NCBI GenBank assembly: GCA_044226625.1
Contig: JBGAGQ010000063.1
Coordinates: 1-36,355 of the forward strand
Length of the DNA stretch: 36,355 nt
Source of the DNA: Thermoanaerobaculia bacterium
GTDB lineage: Bacteria; Acidobacteriota; Thermoanaerobaculia; Multivoradales; UBA5704
Direction: 5' to 3'
The notes below the pieces were generated by a model that was not told the DNA's origin, did no database searches, and saw nothing but the letters and a program-made list of their open reading frames with translations. The position numbers were made by a program, and so were the translations under genes. Shown piece after piece: positions 1 through 36,355 of this stretch (position 1 is the first letter of the stretch; the number at the start of each line of letters is the position of its first letter).

Positions 1-891
1 TAGGTGCTCGCGCGCCCAGGCGGCGAGGCCGCGCGACGGCGAGGACATCGAGACCAGGTAGTCGAACGCGTCGCCGCGCTGGATGTCGAGACACTGCGAA
101 ACGGGGCCGAGGCCGTGGGTCGGGTAGAGGTTGCCGTTTCGCGTCGTCGAGTGCCGCCAGCGCCAGAGCCCCTCGCTAGTCTGGGCGAGCTTGATCGCGC
201 GCAGGTCGTGGATGTAGGCGCCTTCGGCGTGGAGCAGCTCGCCGAGCAGGCCGCTCCGGACCATCTTGAGCACCATCATCTCGGACCGGCCGTAGCAGCA
301 GTTTTCCATCATCACGCAGTGGCGCAAGGTGGCCTCGGCCGTCTCGACCAGCTCCCAGCAGGCGTCCACGGTGTAGGCTGCGGGGACCTCGGTCGCCGCG
401 TGCTTGCCCGCCTTCATCGCCGCGAGGCAGACCGGAACGTGCCATTCCCAGGGCGTCGCGGTGAAGACCAGATCGAGGTCGGGGCGGTCGCACAGGCGCT
501 CGAAATCCCGCTCGCCGCGGGTGTAGAGCTCCGGTTTCTTCCGGCCCGCCGCCGCCACCCAACCGGCGACCTCCTCGGCGCGCGGCGCGTCGATGTCGCA
601 GACCGCGACGATCTCGCACCCCTCGATCTTCAGGAAGTTTTCGACGTGGCTCCCGCCCTGGAGGCCGACGCCCACCATGCCGATCCGGACCTGCGGAATC
701 GGTGGCGCCGCGAACCCGGCCGGCGCGGCGTACGGCCCGGGAATCGGTCGCGTCCCGTGGCCAGAAGCCGGTGCCGCCGCAGCGGATTCGGCCGCCAGGG
801 CAATCGGCACCGCGAGCCCTCCGCCGAGGCCGATCCCTAGGCCCCCGAGCAGCGTCCCTTTGAGAAACGTCCTGCGGTTCGGCTCGCTCAC
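1..891 (-). CDS. Gfo/Idh/MocA-family NAD-dependent glycoside hydrolase (GH109, alpha-N-acetylgalactosaminidase-like), Tat-exported; 3' end runs off the window
   Basis: Not in the ORF track; translated by hand from GTG 891 (RBS GAGGGGG). It reads MSEPNRRTFLKG (twin-Arg), VRIGMVGVGLQG (Rossmann), TPWEWHVPVC, GKHAATEVP, MMENCCY, GAYIHDLR and NLYPTHGLGPV, all GH109-type motifs. Confidence 0.85.
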   Translation of the reverse strand, partial: MSEPNRRTFLKGTLLGGLGIGLGGGLAVPIALAAESAAAAPASGHGTRPIPGPYAAPAGFAAPPIPQVRIGMVGVGLQGGSHVENFLKIEGCEIVAVCDIDAPRAEEVAGWVAAAGRKKPELYTRGERDFERLCDRPDLDLVFTATPWEWHVPVCLAAMKAGKHAATEVPAAYTVDACWELVETAEATLRHCVMMENCCYGRSEMMVLKMVRSGLLGELLHAEGAYIHDLRAIKLAQTSEGLWRWRHSTTRNGNLYPTHGLGPVSQCLDIQRGDAFDYLVSMSSPSRGLAAWAREHL

Positions 892-908
892 GGTTCTTCC
901 CCCTCGAA

Positions 909-2717
909 TCAGCTCGAAAATCCGGCGTCGATCTCGGTCAGTCGCTTCCAGGCGAACCAGAGCGCCACACCCGCCGCGATCGAGAGCGCCCCGAGCCCCA
1001 ACGCCGCGCCGGTCCGGCCGTAGAGCCAGGAGCCCAAGGCGAACAGCGAGGCGTACAGGGTGGCGCTTCCGGCAAGCATACAGACGATCCCCATCGGGAC
1101 CGGCCAGATCTCATGAGCCCGTGCGGGCGGGAGCTCGCCGCGCGCGCGGGCTTCTTCGACGACCCGGCGCCAGCCGGGTCCACCGGGGTGCGTCCGGCGA
1201 ACGAACTCGACCAGCGTCCGCTCGTCCGTCGGCGCGGTGAGGAACGTCGCGCCGAGCCAGCACGCGGTGGTCACGGCGACCCCGACGAGAATCTGTTGCC
1301 ATCCAGGCAGCGAGGTCGGGACGAACGTGAAGTACGCCGCGACCAGCCCAGAGGCGATCATCGCCACGATTTCGCTCCAGGCGTTGATCCGCCACCAGAA
1401 CCAACGAAGGATGAACAGGAGCCCCGTCCCGGCCCCGATCTGGAGCAGGATCTGGAACGCCTGGAGCGCGTTCTGGAGCCGCAAGGCGAGGAGCCCGGCG
1501 AGGATCATCAAGACCACCGTCGTCGCCCTTCCCACCCTTACCTGCTGCTTGTCCGTCGCCTCGGGCGCCATGAAACGGCGATAGAAGTCGTGGACGACGT
1601 AGGACGAACCCCAGTTCAGATGGGTGGAGATCGTCGACATGTACGCCGCGGCGAGCGAGCCGACCACCAGACCGAGCCAGCCGACGGGCAGGAAGGTGAG
1701 CATCGCGGGATAGGCCAGGTCGTTCTTGACCGAGGCGGGATCGAGGTGAGGGAACGCGCGCCGCAGCGACTCGAGATCGGGGAACACCACGAGCGAAGCG
1801 AGCGCGACGACGATCCACGGCCAAGGGCGCAGGACGTAATGAGCCAGGTTGAAGAAGAGGGTCGCCCCGGTCGCGTGCCCCTCGGTCTTCGCGGCGAGCA
1901 TGCGCTGCGCGACGTAGCCGCCGCCCCCCGGCTCGGAGCCCGAATACCAGGCGGCCCACCACTGCACCGCGAGCGGCATCACGAACAGCGGAACGTAGAC
2001 CGTCGGGTCGTCGAAGCGGGGAAGCAGGTCGAGCCGGCTCGCGACCGCCGGGTGGGCGAGCAGTTGTCGGAGCCCGCCGACCTGCGGGTGATGGAGGGCC
2101 GCGACCGCCGCCACCACGGCGCCGGTCATCGCGACCACGAATAGCAGGAAATCGGTGAGCAGGACGCTGGTAAGACCGCCTGCCCCGGTGACCACCACGG
2201 TGATCGCCGCGGCGATCGCGATGGTTTCGAGCGGCGACCATTGGAACATCACGCCGCCGATCTTGATCGCCGCGAGCGTCACCACCGCCATCACCACGAC
2301 GTTGAAAAACACGCCGAGGTAGAGCGCGCGGAAACCGCGCAGAAACGCCGCGGGCCGGCCGCTGTAGCGCAGCTCGTAGAGCTCCAGATCGGTGAGCACC
2401 CCGGAGCGCCGCCAGAGCCGGGCGTAGACGAACACGGTGAGCATGCCGGTCAACGCGAACGCCCACCAGGCCCAGTTGCCGGCGACGCCGCCGGTCCGCG
2501 TGATGTCGGTCACCAGGTTCGGCGTGTCGGTGGAGAACGTCGTGGCGACCATCGAGGTGCCGAGCAGCCACCAGGGCATCGAGCGGTTCGAGGCGAAATA
2601 CGCCGATGCGTCGGTGCCGCCCCGCCGGGCGCGCAGGAATCCCGGCGCCAGGCCGACGGCGAGGGTGATCGCGAAGTAGACGATCAGGAGGGTCCAGTCG
2701 AACGCATGAAAGATCAA
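909..2717 (-). CDS. Sodium:solute symporter (SSS/SLC5) family sugar transporter
   Basis: Many TM helices; motifs WWLLGTSMVATTFSTDTP, SEPGGGGYVAQRMLAAK and AAYMSTISTHLNWGSSY. The probable TTG start overlaps the upstream stop (TTGA) and has a GGAGGAG RBS. Confidence 0.9.
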   Translation of the reverse strand: MIFHAFDWTLLIVYFAITLAVGLAPGFLRARRGGTDASAYFASNRSMPWWLLGTSMVATTFSTDTPNLVTDITRTGGVAGNWAWWAFALTGMLTVFVYARLWRRSGVLTDLELYELRYSGRPAAFLRGFRALYLGVFFNVVVMAVVTLAAIKIGGVMFQWSPLETIAIAAAITVVVTGAGGLTSVLLTDFLLFVVAMTGAVVAAVAALHHPQVGGLRQLLAHPAVASRLDLLPRFDDPTVYVPLFVMPLAVQWWAAWYSGSEPGGGGYVAQRMLAAKTEGHATGATLFFNLAHYVLRPWPWIVVALASLVVFPDLESLRRAFPHLDPASVKNDLAYPAMLTFLPVGWLGLVVGSLAAAYMSTISTHLNWGSSYVVHDFYRRFMAPEATDKQQVRVGRATTVVLMILAGLLALRLQNALQAFQILLQIGAGTGLLFILRWFWWRINAWSEIVAMIASGLVAAYFTFVPTSLPGWQQILVGVAVTTACWLGATFLTAPTDERTLVEFVRRTHPGGPGWRRVVEEARARGELPPARAHEIWPVPMGIVCMLAGSATLYASLFALGSWLYGRTGAALGLGALSIAAGVALWFAWKRLTEIDAGFSS

Positions 2718-4048
2718 AGAATCTCCTCCGACCCCGACCGGTGGAGCGGGCGAGCGCCCTCCGCCGCGGGAGTCCATAAGAAACGAGAACGACCGGCGTG
2801 CGCCGGAAACGCGGAGTGGTAGGCCTCGCGCCACGATCCGAGAAACCGTTCGATCTCAACCTCGGCCACCATCGCCCACACGCTGCCGCCGAAACCCGCG
2901 CCGAAGGCGGAGGCGGACGAGGCCCCGAGCTGTCGAGCCGAGCGCGCGAGGAAGATCGTCTCGGGAATCTGATTGCCGAGCAGCCGGGCGCCCAGCTCCT
3001 GCGACCGGTCGACGATCTCGCCGAACGCGGCGAGATCCCCCCGCTCCAGCGCGTCGCCCGCGGCGGGGACTAGCTCCTCGCTTTCGACCAGAAAATGGTC
3101 GACGCGGGTGGCGTGGACGCCGTTCGAAGCTCCGAGCCTCGAGCGAAACGCATCGGGCAGCGCATCGAGCGTTCGGGCGCCGGCGCGAGCCGCGATCTCC
3201 GCCAGATGCCTTTCGGCACTCCCCGTCGTCTGTCGCCAGATTTCGGCCGCTTCTGAGGCCAGCCGCGAGGCGCGGTTGTAGCGCTCGCGCGCTCCGTCCG
3301 CCTTCGCGGCTTCGACGCCGCTCGAAGCGATCGCGAAGACCTGGCCGGACAGGATGGGAATTCGGCGCTCGAAGACCACCGGGGCGTACGATGCCTGGAG
3401 CAGCTCGGCCGGCCGGCAGCAGAGGATCGCCGTGTGGTCCTCGCTGCCGCCGAACGTGCCGACGCCGTGGTCGCCGGCGAACGGTCCGAACGGATAGCCG
3501 TTCTCGACCGCGCCGAGGTAACCGGCGAGCGCCTCGGGGCGAGAGAGATGCTCGCGGAATCGCGGGTCGGAGAAGAGATCCCGGCGGGTCGCGAGCGCGA
3601 GGAACGAGGTGACTACGAACGCGCTCGACGACGACATGCCGGCCGCCGTCGGCAGGTCGTTGGTGAACGACAGATCGAGCCCGAGATCCGCCCTCGGATC
3701 AACCGCGGGAAAGTCGCGCGCCAACCGCCGAGCCACGGCGAGCGGGTAGCGCGCCCAGCCGGACGACGAGGCCGCGTTGGCGTCGAGCGGAACAACGGCC
3801 TGGACGCCGCGGGTCGCGTCGAAAAGCCGCAACCGCCTCCCCGCCGCAGGCACCGCCACCGCGAGGAATCCCTGTCGGGTCGCGGCGAGTAGGCTGCGCC
3901 CTCCGGCATAGTCGGTGTGCTTCCCGAGCACCTCGATCCGCCCCGGAACGAACCAGCCCCAGGCAGGCGCGTCCTCCCCATGCCCCTCTGCCGCGAGCGC
4001 CCGCGTCGCCTGGGCTACAGAGGTCGAGAGATCGCCCAGGCAGGTCAT
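2714..4048 (-). CDS. Galactokinase-family (GHMP) sugar-1-kinase
   Basis: PGRIEVLGKHTDYAGG (galactokinase signature variant), LPTAAGMSSSSA (GHMP P-loop) and GAGFGGSV. Real start is ATG 4048; the upstream extension in the ORF track overlaps the next gene. Confidence 0.85.
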   Translation of the reverse strand: MTCLGDLSTSVAQATRALAAEGHGEDAPAWGWFVPGRIEVLGKHTDYAGGRSLLAATRQGFLAVAVPAAGRRLRLFDATRGVQAVVPLDANAASSSGWARYPLAVARRLARDFPAVDPRADLGLDLSFTNDLPTAAGMSSSSAFVVTSFLALATRRDLFSDPRFREHLSRPEALAGYLGAVENGYPFGPFAGDHGVGTFGGSEDHTAILCCRPAELLQASYAPVVFERRIPILSGQVFAIASSGVEAAKADGARERYNRASRLASEAAEIWRQTTGSAERHLAEIAARAGARTLDALPDAFRSRLGASNGVHATRVDHFLVESEELVPAAGDALERGDLAAFGEIVDRSQELGARLLGNQIPETIFLARSARQLGASSASAFGAGFGGSVWAMVAEVEIERFLGSWREAYHSAFPAHAGRSRFLWTPAAEGARPLHRSGSEEIL

Positions 4049-4065
4049 CGCGTTCGGATCCGTTC

Positions 4066-4887
4066 TCAGATCTCCACGGTCCGGCCGCGGAGCTGCTCTT
4101 CGAGGTAGGGCACGTCGGATCGGTCCGTGAGATCGAGCATCGGCTCGGGCGAGACGATCACCCGAAACCGCGCGCCGGCCGCGATGAGCCCGGCCACTGC
4201 GCTCGGCAGCTCCAGCTCGCCGCGCGGCGACGGTCGCACGGTGCGGCAAGCGGCGAAGATCTCGGGCTCGAAGCGAAACGCGTTGATCCCGGCGAGGTAG
4301 ATCTCGCCGCTCGCGACCCGCGCGGTGTACTCCTCCGGCGGGGGCTTTTCGACGATCGCGGTCATGTAGCCGTCGGCATCGCATTCGATGCGCGCGAAGC
4401 TCGCGAACTTTTCGGACGTCAGATTCGGGCCGCCACGCGCCAAGACCTGCCCGCGATCGAGCACCAGATGCGCCCAGCCCGAAGCCTCCGCCAGCTCTCG
4501 GAGCGGGGCGACGGGGTAGAGGTTGTCGCCGTTCACCATGAGGAACGGAGCGTCCCTCGCGAACGCTTCGGCGGTGAGGAGCGCATCCGCCGTCCCCCGC
4601 GGCACGGCCTGAACGGCCGTCTCGATCGTCAGTCGCCGTGGCCGCAAGCTCGCGAGATGAGCGCCGAGCCCCTCGGAGTGCGGGCCAAGGACGACGAGCA
4701 CCCGCCGAATGCCGATCTCGGCGAGAGTGGAAAGCGCATGGTCGATCAGGCGGAATCGACCGAGCGGCATCAGAGGTTTGAGCCCCGCCTCGGCGACGGC
4801 CGTCTGCTCCGAAGAGAGCTGAACGGCAGGCTGCGCCAAGGCCAACCGCGAACCGCGGCCGGCGGCCAAGAGGACGGCTCGTTCCAT
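4066..4887 (-). CDS. Sugar-phosphate nucleotidyltransferase (NTP_transferase family), full-length copy
   Basis: AVLLAAGRGSRL, KPLMP, GTADA, MVNGDNLY, VEKP and SPRGELEL motifs of RmlA/GlmU-like NTP transferases. Confidence 0.9.
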   Translation of the reverse strand: MERAVLLAAGRGSRLALAQPAVQLSSEQTAVAEAGLKPLMPLGRFRLIDHALSTLAEIGIRRVLVVLGPHSEGLGAHLASLRPRRLTIETAVQAVPRGTADALLTAEAFARDAPFLMVNGDNLYPVAPLRELAEASGWAHLVLDRGQVLARGGPNLTSEKFASFARIECDADGYMTAIVEKPPPEEYTARVASGEIYLAGINAFRFEPEIFAACRTVRPSPRGELELPSAVAGLIAAGARFRVIVSPEPMLDLTDRSDVPYLEEQLRGRTVEI

Positions 4888-4938
4888 CGGGCTCCCGTCG
4901 AGAAGAGAAGTGGTGGAAGTGTAGCGGATGCGGCTTCG
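4288..4938 (-). repeat. Copy 1 of the triplicated nucleotidyltransferase promoter/5' region
   Basis: Aligns by eye with 5895-6540 (first 200 codons plus leader) and with 8459-8525 (leader plus first codons). Shared core is gaggacggctcgttcc(a/t)tcgggctcccgtcgaga; -10-like TACACT at 4918-4923 (minus). Confidence 0.9.
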
Positions 4939-5035
4939 TGCCCGAAGAGGCGCCAACCGTGATGCGAAGTCGCTTTCTGCTCCAGATTGCGGGAAGGGCG
5001 TAGAATCCCCAGAGGTCAGCCTCGACGGAGAAACC

Positions 5036-5347
5036 ATGCCCGCAATCACCCAATCCGAGCCAACCGAGAGGATTTCCCTCGAAGCGCCGTCTTCGGTCGT
5101 GAGGGAGCTGCCTCGCGACCCGGAAGAGCGCGCTGAAATTCTCCGCTTGGGCCTTCGCGAGTGGAAGATTCTGAAGGCATTGGAAGCTTATCGGAGGGGA
5201 GAGGGCACCCTTGCGTATGCCGCTCAACGTGCCGGGATTTCGCTTTGGGAGATCGGTGCGGTTGCTCACGCCCACGGGTTAGATCCAGATTTCGACTCCC
5301 GACTCCTTGAAGGCGAAAGGACCTTGGAGCGGGCCTCTCTCCTGTGA
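5036..5347 (+). CDS. UPF0175-family antitoxin (HTH)
   Basis: 103 aa with ALEAYRRGEGTLAYAAQRAGISLWE, typical of UPF0175. GGAG RBS and TAGAAT -10 at 5001-5006; the stop overlaps the PIN gene start (GTGA). Confidence 0.75.
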   Translation: MPAITQSEPTERISLEAPSSVVRELPRDPEERAEILRLGLREWKILKALEAYRRGEGTLAYAAQRAGISLWEIGAVAHAHGLDPDFDSRLLEGERTLERASLL

Positions 5348-5871
5348 TTGTCGTTTCAGATTCCGGACCCCTGATCGCATTAGCCAAGATCGACGCCTTG
5401 TCGGTCCTCTTCGGGCTCTACTGCGAAGTTCTTATCCCTCCTTCGGTTCTGGAGGAGACCGTGGGCGCAGGCTTGCGGCTTGGAGTCGTGGACGCACAGG
5501 CGGTAGAAACATTCCATTCCGCTGGCAAACTACGCGTCGTTGCCGTTCGGCCATAGACGATCAAGCTTCCCGAAGAGATCGACCTCGGAGAGCGGGACGG
5601 GATCCTTCTCGCGCTTCAGGAACAGGCAGATTGGCTTCTGGTCGACGATCTCCGCGGACGGAATCTGGCCGAGGAGGTCTTCTCGGATCAACGGGCGAAG
5701 ACCCGCATTCGAGGTACTTTGGGCCTGCTGGTCGAGGCTTTCCGAGAAGGCGTTCTCTCTCAGATGGAGACCCTCGATCGGTTGCGTTCTCTCGAGGCCC
5801 ACCCCGAGATCTGGCTTCACAAGAGTCTCATTGAGTGGGCGATCGGAACGGTTTCGAAGCAGTCAGGCTGA
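5344..5871 (+). pseudogene. DUF3368-type PIN-domain (VapC-like) toxin interrupted by an in-frame TAG
   Basis: MIVVSDSGPLIALAKID...IPPSVLEE; TAG at 5554-5556; the same frame continues IDLGERDGILLALQEQADWLLVDDLRGR...RGTLGLLVEA to TGA 5869-5871. Confidence 0.8.
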
Positions 5872-5891
5872 ACAGGCCCTGGCGAGGGTGG

Positions 5892-6494
5892 TCACCCGGC
5901 GAAGTCGGTCGCGGCGCTAGCGATCCGCGCGGCCTGCTCCTCGGCCGGGGGTTTCTCGACGATCGCGGTCATGAAGCCGTCGGCGTCGCATTCGATGCGC
6001 GCGAAGGTTGCGAATTTTTCGGACGTCAGATTCGGGCCGCCTCGCGCCAGGACCTGCCCGCGATCGAGCACCAAGTGCGCCCAGCTCGAAGCCTTCGCTA
6101 GCTCGCGGAGCGGTGCGACGGGGTAAAGGTTGTCGCCGTTCACCATCAGGAACGGGGAGTTCGCCGTGAACGCTTCGGCGGTGAGGAGGGCATCCGCCGT
6201 TCCGCTCGGCGTGGCCTGTATGGCCGTCTCGAGGGCCAGCCGACGAGGGCGCAAGCTCGCGAGATAAGCGCCGAGCGGCCCGGAGTGCGGGCCGAGGACG
6301 ACAAACACCCTGCGGATACCAATCTCGGCAAGTGTGGAAAGCGCGTGGTCGATCAGGCGAAATTGAACGAGCGGCATCAACGGTTTGAGCCCCGCCTCGG
6401 TGACGGCCGTCTGCTCCGGAGAGAGGTGAACGCCAGGCTGCTCCAAGGCCAACCCCGAACCGCGGCCGGCGGCCAAGAGGACGGCTCGTTCCAT
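5892..6494 (-). pseudogene. 3'-truncated diverged second copy of the nucleotidyltransferase (codons 1-200 only)
   Basis: About 85% aa identity to 4066-4887 by manual count. It stops after ...FAG, lacks the C-terminal ~73 aa, and the signature GRGSRL is changed to GRGSGL. Confidence 0.85.
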
Positions 6495-6617
6495 CGGGCT
6501 CCCGTCGAGAATAGGTAGGAGGAGTCTAGCGGATCGGCTCGGCCCTTTTGGATTTATGTGGTGTGAGGTTTTCGCCGAAAATTTTCGCGTAAAGCCCACC
6601 GCGAGGAGGATTGCCCC

Positions 6618-6917
6618 ATGCTCTTCATGGTCATCGAACGCTTCCGAGACGACGACATGATCCCGGTCTATCGACGCGTCCGCGACGTCGGACGCCAGCT
6701 TCCCGAAGGTCTCAAGTAAGTCGATAGTTGGGTGGAGCCGAGCTTCGGACGCTGCTTTCAGCTCATGGAATGCGACGATCTGCGACTCTTGCAGGAGTGG
6801 GTGCTCTCGTGGCGAGGTGCGGGGGTGACCTTCGAGATCGTTCCCGTCGTCCCGAGCCAAGATACGCGCGAGGTCGTGGCGCCGTTCCTGGAACCAAACG
6901 AAGCGGAGCCCACATGA
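6618..6917 (+). pseudogene. DUF3303-family small protein with an in-frame TAA
   Basis: RBS GAGGAGG, then MLFMVIERFRDDDMIPVYRRVRDVGRQLPEGLK*VDSWVEPSFGRCFQLMECDD...FEIVPVV. TAA at 6717-6719 sits where a Tyr codon would be expected. Confidence 0.75.
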
Positions 6918-6982
6918 CCTTTAGCAAGCTTCCTCACGTCAGTCGTAATCGCGATCCTATTGATCGGAAACGAGTTGAAAGA

Positions 6983-7633
6983 CTAGCCCTGTATTGTTCG
7001 TCCAGATGCCAATAGCTCGCGGACTTGATCTATAGTGAGCGGAGGATTCTGCAAATGGATCACCCGGTGGCAATTGGCACAGAGAATCGCGAGGTCTTCC
7101 AGGCTGGTGGTGGCAAAATCCTCAACCTCAGACAGAGGGACGAGGTGGTGAACCTCGCAATAGGCGCCAGCCAATTCACCGTAAGCGCTTTTGAACGAGA
7201 AGCCGCATGCCTCGCAGTCGAGAGATAATGCCTGTCGCTTCTTTCGACGAACGATCTCTTGGTTGCGTTCGCGTTGCAGGTGTAGAACTAACCTGCGCCC
7301 CCCCTCCGTGGCGAGGGTTCCATGGATGTCCACGTCGAGATCAGTGAATGCGTTGGGGGAGATCACGCGCACGTAACCAGGGATCGCGGAGATACCGGGC
7401 TTTCGAACGCTGATCTGTTTGCCGATCCTAATCTGCGGAGAAGTCCGATACTCGTCCTCAGTCGCGAATAGCACGTACCCGTGGGCATCGAAGAGCGCGG
7501 CGGGAAAGCGCGCGAGCCTGGCATACCAGTGGCCGTCGTGACTGAAACGAGACTGGATCGCGCCGACACCCCATTCTTCGTTGAGACTCTGGGCTCTGGT
7601 CCTGTTCAGTGCAGCCTTTGTTCTTCTATCCAT
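6983..7633 (-). CDS. McrA-like HNH endonuclease with an uncharacterised N-terminal domain
   Basis: EGGRRLVLHLQRERN, CEACGF, EVHHLVPLS and LCANCHRVIH. Visibly lower GC than flanks; TATACT -10 upstream. Confidence 0.85.
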   Translation of the reverse strand: MDRRTKAALNRTRAQSLNEEWGVGAIQSRFSHDGHWYARLARFPAALFDAHGYVLFATEDEYRTSPQIRIGKQISVRKPGISAIPGYVRVISPNAFTDLDVDIHGTLATEGGRRLVLHLQRERNQEIVRRKKRQALSLDCEACGFSFKSAYGELAGAYCEVHHLVPLSEVEDFATTSLEDLAILCANCHRVIHLQNPPLTIDQVRELLASGRTIQG

Positions 7634-7708
7634 ATCTGTCGTGGTTCGACCTAGAGTATAAGGTCGCCTGATGCTTTGCCGGCTCATAGAGTGTTTCCGG
7701 ACAATCAC

Positions 7709-8437
7709 ATGATCGCGATTGAGAAACGAGAGGTCCAGTTCGTCTGCCTTGTTTTCCTGGTGCTCGGGCTCGGGATCTCGGGATCGGCAGAGGCGAGCCC
7801 GCCGAAGGTCGGGGAGCCCGAACGGGTTTCGTTCCCTACCTCCGACGGCGGGACCGTCTTTGCGAATCTCTATGGCAACGGCGCCCGCGGCGTCGTGCTC
7901 GCGCATGGTGGGCGGTTCAATAAGGAGAGCTGGGATGCCCAGGCGAAGGATCTCGCGACGGCGGGGTTCCGCGCGTTGGCGATCGACTTTCGCGGCTACG
8001 GCCAATCGCGCGGACCCGGCTCGGACGACCCGCTGAGCGCGCCTCTTTATCAGGACGTTCTCGCCGCCGTTCGCTTCCTTCGCGGGCGAGGTTGCAAGGC
8101 GATCTCGGTCCTCGGCGGAAGCATGGGAGCGGGAGCCGCGGCCGACGCGGCGGTCGAAAGCCGGCCGGGCGAGATCGATCGAATCGTCCTGCTCGCCGGG
8201 CATGGCAGCCTTCCACCCCAGAAGATGAAAGGGCGCAAGCTGTTCATCCTCGCCCGGGACGACAAGATGGTCTCGGGGGTGCCCCGTCTGGTCGAGATCC
8301 GCAAGCACTACGACCGGTGCCCCGCGCCAAAGCAGCTAATCCTTCTGGAAGGCTCCGCGCACGCGCAGTTCCTTTTCGAGACCGATGAGACCGGCCGGCT
8401 GTGGCGCGAGATCTTGCGCTTTCTCGAGGCGCCTTGA
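7709..8437 (+). CDS. Secreted alpha/beta-fold hydrolase
   Basis: Signal-peptide-like N-terminus, VVLAHGG, DFRGYGQS, nucleophile elbow GGSMG and C-terminal GSAHAQ His. Confidence 0.85.
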   Translation: MIAIEKREVQFVCLVFLVLGLGISGSAEASPPKVGEPERVSFPTSDGGTVFANLYGNGARGVVLAHGGRFNKESWDAQAKDLATAGFRALAIDFRGYGQSRGPGSDDPLSAPLYQDVLAAVRFLRGRGCKAISVLGGSMGAGAAADAAVESRPGEIDRIVLLAGHGSLPPQKMKGRKLFILARDDKMVSGVPRLVEIRKHYDRCPAPKQLILLEGSAHAQFLFETDETGRLWREILRFLEAP

Positions 8438-8458
8438 ACCTAAGGTCCGGGCAATGTC

Positions 8459-8525
8459 GAGGACGGCTCGTTCCTTCGGGCTCCCGTCGAGAGGTGGCGG
8501 CAGGTTTCTAACGGATGCGGCTTCG
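8459..8525 (-). repeat. Third, short remnant of the nucleotidyltransferase promoter/5' end
   Basis: Matches 4870-4938. Reads DGSP-K-ERAVL with the ATG mutated to AAG; shares cggatgcggcttcg with copy 1. Confidence 0.85.
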
Positions 8526-8592
8526 CCTCCTAATGTACCTGCCAGTTTTTGCGGAGAAAACGGGGATGAAGCTCGAGCCGGTCGCGTCGCAC

Positions 8593-8776
8593 CTAGCCCG
8601 AACTTCTCACCGGGCTTCTGCTGCGGCGGAAAATCTGCCGGCGCCTGCTGCGTTGCGCTTGTTCGTACTCCTCGACGGAGTGTCAACTACGCCTACGTCG
8701 TCCTCCCTTCGCGCGCCTTGCATTCACCGGCATCTTTTCCGCCTCGCTACGAAACTCTGTGAGAAATTCGGGCTAG
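8593..8776. mobile_element. 184-bp non-coding palindromic element (MITE/REP-like) with terminal inverted repeats
   Basis: Ends ctagcccgaacttctcac / gtgagaaattcgggctag (17/18 complementary); inner arms ggcggaaaa..tgccgg / ccggca..ttttccgcc; CTAG at both ends. Confidence 0.7.
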
Positions 8777-9135
8777 AGAGGAAGCAGTCGTACCCGCGAA
8801 GTCGCCGCGTCGATGACAGCCAGTGCGCCCTTCTCGAGCAGGTCTTGGTGCTGCCGTAGCGTAGAGACAACGAGAAGGCCGATGCTGGTCGGGAGAACGT
8901 CCTCGGTGCGAACTTGGACGATGCTGGGGCCATCGGCGCGCGTTAGGGCAAGAAGGCGGGAAAAGTCGAGGTCGTGAGAGAAGACAACGAAGCCCTTCTC
9001 CCGAGCCCATGCCAAAATCTCCGGATCGCTAGCTCTCTGATCACCGATTCGGGTCCAATGAGCAGCCTCGATGCCGTGTTGGTAGAGAAACCCCTCCCAC
9101 AGAGGAGAGAGATTCATGTCGATGAGAATCTTCAC
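8773..9135 (-). CDS. DUF5615-family PIN-like toxin (VapC45-like)
   Basis: MKILIDMNLSP, ASDPEILAWAR, VVFSHDLDF and GPSIVQVR. The GTG start overlaps the DUF433 stop (GTGA). Confidence 0.85.
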   Translation of the reverse strand: MKILIDMNLSPLWEGFLYQHGIEAAHWTRIGDQRASDPEILAWAREKGFVVFSHDLDFSRLLALTRADGPSIVQVRTEDVLPTSIGLLVVSTLRQHQDLLEKGALAVIDAATSRVRLLPL

Positions 9136-9362
9136 AAGCCTCCTACCAACACCTCTCGTTCCTCGACGCGCCACGTAGCGTAGGCCAAGGCGGCGCGAAT
9201 GTCGCCGAGTTCAAGATAGGGGTAGGAAGCGAGGACCTCGTCTTCGGAGTGCCCCGAGGCCAAGAGCCCCAAGATCGTTCCGACCGTGACGCGAATCCCT
9301 CGGATGCAGGGCTTCCCCCCCATGACTTCCGGGTCGAGGGTGATGCGGGCTAGGTCGCTCAT
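9132..9362 (-). CDS. DUF433-family antitoxin
   Basis: RITLDPEVMGGKPCIRGIRVTV...YPYLELGDIRAALAYA; GGAGG RBS. Confidence 0.9.
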   Translation of the reverse strand: MSDLARITLDPEVMGGKPCIRGIRVTVGTILGLLASGHSEDEVLASYPYLELGDIRAALAYATWRVEEREVLVGGL

Positions 9363-9490
9363 GGCTTACCCTCCGAGAGGTAACGCCCAATATATCCCGC
9401 GAGACGCACAGTGCGTCCGTGCCGAACTCGCGCCGCGCACTCCGGTCTGGTCGCGTACGCGCCTAGGGTGCAGGCTCCCGGTTTTTCGAA

Positions 9491-10066
9491 TCAACCGGAG
9501 CCGAGAGCAGCCGCCGCGTCGATCAGCTCCGCGAACGCGAGCAGATCGGCCTCCGTGGCGTTCGGGCAGAGCCACCGGATATTCAGGTTGTCCACCGTCT
9601 CCGGCCGCCTGAGATAGGCAAGCGCCTCGTCGACGCAATCGTGCTCGACGAGGAAGCGCTTGAGGTCGTTCATGAAGGTTCCGGCGCTGAATAGGTGGTA
9701 GTTGAAGAATCCCTGCACCAGCACCCCTTCGAGGAATGTCTCGGGCGAGCGGAGAGCGATGCGCGACCAGGCCTCGGTCGAGATCACCGAGCCGCGGGCG
9801 AGGTCGACCGCCACCTCCGTGAGATCGGTCGCCTCGTCCGCCTCGCCTTCGCGAAGCTGCCAGCGGGTGAAGTGGATCAACCGCACCAGGTTGACCGTCT
9901 GGACCGCGAGCAGCGCCCAGACCGGGTGATCGCGGGGGAGATCGTCGAGGCGTTCGAACGTTCGCCGTACGGCCGCCAGCAGCTGCGTCCGCAGGGGGCA
10001 CGGCGATCCTTCCACCAAGAACCAGAGGTCCTGGGCGATGACCCGCTCGATCTCCTCCGCGCTCAA
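9491..10066 (-). CDS. Hypothetical protein
   Basis: Open frame with GC-rich third positions and protein-like composition filling the gap downstream of the VOC gene. Start uncertain (TTG 10066). Confidence 0.55.
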   Translation of the reverse strand: MSAEEIERVIAQDLWFLVEGSPCPLRTQLLAAVRRTFERLDDLPRDHPVWALLAVQTVNLVRLIHFTRWQLREGEADEATDLTEVAVDLARGSVISTEAWSRIALRSPETFLEGVLVQGFFNYHLFSAGTFMNDLKRFLVEHDCVDEALAYLRRPETVDNLNIRWLCPNATEADLLAFAELIDAAAALGSG

Positions 10067-10079
10067 CGGGCTGGCGGCC

Positions 10080-10481
10080 TCAGCCGTTTCCCTGGGGCTC
10101 GGTGATCGTGTACTTGAAGCCGTCGGGATCCGCGACCGAGAAGCCCTGCGGCCCCCAGGGGAGCTTCTGCACCTCGGCTTCGAGCGCATACCCGGCCGCC
10201 TTCACCTGGTTGGCGAGCGCGTGGAGATCCTGCTCGGTCTCGACCCAGAAGCGGAGGCCGACGCCCTTCACCCGATCGCGCCCCTTGGCGAAGTCGTCCT
10301 GGCCGAGGCCGAGGAGGCTCGAACCTCCTTTGAGCATGACGAAGCGGAGCTTCCCCTCGTGCTCGTCGCGATCGAGGATCTCGAAGCCGAGCCCCTCGGT
10401 GTAGAACTTCAGGCTCGCGTGGATGTCGTTGCAGGTCAGGCCAGGTGCGATTCCCTTGCCCTCCAGTTTCACGTCGCCCAT
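10080..10481 (-). CDS. VOC/glyoxalase family protein
   Basis: SLKFYTEGLGF and LPWGPQGFSVADPDGF; AGGAGG RBS before ATG 10481. Confidence 0.9.
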   Translation of the reverse strand: MGDVKLEGKGIAPGLTCNDIHASLKFYTEGLGFEILDRDEHEGKLRFVMLKGGSSLLGLGQDDFAKGRDRVKGVGLRFWVETEQDLHALANQVKAAGYALEAEVQKLPWGPQGFSVADPDGFKYTITEPQGNG

Positions 10482-10509
10482 CGTCGTTCCTCCTTTTCTT
10501 GAGGGGAGG

Positions 10510-10538
10510 AACATACGCGAGCGGCCGGAGGACGGCAA
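10510..10538 (-). promoter_or_regulatory. Candidate sigma70 promoter of the VOC gene
   Basis: TTGCCG-17 bp-TATGTT on the minus strand. Confidence 0.5.
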
Positions 10539-10546
10539 CCGATCTC

Positions 10547-11362
10547 TTAGACCTGGACGGAGACGCGCAAGTAGGTGGCCGAGATCGAGGTGCTCCCATC
10601 CGTCGCCCGATTCTGCTCGTTCGCGAGATCGAGCAGCTGGGCGTGCAGCGCCTCTTCCCGGCCGCCGACGCGCGCCGCTTCGAAGGCGTTCATCGTCGGG
10701 CCGTAGTAGCGGCGGAACAGCTCGACCAGGTCGCTCGGGCTCTTGTCGGGAGCGACGAAATGGAAGGTGTCTCGCGTCATCGAGAGGTTCCGTTCGTCGA
10801 CACCCGCTTGAGTGAAGCGCTCGACGACGTGCGACTCGACGCCCCAAGTCATCGGGCTCACGAATCCCGCGGGCGGCGGGGGAGTGAACGCCGAGCTGAT
10901 CTTGAGCAGCTGGGAGACGAACGAGGAGGGGTCGTTCGGAATCCAGTTGCCCATCTCGATCCGGCCCCCCGGCCTGGTCACCCGCACCATCTCTCGGGCG
11001 ACCGCGAACGGTTGCGGCGCGAACATGGCGCCGAAGACCGAGAGCGTGAGGTCGAACGAGTCGTCTTCGATCCCTTGGAGCTCACAGGCGTCCCCTTCGA
11101 CGAACTCCAGCCTCTCCAGGCCGGCGGTCTCCGCGCGCCGGTTGCCCGCCGCCACCAGGTTGGACGCGATGTCGATGCCGAGCACCTGGGCTCCCCGCTC
11201 GGCGAGCGGAACCGCCGTGGTGCCGTCCCCGCAGCCGAGGTCGAGGGCCCGAAGCGGCGGCTCGACGCCGAGCGCCTCGACCAGCGCCTCGCCGGACCCC
11301 CGCATCAGGGCGGCGATCTCGGTGAAGTCTCCTTTTTCCCACAACGCTTTGTTCGGGTTCAT
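10547..11362 (-). CDS. Class I SAM-dependent methyltransferase
   Basis: LDLGCGDGTTA (motif I), FVEGDACEL, SFDLTLSVFGAMF and RVTRPGG; GGAGG RBS before ATG 11362. Confidence 0.9.
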   Translation of the reverse strand: MNPNKALWEKGDFTEIAALMRGSGEALVEALGVEPPLRALDLGCGDGTTAVPLAERGAQVLGIDIASNLVAAGNRRAETAGLERLEFVEGDACELQGIEDDSFDLTLSVFGAMFAPQPFAVAREMVRVTRPGGRIEMGNWIPNDPSSFVSQLLKISSAFTPPPPAGFVSPMTWGVESHVVERFTQAGVDERNLSMTRDTFHFVAPDKSPSDLVELFRRYYGPTMNAFEAARVGGREEALHAQLLDLANEQNRATDGSTSISATYLRVSVQV

Positions 11363-11471
11363 AGACCCTCCTCTCAAGAACAGGATCGAAATTCGGAGGA
11401 GAAACCCGACAGGCGAAGCGAAAGGATCTCGAAGGTGGGTCGGGAGCGCCGCTCCCAGGGGCTTCTCCGCG

Positions 11472-14105
11472 CTACGGCCCGCCGAGCTCCGCGAGGCGGG
11501 CTTTGGCCCGCACGACCCGGGGATCGGTGGCCGGAAGCGCGGCCGCCAGATCGGCGCAGCTCGTCCGCAACAGCGGCAGCGCCTCGTCCCGACGCCCGAG
11601 CGCCAGGAGGGCGGCCCCCATTTCGTTCTGCACTTCGGCGATCCGATAGTGGTGCGGGGCGAAGACGGCGACCCGGGTCGGCAGCGACCGGTCGAGGAGG
11701 ACGAGGGCCTCTTGGGCGTCCCCGCGGGCGAGCAGAAGTCGGGCGAGGGCGACCATCGGGCGCGAGGTGTTCAGGTGGGCCGGGCCGTAGGACTTCTCGA
11801 TCATCGCAAACGACCGCCGCAGCTCCGCCTCGGCCTCCGCTTCACGCCCCATGCGTCGGTGGAGATCGCCCAGGTTCGAGAGGGTGAGCCCGGTGAGGGG
11901 ATGCTCCGGGCCGAGAATCTTTCGGCGCATCGCGAGCGTCTCGAGGTAGCGGGCCTCGGCCTCTTCGTAGCGTCCTTCGTACATCAGATTGGTCGCGATG
12001 CTGTCGAGGGTGAACGCGATGTCCGGATGGGCTTCCCCGAGCCGGCGCCGCTGCCCGGCCAGCGCCTCCTGGAACGCGGCGTCGGCCTCGGTGAGCTTGC
12101 CCCGCTCTCCGAGCATCACGGCGTATCCCTGGAGGAGCTCGCAGATCAGCGGGTGATCGGGAGCGAAATTGCGCCGGGCGATGCGGAGGGCGAAAGCAAA
12201 GTAGCCGAGCGCCGCGCCCGACTCCCCTTGGCGGCCGCGCACCGTGGCGAGGTAGGAGAGGCTCGATGCGACGAGGGGATCGTTCGGTCCGAGCTTCTTC
12301 AGCCGGATCGCGAGGGCCTCGCGTTGGGCGGCGTAGGCCCCCTTCAGATTTCCCTGCTGGAAGCGGGCTCGGCCGAGCATCTCGAGAGTCGCCGCGCGGT
12401 CCAGGTCGGCGACCGCGCCGAGCTTCTCTTGTTGGATCTGGCAGGAGGTGAGGATCTGCTCGGCGCGGGCGTGCTGACCCCGGACGAAGAGGACGTAGCC
12501 GAGCTGATATTGGTAGATCAACCGTTCGGCGTCCAGAGCCCCGGATCGCGCGCCGAGAGAGGCCGCGCGCACGATCAGGGGGCCCGCTCGATCGAAAGCC
12601 CCGAGGTTCAAATAGACGTCGCCGATCACGCTCGCGAGATGCGCTTCGACCTGGGGATCTCCTTCCACCTGTTGCAGGAGATGACGGGCGCCGAGATCGA
12701 GCACCTCCTCGACCGTCGGCTTCGAGCTGGCCGCACGCGCGTTTGGATCGGCGCCGCGGAACAGGTCGACCAGGAGCGACAGGGCGCGCTCCGAGCGATC
12801 GTGCTCGCGCGCGATCCGTCGCGCCTGGGCCGACGCGAAGAATCCATAAGCCAAGCTCGAAAGGAAGAGGAGCCCCGCGAGACCCGCGGCGAGCGGGTTG
12901 CGCCGGAGGAATTTCTTCGCCCGGTAGCCCCAACCGTCCGGGCGCGCTTCGACCGGAAGATGCTCGAGGTAGCGCCGGAGGTCCTCGCCGAGCCGCTCGA
13001 CCGAGGGATATCGCCGCTCCGGCTCGTGGCGCAATGCCTTCTGGAGAATGTTGTCGAGATCTCCGGACAGCTGGCGGGCGAGCCCTCGCGGCGTCGTCGC
13101 GCGGCGGCGGGCGATCTCCTCCATCGAGACCGGCATGCCGCGCTCGGTCGGCTCGATACGCCGCGCCCTTCGGTTCGAGGTGTCCGCCTCTCCGCGGGCG
13201 ACGGTGTTGGGCCAGGTGGGCGAGGTGCGGGGGAGCGCGCCGGTGAGCAGTCGAAACAGCACCACGCCGAGCGAATAGATGTCGGTCGCTGTGGTGACGG
13301 GCTCGCCGCGCAGCTGCTCGGGGCTCGCGTAGCTCGGGGTGAGAGCGGGGGAGATCGTCCGTCCGCCCTCCTCGTCGAGCTCGTTGGGCGACAGAACCTT
13401 GGCGATGCCGAAGTCGAGCAGTTTCGGCGCTCCATCCGCTCCGACCAAAATGTTGCTCGGTTTCAGGTCGCGATGGACGACGAGGTTCTTGTGCGCGTAG
13501 GCGACCGCCGCGCAGACCGTTCGAAACAGCCGAATGCGCTCGACGATCGACAGCCTTCGCTCGTCGCAGTGGCGGTCGATCGGCAGACCGTCGACCCGCT
13601 CGAGGACGAAGTAGGGGACGCCGTCCTCGGTCGTGCCGCCGTCGAGCAGGCGGGCGATGTTCGGATGCTCGAGCCGCGCGAGGATCTGCCGCTCCTGCAC
13701 CAGTCGCTCGGCGAGTCGCGGATCGAAGAGCCCCGGGTAGACCAGCTTGACCGCGACCTGGTGCTCGTAGGCTTGATCGGCCCGTTCGGCAAGGTAGACC
13801 ACGCTCATGCCGCCGCGGCCGATCTCCCGCACCAGGATGTAGTTGCCGACGCGCCTCCCGGCCCATCCGTCGGCGGGCCCCTTCACCGCGCCGCCGCCGG
13901 CGGGCCCCGCCGGGTTCACGGAATCGGGCCGGCGCTCCAGGAACGAGCCGGCTTCGCCGTGCGCCGCGAGCAGCGAGCCGACTTCTCTTTCGAGGTCCGA
14001 GTCGTCGCGGCAGGCCTCGGCGAGCCAGGCGGCGCGTTCGCCCTCGGGCCGTTCGAGAGCCGCGTCCAGCAGATCGAGAACCCGGCGCCAGCGTTCAGCG
14101 TCCAG
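11472..14105 (-). CDS. Membrane Ser/Thr protein kinase with C-terminal TPR repeats (ECF-associated)
   Basis: GRGGMSVVY, VAVK, HRDLKPSN, DFG and YASPEQ, followed by a TM helix and TPR-like repeats (LGxxHP). The typical N-terminal helix (DAERWRRVLDLLDAALE) extends the frame to a CTG at 14103-14105 with GGAGG 6 nt upstream. Confidence 0.9.
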   Translation of the reverse strand: MDAERWRRVLDLLDAALERPEGERAAWLAEACRDDSDLEREVGSLLAAHGEAGSFLERRPDSVNPAGPAGGGAVKGPADGWAGRRVGNYILVREIGRGGMSVVYLAERADQAYEHQVAVKLVYPGLFDPRLAERLVQERQILARLEHPNIARLLDGGTTEDGVPYFVLERVDGLPIDRHCDERRLSIVERIRLFRTVCAAVAYAHKNLVVHRDLKPSNILVGADGAPKLLDFGIAKVLSPNELDEEGGRTISPALTPSYASPEQLRGEPVTTATDIYSLGVVLFRLLTGALPRTSPTWPNTVARGEADTSNRRARRIEPTERGMPVSMEEIARRRATTPRGLARQLSGDLDNILQKALRHEPERRYPSVERLGEDLRRYLEHLPVEARPDGWGYRAKKFLRRNPLAAGLAGLLFLSSLAYGFFASAQARRIAREHDRSERALSLLVDLFRGADPNARAASSKPTVEEVLDLGARHLLQQVEGDPQVEAHLASVIGDVYLNLGAFDRAGPLIVRAASLGARSGALDAERLIYQYQLGYVLFVRGQHARAEQILTSCQIQQEKLGAVADLDRAATLEMLGRARFQQGNLKGAYAAQREALAIRLKKLGPNDPLVASSLSYLATVRGRQGESGAALGYFAFALRIARRNFAPDHPLICELLQGYAVMLGERGKLTEADAAFQEALAGQRRRLGEAHPDIAFTLDSIATNLMYEGRYEEAEARYLETLAMRRKILGPEHPLTGLTLSNLGDLHRRMGREAEAEAELRRSFAMIEKSYGPAHLNTSRPMVALARLLLARGDAQEALVLLDRSLPTRVAVFAPHHYRIAEVQNEMGAALLALGRRDEALPLLRTSCADLAAALPATDPRVVRAKARLAELGGP

Positions 14106-14700
14106 GGGGGGCCTCCGCGGCGCCGAGCGGCTTGAGCTCGCGGTAGAGCCAGGCTTTCGCGGCCCGGAAACGGCGTACCACGGTCGCCGAGGAGAGCTCG
14201 AGCGCCTGGGCCGTCTCGTCGAGCGTCAGGCCGCCGAAGGTGTGGAGCTCGATCACCGAGATCGCTTCCGGGTCGAAGGCGGCCAAGCGCTCGAGCGCGG
14301 CGTCCAGCGCGATCAGGTCAATCTCGCGCGCGGGGGCGGCAAGGCCCGCTTCTTCGAGCAGCACCCGTACGCGACCGCCGCCGCGCTTGTCGCGCGCGAG
14401 GCTCCGCGCGTGGTCGACCAGGACCCGCCGCATCATCCTCCCGGCCATCGCGCAGAAATGGCTACGGTTCTGCCAGTCGATCGCCCGCAGCTCGGAGAGG
14501 CGCAGGTACGCCTCGTGGACCAGAGCGGTCGGTTCGAGCGTGTGCTCGTCCCGCTCGCCGCGAAGCTGCGCCGCGGCCAGACGCCGCAGCTCGTCATATA
14601 AAGCGGGAACCCAAGAATCCGCCGCCGCGAGATCTCCCGCGCTCCAGGCATGCAGGAGCTCGGTGACCGACCGCTCGCCGGGTGCCGCATCGGATGCCAT
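14095..14700 (-). CDS. ECF RNA polymerase sigma factor (kinase-associated, TIGR02999-like)
   Basis: VTELLHAWSAGD, YDELRRLAA, HTLEPTALVHEAYLRL, WQNRSHF and GLTLDETAQAL; overlaps the kinase start. Confidence 0.92.
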   Translation of the reverse strand: MASDAAPGERSVTELLHAWSAGDLAAADSWVPALYDELRRLAAAQLRGERDEHTLEPTALVHEAYLRLSELRAIDWQNRSHFCAMAGRMMRRVLVDHARSLARDKRGGGRVRVLLEEAGLAAPAREIDLIALDAALERLAAFDPEAISVIELHTFGGLTLDETAQALELSSATVVRRFRAAKAWLYRELKPLGAAEAPPGR

Positions 14701-14851
14701 ACCCTGAGTATACGAAGCGGTCGGGGCGGGGGTTCCCCCATGGGACCGGGAAACTTGGAATGTGGTTGATCGACGGGATGGGGGTACGGCGCCTATTCGA
14801 CTAGGCGGCGAGCGGGGCTGGCAATTGGCTCGCCGGGAGGACGACCGTACG

Positions 14852-15253
14852 ATGTGTCGAGGCGACTTTTCTTCTCGAATTCAACAACTCGTGGTCGAGG
14901 AAGGTGGCGGCACGGAACGAACCAACATCCCGGACCGCCTGCCGCCGAGCTCGATGGAACGGATGCTCTTCGCCGTGTCGCTCGGCTCCGAAGAGCAGGG
15001 CTTGCTCGCGAGCTTCATCGACGACGGCCATTGGTGTCTGCTCACGACGAACCGGCTGATCTGGCGAAACGCCCCAACCCTCGGCAGCCTCCGTTGGTCG
15101 GAGATCCAGGATCTCGAAGGTGGCCCGGAGTTCACCGTCGGCGGTGGCTGGGGCGACCGCATGCCGCTCCCCGTCGAGCCGGGCCGCGGAAGAGCCCTGC
15201 TCGAAAGCGCCCTTCATGAGCTCCGGCCGGTGGAGGCGGCGAAGGCGGCTTGA
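14852..15253 (+). CDS. Hypothetical protein
   Basis: GGAGG RBS before ATG 14852. WCLLTTNRLIW...LRWSEI is reminiscent of bacterial PH-like folds (weak). Confidence 0.55.
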   Translation: MCRGDFSSRIQQLVVEEGGGTERTNIPDRLPPSSMERMLFAVSLGSEEQGLLASFIDDGHWCLLTTNRLIWRNAPTLGSLRWSEIQDLEGGPEFTVGGGWGDRMPLPVEPGRGRALLESALHELRPVEAAKAA

Positions 15254-15557
15254 ATCCCTTAGCTCAACTGTAGAGCGTGCTCCGGGGAGAAGCGCAAATC
15301 TCCGGAGCCTGGTTCCTCGCGCAAAGGTAGAGCGGGGGACCTCCGCGAGTAACGCCCGAGCGCGGGCGTCGGGGGGCATGACTCGATTCGGGAGAAGCCC
15401 TCCCGTACCGCCGCGGCCTGTGGTAAGAAATCGCCCAGCTTTCAGTACCCTGAGGAACGAACGGGCTCGGCCCCGACGAGGCCGAGCCAGCCCCGCTCGT
15501 CGAGCATTCGACGTCGGGCAAATCAGCTCGGCGTGTGTCGTTTGTAGGGGAGATGAC

Positions 15558-18035
15558 ATGAGCACTCGAAACGGTCGTTCGAGGGCGGGCGGTGCGGTGA
15601 GTTGGATGTTGGGGGCGTTCGTGTTGGCAGCTGTAATCCTCTTCGCGCCGGCTCATGCGGTACGGGCGCAGGAGACCCCGCCTGCCGAGCCGAAGGCGCA
15701 GGCCGCCGAGGAGCCTCAACCCGAGGTGGTGAGCGAGGAGATCACGGTCACGGCGCGTAAGCGCGAGGAGACGATCGAGGACGTGCCGTTCTCGGTCGCC
15801 GCGCCGAGCGAGCAGGATCTACGCTCCCGTGGCGCCGAGAGCATCGAGGGCGTGGCGGCGAACGTCGCCGGCTTTTCCGTCCAGAACCTCGGCCCAGGCC
15901 AGAGCCAGGTGGCGATGCGCGGCGTTTCGGCCGGTCAGATCGTCCGCGACCAGCCGGGGGTCAAGGAGCAGGTGGGCATCTACCTCGACGAATCGGTGAT
16001 TTCGCTTTCGTTGTTCACGCCCGACGTCGACCTGTTCGACGTGGGCCGGGTCGAGGTGCTTCGTGGACCGCAAGGGACCCTATTCGGCTCCGGGTCGGAG
16101 TCGGGAACCGTGCGATACATCACCAACCCGCCGAAGCTTGGCGTCACGGAATCCTTCGGCGAGTTCTCGGCCAACGGCACCTCGGGCGGCGCCGTGGGCG
16201 GCAGCACGAAGGTGGCGGTGAACGCCCCGGTGGGCGAGAAGTCGGCGCTTCGCGTCGCGGCCTATTACAGCAAGGTCGGCGGCTACGTCGACGCGGTGCA
16301 GCCCGGCCTGCGGGTGAAAGACGACGTGAACGGCTCCGATCGTTCCGGCGCTCGCCTTGCCTGGCGTACCCAACCGAACGAAAACCTTACGATCACGCCG
16401 CGCGTCGTCTATCAGGAGCTGAACGCCGACGGCTGGAACCGTGCCGACGCCTACAACATCCTGGGCAACCCGTTCACCACGACGCGTCCGGCGGTCCGGC
16501 TCGGCGAGCGCGAGCAGTTCACCCAGATCGAGGAGCCGACGAAGGACAAGTTCTTGCTCGCCGACCTGAACGTGGAGGTCAAGCTCGGCGCTGCGACGCT
16601 CACCTCGATCTCGTCCTACACCGATCGCGACATCGACGTCGTGCGCGACGCGACGGCGCTCACCGCGAGCATCACGGGCGGCAGTATCGGTCTGCCGCAG
16701 TCGGTTTATTCGCTGGATGCGCCGCTCGACGACAAGACGAAGGTGAAGGTGCTCACGCAGGAGCTGCGCCTGACGGGAAGCCGCGACCGGCTGAACTGGG
16801 TAGGCGGTCTCTTCTATAGCCACGTCGATCGCGACTACGACCAGAGCCTGCTGGTCGCCGAGTTCGAGAGCCTTTCGGGCATCCCCACGCGCGGCCTTCG
16901 CGCGCCGAAGGACGTGCTGTTCTTCTCGGATCTTTCCTACACGCTCAAGCAGGCGGCGCTGTTCGGTGAGGCCACCTGGTCGGTCAACCCGCGCTTCGAC
17001 CTCACGGGCGGCCTTCGGTATTACGACTTCAAAGAGGACCGCACGCAGGTCTTCGACGGGATCTTCGGCAACGACAACAACGGCACCTCCCTGGTATCCA
17101 CCGCGGGCGACACCTCGGCGAACGGTTTTGCGCCGCGGCTGATTGGCAGCTACAAGCTCAGCGATCGGACGACCTTGAACGCCCAGGTGGCGAAGGGCTT
17201 CCGGCTCGGCGGCATCAACGACCCGCTGAACGTGCCGCTCTGCACGCCGCAGGACCTGCGGACTTTCGGCGGTCACGAGGGCTGGAAGGACGAGACCCTC
17301 TGGAACTATGAGATCGGCGCCAAGACCCGCCTGCTCGTCGGACGCGGCTCGTTCAACGTCGCGGCGTTCTACGCCGACATCACCGATCTGCAAGCGACGG
17401 TCACCGCCGGCTCGTGCTCGTCGCGCGTGATCTTCAACGTTCCGAAGGCGCGGAGCCAGGGGCTCGAGATGGAGCTGTCGGCGGCGCCGAATTCGAACTT
17501 CGAGTTCTCGCTCTCGGCGAGCTACGCCGATTCCGAGCTGCGCTCGACGCTCACCTCGACCGACGCGGCGGGGCGCGTCACGGTGGTCTCCGGCATCAAG
17601 AGCGGCAACCGGCTGCCGACGGTGCCGAAGCTCCAGGTCGCCGCGGCAGCGACGTATCAACGTCAGGTGGGGACGAGCTCGCTCGGCTACGTGACGGCGA
17701 CTTACCAACACACCGGCTCGCGCTTCACCCAGATCGGCGATCAGGATCCGTCGTTTGGCTTGGTGAACCTGCTCTCCTTCGCGCCGAACACGATCGGCGG
17801 TCCGCTCACGGCTAGCACCTTCACCTTCAATCCGGAGCTGCCGGCCTACGACATCTTCAACCTCCGCGCGGGAGTCGCCTTCGGCAAATGGGACGTGGCG
17901 CTGTTCGTCAACAATCTGACCGACGAACGGGCTTTGCTCGCCCTCGACCAGGAGCGGGGCACCCGCGCGCGCGTGGGCTTCCTGATCAACCAACCGCGGA
18001 CCTTCGGACTGAATACGCGGGTCCAGTTCAAGTAG
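15558..18035 (+). CDS. TonB-dependent outer-membrane receptor
   Basis: Signal peptide, TonB box EEITVTARKREE, plug VEVLRGPQGTLFG, NYEIGAKT, LFVNNLTDE, and C-terminal PRTFGLNTRVQFK. Confidence 0.95.
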   Translation: MSTRNGRSRAGGAVSWMLGAFVLAAVILFAPAHAVRAQETPPAEPKAQAAEEPQPEVVSEEITVTARKREETIEDVPFSVAAPSEQDLRSRGAESIEGVAANVAGFSVQNLGPGQSQVAMRGVSAGQIVRDQPGVKEQVGIYLDESVISLSLFTPDVDLFDVGRVEVLRGPQGTLFGSGSESGTVRYITNPPKLGVTESFGEFSANGTSGGAVGGSTKVAVNAPVGEKSALRVAAYYSKVGGYVDAVQPGLRVKDDVNGSDRSGARLAWRTQPNENLTITPRVVYQELNADGWNRADAYNILGNPFTTTRPAVRLGEREQFTQIEEPTKDKFLLADLNVEVKLGAATLTSISSYTDRDIDVVRDATALTASITGGSIGLPQSVYSLDAPLDDKTKVKVLTQELRLTGSRDRLNWVGGLFYSHVDRDYDQSLLVAEFESLSGIPTRGLRAPKDVLFFSDLSYTLKQAALFGEATWSVNPRFDLTGGLRYYDFKEDRTQVFDGIFGNDNNGTSLVSTAGDTSANGFAPRLIGSYKLSDRTTLNAQVAKGFRLGGINDPLNVPLCTPQDLRTFGGHEGWKDETLWNYEIGAKTRLLVGRGSFNVAAFYADITDLQATVTAGSCSSRVIFNVPKARSQGLEMELSAAPNSNFEFSLSASYADSELRSTLTSTDAAGRVTVVSGIKSGNRLPTVPKLQVAAAATYQRQVGTSSLGYVTATYQHTGSRFTQIGDQDPSFGLVNLLSFAPNTIGGPLTASTFTFNPELPAYDIFNLRAGVAFGKWDVALFVNNLTDERALLALDQERGTRARVGFLINQPRTFGLNTRVQFK

Positions 18036-18051
18036 CTTCACGAAGGGAAGG

Positions 18052-18081
18052 CGAACCGGCCGCCGGGCGGCGGCCGGTTCG
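18052..18081. terminator. GC-rich hairpin between convergent genes (putative bidirectional terminator)
   Basis: cgaaccggccgcc-gggc-ggcggccggttcg, a perfect 13-bp stem; no strong U-tract. Confidence 0.55.
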
Positions 18082-18094
18082 TTCCTCGCCCACC

Positions 18095-18787
18095 TCAATA
18101 GAGACAACTCGACGGTTTGCAGACGCGCGGCCCGGCGCCGTCCTTCGCGCACCAGCCGCCTTTCCGGCCCTGGCACTGCTCGTCGCTCGCGCAGGTGTCG
18201 AGCGGAGTCTGACAGGCGTAGGCGACGGAAAAGGCGCAGCCCGGTTGCGACGCATACTCGCCACAGACGCCGCCGTTCTTGCAGTCGGCATCGGTGCGGC
18301 AGGCGGCCTTCACACAGCGCCCTGCCGGTTTTCCGCATTCGCAGATCTCGCCGGCCGCGCAATCGGAATCCGTGCCGCAGCCATAGGTGCAGCTGAACCG
18401 GTCGGACGGCAGCGGGATGATGCAAGAACCGTAAGGCTTTTCGCGGCAATCCAGATCCGATTTGCAACTGCCTGAAAAATCGTGGCCTGGGGGTGATTCG
18501 AACTCCGACGCCGGCCGCGGCGCATAGGGACAGGCGACCACTTCGGTCCGATGGCGGAGGCCGTTGGCGCAGACGGCGAAACCCGTCGACTTTCCGCCGA
18601 CCTCGAAAGGCTTCGAGTCGGTGCATCGGATCGCCGCGGGGAGGAGGAGGCCGGGCGGCACCCGGTCGGACGCGCCGAAGGCCGCGCTCGCGACAGCGCC
18701 CAGGAACCCGACGAAGGCGATCGACGCCACCGATGCTCCTGAGAGGAGTCTTGCGACGGCTACGCGGCGTAAGCGGGACCCACTCAT
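18095..18787 (-). CDS. Secreted cysteine-rich repeat protein
   Basis: Signal-peptide-like N-terminus, 22 Cys and four C-x-[ST]-D-x-[DQ]-C units; GGAGG RBS. Confidence 0.75.
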   Translation of the reverse strand: MSGSRLRRVAVARLLSGASVASIAFVGFLGAVASAAFGASDRVPPGLLLPAAIRCTDSKPFEVGGKSTGFAVCANGLRHRTEVVACPYAPRPASEFESPPGHDFSGSCKSDLDCREKPYGSCIIPLPSDRFSCTYGCGTDSDCAAGEICECGKPAGRCVKAACRTDADCKNGGVCGEYASQPGCAFSVAYACQTPLDTCASDEQCQGRKGGWCAKDGAGPRVCKPSSCLY

Positions 18788-18897
18788 CTTCGAACCCTCC
18801 CGTTTGTTTTGAATCGACGGATGGTAAATCGGTTCCCGCTCCCGTGAGGCCGCGTCGGACCTTGCGGAGAACGGGTCGGGATATAGTTCGCCGCTCG

Positions 18898-19914
18898 ATG
18901 AAGATCCTGGTCACCGGGGGAACCGGATTCCTGGGCCGGCGGACGGTCGCCGAGCTGGTTGCGCGCGGTCACAAGGTGCGGCTACTGGTCCGCTCGGGCT
19001 CGTCCCGAGATCGCTTCCCCGCCGGGGTCGAGTTCGCGACCGGCGACGTCACCGATCGGGGAAGCCTGGTCGCCGCCGCGTCCGGAGGCGGGGGATGCGA
19101 CGCGATCCTCCACGCCGCGGCGCTGGTGAAGATCCTCGCGCCGGCTGCGGATTTCGATCGGATCAACGTCGGTGGCCTGAACAACGTGCTCGCCGCGGCG
19201 CGGGCGACTGGGATCGAGCGGATCGTCTACGTTTCGAGCTTTATCGCCCTCGGCCCCACCGAAAATGGCCCCGGCGGCCAGCTCGACGAGTCGGCGAAAA
19301 CCGGGGCGGTCAGCGGCGAGCGGGTCTGGATCAACGACTACGAGCGGACGAAGACCCTCGCCGACCGGCGCGCCCGCGCGGCGATCGCCGAAGGGGTACC
19401 GCTGTCGGTCGTCTATCCCGGAGTGATCTACGGGCCGGGCGAGCTCACCGAGGGCAATATCGTCGTCCGCCACGTTCTCGATCTGATCGGAAAAAAGCTT
19501 CCTGCGCTCCTTGGCAAGCCGGAGCGGCGTTGGAGCTACGTCTTGGTCGACGACGTGGCGCGCGGCACGGCGGAGGTCCTGGAGCGGGAGCCGGGGTCGC
19601 GTTACGTGCTCGGCGGCGACAACGTCTCGCTCGCCGAGTTCTACGCCTTGGTCGAAGAGCTCACCGGCGTCCCGGTGCCGAAACGCCGGTTTCCCGACGG
19701 AGTCGCGAAGGCCGCTGGCGCGCTCGCCAAGCTCTGGGCGCGGGCGACCGGAACGGTGCCCGCGTTGACGCCCGATCTGGTCGAGATCTACCGCCACGAT
19801 TGGGCCTACAACTCGGCGTCCGCGACCCGCGATTTCGGCTATCGGCCGACCTCGTTGCGGGATGGGCTCGGGCGCACGCTCGCCTGGCTCAAGGAGATCG
19901 GCAAATGGGCCTGA
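18898..19914 (+). CDS. NAD-dependent epimerase/dehydratase-type SDR, farnesol dehydrogenase (FLDH)/DFR-like
   Basis: TGGTGFLG, HAAALV, NVGGLNNVL, SSFIALG, YERTK catalytic motif and YPGVIYGPGELTEGN. Confidence 0.85.
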   Translation: MKILVTGGTGFLGRRTVAELVARGHKVRLLVRSGSSRDRFPAGVEFATGDVTDRGSLVAAASGGGGCDAILHAAALVKILAPAADFDRINVGGLNNVLAAARATGIERIVYVSSFIALGPTENGPGGQLDESAKTGAVSGERVWINDYERTKTLADRRARAAIAEGVPLSVVYPGVIYGPGELTEGNIVVRHVLDLIGKKLPALLGKPERRWSYVLVDDVARGTAEVLEREPGSRYVLGGDNVSLAEFYALVEELTGVPVPKRRFPDGVAKAAGALAKLWARATGTVPALTPDLVEIYRHDWAYNSASATRDFGYRPTSLRDGLGRTLAWLKEIGKWA

Positions 19915-21263
19915 GGCGCCTGCCACCGGGCGAGCTGCCGCGCAAGGTCGTGCACATCGGCAGCGGCCTGTTCGCGCTCGCGCTCCGCTTCCTGGGACCT
20001 CTCGGTTCGGCCGCCATGGCGGTGTTTGCGATCCTGTTCAACTTCCTGCTGCTGCCGCGTCTCGGCGGCAAGAACTTGCTGCGCGAGGGAGAGCGCGAAC
20101 GGCAACGTTCGATCGGCATCCTTCTCTATCCGGTCTCCGTCTTCCTTTTGATCGTCGTCTTCTGGCGCCATCTGGAAGTCGCGGCGGCCGGCTGGGGATT
20201 GCTCGCTTTCGGCGACGGGATGGCGTCGGTGGTGGGTCTCGCGCTCGGCGGCACGCGCCTCCCCTGGAACCCGAAGAAGAGCTGGGCGGGAACGATCGCC
20301 TTCGTGCTGTTCGGCGGCGCTGCGGCGACCGCTTTGGTCCTCTGGACCGCCCCGGGCGCCTACACGATCGGCTTCGCCGCCGTCTGCTGCTTCGCCGCGG
20401 CTCTGCTCGCCGCCGTGCTCGAATCGCAGCCGCAGGGCCTCGACGACAATCTCGGAGTGCCGATGGTGGCGAGCCTGTTCCTGGTCGGCTTGCTTCTCAC
20501 CCAAGGTCGCTGGGAGGCGTTGCTCGCGGGGGGCTTCTGGGTCCGCGTCGCGATCGGCTTCGCGATCAACGCGGCGCTCGCCGCCGCGGCCTTTGCCGCG
20601 CGCTCGGTGGACCGCTCGGGGGTGATCGGCGGGACGCTCCTGGGCACGGCGATTTACGCCTTCCTCGATTGGCGCGGCTTTCTGCTCCTGGTGGCGTTTT
20701 TCGTCATCGGCACCGCTTGCACCAAGCTCGGCTACCAGCGGAAAGCCGCCGAGAAGCTCGCCCAAGAGGCGGGAGGGCGGCGCGGCGCGAGGCACGCGTT
20801 CGCCAACGCGGGCGTCGCCGCCGGATGCGCGCTGCTCGCCGCGGCCACGCCCCATCCGGTCCTTTATGGGCTCGCCTTCGCCGGCGCGTTCGCGACCGCC
20901 GCTTCCGACACCGCGGGGAGCGAGATCGGCCAGCTGCTCGGCCGCCGGACCTTCAAGCTCACTACGCTCCGTCCGGTGCCGCGGGGTACCGAGGGTGCCG
21001 TGTCGTTCGAGGGGACGCTCGCGGGGGTGATCGCCTCGCTCGTCATCGGCGGGCTCGGCGCCTGGGTCGGTCTCTATCCGGCCCCGGGGATCGCCGTGGT
21101 GGTGGTCGCGGCGTTCGTCGGAACGACGTTCGAAAGCCTGGTCGGGGGAGCGCTCGAGCGAAGCGCCCTGCTCGACAACGAAGCGCTCAATTTCCTCAAC
21201 ACCCTGGTCGGAGCGCTGGTCGCGGCGTCTGCCGCGTTGGTCGGCCTGCTCGGCGCGAGCTAA
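19905..21263 (+). CDS. Fusion protein: CTP-dependent phytol/dolichol-kinase domain + DUF92 (TMEM19/VTE6-like) domain
   Basis: N-half has RKVVH, GDGMASVVG, LPWNPKKSWAGT and LESQPQGLDDNL. C-half has GGRRG, ASDTAGSEIG, VPRGTEGAVSFEGTLAG, ESLVG and NEALNFLNT. ATG 19905 has an AAGGAG RBS and overlaps the SDR end. Confidence 0.85.
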   Translation: MGLRRLPPGELPRKVVHIGSGLFALALRFLGPLGSAAMAVFAILFNFLLLPRLGGKNLLREGERERQRSIGILLYPVSVFLLIVVFWRHLEVAAAGWGLLAFGDGMASVVGLALGGTRLPWNPKKSWAGTIAFVLFGGAAATALVLWTAPGAYTIGFAAVCCFAAALLAAVLESQPQGLDDNLGVPMVASLFLVGLLLTQGRWEALLAGGFWVRVAIGFAINAALAAAAFAARSVDRSGVIGGTLLGTAIYAFLDWRGFLLLVAFFVIGTACTKLGYQRKAAEKLAQEAGGRRGARHAFANAGVAAGCALLAAATPHPVLYGLAFAGAFATAASDTAGSEIGQLLGRRTFKLTTLRPVPRGTEGAVSFEGTLAGVIASLVIGGLGAWVGLYPAPGIAVVVVAAFVGTTFESLVGGALERSALLDNEALNFLNTLVGALVAASAALVGLLGAS

Positions 21264-21305
21264 GCGATCGGGCGCCGCCTACGGGTCCCATTCGAGGCAC
21301 GAACC

Positions 21306-22292
21306 TTGAGCAAACTGAACCTCTACCGGCAGCTCGCGCGGCCGTTCACCCTGCTGCCGCCGCTGCTCGGCATCGTCTCCGGCGCGATCTGCGCGTTCGG
21401 CTCGATCCACAACCCGGATCCGAACCGGGAGGTGACGGCATCGGTGATCCTGACGATCGCGCTCGGCTCGCTTTGCGCGAGTCTGATGAACGCGGCGTCG
21501 AACGCAATCAACCAGATCTACGACCTGGAGATCGACCGGCTGAACAAGCCGGATCGGCCGCTGGTGACCGGGGCGCTCACGATTCCGGAGGCGTGGAAGT
21601 TCACCTGGGTGCTCTACGTGCTCGCGCTGCTACCGACCTGGCTGGTCGTTCCGTACCCGTACGTCACCTGGGCGGAGAAATTCCAGGCGCCGGCCTCCGC
21701 GCACGTGGTGTTCTTCATCTATCTGCTGGGCCTCGCCTTCACGTTCGTCTACTCGGCGCCGTCGCTCGGGCGGACGAAGGTGCGCGGCATGGCGGCGAAC
21801 TGGACGATGGCGATTCCGCGCGGCTTCCTGCTCAAGGCCGCCGGCTGGGGGATGGTGGCACCGGTAGCCTCGACCGAGCCTTGGTTCATCGGCCTCGCGT
21901 TCTTCCTGTTCCTGCTCTTCGCCGCCTCGACGAAGGATTTCGCCGACATCGACGGCGACCGCGCGGGCGGCTGCCGCACGTTGCCGATCCTCTACGGGGT
22001 AAAGAAGGCGGCCTGGATGATCAGCCCGTCGTTCGTGCTTCCGTGGATCCTTTTGCCGCTCGGTGCCCACCTTCGCGACCCGCAGCAGCCCGAGCATCCG
22101 ATCCTCACCGGCAACCCGAACCTGCTGGTGGCGCTCGGCGCGATCTTGATGACGTGGGGCGCGTATACGGTCTATCTCCTGGTGCGCGATCCCGACTCGC
22201 TCACCGCGACCGAGAACCATCCCTCGTGGAAGCACATGTATCTGATGATGATGTTCGCCCAGGTCGGATTCGCCTTGGCGTATATTCTCTGA
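21306..22292 (+). CDS. UbiA-family prenyltransferase (homogentisate-phytyltransferase/DGGGP-synthase-like)
   Basis: RPFT, Asp-rich motifs NQIYDLEIDRLNKPDRPL and KDFADIDGDR, YSAP, multiple TM helices; TTG start. Confidence 0.9.
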   Translation: MSKLNLYRQLARPFTLLPPLLGIVSGAICAFGSIHNPDPNREVTASVILTIALGSLCASLMNAASNAINQIYDLEIDRLNKPDRPLVTGALTIPEAWKFTWVLYVLALLPTWLVVPYPYVTWAEKFQAPASAHVVFFIYLLGLAFTFVYSAPSLGRTKVRGMAANWTMAIPRGFLLKAAGWGMVAPVASTEPWFIGLAFFLFLLFAASTKDFADIDGDRAGGCRTLPILYGVKKAAWMISPSFVLPWILLPLGAHLRDPQQPEHPILTGNPNLLVALGAILMTWGAYTVYLLVRDPDSLTATENHPSWKHMYLMMMFAQVGFALAYIL

Positions 22293-22326
22293 GGATTCGT
22301 TTCCCGAGGCGGAGACCGCGCGACCG

Positions 22327-22881
22327 ATGACCGAGATTCACTACGATCACGAATTCGACGAGCACGCCGATGAGCGCGAGACGGCGTCGGAGCGGGCTCT
22401 GTCGGGCGAGACCGAGATCCCCGCGCCGAAGCTGTTCGGTTTCTACGACCGGCTGCGCCGGCGCATCGTCCAGGCGGTCGAGCGGCGCGGCAACAAGCTG
22501 TCGGCCGACGCGGTTCGCGCGCTCCTCCTGGTGCCGGACGTCTTCATGCTGCTGGTCCGCCTCTCGCTCGACAAAGAGGTTCCGGGCAAGACGCGGGCGC
22601 TGATCGGCGGGGCGCTCGCCTATTTCCTCCTGCCGATCGACCTCCTCCCCGAGGCGATCCTGGGCGGCGTCGGATTCATGGACGACCTGATCCTCGCCGT
22701 CTCGGTCCTCTCCCAGGCGTTCGGCGGCGAGCTGGAGCCGTATGCCCGGCGCCACTGGAGCGGCTCGGAGGACCTCCACAAGGTCTTGCGCGACCTTTCG
22801 AACACGGCGCATTCGCTGCTGGGTGACAAGCTCTACCAGCGGCTCGAACGACTGCTCGGCCGGCGCGGCGTCCGGATGTAG
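22327..22881 (+). CDS. YkvA/DUF1232-family membrane protein
   Basis: ALAYFLLPIDLLPEAILGGVGFMDD; GGAG RBS. Confidence 0.85.
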   Translation: MTEIHYDHEFDEHADERETASERALSGETEIPAPKLFGFYDRLRRRIVQAVERRGNKLSADAVRALLLVPDVFMLLVRLSLDKEVPGKTRALIGGALAYFLLPIDLLPEAILGGVGFMDDLILAVSVLSQAFGGELEPYARRHWSGSEDLHKVLRDLSNTAHSLLGDKLYQRLERLLGRRGVRM

Positions 22882-22938
22882 GGGCGCACCGGCGGGTCTC
22901 CCTCCCCCTGGGAGAGCCGTGCCGGCGGATCGGGCCTC

Positions 22939-22967
22939 TTGAAGCCGAGGGCCAAGAGGGCTACAGT
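22939..22967 (+). promoter_or_regulatory. Candidate sigma70 promoter of the lytic transglycosylase gene
   Basis: TTGAAG-17 bp-TACAGT. Confidence 0.55.
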
Positions 22968-23009
22968 CAAAGGTCCAGTCGTACTTTTCGAAATGGGGTT
23001 CGAAGCGTC

Positions 23010-23714
23010 GTGAACGGTAGCCGTGCGGCATTCCTCGCGATCCTTGCGCTCGGCGCGATGGCCATCGGCTTGCCTCTGGCCGGGGCGCCCGGTCGCTCGA
23101 TCTCGCTCCGTCCTGCCGGGTCGGGGGACGTTCGGATCGGCCTCGCCGGGACCGGACGGCGGGTCATCTTCAACGAGAACGCGGCCCAGCACGCGCGGCG
23201 TTTCGCGACCGAGCTGGTCGCCGTCCCGGATCATCAGCTCGAGCCGTTGATCGAGAGCCACGCCCGGGCCCAGGACCTCGATCCCAAGCTGGTCAAAGCG
23301 GTGATCCAGGTCGAGTCGGGCTACAACGCCGCGGCGCTGTCGAACAAAGGGGCGATCGGCCTGATGCAGCTGATGCCCGGGACCGCGCGGCTGCTCGACG
23401 TGCTCGACCCGTACGATCCGGTCCAGAACCTGCGCGGCGGCGTCACCTACCTGAGGAATCTGATCGACCGGTTCTCGGGCCAGGTCGAATACGCCCTCGC
23501 GGCGTACAACGCCGGGCCGGGCGCGGTCGAGCGGCACGGCGGCATCCCGCCGTACGCCGAGACGCGCGATTACGTGCGGCGGGTTCTCTCGCTCTATCGC
23601 GGCGACGCGACGCTACGCGTGCCCGCCCGAATGAACGCGCTCCAGGGCCGCAAGACGTTCGTGGTGGAGCGGCCGGGCAAGCGCGTTCTCATCACGACCG
23701 CGCTGCCGCGCTGA
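23010..23714 (+). CDS. Lytic transglycosylase (SLT domain)
   Basis: AVIQVESG, GAIGLMQLMPGTA, ALAAYNAGPG and PPYAETRDYV; N-terminal signal/anchor. Confidence 0.92.
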   Translation: MNGSRAAFLAILALGAMAIGLPLAGAPGRSISLRPAGSGDVRIGLAGTGRRVIFNENAAQHARRFATELVAVPDHQLEPLIESHARAQDLDPKLVKAVIQVESGYNAAALSNKGAIGLMQLMPGTARLLDVLDPYDPVQNLRGGVTYLRNLIDRFSGQVEYALAAYNAGPGAVERHGGIPPYAETRDYVRRVLSLYRGDATLRVPARMNALQGRKTFVVERPGKRVLITTALPR

Positions 23715-23746
23715 GGCTTCGCCCGGCCGCCCCGGGCACCGACTCC

Positions 23747-24106
23747 CTATTGCACCGGTACGCGGCCGGTGAATCCGTCCTCGTAGGAGTGGAAGTAGCG
23801 CAGCCCGTCCTCTGGATAGCGCCACGAGTAGTAACCCGCGCCGTTGTCCCATTCGACCCGCCACAAGCCCTCGACGACGCAGCCGAACGCGGTCACCCGT
23901 TCGGCCCAGCTCTGGACCACGCGGTCGCAGGCGGCCTCGATCTCCTCTTTCCTTCGCTCCATCTCGTCGCGGCTCTGGATGCGATTGATGATCGCCTCGA
24001 CCTGACGGAACGCGATGTCGGTGACGTCGCGGACGTGGGGGAAGGTATCCACGGCCTCATCGTAGGAGAACGTCCGATTCCTGGGCTTCTTTGCCTCCGG
24101 GGGCAT
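23747..24106 (-). CDS. DUF2203-family protein
   Basis: FSYDEA..., coiled middle region, GCVVEG, WRYPE and FHSYEDGFTGRVPV. Confidence 0.8.
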   Translation of the reverse strand: MPPEAKKPRNRTFSYDEAVDTFPHVRDVTDIAFRQVEAIINRIQSRDEMERRKEEIEAACDRVVQSWAERVTAFGCVVEGLWRVEWDNGAGYYSWRYPEDGLRYFHSYEDGFTGRVPVQ

Positions 24107-24169
24107 GCCCGGATTGTACAACCCGTCGGGGTCGCTCCCGGCCTCGCTCCGGAATAGAATCCGCGTCCC

Positions 24170-24733
24170 ATGAACGAAGGATCGCGCGGCCACATCGAAG
24201 TCATCACCGGAGGGATGTTCTCCGGCAAGAGCGAGGAGCTGGTCCGGCGCCTACGCCGGGCGGCGATCGCCCGCCAGCGCGTCCAAGTCTTCAAGCCGGG
24301 AGCCGATACCCGGTACGAGCCGGAGCGCTTGGTCACCCGGGACAAGCGCGAGCTGCAGGCCGAATGCGTGCCGGACAGCGCCGAGCTGCGCCGTCGTCTG
24401 GTGCTGGGCGTTCAGGTCGTGGGAATCGACGAGGCGCAGTTCTTCGACGAGGGGCTCACGCCCGTGGTGAGCGAGCTCGCGGACGCCGGATTGCGGGTCA
24501 TCGTCGCCGGACTCGACCTCGATTTCGAGCGCCGGCCCTTCGGGCCGATGCCGCAGATTCTCGCGCTCGCCGAGTACGTCGAAAAGCTCCACGCCGTCTG
24601 CGTCCGCTGCGGTGCGCCCGCTCACTATAGCCAGCGCATCGCGGGCGGCGACTCCCAGCTCCAGGTCGGCGACGTCGAATCCTACGAAGCCCGCTGTCGA
24701 CGCTGCTACGAGACCTTCGTTCCGGCCCAGTAG
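24170..24733 (+). CDS. tdk: Thymidine kinase
   Basis: GGMFSGKSEEL (Walker A), IDEAQFF, AGLDLDF, PFG, Zn sites CVRC and CRRC, and YEARC. Confidence 0.95.
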   Translation: MNEGSRGHIEVITGGMFSGKSEELVRRLRRAAIARQRVQVFKPGADTRYEPERLVTRDKRELQAECVPDSAELRRRLVLGVQVVGIDEAQFFDEGLTPVVSELADAGLRVIVAGLDLDFERRPFGPMPQILALAEYVEKLHAVCVRCGAPAHYSQRIAGGDSQLQVGDVESYEARCRRCYETFVPAQ

Positions 24734-24793
24734 ACCGACCGCACCCGACTCACACTTCCTTCTTGGGTGCGTGGGCTCGACGTCCGCGTCCGG

Positions 24794-25090
24794 TCAGGTG
24801 TGGATCAGCTCCAGCCGGGCGAGCACGACGAGGAGCGTCGGGATCAGGTTGGTGTTGACGACGTCGTGAAGGCTCGCCTGCCACCCGAAGCCGTCGCGCA
24901 GGTCGAAGTACTCCATCACCAGAGAGAGCGCGAGGCCGGGGACCAGCGCCCAGAGCGAGGAGAGCTTGCGGCGGAATAAGAGCAGGGCGACCAGCAGGCA
25001 GAGGATGCCGATGTAGACGTGGATCGCATCCTTGGTGAGCGGCAGGACCGACAACCAGGCGAGCTTCCACAGCTGGTAATCCGACTTCAT
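24794..25090 (-). CDS. Small membrane protein (hypothetical)
   Basis: 98 aa with about three hydrophobic segments; KDAIHVYIG and HDVVNT. Confidence 0.7.
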   Translation of the reverse strand: MKSDYQLWKLAWLSVLPLTKDAIHVYIGILCLLVALLLFRRKLSSLWALVPGLALSLVMEYFDLRDGFGWQASLHDVVNTNLIPTLLVVLARLELIHT

Positions 25091-25112
25091 CGCGAGGAAG
25101 CTTAGCAGGACC

Positions 25113-25937
25113 TCAGAGCCGCCGGTGGCTCGCGACCGGGACCGAGCGGCGGACGCGGCGGACCCGTTCGAGGTCGACCTCGGCGAGGGCGAAACCCGGC
25201 CCGTCGGACACCGAGGCGATCACCTGACCCCAAGGGTCGACGATCATCGAGTGCCCCCAGCTCTCCTTGAGACCGCCGTCGTCGTGGCGCCCATGCTGCG
25301 CCGGGGCCATGACGTAGCACTGGTTCTCGATCGCTCGGGCGCGCAACAGAACTTCCCAATGGTCTTTGCCGGTCGCGAGCGTGAAGGCCGCCGGAACCAT
25401 CTGGATCTCCGCTCCCCGGTCGGTCGTCTCTCGATAGAGCTCGGGGAAGCGCAGGTCGTAGCAGATCGACAGTCCGATCCGGCCGAACGGCGTCTTCGCG
25501 ACCACCACCTCGGTGCCGGCCTCGCAGGTCGCGGACTCGGAGAACTTGACCCCTCCGGGGATGTCGACGTCGAACATGTGGATCTTCCGGTAGGTCGCGA
25601 GGATCCTTCCGGCCGGGCTGAACAGGACGCTCGTGTTGGCGCAGCGCGGCGCCGCTCCGCGGCGCGTTGGACTGGCGCTCCGCTCGTTGAACGAGCCGAG
25701 CAGCAGGTGGATCTTGAGCTCGCGGGCGAGCGCCCCGAACCGTTTGGTGGTCGCCCCGCCGAGCGGCTCGGCGCGGCGCACCTTCTCGTCGTGGGGGCCG
25801 AGGTAGGTGGTGCATTCCGGTGTGGCGACGAACCGAGCTCCCGCCGCGGCGGCTCGGCCGATCAGCTCGCGGGCGCTCAGCCAGTTGGCTTCTTCATCGG
25901 AGGTCGAGGTCATCTGGACGACGGCGACGGGGGTCAT
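25113..25937 (-). CDS. Carbon-nitrogen hydrolase (Nit1/deaminated-glutathione amidase-like)
   Basis: Catalytic triad contexts TPE, YRKIHMFD and ICYDLRFPE; also RARAIENQ and GHSMIVDPWG. Confidence 0.92.
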   Translation of the reverse strand: MTPVAVVQMTSTSDEEANWLSARELIGRAAAAGARFVATPECTTYLGPHDEKVRRAEPLGGATTKRFGALARELKIHLLLGSFNERSASPTRRGAAPRCANTSVLFSPAGRILATYRKIHMFDVDIPGGVKFSESATCEAGTEVVVAKTPFGRIGLSICYDLRFPELYRETTDRGAEIQMVPAAFTLATGKDHWEVLLRARAIENQCYVMAPAQHGRHDDGGLKESWGHSMIVDPWGQVIASVSDGPGFALAEVDLERVRRVRRSVPVASHRRL

Positions 25938-25977
25938 GCCGCCTTTCTAGCACAGCTCGGAGGGTATGCTTCGGACC

Positions 25978-26376
25978 ATGCCAGCTCCCCGCCGTGCGAC
26001 GACCGGATCGCCCCGAGCCAGCGGCGCCGCGGCGTTGGCCCGGATCCGCGCGACGGTCGAGAAGATCCCCGCGGGCCAAGTCGCGACCTACGGACAGATC
26101 GCCTTTCTCGCTGGCTTGCCGGGCCACGCCCGCCAGGTGGGGTCCGTCCTCAAGAACCTACCGGAAGGGAGCTCCGTCCCCTGGCACCGCGTCCTCAACG
26201 CCGCCGGAAAGATCAGCTCGCGGGACGATCCGGCCTGGGAAGGATTTCAACGCCACCTGCTCGAGGAGGAAGGAGTCGGGTTCGACGGAGAGGGCGCCCT
26301 AGGACGGGTCGATCTCCGTCGGTATGGCTGGGATCCCGACCTTCGTCCGAGCACCGATCGTCGTCGACAGAAGTAG
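25978..26376 (+). CDS. Alkyltransferase-like (ATL/YbaZ) MGMT-family DNA-binding protein
   Basis: IPAGQVATYGQIA, ARQVG and PWHRV (Trp in place of the catalytic Cys of PCHRV). Alternative start at 25966. Confidence 0.88.
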   Translation: MPAPRRATTGSPRASGAAALARIRATVEKIPAGQVATYGQIAFLAGLPGHARQVGSVLKNLPEGSSVPWHRVLNAAGKISSRDDPAWEGFQRHLLEEEGVGFDGEGALGRVDLRRYGWDPDLRPSTDRRRQK

Positions 26377-26532
26377 ACCCCGCCCCGGGCACTCTTCCGT
26401 CCCGAAAGCGAAGGTTCGGGGCGCTTTGGTGGGAGTTGGCTCGGCGCGTCCCCATCCCACCCCGCCGCATGCACATCCCTATGTATCGGGACTCATCGGA
26501 CGCTCGCTTTCGACCTCGGGTGGAGGTGTCTT

Positions 26533-28950
26533 TTGTTGGACGGCAGATCCAGGGCTCTTTTCACGGTTCCGCTTGCGCCTGCGAGCGGCGGTCGCCGGAT
26601 GCGTACCATCGTCCTGCTCGCGACCGTGTGGATCGCGGGCGCACAGAGCTCTCCAGCGGCCGCGGCTTCGGGCGCTATCGCTCCGCGGACGGGGGTAGGG
26701 GGGCTCTGGCGAGCCGCCGGCGCCTCTCCCGCCTTCTTCGGCCAGACGGAGAACGTTCTGGACGACGATCCGGTAGTGGGCGCGATCCATACCGTCGTGG
26801 CCCATCCGACCAACCCGAAAGTCCTGTACGTGGGAGCGGTGAACGGCGGAGTGTGGCGTACTTTGAACGCCGACGTGTTTCGGCCGAACTGGCGACGCCT
26901 CACCGACGATCAGGCCTCGAGCTCGATCGGCGCCCTCGATCTCGATCCAACCGATCCGGCGCGCCTCACCTTGGTGGCCGGAATCGGCACCTGGAGCAGC
27001 TTCGGGTTCACGGGCGGCCGGGCGACCGGCCTGCTTCGAACCACTAACGGAGGGGTAACCTGGAACGCCGTCACGGGCGGCGGTTCACTCCTCGACAAGA
27101 ACGTCTCCGGTGTGGCGGCGCGTGGCTCGACCCTGGTCGTCGCGGTCGACCGAGCCTCCCCGGTTTCGACCTTCGCGACGATCGGCGTTTTCCGTTCGAC
27201 CAACGGCGGTGCGACCTTTTCTCAGGTCTCGGTAGGGGACGGCTCGGCGACCGGTCTGCCGGGCGGCGCGAGCTACGACCTGGTGGGCGATCCGCTCCGC
27301 TCCCGGCGGCTGTTCACCAACGTCGACTTCGCCGGCAGCAGGAACGGCATCTACCGGAGCGACGACACGGGGGCGACCTGGACCCGAGTGAGCAGCCCGG
27401 CGATGAACGCGCTGCTCGCGGGCACGATCTTCAACGTCGAGCTCGCGGTCGGCCGCCACGACGAGGTCTATTGCGCGATCGTCGGCTCGGGCCAACTGGC
27501 CGGGATCTTTCGCTCGGGCAATGGCGGCGCGACCTGGACGGCGATGGACCTGCCGACCACGAACGAAGGCGGACCGATCGGAATCCACCCGGGATTTCAA
27601 GGGGTGGTTCACCTCTCGATCGCGGCCGATCCCACGAACGCCAACGTGGTCTACCTGGGCGGCGATCGCCAGCCCTACAAAGACGAGGCGCTCGGCGCGC
27701 CGGTCGCGTTCCCGAACTCGATCGGGGCGCAGGACTTCACCGGCCGGCTGTTCCGCGGCGACGCGAGCCGGCCGGCGGGGAGCCAATGGGCGCATCTGAC
27801 GCATTCGAAGCTCCTCGGTGCCGCGGGTGGCGGGACGGCAAGCGGCAGCGCGCCTCATGCCGATTCGCGCGAGATGACCTTCGACGCGGCGGGCAATCTG
27901 ATCGAGACCGACGACGGCGGGATCTACAAGCGGACCAGCCCCCGAACCAGCGCCGGAGATTGGTTCTCGCTGAACGGCGACCTCGAGACGGGCGAGTACC
28001 ACGACGTCGCGTTCGACGTTGTGTCCGAGACGCTGATCGCGGGCTCGCAGGACAACGGGGTCCAGGTTCAACGCACCGCCGCGGACGAAGATTGGGACGT
28101 GCTCCTGAGCGGCGACGGCGGCGACGTTGCGGTCGACGACACCTCGATTCCGGGAGTCTCGATTCGCTACTCGAGCGCCCAGAATCTCGGCGCCTTCAAT
28201 CGCACCTTCTGGGACGAGACCAACGCCTTCCTGGCGTTCGACTTCCCCGCGCTCGCGCCGCTCGGCGGGGGTGCGCCTCCCGTCGGAAGCTTCGTCACCC
28301 CGGTCGAGATCAACGGCGTGGACCCGACGCGGTTGGCGATCGGCGCGGCGAACTCGTTCTACGAGTCGCTCGACCAGGGCGACACCGTGACCGAAATCGC
28401 GCCCGGGCTGGTCGCCAACAACAGCGGCCGCGCGGCCGTCGCCTACGGCGCCGGCACCAACGTCGCGGCCCTCTACGTCGGTTCGGGTAACGCCCTCTAC
28501 GTGCGGACGGCGCCCCACCCGGCTCCGCTGCTTCGCGCGCTCACCTATCCCGGGACGGCGGCGATCGCCGACATCGCGCTCGACCCGAACCAGGCGAACC
28601 ACCTGTTCGTGGCCGATGACGCGAGGATCTATCGTTCGACCAGCGCGGGCGTCGGTTGGACCGACGTCACCGGAAACCTGGCCGCGCTCGGCGCGGGACG
28701 GCTCCGCACGTTGACCTACGTTTCGACCCCGTTCGGCGACGCGATCGTCGCCGGGTCCCAGACGGGAGCCTGGATCGCCTCGAAGACCACCGGCTTTTCG
28801 GTCTGGTACGCGCTCGGCAGGGGGCTGCCCACCGCACCGGTCTTCGACCTCGACTACGACTCCGGGTCGGACCAGCTGCTCGCTGCTACGATGGGGCGCG
28901 CCGCCTGGACGCTCGATCACGTGAAGCTCGCGGTGCTCCTCGCCCGATGA
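26533..28950 (+). CDS. Large secreted BNR/Asp-box beta-propeller protein (VPS10/GH74/sialidase-like fold)
   Basis: Repeated RSxDxGxTW-type Asp-boxes (RTTNGGVTW, RSTNGGATF, RSDDTGATW, RSGNGGATW), PHADSR, DGGIY, GSQDNG, GDGG and ATMGRAAW. TTG start with GGAGG RBS (alternative ATG 26599). Confidence 0.85.
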   Translation: MLDGRSRALFTVPLAPASGGRRMRTIVLLATVWIAGAQSSPAAAASGAIAPRTGVGGLWRAAGASPAFFGQTENVLDDDPVVGAIHTVVAHPTNPKVLYVGAVNGGVWRTLNADVFRPNWRRLTDDQASSSIGALDLDPTDPARLTLVAGIGTWSSFGFTGGRATGLLRTTNGGVTWNAVTGGGSLLDKNVSGVAARGSTLVVAVDRASPVSTFATIGVFRSTNGGATFSQVSVGDGSATGLPGGASYDLVGDPLRSRRLFTNVDFAGSRNGIYRSDDTGATWTRVSSPAMNALLAGTIFNVELAVGRHDEVYCAIVGSGQLAGIFRSGNGGATWTAMDLPTTNEGGPIGIHPGFQGVVHLSIAADPTNANVVYLGGDRQPYKDEALGAPVAFPNSIGAQDFTGRLFRGDASRPAGSQWAHLTHSKLLGAAGGGTASGSAPHADSREMTFDAAGNLIETDDGGIYKRTSPRTSAGDWFSLNGDLETGEYHDVAFDVVSETLIAGSQDNGVQVQRTAADEDWDVLLSGDGGDVAVDDTSIPGVSIRYSSAQNLGAFNRTFWDETNAFLAFDFPALAPLGGGAPPVGSFVTPVEINGVDPTRLAIGAANSFYESLDQGDTVTEIAPGLVANNSGRAAVAYGAGTNVAALYVGSGNALYVRTAPHPAPLLRALTYPGTAAIADIALDPNQANHLFVADDARIYRSTSAGVGWTDVTGNLAALGAGRLRTLTYVSTPFGDAIVAGSQTGAWIASKTTGFSVWYALGRGLPTAPVFDLDYDSGSDQLLAATMGRAAWTLDHVKLAVLLAR

Positions 28951-28982
28951 AGGAGAACGCCTTGTCCGTCGGAGATTTCGCC

Positions 28983-29993
28983 ATGTCGCTGCTCGCTCAT
29001 CTCGACCGGCTCGCCGGACCTCTCACGGCGGTGGGGCTCGCACTTTGGATCGGTGCCGGGCCGCCTCCGGCCCGGGCCGCCTCGCTCTTGGGCGACGGCG
29101 CGGTGATCGACTCGGCCGCCGGGATCGCCTACGTCGCCCGACCGCAGGGTGGAATCGAGGCGCTCGATCTCGCGACGGGCAAGGCGATCTGGCTTTCCGC
29201 TTCCTCCGCTGGCGCCGCCAAACCGCTCGTCCTGCTCCCGGACGGGCAGCTGCTCACCCAGGCCGAGCCGGGACCGGACGGCGCGCTTCGTCTCGCGACG
29301 CTCGACGCCGCGACCGGCGGCGAGAAGGGCCGCTTCGAGATCTCGTTGCCGCCCGGGATTCGCGGCAGCGTCTCCGATTCCCTCGCCGGCACGTTTCGGA
29401 TCCGCGCCGCGACGCTCGAAGGGGAGAGCGCCGTCGTTCTGGCCTGGACCGCGACCGCGGCTCAGCCGCTTCGCGGCTACCTGCCGCCCGACCTGGCGCG
29501 AGACCCCCGGGAGCCGGCGCGGGCGCCGGCGGCGAAAGCGGGCGGCTTCGAGCGCGGCGCGGCCCGTTTCGAGCCGGCGACAGGACGCTTCGCGCCCGCG
29601 AGCGATGCGGAGATCTTGGCGCTCGCGACTGCCATCGACCGTGCGGTGGGCGCCCCTGCGTCCTCGGCGGGAGTGCAAGGCCTGCCGTCGATCGACGGCA
29701 GGCACGCGTTGCGCAGCGACCGCGTGGCCGGCTCGCTCCACACCTACCGGTGGTCGATCGCCGACCGGACGACCGGAGCGGTCGTCGCGGTGCTCGACGC
29801 CCCGGTTTCGCTCGCGCCGTTCGTGTTGGCGGGTCCCCGCGTCGTCTATCTCGCTCAGCCGTCCGTGCGTAGGGAAGAAGGGGCGACGATCCGCCAGCCG
29901 CTTCGCCTTCGGGCCCTCGATTTGGCGACCGGTGGAGAGGCCTGGCAGGTGGCGGTCCGCGACTCCGCCTATCGAGGACCGGTCCCTCCGTAG
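28983..29993 (+). CDS. Secreted protein with PQQ-like beta-propeller repeats
   Basis: Signal-peptide-like N-terminus; ALDLATGKAIW, LDAATGGE and ALDLATGGEAW repeats. Alternative ATG 28947 overlaps the upstream stop. Confidence 0.7.
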   Translation: MSLLAHLDRLAGPLTAVGLALWIGAGPPPARAASLLGDGAVIDSAAGIAYVARPQGGIEALDLATGKAIWLSASSAGAAKPLVLLPDGQLLTQAEPGPDGALRLATLDAATGGEKGRFEISLPPGIRGSVSDSLAGTFRIRAATLEGESAVVLAWTATAAQPLRGYLPPDLARDPREPARAPAAKAGGFERGAARFEPATGRFAPASDAEILALATAIDRAVGAPASSAGVQGLPSIDGRHALRSDRVAGSLHTYRWSIADRTTGAVVAVLDAPVSLAPFVLAGPRVVYLAQPSVRREEGATIRQPLRLRALDLATGGEAWQVAVRDSAYRGPVPP

Positions 29994-30033
29994 ACCGTAG
30001 AGGTTCGGGCCCCTGCGGCGCGAGCGATGCGCT

Positions 30034-30918
30034 CTAACGGAGCCAGTCTTCGAGCTGCACCCGGCTGTCCGTTCCTTCGTCGCGATATTTGACGATGACC
30101 GGCGTGGCGAGCGACAGCCCCCAGTCCTTGCCCGCGCCGCGCGAGATCGAGCGGGCGCCGGGGACGACGACGGCGCCCTCCGGAACCACGAGAGGCTCTT
30201 CTTCCGTGGCCCGGTGGATCGTCTCGCGGACCAGGTCGTAGACCGGGGTCGATCGGGTGAGGATGACGCCCGAGCCGAGGACCGCGCGTCGTTTGACCAC
30301 GGTCCCTTCGTAGACACCGCAGTTGCCGCCGATCAACGCTTCGTCCTCGACGACGACCGGGCTCGCGCCGACGGGTTCGAGGACGCCCCCGAGCTGCGCG
30401 GCGGCGGAGAGGTGGACGCGCGCACCGACCTGGGCGCAGCTGCCGACCAGGGCGTGCGAGTCGATCAGTGATCCCTCTCCCACGTAGGCGCCGACGTTGA
30501 CGTACATCGGCGGCATGCATACGACGCCGCGCGCAAGGTGGCTGCCGGAGCGGACGCCCGATCCTCCGGGAACGATGCGCACTCCCGCCGCCGCGGGAAA
30601 AGCCTGGAGGGGATAGGTATCCTTGTCGTAGAACGGCAGGCCACGCCCCGTCGTAGGAACTCCGACCGATTGATCGACGATCCCGCCCATCCTGAAGCCC
30701 AGCAGGATGCCTCGCTTGACCCAGGGGTTCACGCGCCATCCGGTCGTGGTCGAGGAGTCGGGCTCGGCCGCGCGCGCCGTGCCCGATTCGAGCGCGGCGA
30801 GGAAGCGCGCGAACAGCTCGCGATGGGCACGGGAGAACTTGGCGGGGGGCGCCGCGAACAGCCGGTCGATCTCGGAGGTGAGATCCTCGTCCGGCCATTC
30901 CGTGACGGCTCCGCTCAC
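30034..30918 (-). CDS. dapD: 2,3,4,5-tetrahydropyridine-2,6-dicarboxylate N-succinyltransferase
   Basis: WRVNPWVKRGILLGF, VNVGAYVG, VGSCAQVG, HLSAAAQLGGVLEP and hexapeptide repeats; GTG overlaps the dapA stop. Confidence 0.93.
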   Translation of the reverse strand: MSGAVTEWPDEDLTSEIDRLFAAPPAKFSRAHRELFARFLAALESGTARAAEPDSSTTTGWRVNPWVKRGILLGFRMGGIVDQSVGVPTTGRGLPFYDKDTYPLQAFPAAAGVRIVPGGSGVRSGSHLARGVVCMPPMYVNVGAYVGEGSLIDSHALVGSCAQVGARVHLSAAAQLGGVLEPVGASPVVVEDEALIGGNCGVYEGTVVKRRAVLGSGVILTRSTPVYDLVRETIHRATEEEPLVVPEGAVVVPGARSISRGAGKDWGLSLATPVIVKYRDEGTDSRVQLEDWLR

Positions 30919-31871
30919 CGGACGGCCTCGACGACTTGCGCCTCCTGGGCGATCAGGCCGAGGCCGAGCAGCACGCGCTCGATCTTTTTGCGGCTGTCCG
31001 GACGCGGCGGCACGATCGGCAGGCGATAGTAGGGCTCGAGGTGGCCCATGATCGCCAAGGCGGCTTTGACCGGGCCCGGGTTCGACTCGATGAAGTTCAC
31101 TTCCATCAGATCGTGCAGGCGGCGATGAACTTCTCGCGCCGAGGCGAAGTCGCCCGCGAGGCAGAGAGAGGCGAGGCGCGACATGCCGGCCGGGACCTCG
31201 TTCGAGGCGACCGAGATCACGCCCACGCCGCCGAGCGACATGATCGGCAAGGTGAGCACGTCGTCGCCGGAGAGGACGGCGAAGCCGTCCGGGGCTTCCT
31301 GAAGGATCGCCGCCACCTGGGCGAGGTTTCCCGACGCTTCTTTGACCGCGACGACCGAGTCGATCTCGGCGATCCGCGCCGTGATTTTCGCGTCCATGTT
31401 GGTCCCCGTGCGGCTCGGCACGTTGTAGAGCACGATCGGCAGCCTCGTCGCCCGCGAGATCGCGCGGTAGTGCTCGACGAGCCCCTCCGGGGTCGGCCGG
31501 TTGTAATGGGGGGTCGCCGATAGGAGTCCCTGGGCGCCGAGCGCTTCGATTTCTTTCGCGAGGTGGGCGACCTCGCGAGTGTCGTTGCCGCCGCAGCCGG
31601 CGAGGACGGGGACCTCGCCGTTCGCTTCTTCGAGCACGATCTCGATGACCCGTAGCAGCTCGCGACGCGAGAGGGTTGGGTTTTCGCCCGTGGTGCCGCA
31701 AGGGACCAGGAAATGGACGCCGTCCTCGATCTGCCGGTTCACCAACCGGCGCAGGGCTTCCTCGTCGAGGCTTAGATCCGCCTTGAAAGGGGTGACGAGG
31801 GCGGTGCCGCATCCGCGAAAGATCGAATGGGGCAAAGGGCGAGGAGCGGTGAGGGAGATCGGGTCGGACAT
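30915..31871 (-). CDS. dapA: 4-hydroxy-tetrahydrodipicolinate synthase
   Basis: TALVTPF, GTTGE, YNVPSRTG, VKEASG, LSGDD and ESNPGPVK. Confidence 0.95.
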   Translation of the reverse strand: MSDPISLTAPRPLPHSIFRGCGTALVTPFKADLSLDEEALRRLVNRQIEDGVHFLVPCGTTGENPTLSRRELLRVIEIVLEEANGEVPVLAGCGGNDTREVAHLAKEIEALGAQGLLSATPHYNRPTPEGLVEHYRAISRATRLPIVLYNVPSRTGTNMDAKITARIAEIDSVVAVKEASGNLAQVAAILQEAPDGFAVLSGDDVLTLPIMSLGGVGVISVASNEVPAGMSRLASLCLAGDFASAREVHRRLHDLMEVNFIESNPGPVKAALAIMGHLEPYYRLPIVPPRPDSRKKIERVLLGLGLIAQEAQVVEAVR

Positions 31872-31938
31872 CGTCGTTTTCCTTCGAAAGCTCGGGGGTG
31901 GATTTACGCCGCTCGGCAGGCAGGGCTGGACGGGACGA

Positions 31939-32652
31939 CTAGGACACAGGCGGCGAGAGGATTTCGCTCCAGACGTCGCGGAAATCGAAGAAGCCGCGAC
32001 GGGTGGCGATCCATCGGGCCGCCTTGAGGGCGCCGCGGGCAAATCCCGCGCGCGAGCGAGCCCGATGTTCGAGCAGGATGGTATCAGCCTCGGAGTCGAA
32101 GCCGATCGTGTGGGTGCCGGGGATCGCCCCTGCCCGGTTGGAGGAAACGTCGACCGGCCTTCCGTAGCCCGCCTTCTCCATCGTGCGGACGGATTCGAGC
32201 AGCGTGCCGGAGGGAGCGTCTTTTTTCTTCTTGTGGTGGATTTCGTGGGCCCAAGCGTCGTACTCCTCGGCGGCGGCGAGACGGCGCGCGGCCTCCGCCA
32301 CCACCTGGTAGAAGACCTGGACGCCGATCGAAAAGTTCGCGCCGTGCACGAATCCGATGCCGCCGCGAACGACGGCCGCGCGCACGCGATCGAGGTCGAC
32401 ACCCCATCCGGTCGTTCCGACCACCATGGGGAGCCCGAGAGATGCGATCCGTTCGACGTGATCCGCCACCGAGAGAGATACGGAAAAGTCGATCACCACG
32501 TCGATTTCGCCGAACGCTTCGGCGGTGATTCCCCGGCCCAGGACGTCGTCTTCGCGGCTCAGGCGCAATCCGACGGAGCACCCTTCGGACGGCGCCAGCT
32601 CATCGATCAAGCGACCCATCCGCCCGTAGCCGAGAAGGGCGAGGCGGATCAT
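31939..32652 (-). CDS. dapB: 4-hydroxy-tetrahydrodipicolinate reductase
   Basis: GYGRMG, IDFS, VGTTG, NFSIG, EIHHKKKKDAPSGT and FARGAL. Confidence 0.95.
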   Translation of the reverse strand: MIRLALLGYGRMGRLIDELAPSEGCSVGLRLSREDDVLGRGITAEAFGEIDVVIDFSVSLSVADHVERIASLGLPMVVGTTGWGVDLDRVRAAVVRGGIGFVHGANFSIGVQVFYQVVAEAARRLAAAEEYDAWAHEIHHKKKKDAPSGTLLESVRTMEKAGYGRPVDVSSNRAGAIPGTHTIGFDSEADTILLEHRARSRAGFARGALKAARWIATRRGFFDFRDVWSEILSPPVS

Positions 32653-34097
32653 GGCGCCACTTCGAGGGCGAGGTCGCGCCCGGGGTCGGCGGCAATGGGC
32701 GCTCGAGGCCGAGGTTCGATCAGCGCCCGGTGGAGCTCGGCCACGACCTCGTGGATCTCGCGCTCCTCGGCGAGCAGGCGAATCGCGGCCACCCCCTCCG
32801 GGCCGTCCGGAAGAACCAACCGGGGCGATCGCCCGGCGGCGGCGGCGAGCGCCCGCTGTGCGAGATCGGAGGCGCCAGCGAGGTCGCCGGAGATGAGCGA
32901 CACGACCTCTCGACCCGGGAGGATCTCCAGCCGGACCTCTCGGGGGAGGGCGGCGAGGACGCTTGAGAGGTGATCGGCCGTATCGAGCGCCAACTCGAAG
33001 GACCCGTCTTCATCCCCGAGTGGCAGGAGAGCGGGGCGAACCGATTCGATCGCGGCCAGGACCGCGGAGCGGAAATCGTCGCGAGAGCCGGCTCCTACCG
33101 GATGGACGCGCAGGAGATGGGCGTTGCGGCGGCAAGCGATCGACTTGATCGAGCTCGGGGAATCGGCCGGCCCTGCGGCGGGGCGGCCATCGGAAGCGCT
33201 GATGAGGGTGCTTCGTGCCTCCGCGCCGTCCGGTTCGAGAGAGGAAAGGATGCGGATCGGCACCCCTTTGCGGCGCGCCGGCTCGAGCGTGCCGGGATGA
33301 GGCTTTTTCGATCCCGAACGGGCGAGCTCGAGCCCTTCGGCGAACGACAGCGAAGGCACTCGAACGGCCCCAGCGTAGAGGCGCGGGTCGGCCGAGAGGA
33401 TGCCCGGTACGTCCGTCCAGATCTGGATCTCTTCGGCGCCCAGGGAGGCGCCGAAGATCGCGGCGGAGAAGTCCGAGCCTTCGAACCCGAGCGTGGTGGT
33501 GACCCCGTCGAGCGTGCGGCCGACGTATCCGCCGATCACCGGTACCTCACGCGCTTCGAGGATCGGCCGGACGATGCTCTCCAGGCAGCTTTCCGTCTGA
33601 AGATAAAGGGGCCGGGCGCGCGTGAAGGCGGCGTCGGTCTTCAACACCTCGCGGCAGTCGACGAAGCGGGCGGCGATGCCTCCGTGGCGTAGCGCCAGGG
33701 TGAAAATCTCGCTCGACAGCAGCTCACCGAATGACACCACGGCGTCTTGAAGCCGCGGCGTGAGCTCTCCCGCCGCCGAAATCTGGGCGAGGACGGCGTC
33801 GAGCTCGGCAAACCAGCGGTCGAGCGCGGCGAGGAATCGCTGCCGGTCGTCCGGATGCGCGACCGCGCGGCCGACCCCCTCGTGGAACGTCCGGAGCTCG
33901 GCGCGCGTCGCGGCGAGGAGGTCGGAGCTGCCTTCGGCCGCGGCATCGGCCGCAGCGAGCAAAGACCGCGTGGTGCGCGCCATCGCCGACACGACCACCA
34001 GCGGCCGGCGGTCGAGGCGCGCGCGGACGATTCCGACGACCCGTTCGATCTCAGGCGGGGCGGCGAGCGAGCTGCCGCCGAACTTCATCGCGATCAC
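32649..34097 (-). CDS. lysC: Aspartate kinase (divergent)
   Basis: MKFGGSS, VVVSAM, SFGELLS, GSDFSA and IWTDVPGILSADPR; GTG overlaps the asd stop; lies within the dap cluster. Confidence 0.85.
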   Translation of the reverse strand: MIAMKFGGSSLAAPPEIERVVGIVRARLDRRPLVVVSAMARTTRSLLAAADAAAEGSSDLLAATRAELRTFHEGVGRAVAHPDDRQRFLAALDRWFAELDAVLAQISAAGELTPRLQDAVVSFGELLSSEIFTLALRHGGIAARFVDCREVLKTDAAFTRARPLYLQTESCLESIVRPILEAREVPVIGGYVGRTLDGVTTTLGFEGSDFSAAIFGASLGAEEIQIWTDVPGILSADPRLYAGAVRVPSLSFAEGLELARSGSKKPHPGTLEPARRKGVPIRILSSLEPDGAEARSTLISASDGRPAAGPADSPSSIKSIACRRNAHLLRVHPVGAGSRDDFRSAVLAAIESVRPALLPLGDEDGSFELALDTADHLSSVLAALPREVRLEILPGREVVSLISGDLAGASDLAQRALAAAAGRSPRLVLPDGPEGVAAIRLLAEEREIHEVVAELHRALIEPRPRAPIAADPGRDLALEVAP

Positions 34098-35149
34098 AGC
34101 AGGTTCTCGCTCCGGATCAGCTCGGCGTTCAACAACGCGGCGCCCGCCGCGCCGCGAATCACGTTGTGCGAGAGGGCGGTGAAACGAACCCCCAGGATCG
34201 GGCAAGGGCGCAGGCGACCGACGGTGGTCGCCATGCCGCGACCGACCCCGGCGTCGCGCCGCGGTTGCGGCCGGTCGACGGCCTCGGTGCGAAGGATCGC
34301 AGGGGTGGGGGCGGAAGGAAGCCCCCGCTCCTGGGGGCGGCCGGAAAACTCGTCGAGCGCCTTGGCGAGCTCGGCGAGCGGGGGCATCTCGCGGAAGCCG
34401 ACGTTGGCGGTCACCATATGACCGTCGATCACCGGAACCCGGTGGCAGTTGGCGGCCACCTCCGCGGCGAGCGGCTCGATCCGTTCCCCGTTCGGGCTCA
34501 TCCGGCCCAGGATCTTCACGGTTTCGCGAGCGAACTTCCCTTCTTCGTCGCCGCCGATGTAGGGGATCACGTTGCCCAGGATGTCGAGCGAGGGCACGCC
34601 CGGATAGCCGGCGCCGGAGGCCGCCTGGAGTGTGCTCGCGACGACCCGGGACACCCCGAACCCGCGCCATGCGGCGAGCGGCATCACGAGCACCACCGCG
34701 GCGCAGTTCGGATTGGTGACGATCGCTCCCGACCAGCCGAGGTTGCGTCGCTGGGTCGCGAGCAGGGCGAGGTGCTCGGGGTTGATCTCCGGGACCAGGA
34801 GCGGCACGTCCTCGGCCATCCGGAAGTGGCTGGAGTTGGAGACGACGAAATGCCCGGCTCGGGCGAACGCCTCCTCGATCTCGCCGGCCTGGGTCCCCGA
34901 CATGGAGGAGAAGGCGAGCTGCGGCCCCGTTCCGGGCGTGCACTCGGCGACCGTCATCTCGGCGATACGCGCAGGCATGGGGGTGTCGAGCTGCCAGGCG
35001 GTCGCCTCCCCATAGCGTTTGCCGGCGCTTCGGTCGGAGGCGCCCAGCCAGGCGACGGTGAACCAGGGGTGATCTTCGAGCAACTGAATGAAACGCTGAC
35101 CGACGGTGCCGGTCGCGCCCAGAATACCGACTTCGATCTTCTTGTCCAT
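34094..35149 (-). CDS. asd: Aspartate-semialdehyde dehydrogenase (archaeal/fungal-like subtype)
   Basis: GILGATGTVGQRF..LLEDHPWF, VPLLVPEINPEHL, TNPNC, QAASGAG, RVPVIDGH and HNVIRGAAG. Confidence 0.95.
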   Translation of the reverse strand: MDKKIEVGILGATGTVGQRFIQLLEDHPWFTVAWLGASDRSAGKRYGEATAWQLDTPMPARIAEMTVAECTPGTGPQLAFSSMSGTQAGEIEEAFARAGHFVVSNSSHFRMAEDVPLLVPEINPEHLALLATQRRNLGWSGAIVTNPNCAAVVLVMPLAAWRGFGVSRVVASTLQAASGAGYPGVPSLDILGNVIPYIGGDEEGKFARETVKILGRMSPNGERIEPLAAEVAANCHRVPVIDGHMVTANVGFREMPPLAELAKALDEFSGRPQERGLPSAPTPAILRTEAVDRPQPRRDAGVGRGMATTVGRLRPCPILGVRFTALSHNVIRGAAGAALLNAELIRSENLL

Positions 35150-35234
35150 GGCCCCTTGGATCGGTTAAGGCGTAAGGGAAGTGAGCTTCGGATCTAGATC
35201 CTAACGCGGAGCGGAGGCCGACCGGCGCGCGACC

Positions 35235-36355
35235 TCAAAGAGCCGCGACCAACCGGCCGGCCACGCCTCCAGGCTCTACGGCGACGAGGTCAACCGCCGC
35301 GAAACGGCCGGCCAGGCTTGCCGCCTCCTGGCAGAAGACTCGAACGTAGTCGTCGGTGAGACCTTGGCCGATCGGTCCGGCGGGACCGGAGCGCGGATTC
35401 TCCCAAAGCACGCGCGCCCGCCGGCCGACCTGGAGCTCGGAGTGCCGGCGTTCGGCCGCGGCGGCGAGCAAGAGCAGGCGGGCGTTCCGTTCGTGGATGA
35501 TCGGACCCGGGATTTGCTCGGGAAGCGTCGCCGCTTCGGTTCCCGGCCGCGCAGAGTAGGGAAAAGCGTGGATCCTGGCGAACTCCGCTCGCTCGACGAA
35601 GGCCAGGCTCTCCTCGAACTCTGCCTGGCTTTCCCCCGGGAAGCCGGCGATCACGTCCGTAGTGATCGCCATCTCGGGGACCACGGCGCGTATGTCTGCG
35701 AGCAAACCGGCGAAGCGCTCGGGCGTGTACGGCCGACGCATCCGCCGGAGGGTCGCCGCGGCGCCGCTCTGAAGCGAAAGGTGGATGTGGCGGCAGAGGC
35801 GGGGATCGGCAAAAAGGCGCAGCAGGCGACGGTCGAACTCCCAAGGTGCGATCGAGGAAAGCCGGAGGCGGGGAGCCCGCGGGCCTTCGGGGAGCGCTTC
35901 GAGCAGAGCCGCGACGAGATCGGGAAGGCGATGTTTCTCGAAGCGATAGGAGGAGATCTGAACCCCGGTGACGACGATCTCCGGCGCGCCCAGCCGATCC
36001 GCGGGAGCCAGGGTCCGGAGCTCGGCGAGGACGTCGGAGAGGGGGCGGCTTCGCTGACCGCCGCGAACGGACGGGATGATGCAGAACGAGCAGCGCATGT
36101 CGCATCCGTCCTCGACCTTGAGGAAGGAGCGGGTCCGCCCCGGCTCCGGCGAGGCACACGGGTTGTCGATTTCGACGATCTCCGGAGTTGGCTTGGGGGG
36201 AACGAGCTCAGGGAAAGCACGCTCTACCCGTTGCAGCAGGTCGGACTTCTCGGCGTTCGAGACGATCAGATCGACGCCCGCCGCTTTCGCTGCGGCCCCC
36301 GGATGCGAGGTCGCGTAGCAGCCGGCGAGCACCGTCCGGACGGGTAAGCCCAACC
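35235..36355 (-). CDS. mtaB: MiaB/RimO-family radical-SAM methylthiotransferase, MtaB-like; 5' end outside the window
   Basis: AGCYA, RSFLKVEDGCDMRCSFCIIP (CxxxCxxC), RLRLSSI, HIHLSLQSG, DVIAGFPGE and HAFPYSARPGT. Confidence 0.85.
   Translation of the reverse strand, partial: LGLPVRTVLAGCYATSHPGAAAKAAGVDLIVSNAEKSDLLQRVERAFPELVPPKPTPEIVEIDNPCASPEPGRTRSFLKVEDGCDMRCSFCIIPSVRGGQRSRPLSDVLAELRTLAPADRLGAPEIVVTGVQISSYRFEKHRLPDLVAALLEALPEGPRAPRLRLSSIAPWEFDRRLLRLFADPRLCRHIHLSLQSGAAATLRRMRRPYTPERFAGLLADIRAVVPEMAITTDVIAGFPGESQAEFEESLAFVERAEFARIHAFPYSARPGTEAATLPEQIPGPIIHERNARLLLLAAAAERRHSELQVGRRARVLWENPRSGPAGPIGQGLTDDYVRVFCQEAASLAGRFAAVDLVAVEPGGVAGRLVAAL

What the first reader, a model, noticed from the sequence alone, without database searches (positions are those of the whole stretch)
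4288..8525. Integrase-free cargo array punctuated by three copies of one gene's promoter and 5' end
The nucleotidyltransferase leader (-10 TACACT/TAGACT/TAGAAA, RBS region, first codons) occurs at 4870-4938, ~6478-6540 and 8459-8525. The copies decay in order: intact gene; 200-codon copy with a mutated GxGxR motif; ~6-codon stub with ATG>AAG. Unrelated cargo lies between them (TA pair; DUF3303 + HNH + hydrolase). In both cases a convergent cargo gene stops only ~21-23 bp from the break point (5871 vs ~5895; 8437 vs 8459). Many copy1/copy2 differences are at third codon positions, which suggests an allele from a relative rather than a fresh duplicate. Inference: serial accretion of foreign, partly defensive DNA anchored on homology to this gene, each event supplying a new gene start and leaving the old one behind. 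No recombinase is in the window.
Basis: partly seen in the sequence, partly recalled or inferred. Interest (0 to 1): 0.75.

Follow-up and report, generated by a model that had tools for sequence, protein, structure and literature searches.

The report
Stacked old gene starts with cargo
Upstream of a sugar-activating operon, two dead older copies of the first gene's start lie in a row with toxin-antitoxin, nuclease and hydrolase genes between them, as if new DNA had repeatedly been spliced in by ordinary homology without a dedicated recombinase.

Summary
The leader and 5' end of a sugar-1-phosphate nucleotidyltransferase gene (NT, minus strand) occur three times and nowhere else in the window. 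They are an intact gene (4066-4887), a 200-codon truncated copy (5895-6494) and a 67-nt stub with ATG>AAG (8459-8525).

Copies 1 and 2 are 87% identical over 600 nt, without gaps, and dN/dS is 0.25-0.31. Copy 2 carries 20 lineage-specific residue changes against 9 in copy 1, several at invariant sites. It therefore diverged mostly as a working gene and decayed after truncation.

Between the copies lie:
- a UPF0175/PIN toxin-antitoxin pair, with a nonsense codon in the toxin;
- DUF3303, also with a nonsense codon;
- a McrA-like HNH nuclease;
- an alpha/beta hydrolase.

No integrase or transposase was found in 150 of 170 long frames.

The best reading (confidence 0.5) is serial 5'-end displacement: one homologous exchange plus one illegitimate joint per event. 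It mirrors rhs and T6SS 3'-displacement arrays.
- the hydrolase is typical of the lineage, not foreign;
- promoter function is unverified;
- variation among relatives and read support could not be tested.

It is a new variant of a known kind, of moderate interest.

The parts
4066..4887 (-). NT1: intact sugar-1-phosphate nucleotidyltransferase gene (273 codons plus stop). It is the first gene of the operon NT - GHMP kinase (2714-4048) - SSF symporter (909-2834) - GH109-like oxidoreductase (1-1110).
   Evidence: Pfam NTP_transferase, E 6.6e-16. NCBIfam gives only sub-threshold hits, so substrate is unassigned. Operon partners.
4888..4938 (-). Leader copy 1 (-1 to about -51). Homology with the other copies ends here.
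4939..5894 (+). Cargo A. It holds a UPF0175-like antitoxin (5036-5347) and a DUF3368/PIN toxin (5344-5871) interrupted by an in-frame TAG at 5554-5556. A 23-nt tail (5872-5894) runs to the junction.
   Evidence: Pfam hits are weak: UPF0175 at 18.5 bits and DUF3368 at 20 bits, both below gathering score. The two toxin halves match PADLOC PDC-S70 positions 1-49 and 70-156 of about 161. GC3 is 0.63 and 0.66.
5895..6494 (-). NT2: truncated copy, codons 1-200. A TGA supplied by the cargo side at 5892-5894 closes the frame.
   Evidence: 87.2% nucleotide and 83% residue identity to NT1, ungapped. dN/dS is 0.25-0.31. There are 20 NT2-branch changes against 9 on the NT1 branch, including R14G, H77Y, R97S, G137S and E195A at sites invariant in 5 outgroups.
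6495..6545 (-). Leader copy 2.
6546..8458 (.). Cargo B. It holds DUF3303 (6618-6917, +) with an in-frame TAA at 6717-6719, a McrA-like HNH endonuclease (6983-7633, -) and a secreted-type alpha/beta hydrolase (7709-8437, +). A 21-nt tail runs to the junction.
   Evidence: Pfam matches DUF3303 profile positions 1-35 and 37-90 on either side of the stop, plus HNH and Abhydrolase families. HNH matches PADLOC mREase_IV at 3.7e-6 and PDB 6ghc McrA at 4e-5, in the HNH motif only. GC3 values are 0.75, 0.63 and 0.80.
8459..8525 (-). Copy 3: leader plus six codons, with the start codon changed to AAG.
8526..9362 (-). Flank of copy 3. It holds a 184-nt imperfect palindrome (8593-8776), DUF5615 PIN-like toxin (8773-9132) and DUF433 antitoxin (9132-9362). 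Host-like genes follow from 9491.
   Evidence: Hairpin MFE is -83.5 kcal/mol, z = -4.75. Pfam DUF5615 at 9.9e-21 and DUF433 at 1.4e-25. GC3.

Best explanation
This is a serial 5'-end displacement array built by homology-anchored, recombinase-independent insertion.

Twice, DNA from a related bacterium entered. It carried that bacterium's own version of the NT leader and gene start, together with whatever lay upstream of it there. It was joined to the resident locus by one homologous exchange within or downstream of the NT gene and one illegitimate joint.

Two routes give the same product and cannot be told apart from it:
- homology-facilitated illegitimate recombination (HFIR) of a linear fragment;
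- single-crossover integration of a circular intermediate.

Each event put a new leader, gene start and upstream flank next to the operon. It pushed the previous start further upstream as a dead fragment whose length depends on where the illegitimate joint fell (after codon 6, then after codon 200). The shared upstream limit near -51 to -55 would be the edge of the sequence the operon needs, beyond which related genomes differ.

Shown: the anatomy, the decay, the selection history of copy 2 and the absence of a recombinase in the window. Inferred: the order of events, the related donors and the recombination route.
For: 1. There are three copies and no others, all in direct orientation and in register.
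2. The displaced fragments have different 3' limits (codon 6 and codon 200) and the same 5' limit. Beyond about -55 the three upstream flanks share nothing: local alignment scores of 20, 16 and 13 against shuffle means near 15.
3. No identity block sits at the displaced ends. The last 60 nt of copy 2 are its second least similar part at 78%, close to the 77% of nt 241-300.
4. Copy 2 diverged mainly under purifying selection and then decayed. dN/dS is 0.25-0.31. The branch changes are 9 against 20, with hits at invariant residues.
5. NT1 and NT2 are each other's nearest relatives. They are 83% identical, against 75-80% to the nearest database protein. The partner genome was therefore a close relative.
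6. The hydrolase in cargo B is typical of the lineage, as expected if cargo B is the native upstream flank of a related donor.
7. No recombinase was found in 150 of 170 long frames. The window has no tRNA gene.
8. Published models for rhs C-terminal displacement (circular intermediate plus single crossover; passages of PMC2935791) and for T6SS effector-immunity arrays (HFIR; passages of PMC5361080) produce this anatomy at 3' ends. That includes conserved fragments of variable length, low-GC cargo and degenerate displaced copies.
Against: - No donor, empty site or variant arrangement was seen. The nearest genomes that could be fetched are <= 48% identical and have another gene order. None of the 21 fetched loci has a second NT fragment.
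- Microhomology at the joints cannot be assessed without donor sequence.
- Both illegitimate joints lie 21-23 nt after a cargo gene's stop codon. Random joints do not predict this.
- Recombination between sequences 13% diverged is expected to be inefficient (general knowledge). The 56-nt exact run from -18 to +38 (equalled or exceeded in 590 of 20,000 shuffles) could serve a circular-intermediate crossover. The linear route, however, needs an exchange 3' of codon 200.
- An integrase could lie outside the 36-kb window.
Confidence: 0.5

Rival explanations
1. These are decayed tandem site-specific islands. Two small integrative elements that target the 5' end of the NT gene, and carry a surrogate leader and gene start, integrated one after the other. 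Their integrases were later deleted or lie outside the window.
For: - A regenerated target plus a displaced fragment marking island ends is the hallmark of integrase-borne islands (abstract of PMC4383910, search listing).
- Both cargo blocks begin at the same position relative to the gene.
- Toxin-antitoxin and nuclease genes are common island cargo.
- Copy 3 ends exactly at the end of the 34-nt block shared by all copies.
Against: - No integrase or recombinase was found in 150 of 170 long frames.
- The displaced fragments end at different points (codon 6 against codon 200), so there is no common crossover site.
- There is no identity block at the end of copy 2 (78% in its last 60 nt).
- Cargo A has only 956 nt of non-homologous DNA, so nearly all of an element would have to be gone.
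- There is no DNA match to 72,556 plasmid or 50,697 phage records.
Confidence: 0.2
2. The copies arose in place by tandem duplication or triplication of the leader-NT unit in one genome. The paralogues then diverged, and later insertions with deletions removed the 3' parts of the upstream copies.
For: - The copies are direct and in register. Copy 2 begins exactly one repeat unit (1607 nt) after copy 1.
- NT1 and NT2 are each other's nearest relatives.
- The common -55 limit could be the edge of the duplication unit.
Against: - A simple 1607-nt tandem duplication predicts a second cargo A after leader 2, and different DNA is there.
- If copy 2 had been truncated from birth, its whole branch would be neutral. 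That predicts overall dN/dS near 0.55 and a far larger excess of residue changes than the observed 20 against 9.
- Keeping two or three full-length paralogues under selection, and then making two separate insertion-deletions that each end exactly at -55 of the next unit, needs more events.
Confidence: 0.12
3. The array is an assembly artefact. Three strain variants of the flank upstream of NT were concatenated in one contig.
For: - The window looks metagenome-derived: its proteins have only unnamed metagenomic near relatives.
- The three segments resemble alternative flanks of one locus.
- Read support could not be checked.
Against: - The joints do not lie at shared words. Copy 3 shares at most 17 exact nt with the others, because ATG>AAG splits the block. 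Junction A shares 8 nt with copy 1.
- Copy 2 carries substitutions at residues invariant in 5 outgroups, and an excess of changes. A real truncated pseudogene would show this; a working allele from another strain would not.
- Cargo genes carry nonsense codons, which fits long residence.
Confidence: 0.08

Closest known systems
rhs C-terminal displacement arrays (Jackson et al. 2009, PMC2935791; passages read)
   Same: - An intact gene lies beside a string of dissociated fragments of the same gene.
- The fragments retain variable lengths of conserved sequence.
- Cargo of lower GC lies between them.
- The displaced fragments are degenerate, with stops.
- No dedicated recombinase is involved; the proposed route is a circular intermediate plus a single homologous crossover.
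   Different: - This array is the mirror image. The 5' end with leader and start codon is replaced and shunted upstream, not the 3' tip shunted downstream.
- The gene is a sugar nucleotidyltransferase heading a salvage-type operon, not a polymorphic toxin.
- The cargo is not toxin tips with immunity genes.
- The copies are 13% diverged, whereas the core sequences in that paper are reported as identical.
T6SS effector-immunity arrays formed by sequential displacement (Kirchberger et al. 2017, PMC5361080; passages read)
   Same: - Insertion is serial and anchored on a conserved stretch.
- Old modules are pushed along the array.
- HFIR is the proposed route.
- No integrase is involved.
   Different: - Those arrays keep orphan immunity genes under selection.
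- Here the leftovers are dead gene starts.
- The cargo is toxin-antitoxin pairs, a nuclease and a hydrolase.
- No strain comparison is available here.
Homology-facilitated illegitimate recombination in transformable bacteria (de Vries and Wackernagel 2002; Prudhomme et al. 2002; Meier and Wackernagel 2003; seen only as entries in the reference list of PMC5361080)
   Same: Each event has a one-sided homologous anchor plus one illegitimate joint, and foreign DNA is added next to the anchor.
   Different: These are laboratory events with known donors and with microhomology at the joints. Here the donors are unknown, microhomology cannot be tested, and competence of the host is unknown.
Integrase-borne islands that restore their target gene (Islander, PMC4383910, abstract in a search listing; the e14/icd case is recalled and comes from no call)
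   Same: Direct repeats consist of a regenerated gene end and a displaced fragment. The surrogate end differs mostly at silent sites. Tandem stacking occurs.
   Different: No integrase is present. The displaced fragments have no common crossover point. The target is the 5' end of a protein-coding gene, not a tRNA or tmRNA 3' end.

Membership tests
Integrase-borne genomic island with target restoration | Integrase (tyrosine or serine recombinase) gene inside the island | tested here: not met
   Pfam scan of 150 of 170 frames >= 100 aa across the window found no integrase, transposase or resolvase at E <= 1e-5. The 20 frames of 100-114 aa were not scanned.
Integrase-borne genomic island with target restoration | Direct repeats made of the regenerated target end and a displaced fragment bound the inserted DNA | tested here: met
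   Copies at 4288-4938, 5895-6545 and 8459-8525 bound cargo A and cargo B.
Integrase-borne genomic island with target restoration | One fixed crossover position, with an identity block at the end of each displaced fragment | tested here: not met
   The fragments end after codon 6 and after codon 200. The last 60 nt of copy 2 are 78% identical to copy 1.
Integrase-borne genomic island with target restoration | Target is a tRNA or tmRNA gene (the usual case) | tested here: not met
   ARAGORN found 0 genes in the window. The target is a protein-coding gene.
Displacement array (rhs / CDI / T6SS type) | Intact gene plus dissociated fragments that keep variable lengths of the conserved part, in direct orientation | tested here: met
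   The copies hold 273, 200 and 6 codons, all on the minus strand. The array is at the 5' end, not the 3' end.
Displacement array (rhs / CDI / T6SS type) | Displaced fragments silent and degenerating | tested here: met
   Copy 3 has ATG>AAG. Copy 2 has R14G and other changes at invariant sites, with 20 branch changes against 9.
Displacement array (rhs / CDI / T6SS type) | The gene is a polymorphic toxin and the cargo is toxin tips with immunity genes | tested here: not met
   The gene is an NTP_transferase. The cargo is toxin-antitoxin pairs, DUF3303, HNH and a hydrolase.
Displacement array (rhs / CDI / T6SS type) | Array content varies between strains | not testable with these tools
   The genome-contig scan returned only relatives at <= 48% identity.
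Homology-facilitated illegitimate recombination product | Microhomology of a few bases between donor and recipient at the illegitimate joint | not testable with these tools
   The donor sequence beyond the joints is unknown. Junction contexts are printed.
Integron / attC cassette array | attC sites after cassettes and an intI gene | tested here: not met
   No integrase was found. The Rfam E-value scan of 3500-11500 gave only a weak CcsR1 hit (E 0.21). The two cargo ends are not similar: score 11 against shuffle means of 9.0-11.8. Whether Rfam holds an attC model was not checked.
Type II toxin-antitoxin pairs (cargo) | Adjacent small antitoxin and toxin genes of known families | tested here: met
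   DUF433 and DUF5615 score above Pfam gathering scores. UPF0175 and DUF3368 score below gathering scores, but the toxin matches PADLOC PDC-S70. That toxin has an in-frame TAG.
Type IV (modification-dependent) restriction nuclease, McrA-like (HNH cargo gene) | HNH motif plus a modified-DNA-binding N-terminal domain | tested here: inconclusive
   The HNH motif matches McrA (6ghc, E 4e-5, residues 136-195 only) and PADLOC mREase_IV (3.7e-6). The N-terminal 125 residues match no family.

The most novel reading that the evidence does not exclude
The conserved leader-start block may act as a recombinase-free landing pad. On this reading, any fragment that ends in this about 70-nt leader and gene start can be stacked upstream of the operon by the host's own homologous recombination. 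Exchange between the resulting direct repeats releases circles that can re-enter related genomes. That would give an integron-like cassette exchange without an integrase. It would accumulate toxin-antitoxin and nuclease genes, and addiction modules would protect the array against repeat-mediated loss.
Probability: 0.12. Interest if true: 0.7.

Novelty: new variant of a known kind. Interest (0 to 1): 0.45.

Why it matters
If the reading holds, the displacement process described for the 3' ends of polymorphic toxin genes is not special to them. It can also act at the 5' end of an ordinary metabolic operon and build a small island of toxin-antitoxin and nuclease genes with no dedicated recombinase.

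Dead gene starts in series would then be a searchable footprint of past homology-anchored insertions. They would also keep a stratified record of what lay upstream of the gene in earlier donors. That would allow recombinase-independent island growth to be measured in uncultured lineages such as the Acidobacteriota-like source of this window.

Tried and rejected
- **Locus comparison in relatives.** The two Gemmatimonadales loci have the order SSF-NT-GHMP, so they do not inform on this flank. None of the 21 loci has a second NT fragment at E <= 0.01; a six-codon stub would not be detected this way.
- **Search for an NT2-type full-length allele.** Among 376 hits, none is closer to NT2 than NT1 is.
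- **Shared site at the cargo ends next to the two joints.** Rejected: local score 11 against shuffle means of 11.8 and 9.0.
- **Homology among the three flanks beyond -55.** Rejected.
- **Structured leader RNA.** Rejected. The consensus fold has 0 compensatory pairs among 15. The single folds are no better than shuffles, with z of +1.0 to +1.4.
- **Sigma-70 promoter at the leaders.** Not found.
- **Rfam families in 3500-11500.** Only a weak CcsR1 hit, E 0.21, far below gathering score.
- **Plasmid and phage origin of 4888-9400.** No DNA match in either collection.
- **Contig co-occurrence as a proxy for adjacency of hydrolase and NT in relatives.** Only the 579,950-nt longest-contig length is shared. 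That suggests the two genes share a contig in one relative but does not show adjacency, and no small contig is shared.
- **Position-wise switch of which copy is nearer the outgroups (a crossover footprint).** None is evident in the site table.
- **Literature searches for a 5'-end version.** Searches returned only 3'-end or integrase cases. One search ('N-terminal displacement' with 'horizontal gene transfer') returned 0 papers. These searches are not exhaustive.

Full report
**Setting.** The window is GC-rich chromosomal DNA (about 70% GC). Its core genes include a lysine-biosynthesis cluster, a TonB-dependent receptor, an ECF sigma factor and a Ser/Thr kinase with TPR repeats. The nearest named homologues of two of its proteins are from Acidobacteriota (Thermoanaerobaculia) MAGs, so the source is probably an uncultured member of that phylum.

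On the minus strand, four genes form a sugar-salvage-type operon:
- a sugar-1-phosphate nucleotidyltransferase, NT1 (4066-4887);
- a galactokinase-like GHMP kinase (2714-4048);
- an SSF symporter (909-2834);
- a GH109-like oxidoreductase (1-1110).

NCBIfam gives only sub-threshold hits for NT1, so I assign no substrate.

**The observation.** It holds at the stated coordinates.
- Copy 1 (4288-4938) and copy 2 (5895-6545) align without gaps in the coding part, at a constant offset of 1607 nt. Blastn gives 86.7% over 648 nt.
- Copy 3 (8459-8525) matches both with E of 1e-10 to 1e-11.
- A 34-nt block spanning the Shine-Dalgarno-like GGGAG, the start codon and codons 2-6 is present three times with at most one mismatch. 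It is never present in 100 shuffles.
- Nothing else in the window is repeated. No other fragment of any gene of the region is hidden there.
- The decay series is as described: 273 codons; then 200 codons with R14G in GRGSR; then six codons with ATG>AAG.

**Cargo.**
- Segment A (4939-5894) holds a UPF0175-like antitoxin and a DUF3368/PIN toxin. The toxin's two halves match positions 1-49 and 70-156 of one PADLOC profile, so it is one gene with an in-frame TAG at 5554-5556.
- Segment B (6546-8458) holds three genes. DUF3303 has an in-frame TAA at 6717-6719, with Pfam profile positions 1-35 and 37-90 on either side. There is an HNH endonuclease whose HNH motif resembles McrA. There is an alpha/beta hydrolase with a signal-peptide-like start.
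- To the right of copy 3 lie a 184-nt imperfect palindrome and an intact DUF433/DUF5615 pair. Host-like genes follow.

GC3 separates the parts. Core genes have 0.78-0.90, NT1 0.85, NT2 0.81 and the hydrolase 0.80. UPF0175, PIN, HNH and DUF5615 have 0.63-0.66.

HNH homologues are 65-75% identical in Actinomycetota, Verrucomicrobiota and Acidobacteriota records, which is the pattern of a gene that moves between phyla. The hydrolase is different. It has thousands of homologues, and its nearest are at 76-80%, the same distance as NT's nearest relatives (77-81%). One of them has the same longest-contig length, 579,950 nt, as an NT homologue. So 'foreign, partly defensive' fits the toxin-antitoxin pairs and HNH, but not the hydrolase.

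**History of copy 2.**
- Of 77 nucleotide differences, 37 are at third positions. dN is 0.09 and dS is 0.29-0.36, giving dN/dS of 0.25-0.31.
- I polarised the 34 residue differences with five outgroup proteins. Nine fall on the NT1 branch, 20 on the NT2 branch and 5 are ambiguous. The NT2 changes include sites invariant in all five outgroups.
- If copy 2 had been truncated from its birth, its whole branch would be neutral. Overall dN/dS would then be near 0.55, and the excess would be far larger than 20 against 9.
- The data fit a gene that diverged under constraint and spent roughly the last 13-21% of its branch as a pseudogene. That figure is my calculation, assuming a functional dN/dS of 0.10-0.15.
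- NT1 and NT2 are each other's closest relatives, so the partner genome was a near relative.
- The same decay signature argues against a strain-chimeric assembly, as do the joints. Copy 3 shares at most 17 exact nt with the others, and junction A shares 8 nt with copy 1.

**Boundaries.**
- All three copies lose similarity at the same upstream point, about -51 to -55. Beyond it the flanks are unrelated.
- The downstream limits differ: codon 6 and codon 200.
- No identity block marks the displaced ends. The last 60 nt of copy 2 are 78% identical to copy 1.
- Seven of the 20 NT2-branch changes fall in the last 17 codons (P = 0.0009, with the window chosen after seeing the data).
- The two cargo ends at the joints share no site.
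- No integrase, transposase or resolvase was detected in 150 of 170 frames of >= 100 aa, and there is no tRNA gene.

**Mechanism.** The anatomy is what one homologous exchange plus one illegitimate joint per event produces. The incoming DNA may be a linear fragment, with the anchor 3' of the joint (HFIR). It may instead be a circle carrying leader, gene start and upstream flank that integrates by a single crossover. The final structure does not distinguish the two.

The common upstream limit is then the edge of what the operon needs. Beyond that edge related genomes differ, and selection removes rearrangements that reach further in.

Both routes are already proposed for 3'-end arrays:
- a circular intermediate for rhs C-terminal displacement (passages of PMC2935791);
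- HFIR for Vibrio T6SS effector-immunity arrays (passages of PMC5361080).

The present array is their mirror image at the 5' end of a metabolic operon. The order of events, the relatedness of the donors and the route are inferences.

**Rivals.**
- Decayed integrase-borne islands (0.2) explain the repeats and the common upstream limit. They do not explain the unequal displaced ends or the missing integrase.
- In-place duplication (0.12) explains the register. It fits the selection history poorly, and it predicts a second cargo A that is absent.
- Assembly chimera (0.08) is disfavoured by the joints and by the pseudogene signature, but I could not check it against reads.

**What stays open.**
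- Promoter function of the leader: no sigma-70 match was found, and the leader is not structured.
- Why both joints lie 21-23 nt after a stop codon.
- Why substitutions cluster next to junction A.
- Above all, whether relatives vary at this locus. 

Literature searches found no description of a 5'-end version, but they were not exhaustive.

**Verdict.** This is a real and tidy structure. I rate it a new variant of a known kind, with interest 0.45.

Noticed in passing
window 8593-8776: A 184-nt imperfect palindrome with nested arms (26 nt at 85% and 24 nt at 79% complementarity). MFE is -83.5 kcal/mol, z = -4.75, with 0 of 200 shuffles folding as well. It starts at the stop codon of the DUF5615 gene. 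It occurs once in the window and matches no Rfam family. It could be a MITE/ERIC-like element or a long 3' hairpin.
   Followed up: partly
window 5554-5556 and 6717-6719: Two cargo genes are each broken by a single in-frame nonsense codon and not by frameshifts: TAG in the PIN toxin and TAA in DUF3303. The neighbouring antitoxin is intact.
   Followed up: partly
window 5895-5945 (NT2 codons 184-200): Seven of the 20 residue changes specific to the truncated copy cluster in the 17 codons next to junction A. That is 12 differences in 51 nt against 65 in 549 nt elsewhere (post hoc P = 0.0009). This may be a mark of the joining event, but it is unexplained.
   Followed up: partly
window 5892-5894: The cargo side supplies a TGA stop immediately after codon 200 of the truncated copy. 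The leftover frame is therefore closed exactly at the joint.
   Followed up: no
window 4850-4905 and 6457-6512: Copies 1 and 2 share an exact run of 56 nt from -18 to codon 13, silent sites included, although they are 87% identical overall. The run is equalled or exceeded in 590 of 20,000 shuffles. This may reflect constraint on the initiation region or later gene conversion.
   Followed up: partly
window 6983-7633: The HNH protein belongs to a family kept at 65-75% identity across Actinomycetota, Verrucomicrobiota and Acidobacteriota records. Some sources name it McrA-like. Its N-terminal 125 residues match no Pfam, NCBIfam or PADLOC family.
   Followed up: partly
L014 395-4828; L017 8190-12147: In two Gemmatimonadales loci the same three gene types occur in the order SSF symporter - NT - GHMP kinase. 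In the window the order is NT - GHMP - SSF.
   Followed up: no
window 9491-10189: A 232-codon frame with host-like GC3 (0.84) matches no Pfam, NCBIfam or PADLOC family. It lies between the DUF433/DUF5615 pair and a glyoxalase gene.
   Followed up: no

Follow-up and report, generated by a model that had tools for sequence, protein, structure and literature searches.

In the phytol salvage of plants and cyanobacteria (VTE5, FOLK, and VTE6), a free prenol is phosphorylated in two steps, through a Sec59-like kinase and a DUF92 protein, and feeds UbiA-family transferases. In plants, VTE5 is a phytol kinase, and VTE6 is a phytyl-phosphate kinase, which adds the second phosphate. COG1836, to which the VTE6 family belongs, has been predicted to take part in phytol-phosphate metabolism, according to the available part of the paper concerned (PMC3223725). 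In archaea, fusions of a Sec59-like domain with arCOG02245 (DUF92), such as Mbar_A3310, have been in print since 2015 (Makarova, Galperin and Koonin, PMC5898192); in the available part of that paper, HHpred results relate both halves to PF01148, a kinase step in isoprenoid metabolism is proposed, and the genomic context is uppS. Plasmodium falciparum PfPolK is an assayed CTP-dependent farnesol/geranylgeraniol kinase with an Arg29-Lys30-His33 clamp and a Glu hinge, and the accessible part of its description presents it as a stand-alone protein that makes no diphosphate (PMC10849223). Arabidopsis FLDH (At4g33360) is an extended SDR that is NAD+-dependent, judging from paper titles.

Genes for proteins of such families lie together in the window, the whole 36,355-nt stretch of DNA analysed, from a Thermoanaerobaculia-type acidobacterium. 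Four co-oriented genes on the + strand (18898-22881) encode an extended SDR (18898-19914, +, ATG, 338 aa), a Sec59/VTE5-like::DUF92 fusion (19905-21263, +, ATG, 452 aa), a UbiA-superfamily prenyltransferase (21306-22292, +, TTG, 328 aa), and a DUF1232 (YkvA-like) small membrane protein (22327-22881, +, 184 aa). The coordinates bear out the layout given in the original prediction: the SDR stop and the fusion start overlap by 10 nt, and gaps of 42 nt and 34 nt separate the fusion from UbiA and UbiA from DUF1232, respectively. A GGAG lies 9 nt 5' of the fusion start codon. The genes are real: each has hundreds of homologues, and the same arrangement recurs in many genomes. The combination of SDR, kinase fusion, and UbiA in bacteria was not found in print, while the component families are known and the fusion itself is not new, its archaeal form being that of PMC5898192.

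Judging from their sequences, the four genes probably lead from free isoprenoid alcohols to a prenylated compound. The favoured reading, plausible but short of likely, is that they form a conserved acidobacterial module activating a free short-chain isoprenoid alcohol (ca. C15-C20) for a dedicated prenyltransferase. An NADP(H)-type SDR would interconvert prenal and prenol, and the N-terminal half of the fusion would convert prenol to prenyl phosphate with CTP. The DUF92 half would then add a second phosphate, as plant VTE6 does, and the ChlG/DGGGPS-like UbiA protein would move the prenyl moiety of the diphosphate onto an acceptor, the receiving site being a hydroxyl, a carboxyl, or a ring carbon. 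The analysis establishes the family of each protein, intact catalytic motifs, and genes that co-occur and often adjoin; all of the activities, the length of the chain, the direction in which the SDR works, and the use of the kinase product by UbiA are predictions.

The N-terminal half of the fusion (residues 1-220; 19905-20564, +), a Sec59/VTE5/PolK-like domain, matched nothing in Pfam, even at an E value of 10, and none of the PDB profiles. Of 23 homologues that stand alone or are truncated, 3 matched PF01148 (best E 2.5e-4), and the automatic annotation of JGI names homologues dolichol kinase or phytol kinase. Alignment with the genome's own CdsA by hhalign gave an E value of 7.7e-5 over 104 columns spanning the GDG...KSWxG...ES core. 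When the fold of this half was compared by itself, CarS (5guf, Z 7.0) came third and CdsA (4q2e, Z 6.3) fifth among 48,161 chains; matches at no more than these Z scores, like the absence of Pfam and PDB profile hits, count against the prenol-activation reading. Among 50 fusions, R13, H17, G103, D104, E173, D181, and N182 were invariant, and K14 was conserved in at least 90%. By motif pattern, R13-K14-x-x-H17 and Glu173 agree with the clamp and hinge of PfPolK as given in the available part of PMC10849223; unlike the stand-alone PfPolK, this half is fused to DUF92. We propose that it is a CTP-dependent prenol kinase.

The C-terminal half (20565-21263, +) belongs to DUF92 (PF01940, COG1836, VTE6 family), with a Pfam score of 187 bits over residues 221-437 (cut-off, 27.5) and a TIGR00297 score of 186 bits, which is under the cut-off of 205.85. 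R293, D335, T336, E340, and N429 were invariant in 50 fusions. In hhalign comparisons, it matched the N-terminal half (E 4.2e-4) and CdsA (E 1.2e-3) with the same motif columns aligned, and the CdsA-core and half-versus-half alignments agree with the HHpred results in the accessible part of PMC5898192. This half is proposed to be a prenyl-phosphate kinase. The DUF92 match, the CdsA-core alignments, and the clamp motif thus uphold the predicted fusion of Sec59/VTE5-like and DUF92/VTE6-family domains, and all the strings quoted for it (GDG, PWNPKKSWAG, ES..DDN, GRRG, SDTAGSEIG, and VPRGTEGAVSFEGTLAG) are present in the translation. The model of the full-length fusion had a pLDDT of 94.3. The genome contains one copy of the gene, and the fused form was present in 59 of 201 sampled Acidobacteriota genomes and was retained down to ca. 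31% identity among cluster representatives. Compared by description, the two-domain architecture is identical to that of archaeal fusions such as Mbar_A3310; the context differs, being uppS in archaea, so far as the available part of PMC5898192 describes it, and SDR and UbiA, often behind LptD-rml, in bacteria. The likeness to the VTE5/FOLK/VTE6 salvage, based on family membership and the JGI names, lies in the two-step phosphorylation; however, here both kinases would be one polypeptide, the genes cluster with a UbiA that is neither HPT nor ChlG, and the host is a non-phototroph without an obvious phytol source.

The UbiA protein scored 100 bits against Pfam UbiA. Among NCBIfam models, PRK12884 (96 bits), ChlG (88 bits), and DGGGPS (75 and 64 bits) were all far under their cut-offs, and the protein passed no curated cut-off in that collection. 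Its nearest solved relatives were chlorophyll a synthase (9sau, 4e-18) and DGGGPS (6m31, 8.5e-15), and its Asp-rich motifs NQIYDLEID and KDFADIDGD aligned with those of ChlG and DGGGPS. By these comparisons, the protein belongs to a subfamily centred on Acidobacteriota that lies close to chlorophyll synthase and DGGGPS, a neighbourhood of prenyl-diphosphate users, in line with the predicted family. Since ChlG and DGGGPS are the nearest relatives and both Asp-rich motifs are present, we infer that its substrate is a prenyl diphosphate. The first motif reads NQ..D...D instead of the ND..D...D of ChlG/DGGGPS, a point against prenol activation. Unlike the hosts of ChlG/BchG, this host is no phototroph by the genes seen. 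Because the top model is the archaeal-type PRK12884 and the DGGGPS structure aligns at both motifs, UbiA might instead be a DGGGPS-like enzyme, fed by the kinases, that attaches geranylgeranyl to a glycerol-phosphate-based lipid to give an archaeal-type or other isoprenoid ether lipid. The genome also contains geranylgeranyl-reductase-like genes (130 and 120 bits, under cut-off). However, no PcrB/GGGPS match was found in this 97.9% complete genome, every DGGGPS model scored far under its cut-off, and chlorophyll synthase equalled or beat the DGGGPS score; an ether-lipid product is, thus, very unlikely.

As for the first step of the prenol-activating pathway, the SDR matched Pfam Epimerase (102 bits), and its nearest solved chain was 3wj7 (Gox2253; 5e-38), an aldehyde reductase according to the available part of bioRxiv 10.64898/2026.10.06.757028. 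JGI automatically annotates homologues at 68-73% identity as 'farnesol dehydrogenase', the name that links the protein to FLDH. The predicted FLDH-like strings (HAAALV, NVGGLNNVL, SSFIALGPT, YERTK, YPGVIYGPGELT, RHDWAY, and LAWLKEIG) were all found in the translation. The protein family retains TGxxGxxG, S, and YxxxK, and all 26 orthologues compared have Arg32 past strand 2, suggesting that the cofactor is probably NADP(H), unlike that of FLDH. The top NCBIfam model was HpnA (TIGR03466), aligned end to end at 199 bits (cut-off, 367.65), followed by SdmB (127 bits) and OleD (119 bits), with thioester reductase also among the best. Since these models are lipid enzymes, they support a lipid alcohol or aldehyde as substrate. 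An assignment as HpnA itself was rejected: the score is far under the cut-off, the lineage is separate, and true HpnA paralogues (424-505 bits) occur elsewhere in 30 of 201 genomes, coexisting with the cluster SDR in four relatives (G174, G009, G003, and G022). No squalene-hopene cyclase was found in the genome. The SDR is a lineage apart from both HpnA and NDP-sugar epimerases, as originally anticipated, and is an aldehyde/alcohol-reductase-like extended SDR of the HpnA/FLDH/aldehyde-reductase-like branch, for which we propose a role as prenal/prenol oxidoreductase.

Linkage was surveyed in the 201 Acidobacteriota genomes, which are related and not independent samples. A kinase/DUF92 gene occurred with the UbiA orthologue in 69 genomes and alone in 29; one genome had UbiA only, and 102 had neither, so that 69 of the 70 genomes with UbiA also carried the kinase/DUF92 gene. 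Of these 69 genomes, 43 had the two genes side by side, no more than 3 kb apart, and 26 had UbiA on another contig. Among 31 fused loci with enough flank, UbiA adjoined the fusion in 21 and lay within 5 kb in 25, and the SDR adjoined it in 26 (36 of the 59 genomes with a full-length fusion). With this query, 17 of those 59 genomes, same-order relatives included, gave no SDR match; the SDR is thus dispensable. In Vicinamibacteria, UbiA is paired with an unfused DUF92 gene, and one Planctomycetota MAG (L065) has the order SDR-DUF92-UbiA. The DUF1232 protein (46.5 bits in Pfam; no match in NCBIfam) was encoded downstream in 9 of 27 fused loci with at least 2 kb of flank, limited to close relatives, and is a loosely attached neighbour, probably outside the pathway. 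The predicted linkage, thus, reaches far beyond this genome but is looser than claimed, and with the SDR, UbiA, and DUF1232 each so often missing or elsewhere, 'complete' and 'operon' were too strong. The many relatives without SDR or with unlinked UbiA, the occasional DUF1232, and flanks that vary between lineages would also fit neighbours by descent only, each gene having an unrelated housekeeping task. We consider this improbable, since the co-occurrence in 69 of 70, even among related genomes, is hard to explain without a functional tie, adjacency is held across classes and in the Planctomycetota MAG, the window has short gaps and an overlap, and the three families make up a coherent chemical sequence.

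In 21 related loci, the cluster ends an LptD-rmlA-rmlD-dehydratase-epimerase string, at least three of the four sugar-nucleotide-type genes lying directly upstream; 30 of 77 loci have an LptD homologue upstream in the same orientation. In L011, RmlA (459 bits; cut-off, 320) and RmlD (287 bits; cut-off, 224) exceeded their cut-offs, and the epimerase-like gene overlaps the SDR by 4 nt. An epimerase-like gene is immediately 5' of the fusion in L023 and L028, a PMT_2 GT-C glycosyltransferase gene separates the fusion from UbiA in L024 and L026, and UbiA orthologues adjoin PagL and GT2 genes (G005) or a SurA-like gene (G143). This setting suggests an envelope-associated product and raises the alternative of an envelope-glycan carrier pathway, in which the Sec59-like half would be a polyprenol (undecaprenol-/dolichol-type) kinase supplying polyprenyl phosphate, the SDR a dTDP-6-deoxyhexose keto-sugar reductase/epimerase, and UbiA the enzyme building a polyprenyl-phosphate-linked sugar, donor for a GT-C acting on LPS or proteins. 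Mycobacterial decaprenyl-phosphate phosphoribosyltransferase makes such a linked sugar. The position of the SDR 3' of the rmlA, rmlD, dehydratase-like, and epimerase-like run fits a sugar-nucleotide role, as does its top NCBIfam name, 'hopanoid-associated sugar epimerase'. However, the SDR scored only 36 bits against GalE and 29 bits against dTDP-glucose dehydratase, as compared to 145 and 107 bits for the epimerase-like gene upstream, and the SDR accompanies the fusion without nearby rml genes in the window, L007, L033, and L065. UbiA scored 21 bits on DPPR synthase as compared to 96 and 88 bits on prenyl-diphosphate users, and a separate DPPR synthase that passes its cut-off (313 bits; cut-off, 234) is also encoded in the genome. 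Besides, a carrier lipid needs a monophosphate, which leaves the conserved second kinase-like domain without a role, and synteny within a single phylum may be mere inheritance. The carrier pathway is, thus, rather unlikely.

Returning to prenol activation, the 29 genomes in which the kinase/DUF92 gene occurs without a cluster-type UbiA argue against it, and the four polyprenyl synthetases of the genome leave no obvious need for kinases to supply a prenyltransferase. Since the genome makes its own prenyl diphosphates, scavenging and the recycling of prenol released by the cell itself are equally likely; the uptake of environmental phytol or farnesol put forward originally was pure inference. 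In G005, the UbiA orthologue is directly 3' of an FPP-synthase-type gene (276 bits; cut-off, 275), which supports a prenyl diphosphate as the substrate of UbiA.

The four genes of the cluster lie on the plus strand at 18898-22881. An SDR gene (18898-19914) overlaps by 10 nt the gene for a 452-aa membrane protein (19905-21263), hereafter the fusion, which is followed after a 42-nt gap by a UbiA-family gene (21306-22292) and, after a further 34-nt gap, by a DUF1232 gene (22327-22881). This co-oriented layout agrees with the original prediction in its overlap and in both gaps. A consensus scan detected no promoter-like sites, and terminator-like sites occurred at no more than chance level. The window is an entire contig (C62) of an assembly of 6.6 Mb with a G+C content of ca. 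68% and a completeness of 97.9%, and the names of its closest database matches assign it to the Thermoanaerobaculia (Acidobacteriota). The genes on either side are not related to the cluster; those upstream encode a TonB-dependent receptor and, in divergent orientation, a Cys-rich secreted protein, and those downstream an SLT transglycosylase, a DUF2203 protein and a thymidine kinase. The Cys-rich protein (18095-18787, minus strand; 230 aa) has a signal-peptide-like start and belongs to no Pfam family. The receptor gene (15120-18035) comes after a gene pair on the minus strand (11472-14880), in which an ECF sigma factor (PF07638) adjoins a Ser/Thr protein kinase with a long TPR tail.

The C-terminal half of the fusion (residues 221-437) matched DUF92 (PF01940) in Pfam with 187 bits against a gathering score of 27.5 and covered positions 2-251 of the 251 in the model. 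Its score with TIGR00297 (186 bits) was near but under the curated cut-off of 205.85, which weakens the claim of equivalence and leaves the membership of this half in the DUF92 family unaffected. The N-terminal half (residues 1-220) matched no Pfam family up to E 10 beyond a chance match, and its profile had no match among PDB sequences at E 10. PF01148 (CTP_transf_1) was matched by three of 23 stand-alone or truncated homologues of this half (best E 2.5e-4), and JGI names such homologues dolichol kinase or phytol kinase. Besides, an hhalign comparison aligned the N-half profile with CdsA of the same genome (E 7.7e-5, probability 62%) through the core GD..A...G...G...KSWxG...ES. The names, the PF01148 matches of the homologues and the CdsA alignment together suggest that the N-half is Sec59/VTE5-like. 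The C-half aligned with the same CdsA columns (E 1.2e-3) and the two halves aligned with each other (E 4.2e-4), suggesting that they are related. An atlas search with the N-half yielded leads only, including a match of 0.92 to a cluster in which 16% of the members carry PF01148. A protein that had appeared to be an SDR-kinase fusion (P0204) was rejected as an over-extended ORF call, as BLASTP against the SDR gave E 5.3.

Among 50 fusions with 30-50% identity, R13, H17, G103, D104, G129, E173, D181 and N182 of the N-half and R293, D335, T336, E340 and N429 of the C-half were invariant, and K14 was at least 90% conserved. PfPolK, an assayed CTP-dependent farnesol/geranylgeraniol kinase, is described in the available text of PMC10849223 as having a 'charged clamp' of Arg29, Lys30 and His33 together with a Glu hinge. 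R13-K14-x-x-H17 and E173 of the fusion fit this clamp and hinge, so that both the R-K-x-x-H motif and the catalytic acidic residues are present. AlphaFold models were confident (pLDDT 94.3 for the whole fusion and 90.7 for the N-half). The N-half model matched CarS (5guf; Z 7.0, rmsd 4.2, 116 residues aligned, rank 3) and CdsA (4q2e; Z 6.3, rmsd 6.4, 169 residues aligned, rank 5), both below Z 8, and in a wide fold search the top match of the whole-fusion model had Z 7.4, and those to CarS and CdsA, at ranks 7 and 8, had Z 6.6. Foldseek retrieved nothing from the PDB for the whole-fusion model at E <= 0.001. These fold matches are consistent with a likeness to CarS and CdsA but are not decisive, since Z was only 6.3-7.0 for the N-half. 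The two-domain architecture itself has an archaeal precedent; in the part of their paper available, Makarova, Galperin and Koonin (PMC5898192) describe archaeal members of COG1836 that begin with a Sec59-like domain, relate both halves to PF01148 and propose a kinase step in isoprenoid synthesis, and the accessible text of Gerdes et al. (PMC3223725) enters COG1836 under phytol-phosphate metabolism.

The SDR shares with 26 orthologues the extended-SDR cofactor and catalytic motifs (TGGTGFLG, Ser and Y-E-R-T-K), and an Arg after strand 2 is invariant among them. An Arg at this position in SDRs points to NADP(H), which suggests that NADP(H) is the probable cofactor. The best curated models were all of lipid-acting enzymes (HpnA, 199 bits; SdmB, 127; OleD, 119; thioester reductase, 84), and sugar models scored low (GalE, 36 bits; dTDP-glucose dehydratase, 29). 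Many homologues are named farnesol dehydrogenase by the automatic pipeline of JGI. The closest solved chain was that of Gox2253 (3wj7; 5e-38), which is called an aldehyde reductase in the available part of a 2026 preprint (bioRxiv 10.64898/2026.10.06.757028).

Identity of the SDR with HpnA, and with it a link to hopanoids, was ruled out on three grounds. The score on the HpnA model (TIGR03466) did not reach the curated cut-off of 367.65, and no SQHop_cyclase_C match, which would mark a hopene cyclase, was found in the 97.9% complete genome. Furthermore, true HpnA (424-505 bits) was present in 30 of 201 Acidobacteriota genomes, every time away from the fusion, while the cluster SDRs of these 201 genomes scored 180-248 bits on that model, and four genomes (G174, G009, G003 and G022) carry both proteins as separate paralogues. 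The genome of the window also encodes, on another contig (G000:C130:9455-10417), a second HpnA-like SDR that shares 35% identity with the cluster SDR and reaches 180 bits on the HpnA model.

The UbiA-family protein matched PF01040 with 100 bits (Pfam gathering score 34.2), and its Asp-rich motifs NQIYDLEID, the first motif being of the form NQ..D...D, and KDFADIDGD align with those of chlorophyll a synthase (9sau; 4e-18) and DGGGPS (6m31; 8.5e-15), its PDB matches. PRK12884 (96 bits), ChlG (88 against a cut-off of 313) and DGGGPS (75 against 296) were the best curated models, followed by homogentisate phytyltransferase (HPT; 51 against 226) and decaprenyl-phosphate phosphoribosyltransferase (DPPR synthase; 21 against 207); none of the curated cut-offs among the models tried was reached. 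An atlas search returned acidobacterial UbiA clusters only. The cluster UbiA is an extra enzyme, as the genome encodes five further members of the superfamily (heme O synthase, an MqnP-like enzyme, DPPR synthase and two without assignment). A link to archaeal lipids is weakened because no GGGPS/PcrB was found in the same 97.9% complete genome.

The chemistry that would fit all three conserved proteins is prenol activation followed by prenyl transfer. The SDR would convert a prenal into a prenol, the fusion would turn the prenol into prenyl phosphate and the prenyl phosphate into prenyl diphosphate, and UbiA would then transfer the prenyl group. We regard this reading as quite possible, a little short of an even call. 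Against it count that the enzyme activities are predictions, that the SDR is dispensable, that the cell has its own prenyl diphosphate supply with four synthetases, and that sugar-nucleotide genes occur as neighbours.

Linkage was evaluated in 77 loci fetched with the fusion alignment, 36 of which carry the fusion by tblastn. Among the 31 loci with enough flank, the SDR gene was adjacent to the fusion in 26, and UbiA was adjacent in 21 and within 5 kb in 25; a DUF1232 gene was near the fusion in 9 of 27 such loci. UbiA was also next door in 7 of 33 unfused DUF92 loci with room, chiefly of Vicinamibacteria, and a Planctomycetota MAG (L065) carries SDR-DUF92-UbiA. A second survey drew on 201 Acidobacteriota genomes, sampled evenly and including two unpublished ones (G152 and G024) that can alter each count by no more than 2. 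The fusion profile matched in 98 genomes, 59 of them at full length as read off the match table, and a UbiA orthologue was found in 70. Both genes were present in 69 genomes, the kinase/DUF92 gene only in 29, UbiA only in one and neither in 102. Of the 69 genomes, 43 have the two genes side by side and 26 have them on separate contigs, and comparison of the lists by eye showed UbiA with 54 of the 59 full-length fusions. In these 59 genomes the SDR gene was adjacent to the fusion in 36, elsewhere in six (one of them, in G056, an HpnA paralogue) and without a match to the query used in 17, same-order genomes included. As related genomes are not independent, the counts describe the sample and carry no statistical test. 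The predicted conservation of the linkage is borne out only in part.

In relatives, the cluster forms the tail of a longer gene string. The order at locus L011 is LptD, RmlA (459 bits), RmlD (287 bits; both over cut-off), a 4,6-dehydratase-like gene, a GalE-like gene, SDR, fusion, UbiA and DUF1232, and the SDR gene overlaps the preceding GalE-like gene by 4 nt. In 21 loci the cluster is immediately preceded by three or all of the four sugar genes, and 30 of the 77 loci have an LptD homologue upstream; the window and L007, the relative nearest to it, have neither LptD nor the sugar-gene string. In one clade the fusion and UbiA are separated by an inserted PMT_2 GT-C glycosyltransferase gene (ArnT/PMT-like; L024:8674-10974 and L026:1957-3531), to which NCBIfam gave no name; L026 has a hybrid histidine kinase there too. 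Twelve regions with relocated UbiA orthologues were fetched and nine annotated (53 of 81 called ORFs, those closest to the match), L085, L092 and L095 being left out because GC3-based gene calling fails at their G+C of 0.35-0.46. Neighbours of the relocated genes differed between genomes: in G005 an FPP-synthase-type gene precedes it, with PagL and a GT2 gene alongside, in G143 it and a SurA-like gene face each other, and three others are near NYN and flavoprotein genes.

In the main alternative reading, the same genes would belong to an envelope-glycan route that uses a polyprenyl-phosphate carrier. We consider this doubtful, since UbiA clearly prefers ChlG/DGGGPS-type models, a separate true DPPR synthase is encoded on contig C5 (313 bits, cut-off 234), the SDR is distant from sugar epimerases and the second kinase domain would be left without explanation. 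The envelope context may instead tell where the product of prenol activation and transfer goes. UbiA might make an undescribed prenylated envelope lipid or glycolipid widespread in Acidobacteriota, in which an acceptor of the outer membrane or related to LPS carries a short isoprenoid chain in ether or ester linkage, with the fused kinase and SDR as a dedicated loop recycling the prenol released on turnover. This proposal, speculative and in our view improbable, would account for the position of the cluster behind LptD and dTDP-sugar genes, for the PagL, SurA-like and GT-C neighbours in relatives, and for the retention of two prenol kinases by a cell able to produce prenyl diphosphates itself.

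The protein families were known before, as were the fusion and the plant pathway. We found no paper in which an FLDH/HpnA-like SDR, the fused kinase and a dedicated UbiA form a conserved group in bacteria, or that places such a group behind LptD-rml; the supplements of PMC5898192 may list bacterial contexts. According to the available text of PMC9782597, prenol salvage genes are established for plants, cyanobacteria and Plasmodium only, and elsewhere reviews call the pathway 'missing'. The predicted fused two-step kinase, present in about one third of the Acidobacteriota sampled, would give bacteria a compact form of this pathway, accompanied by a dedicated transferase and in many cases a reductase. 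It could be useful for supplying engineered isoprenoid pathways with cheap prenols. The acceptor could turn out to be a novel lipid of a soil phylum that is abundant but poorly cultured, and annotations such as 'HpnA-like' or 'NAD-dependent epimerase' include a distinct SDR lineage tied to predicted isoprenoid kinases.

Several variants of these genes were also observed. The SDR match contains an in-frame TGA in two complete genomes of one genus (G148:C1:1361100-1362026 and G088:C1:2109142-2110068), and the fusion is split and carries two TGA codons in a third genome (G041:C4:1510336-1511671); these interrupted genes could be pseudogenes, sequencing errors or cases of recoding. In the 13 genomes of family f28 (G019, G037, G053, G067, G080, G092, G104, G116, G128, G140, G151, G162 and G193), the fusion profile matches as two pieces, at about positions 3-86 and 87-392, in open frames of 505-580 aa. 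The f28 form is a predicted variant whose N-half contains an insert and whose C-terminus is altered or shorter; the UbiA orthologue lies ca. 60-340 nt from it in 12 of the 13 genomes and was not found in G116. Neighbours were annotated at 15 loci (79 of 147 called ORFs, those closest to the match). One of these, from a Gemmatimonadetes MAG (L037:3211-7732), has a fusion without SDR or UbiA, preceded by DsbA-like and AhpC-like genes and followed by genes for a methyltransferase and a VKOR-family protein. Another, from a Myxococcales MAG (L046:6039-9407), has a B12-binding radical SAM gene directly 5' of a 495-aa fusion homologue.
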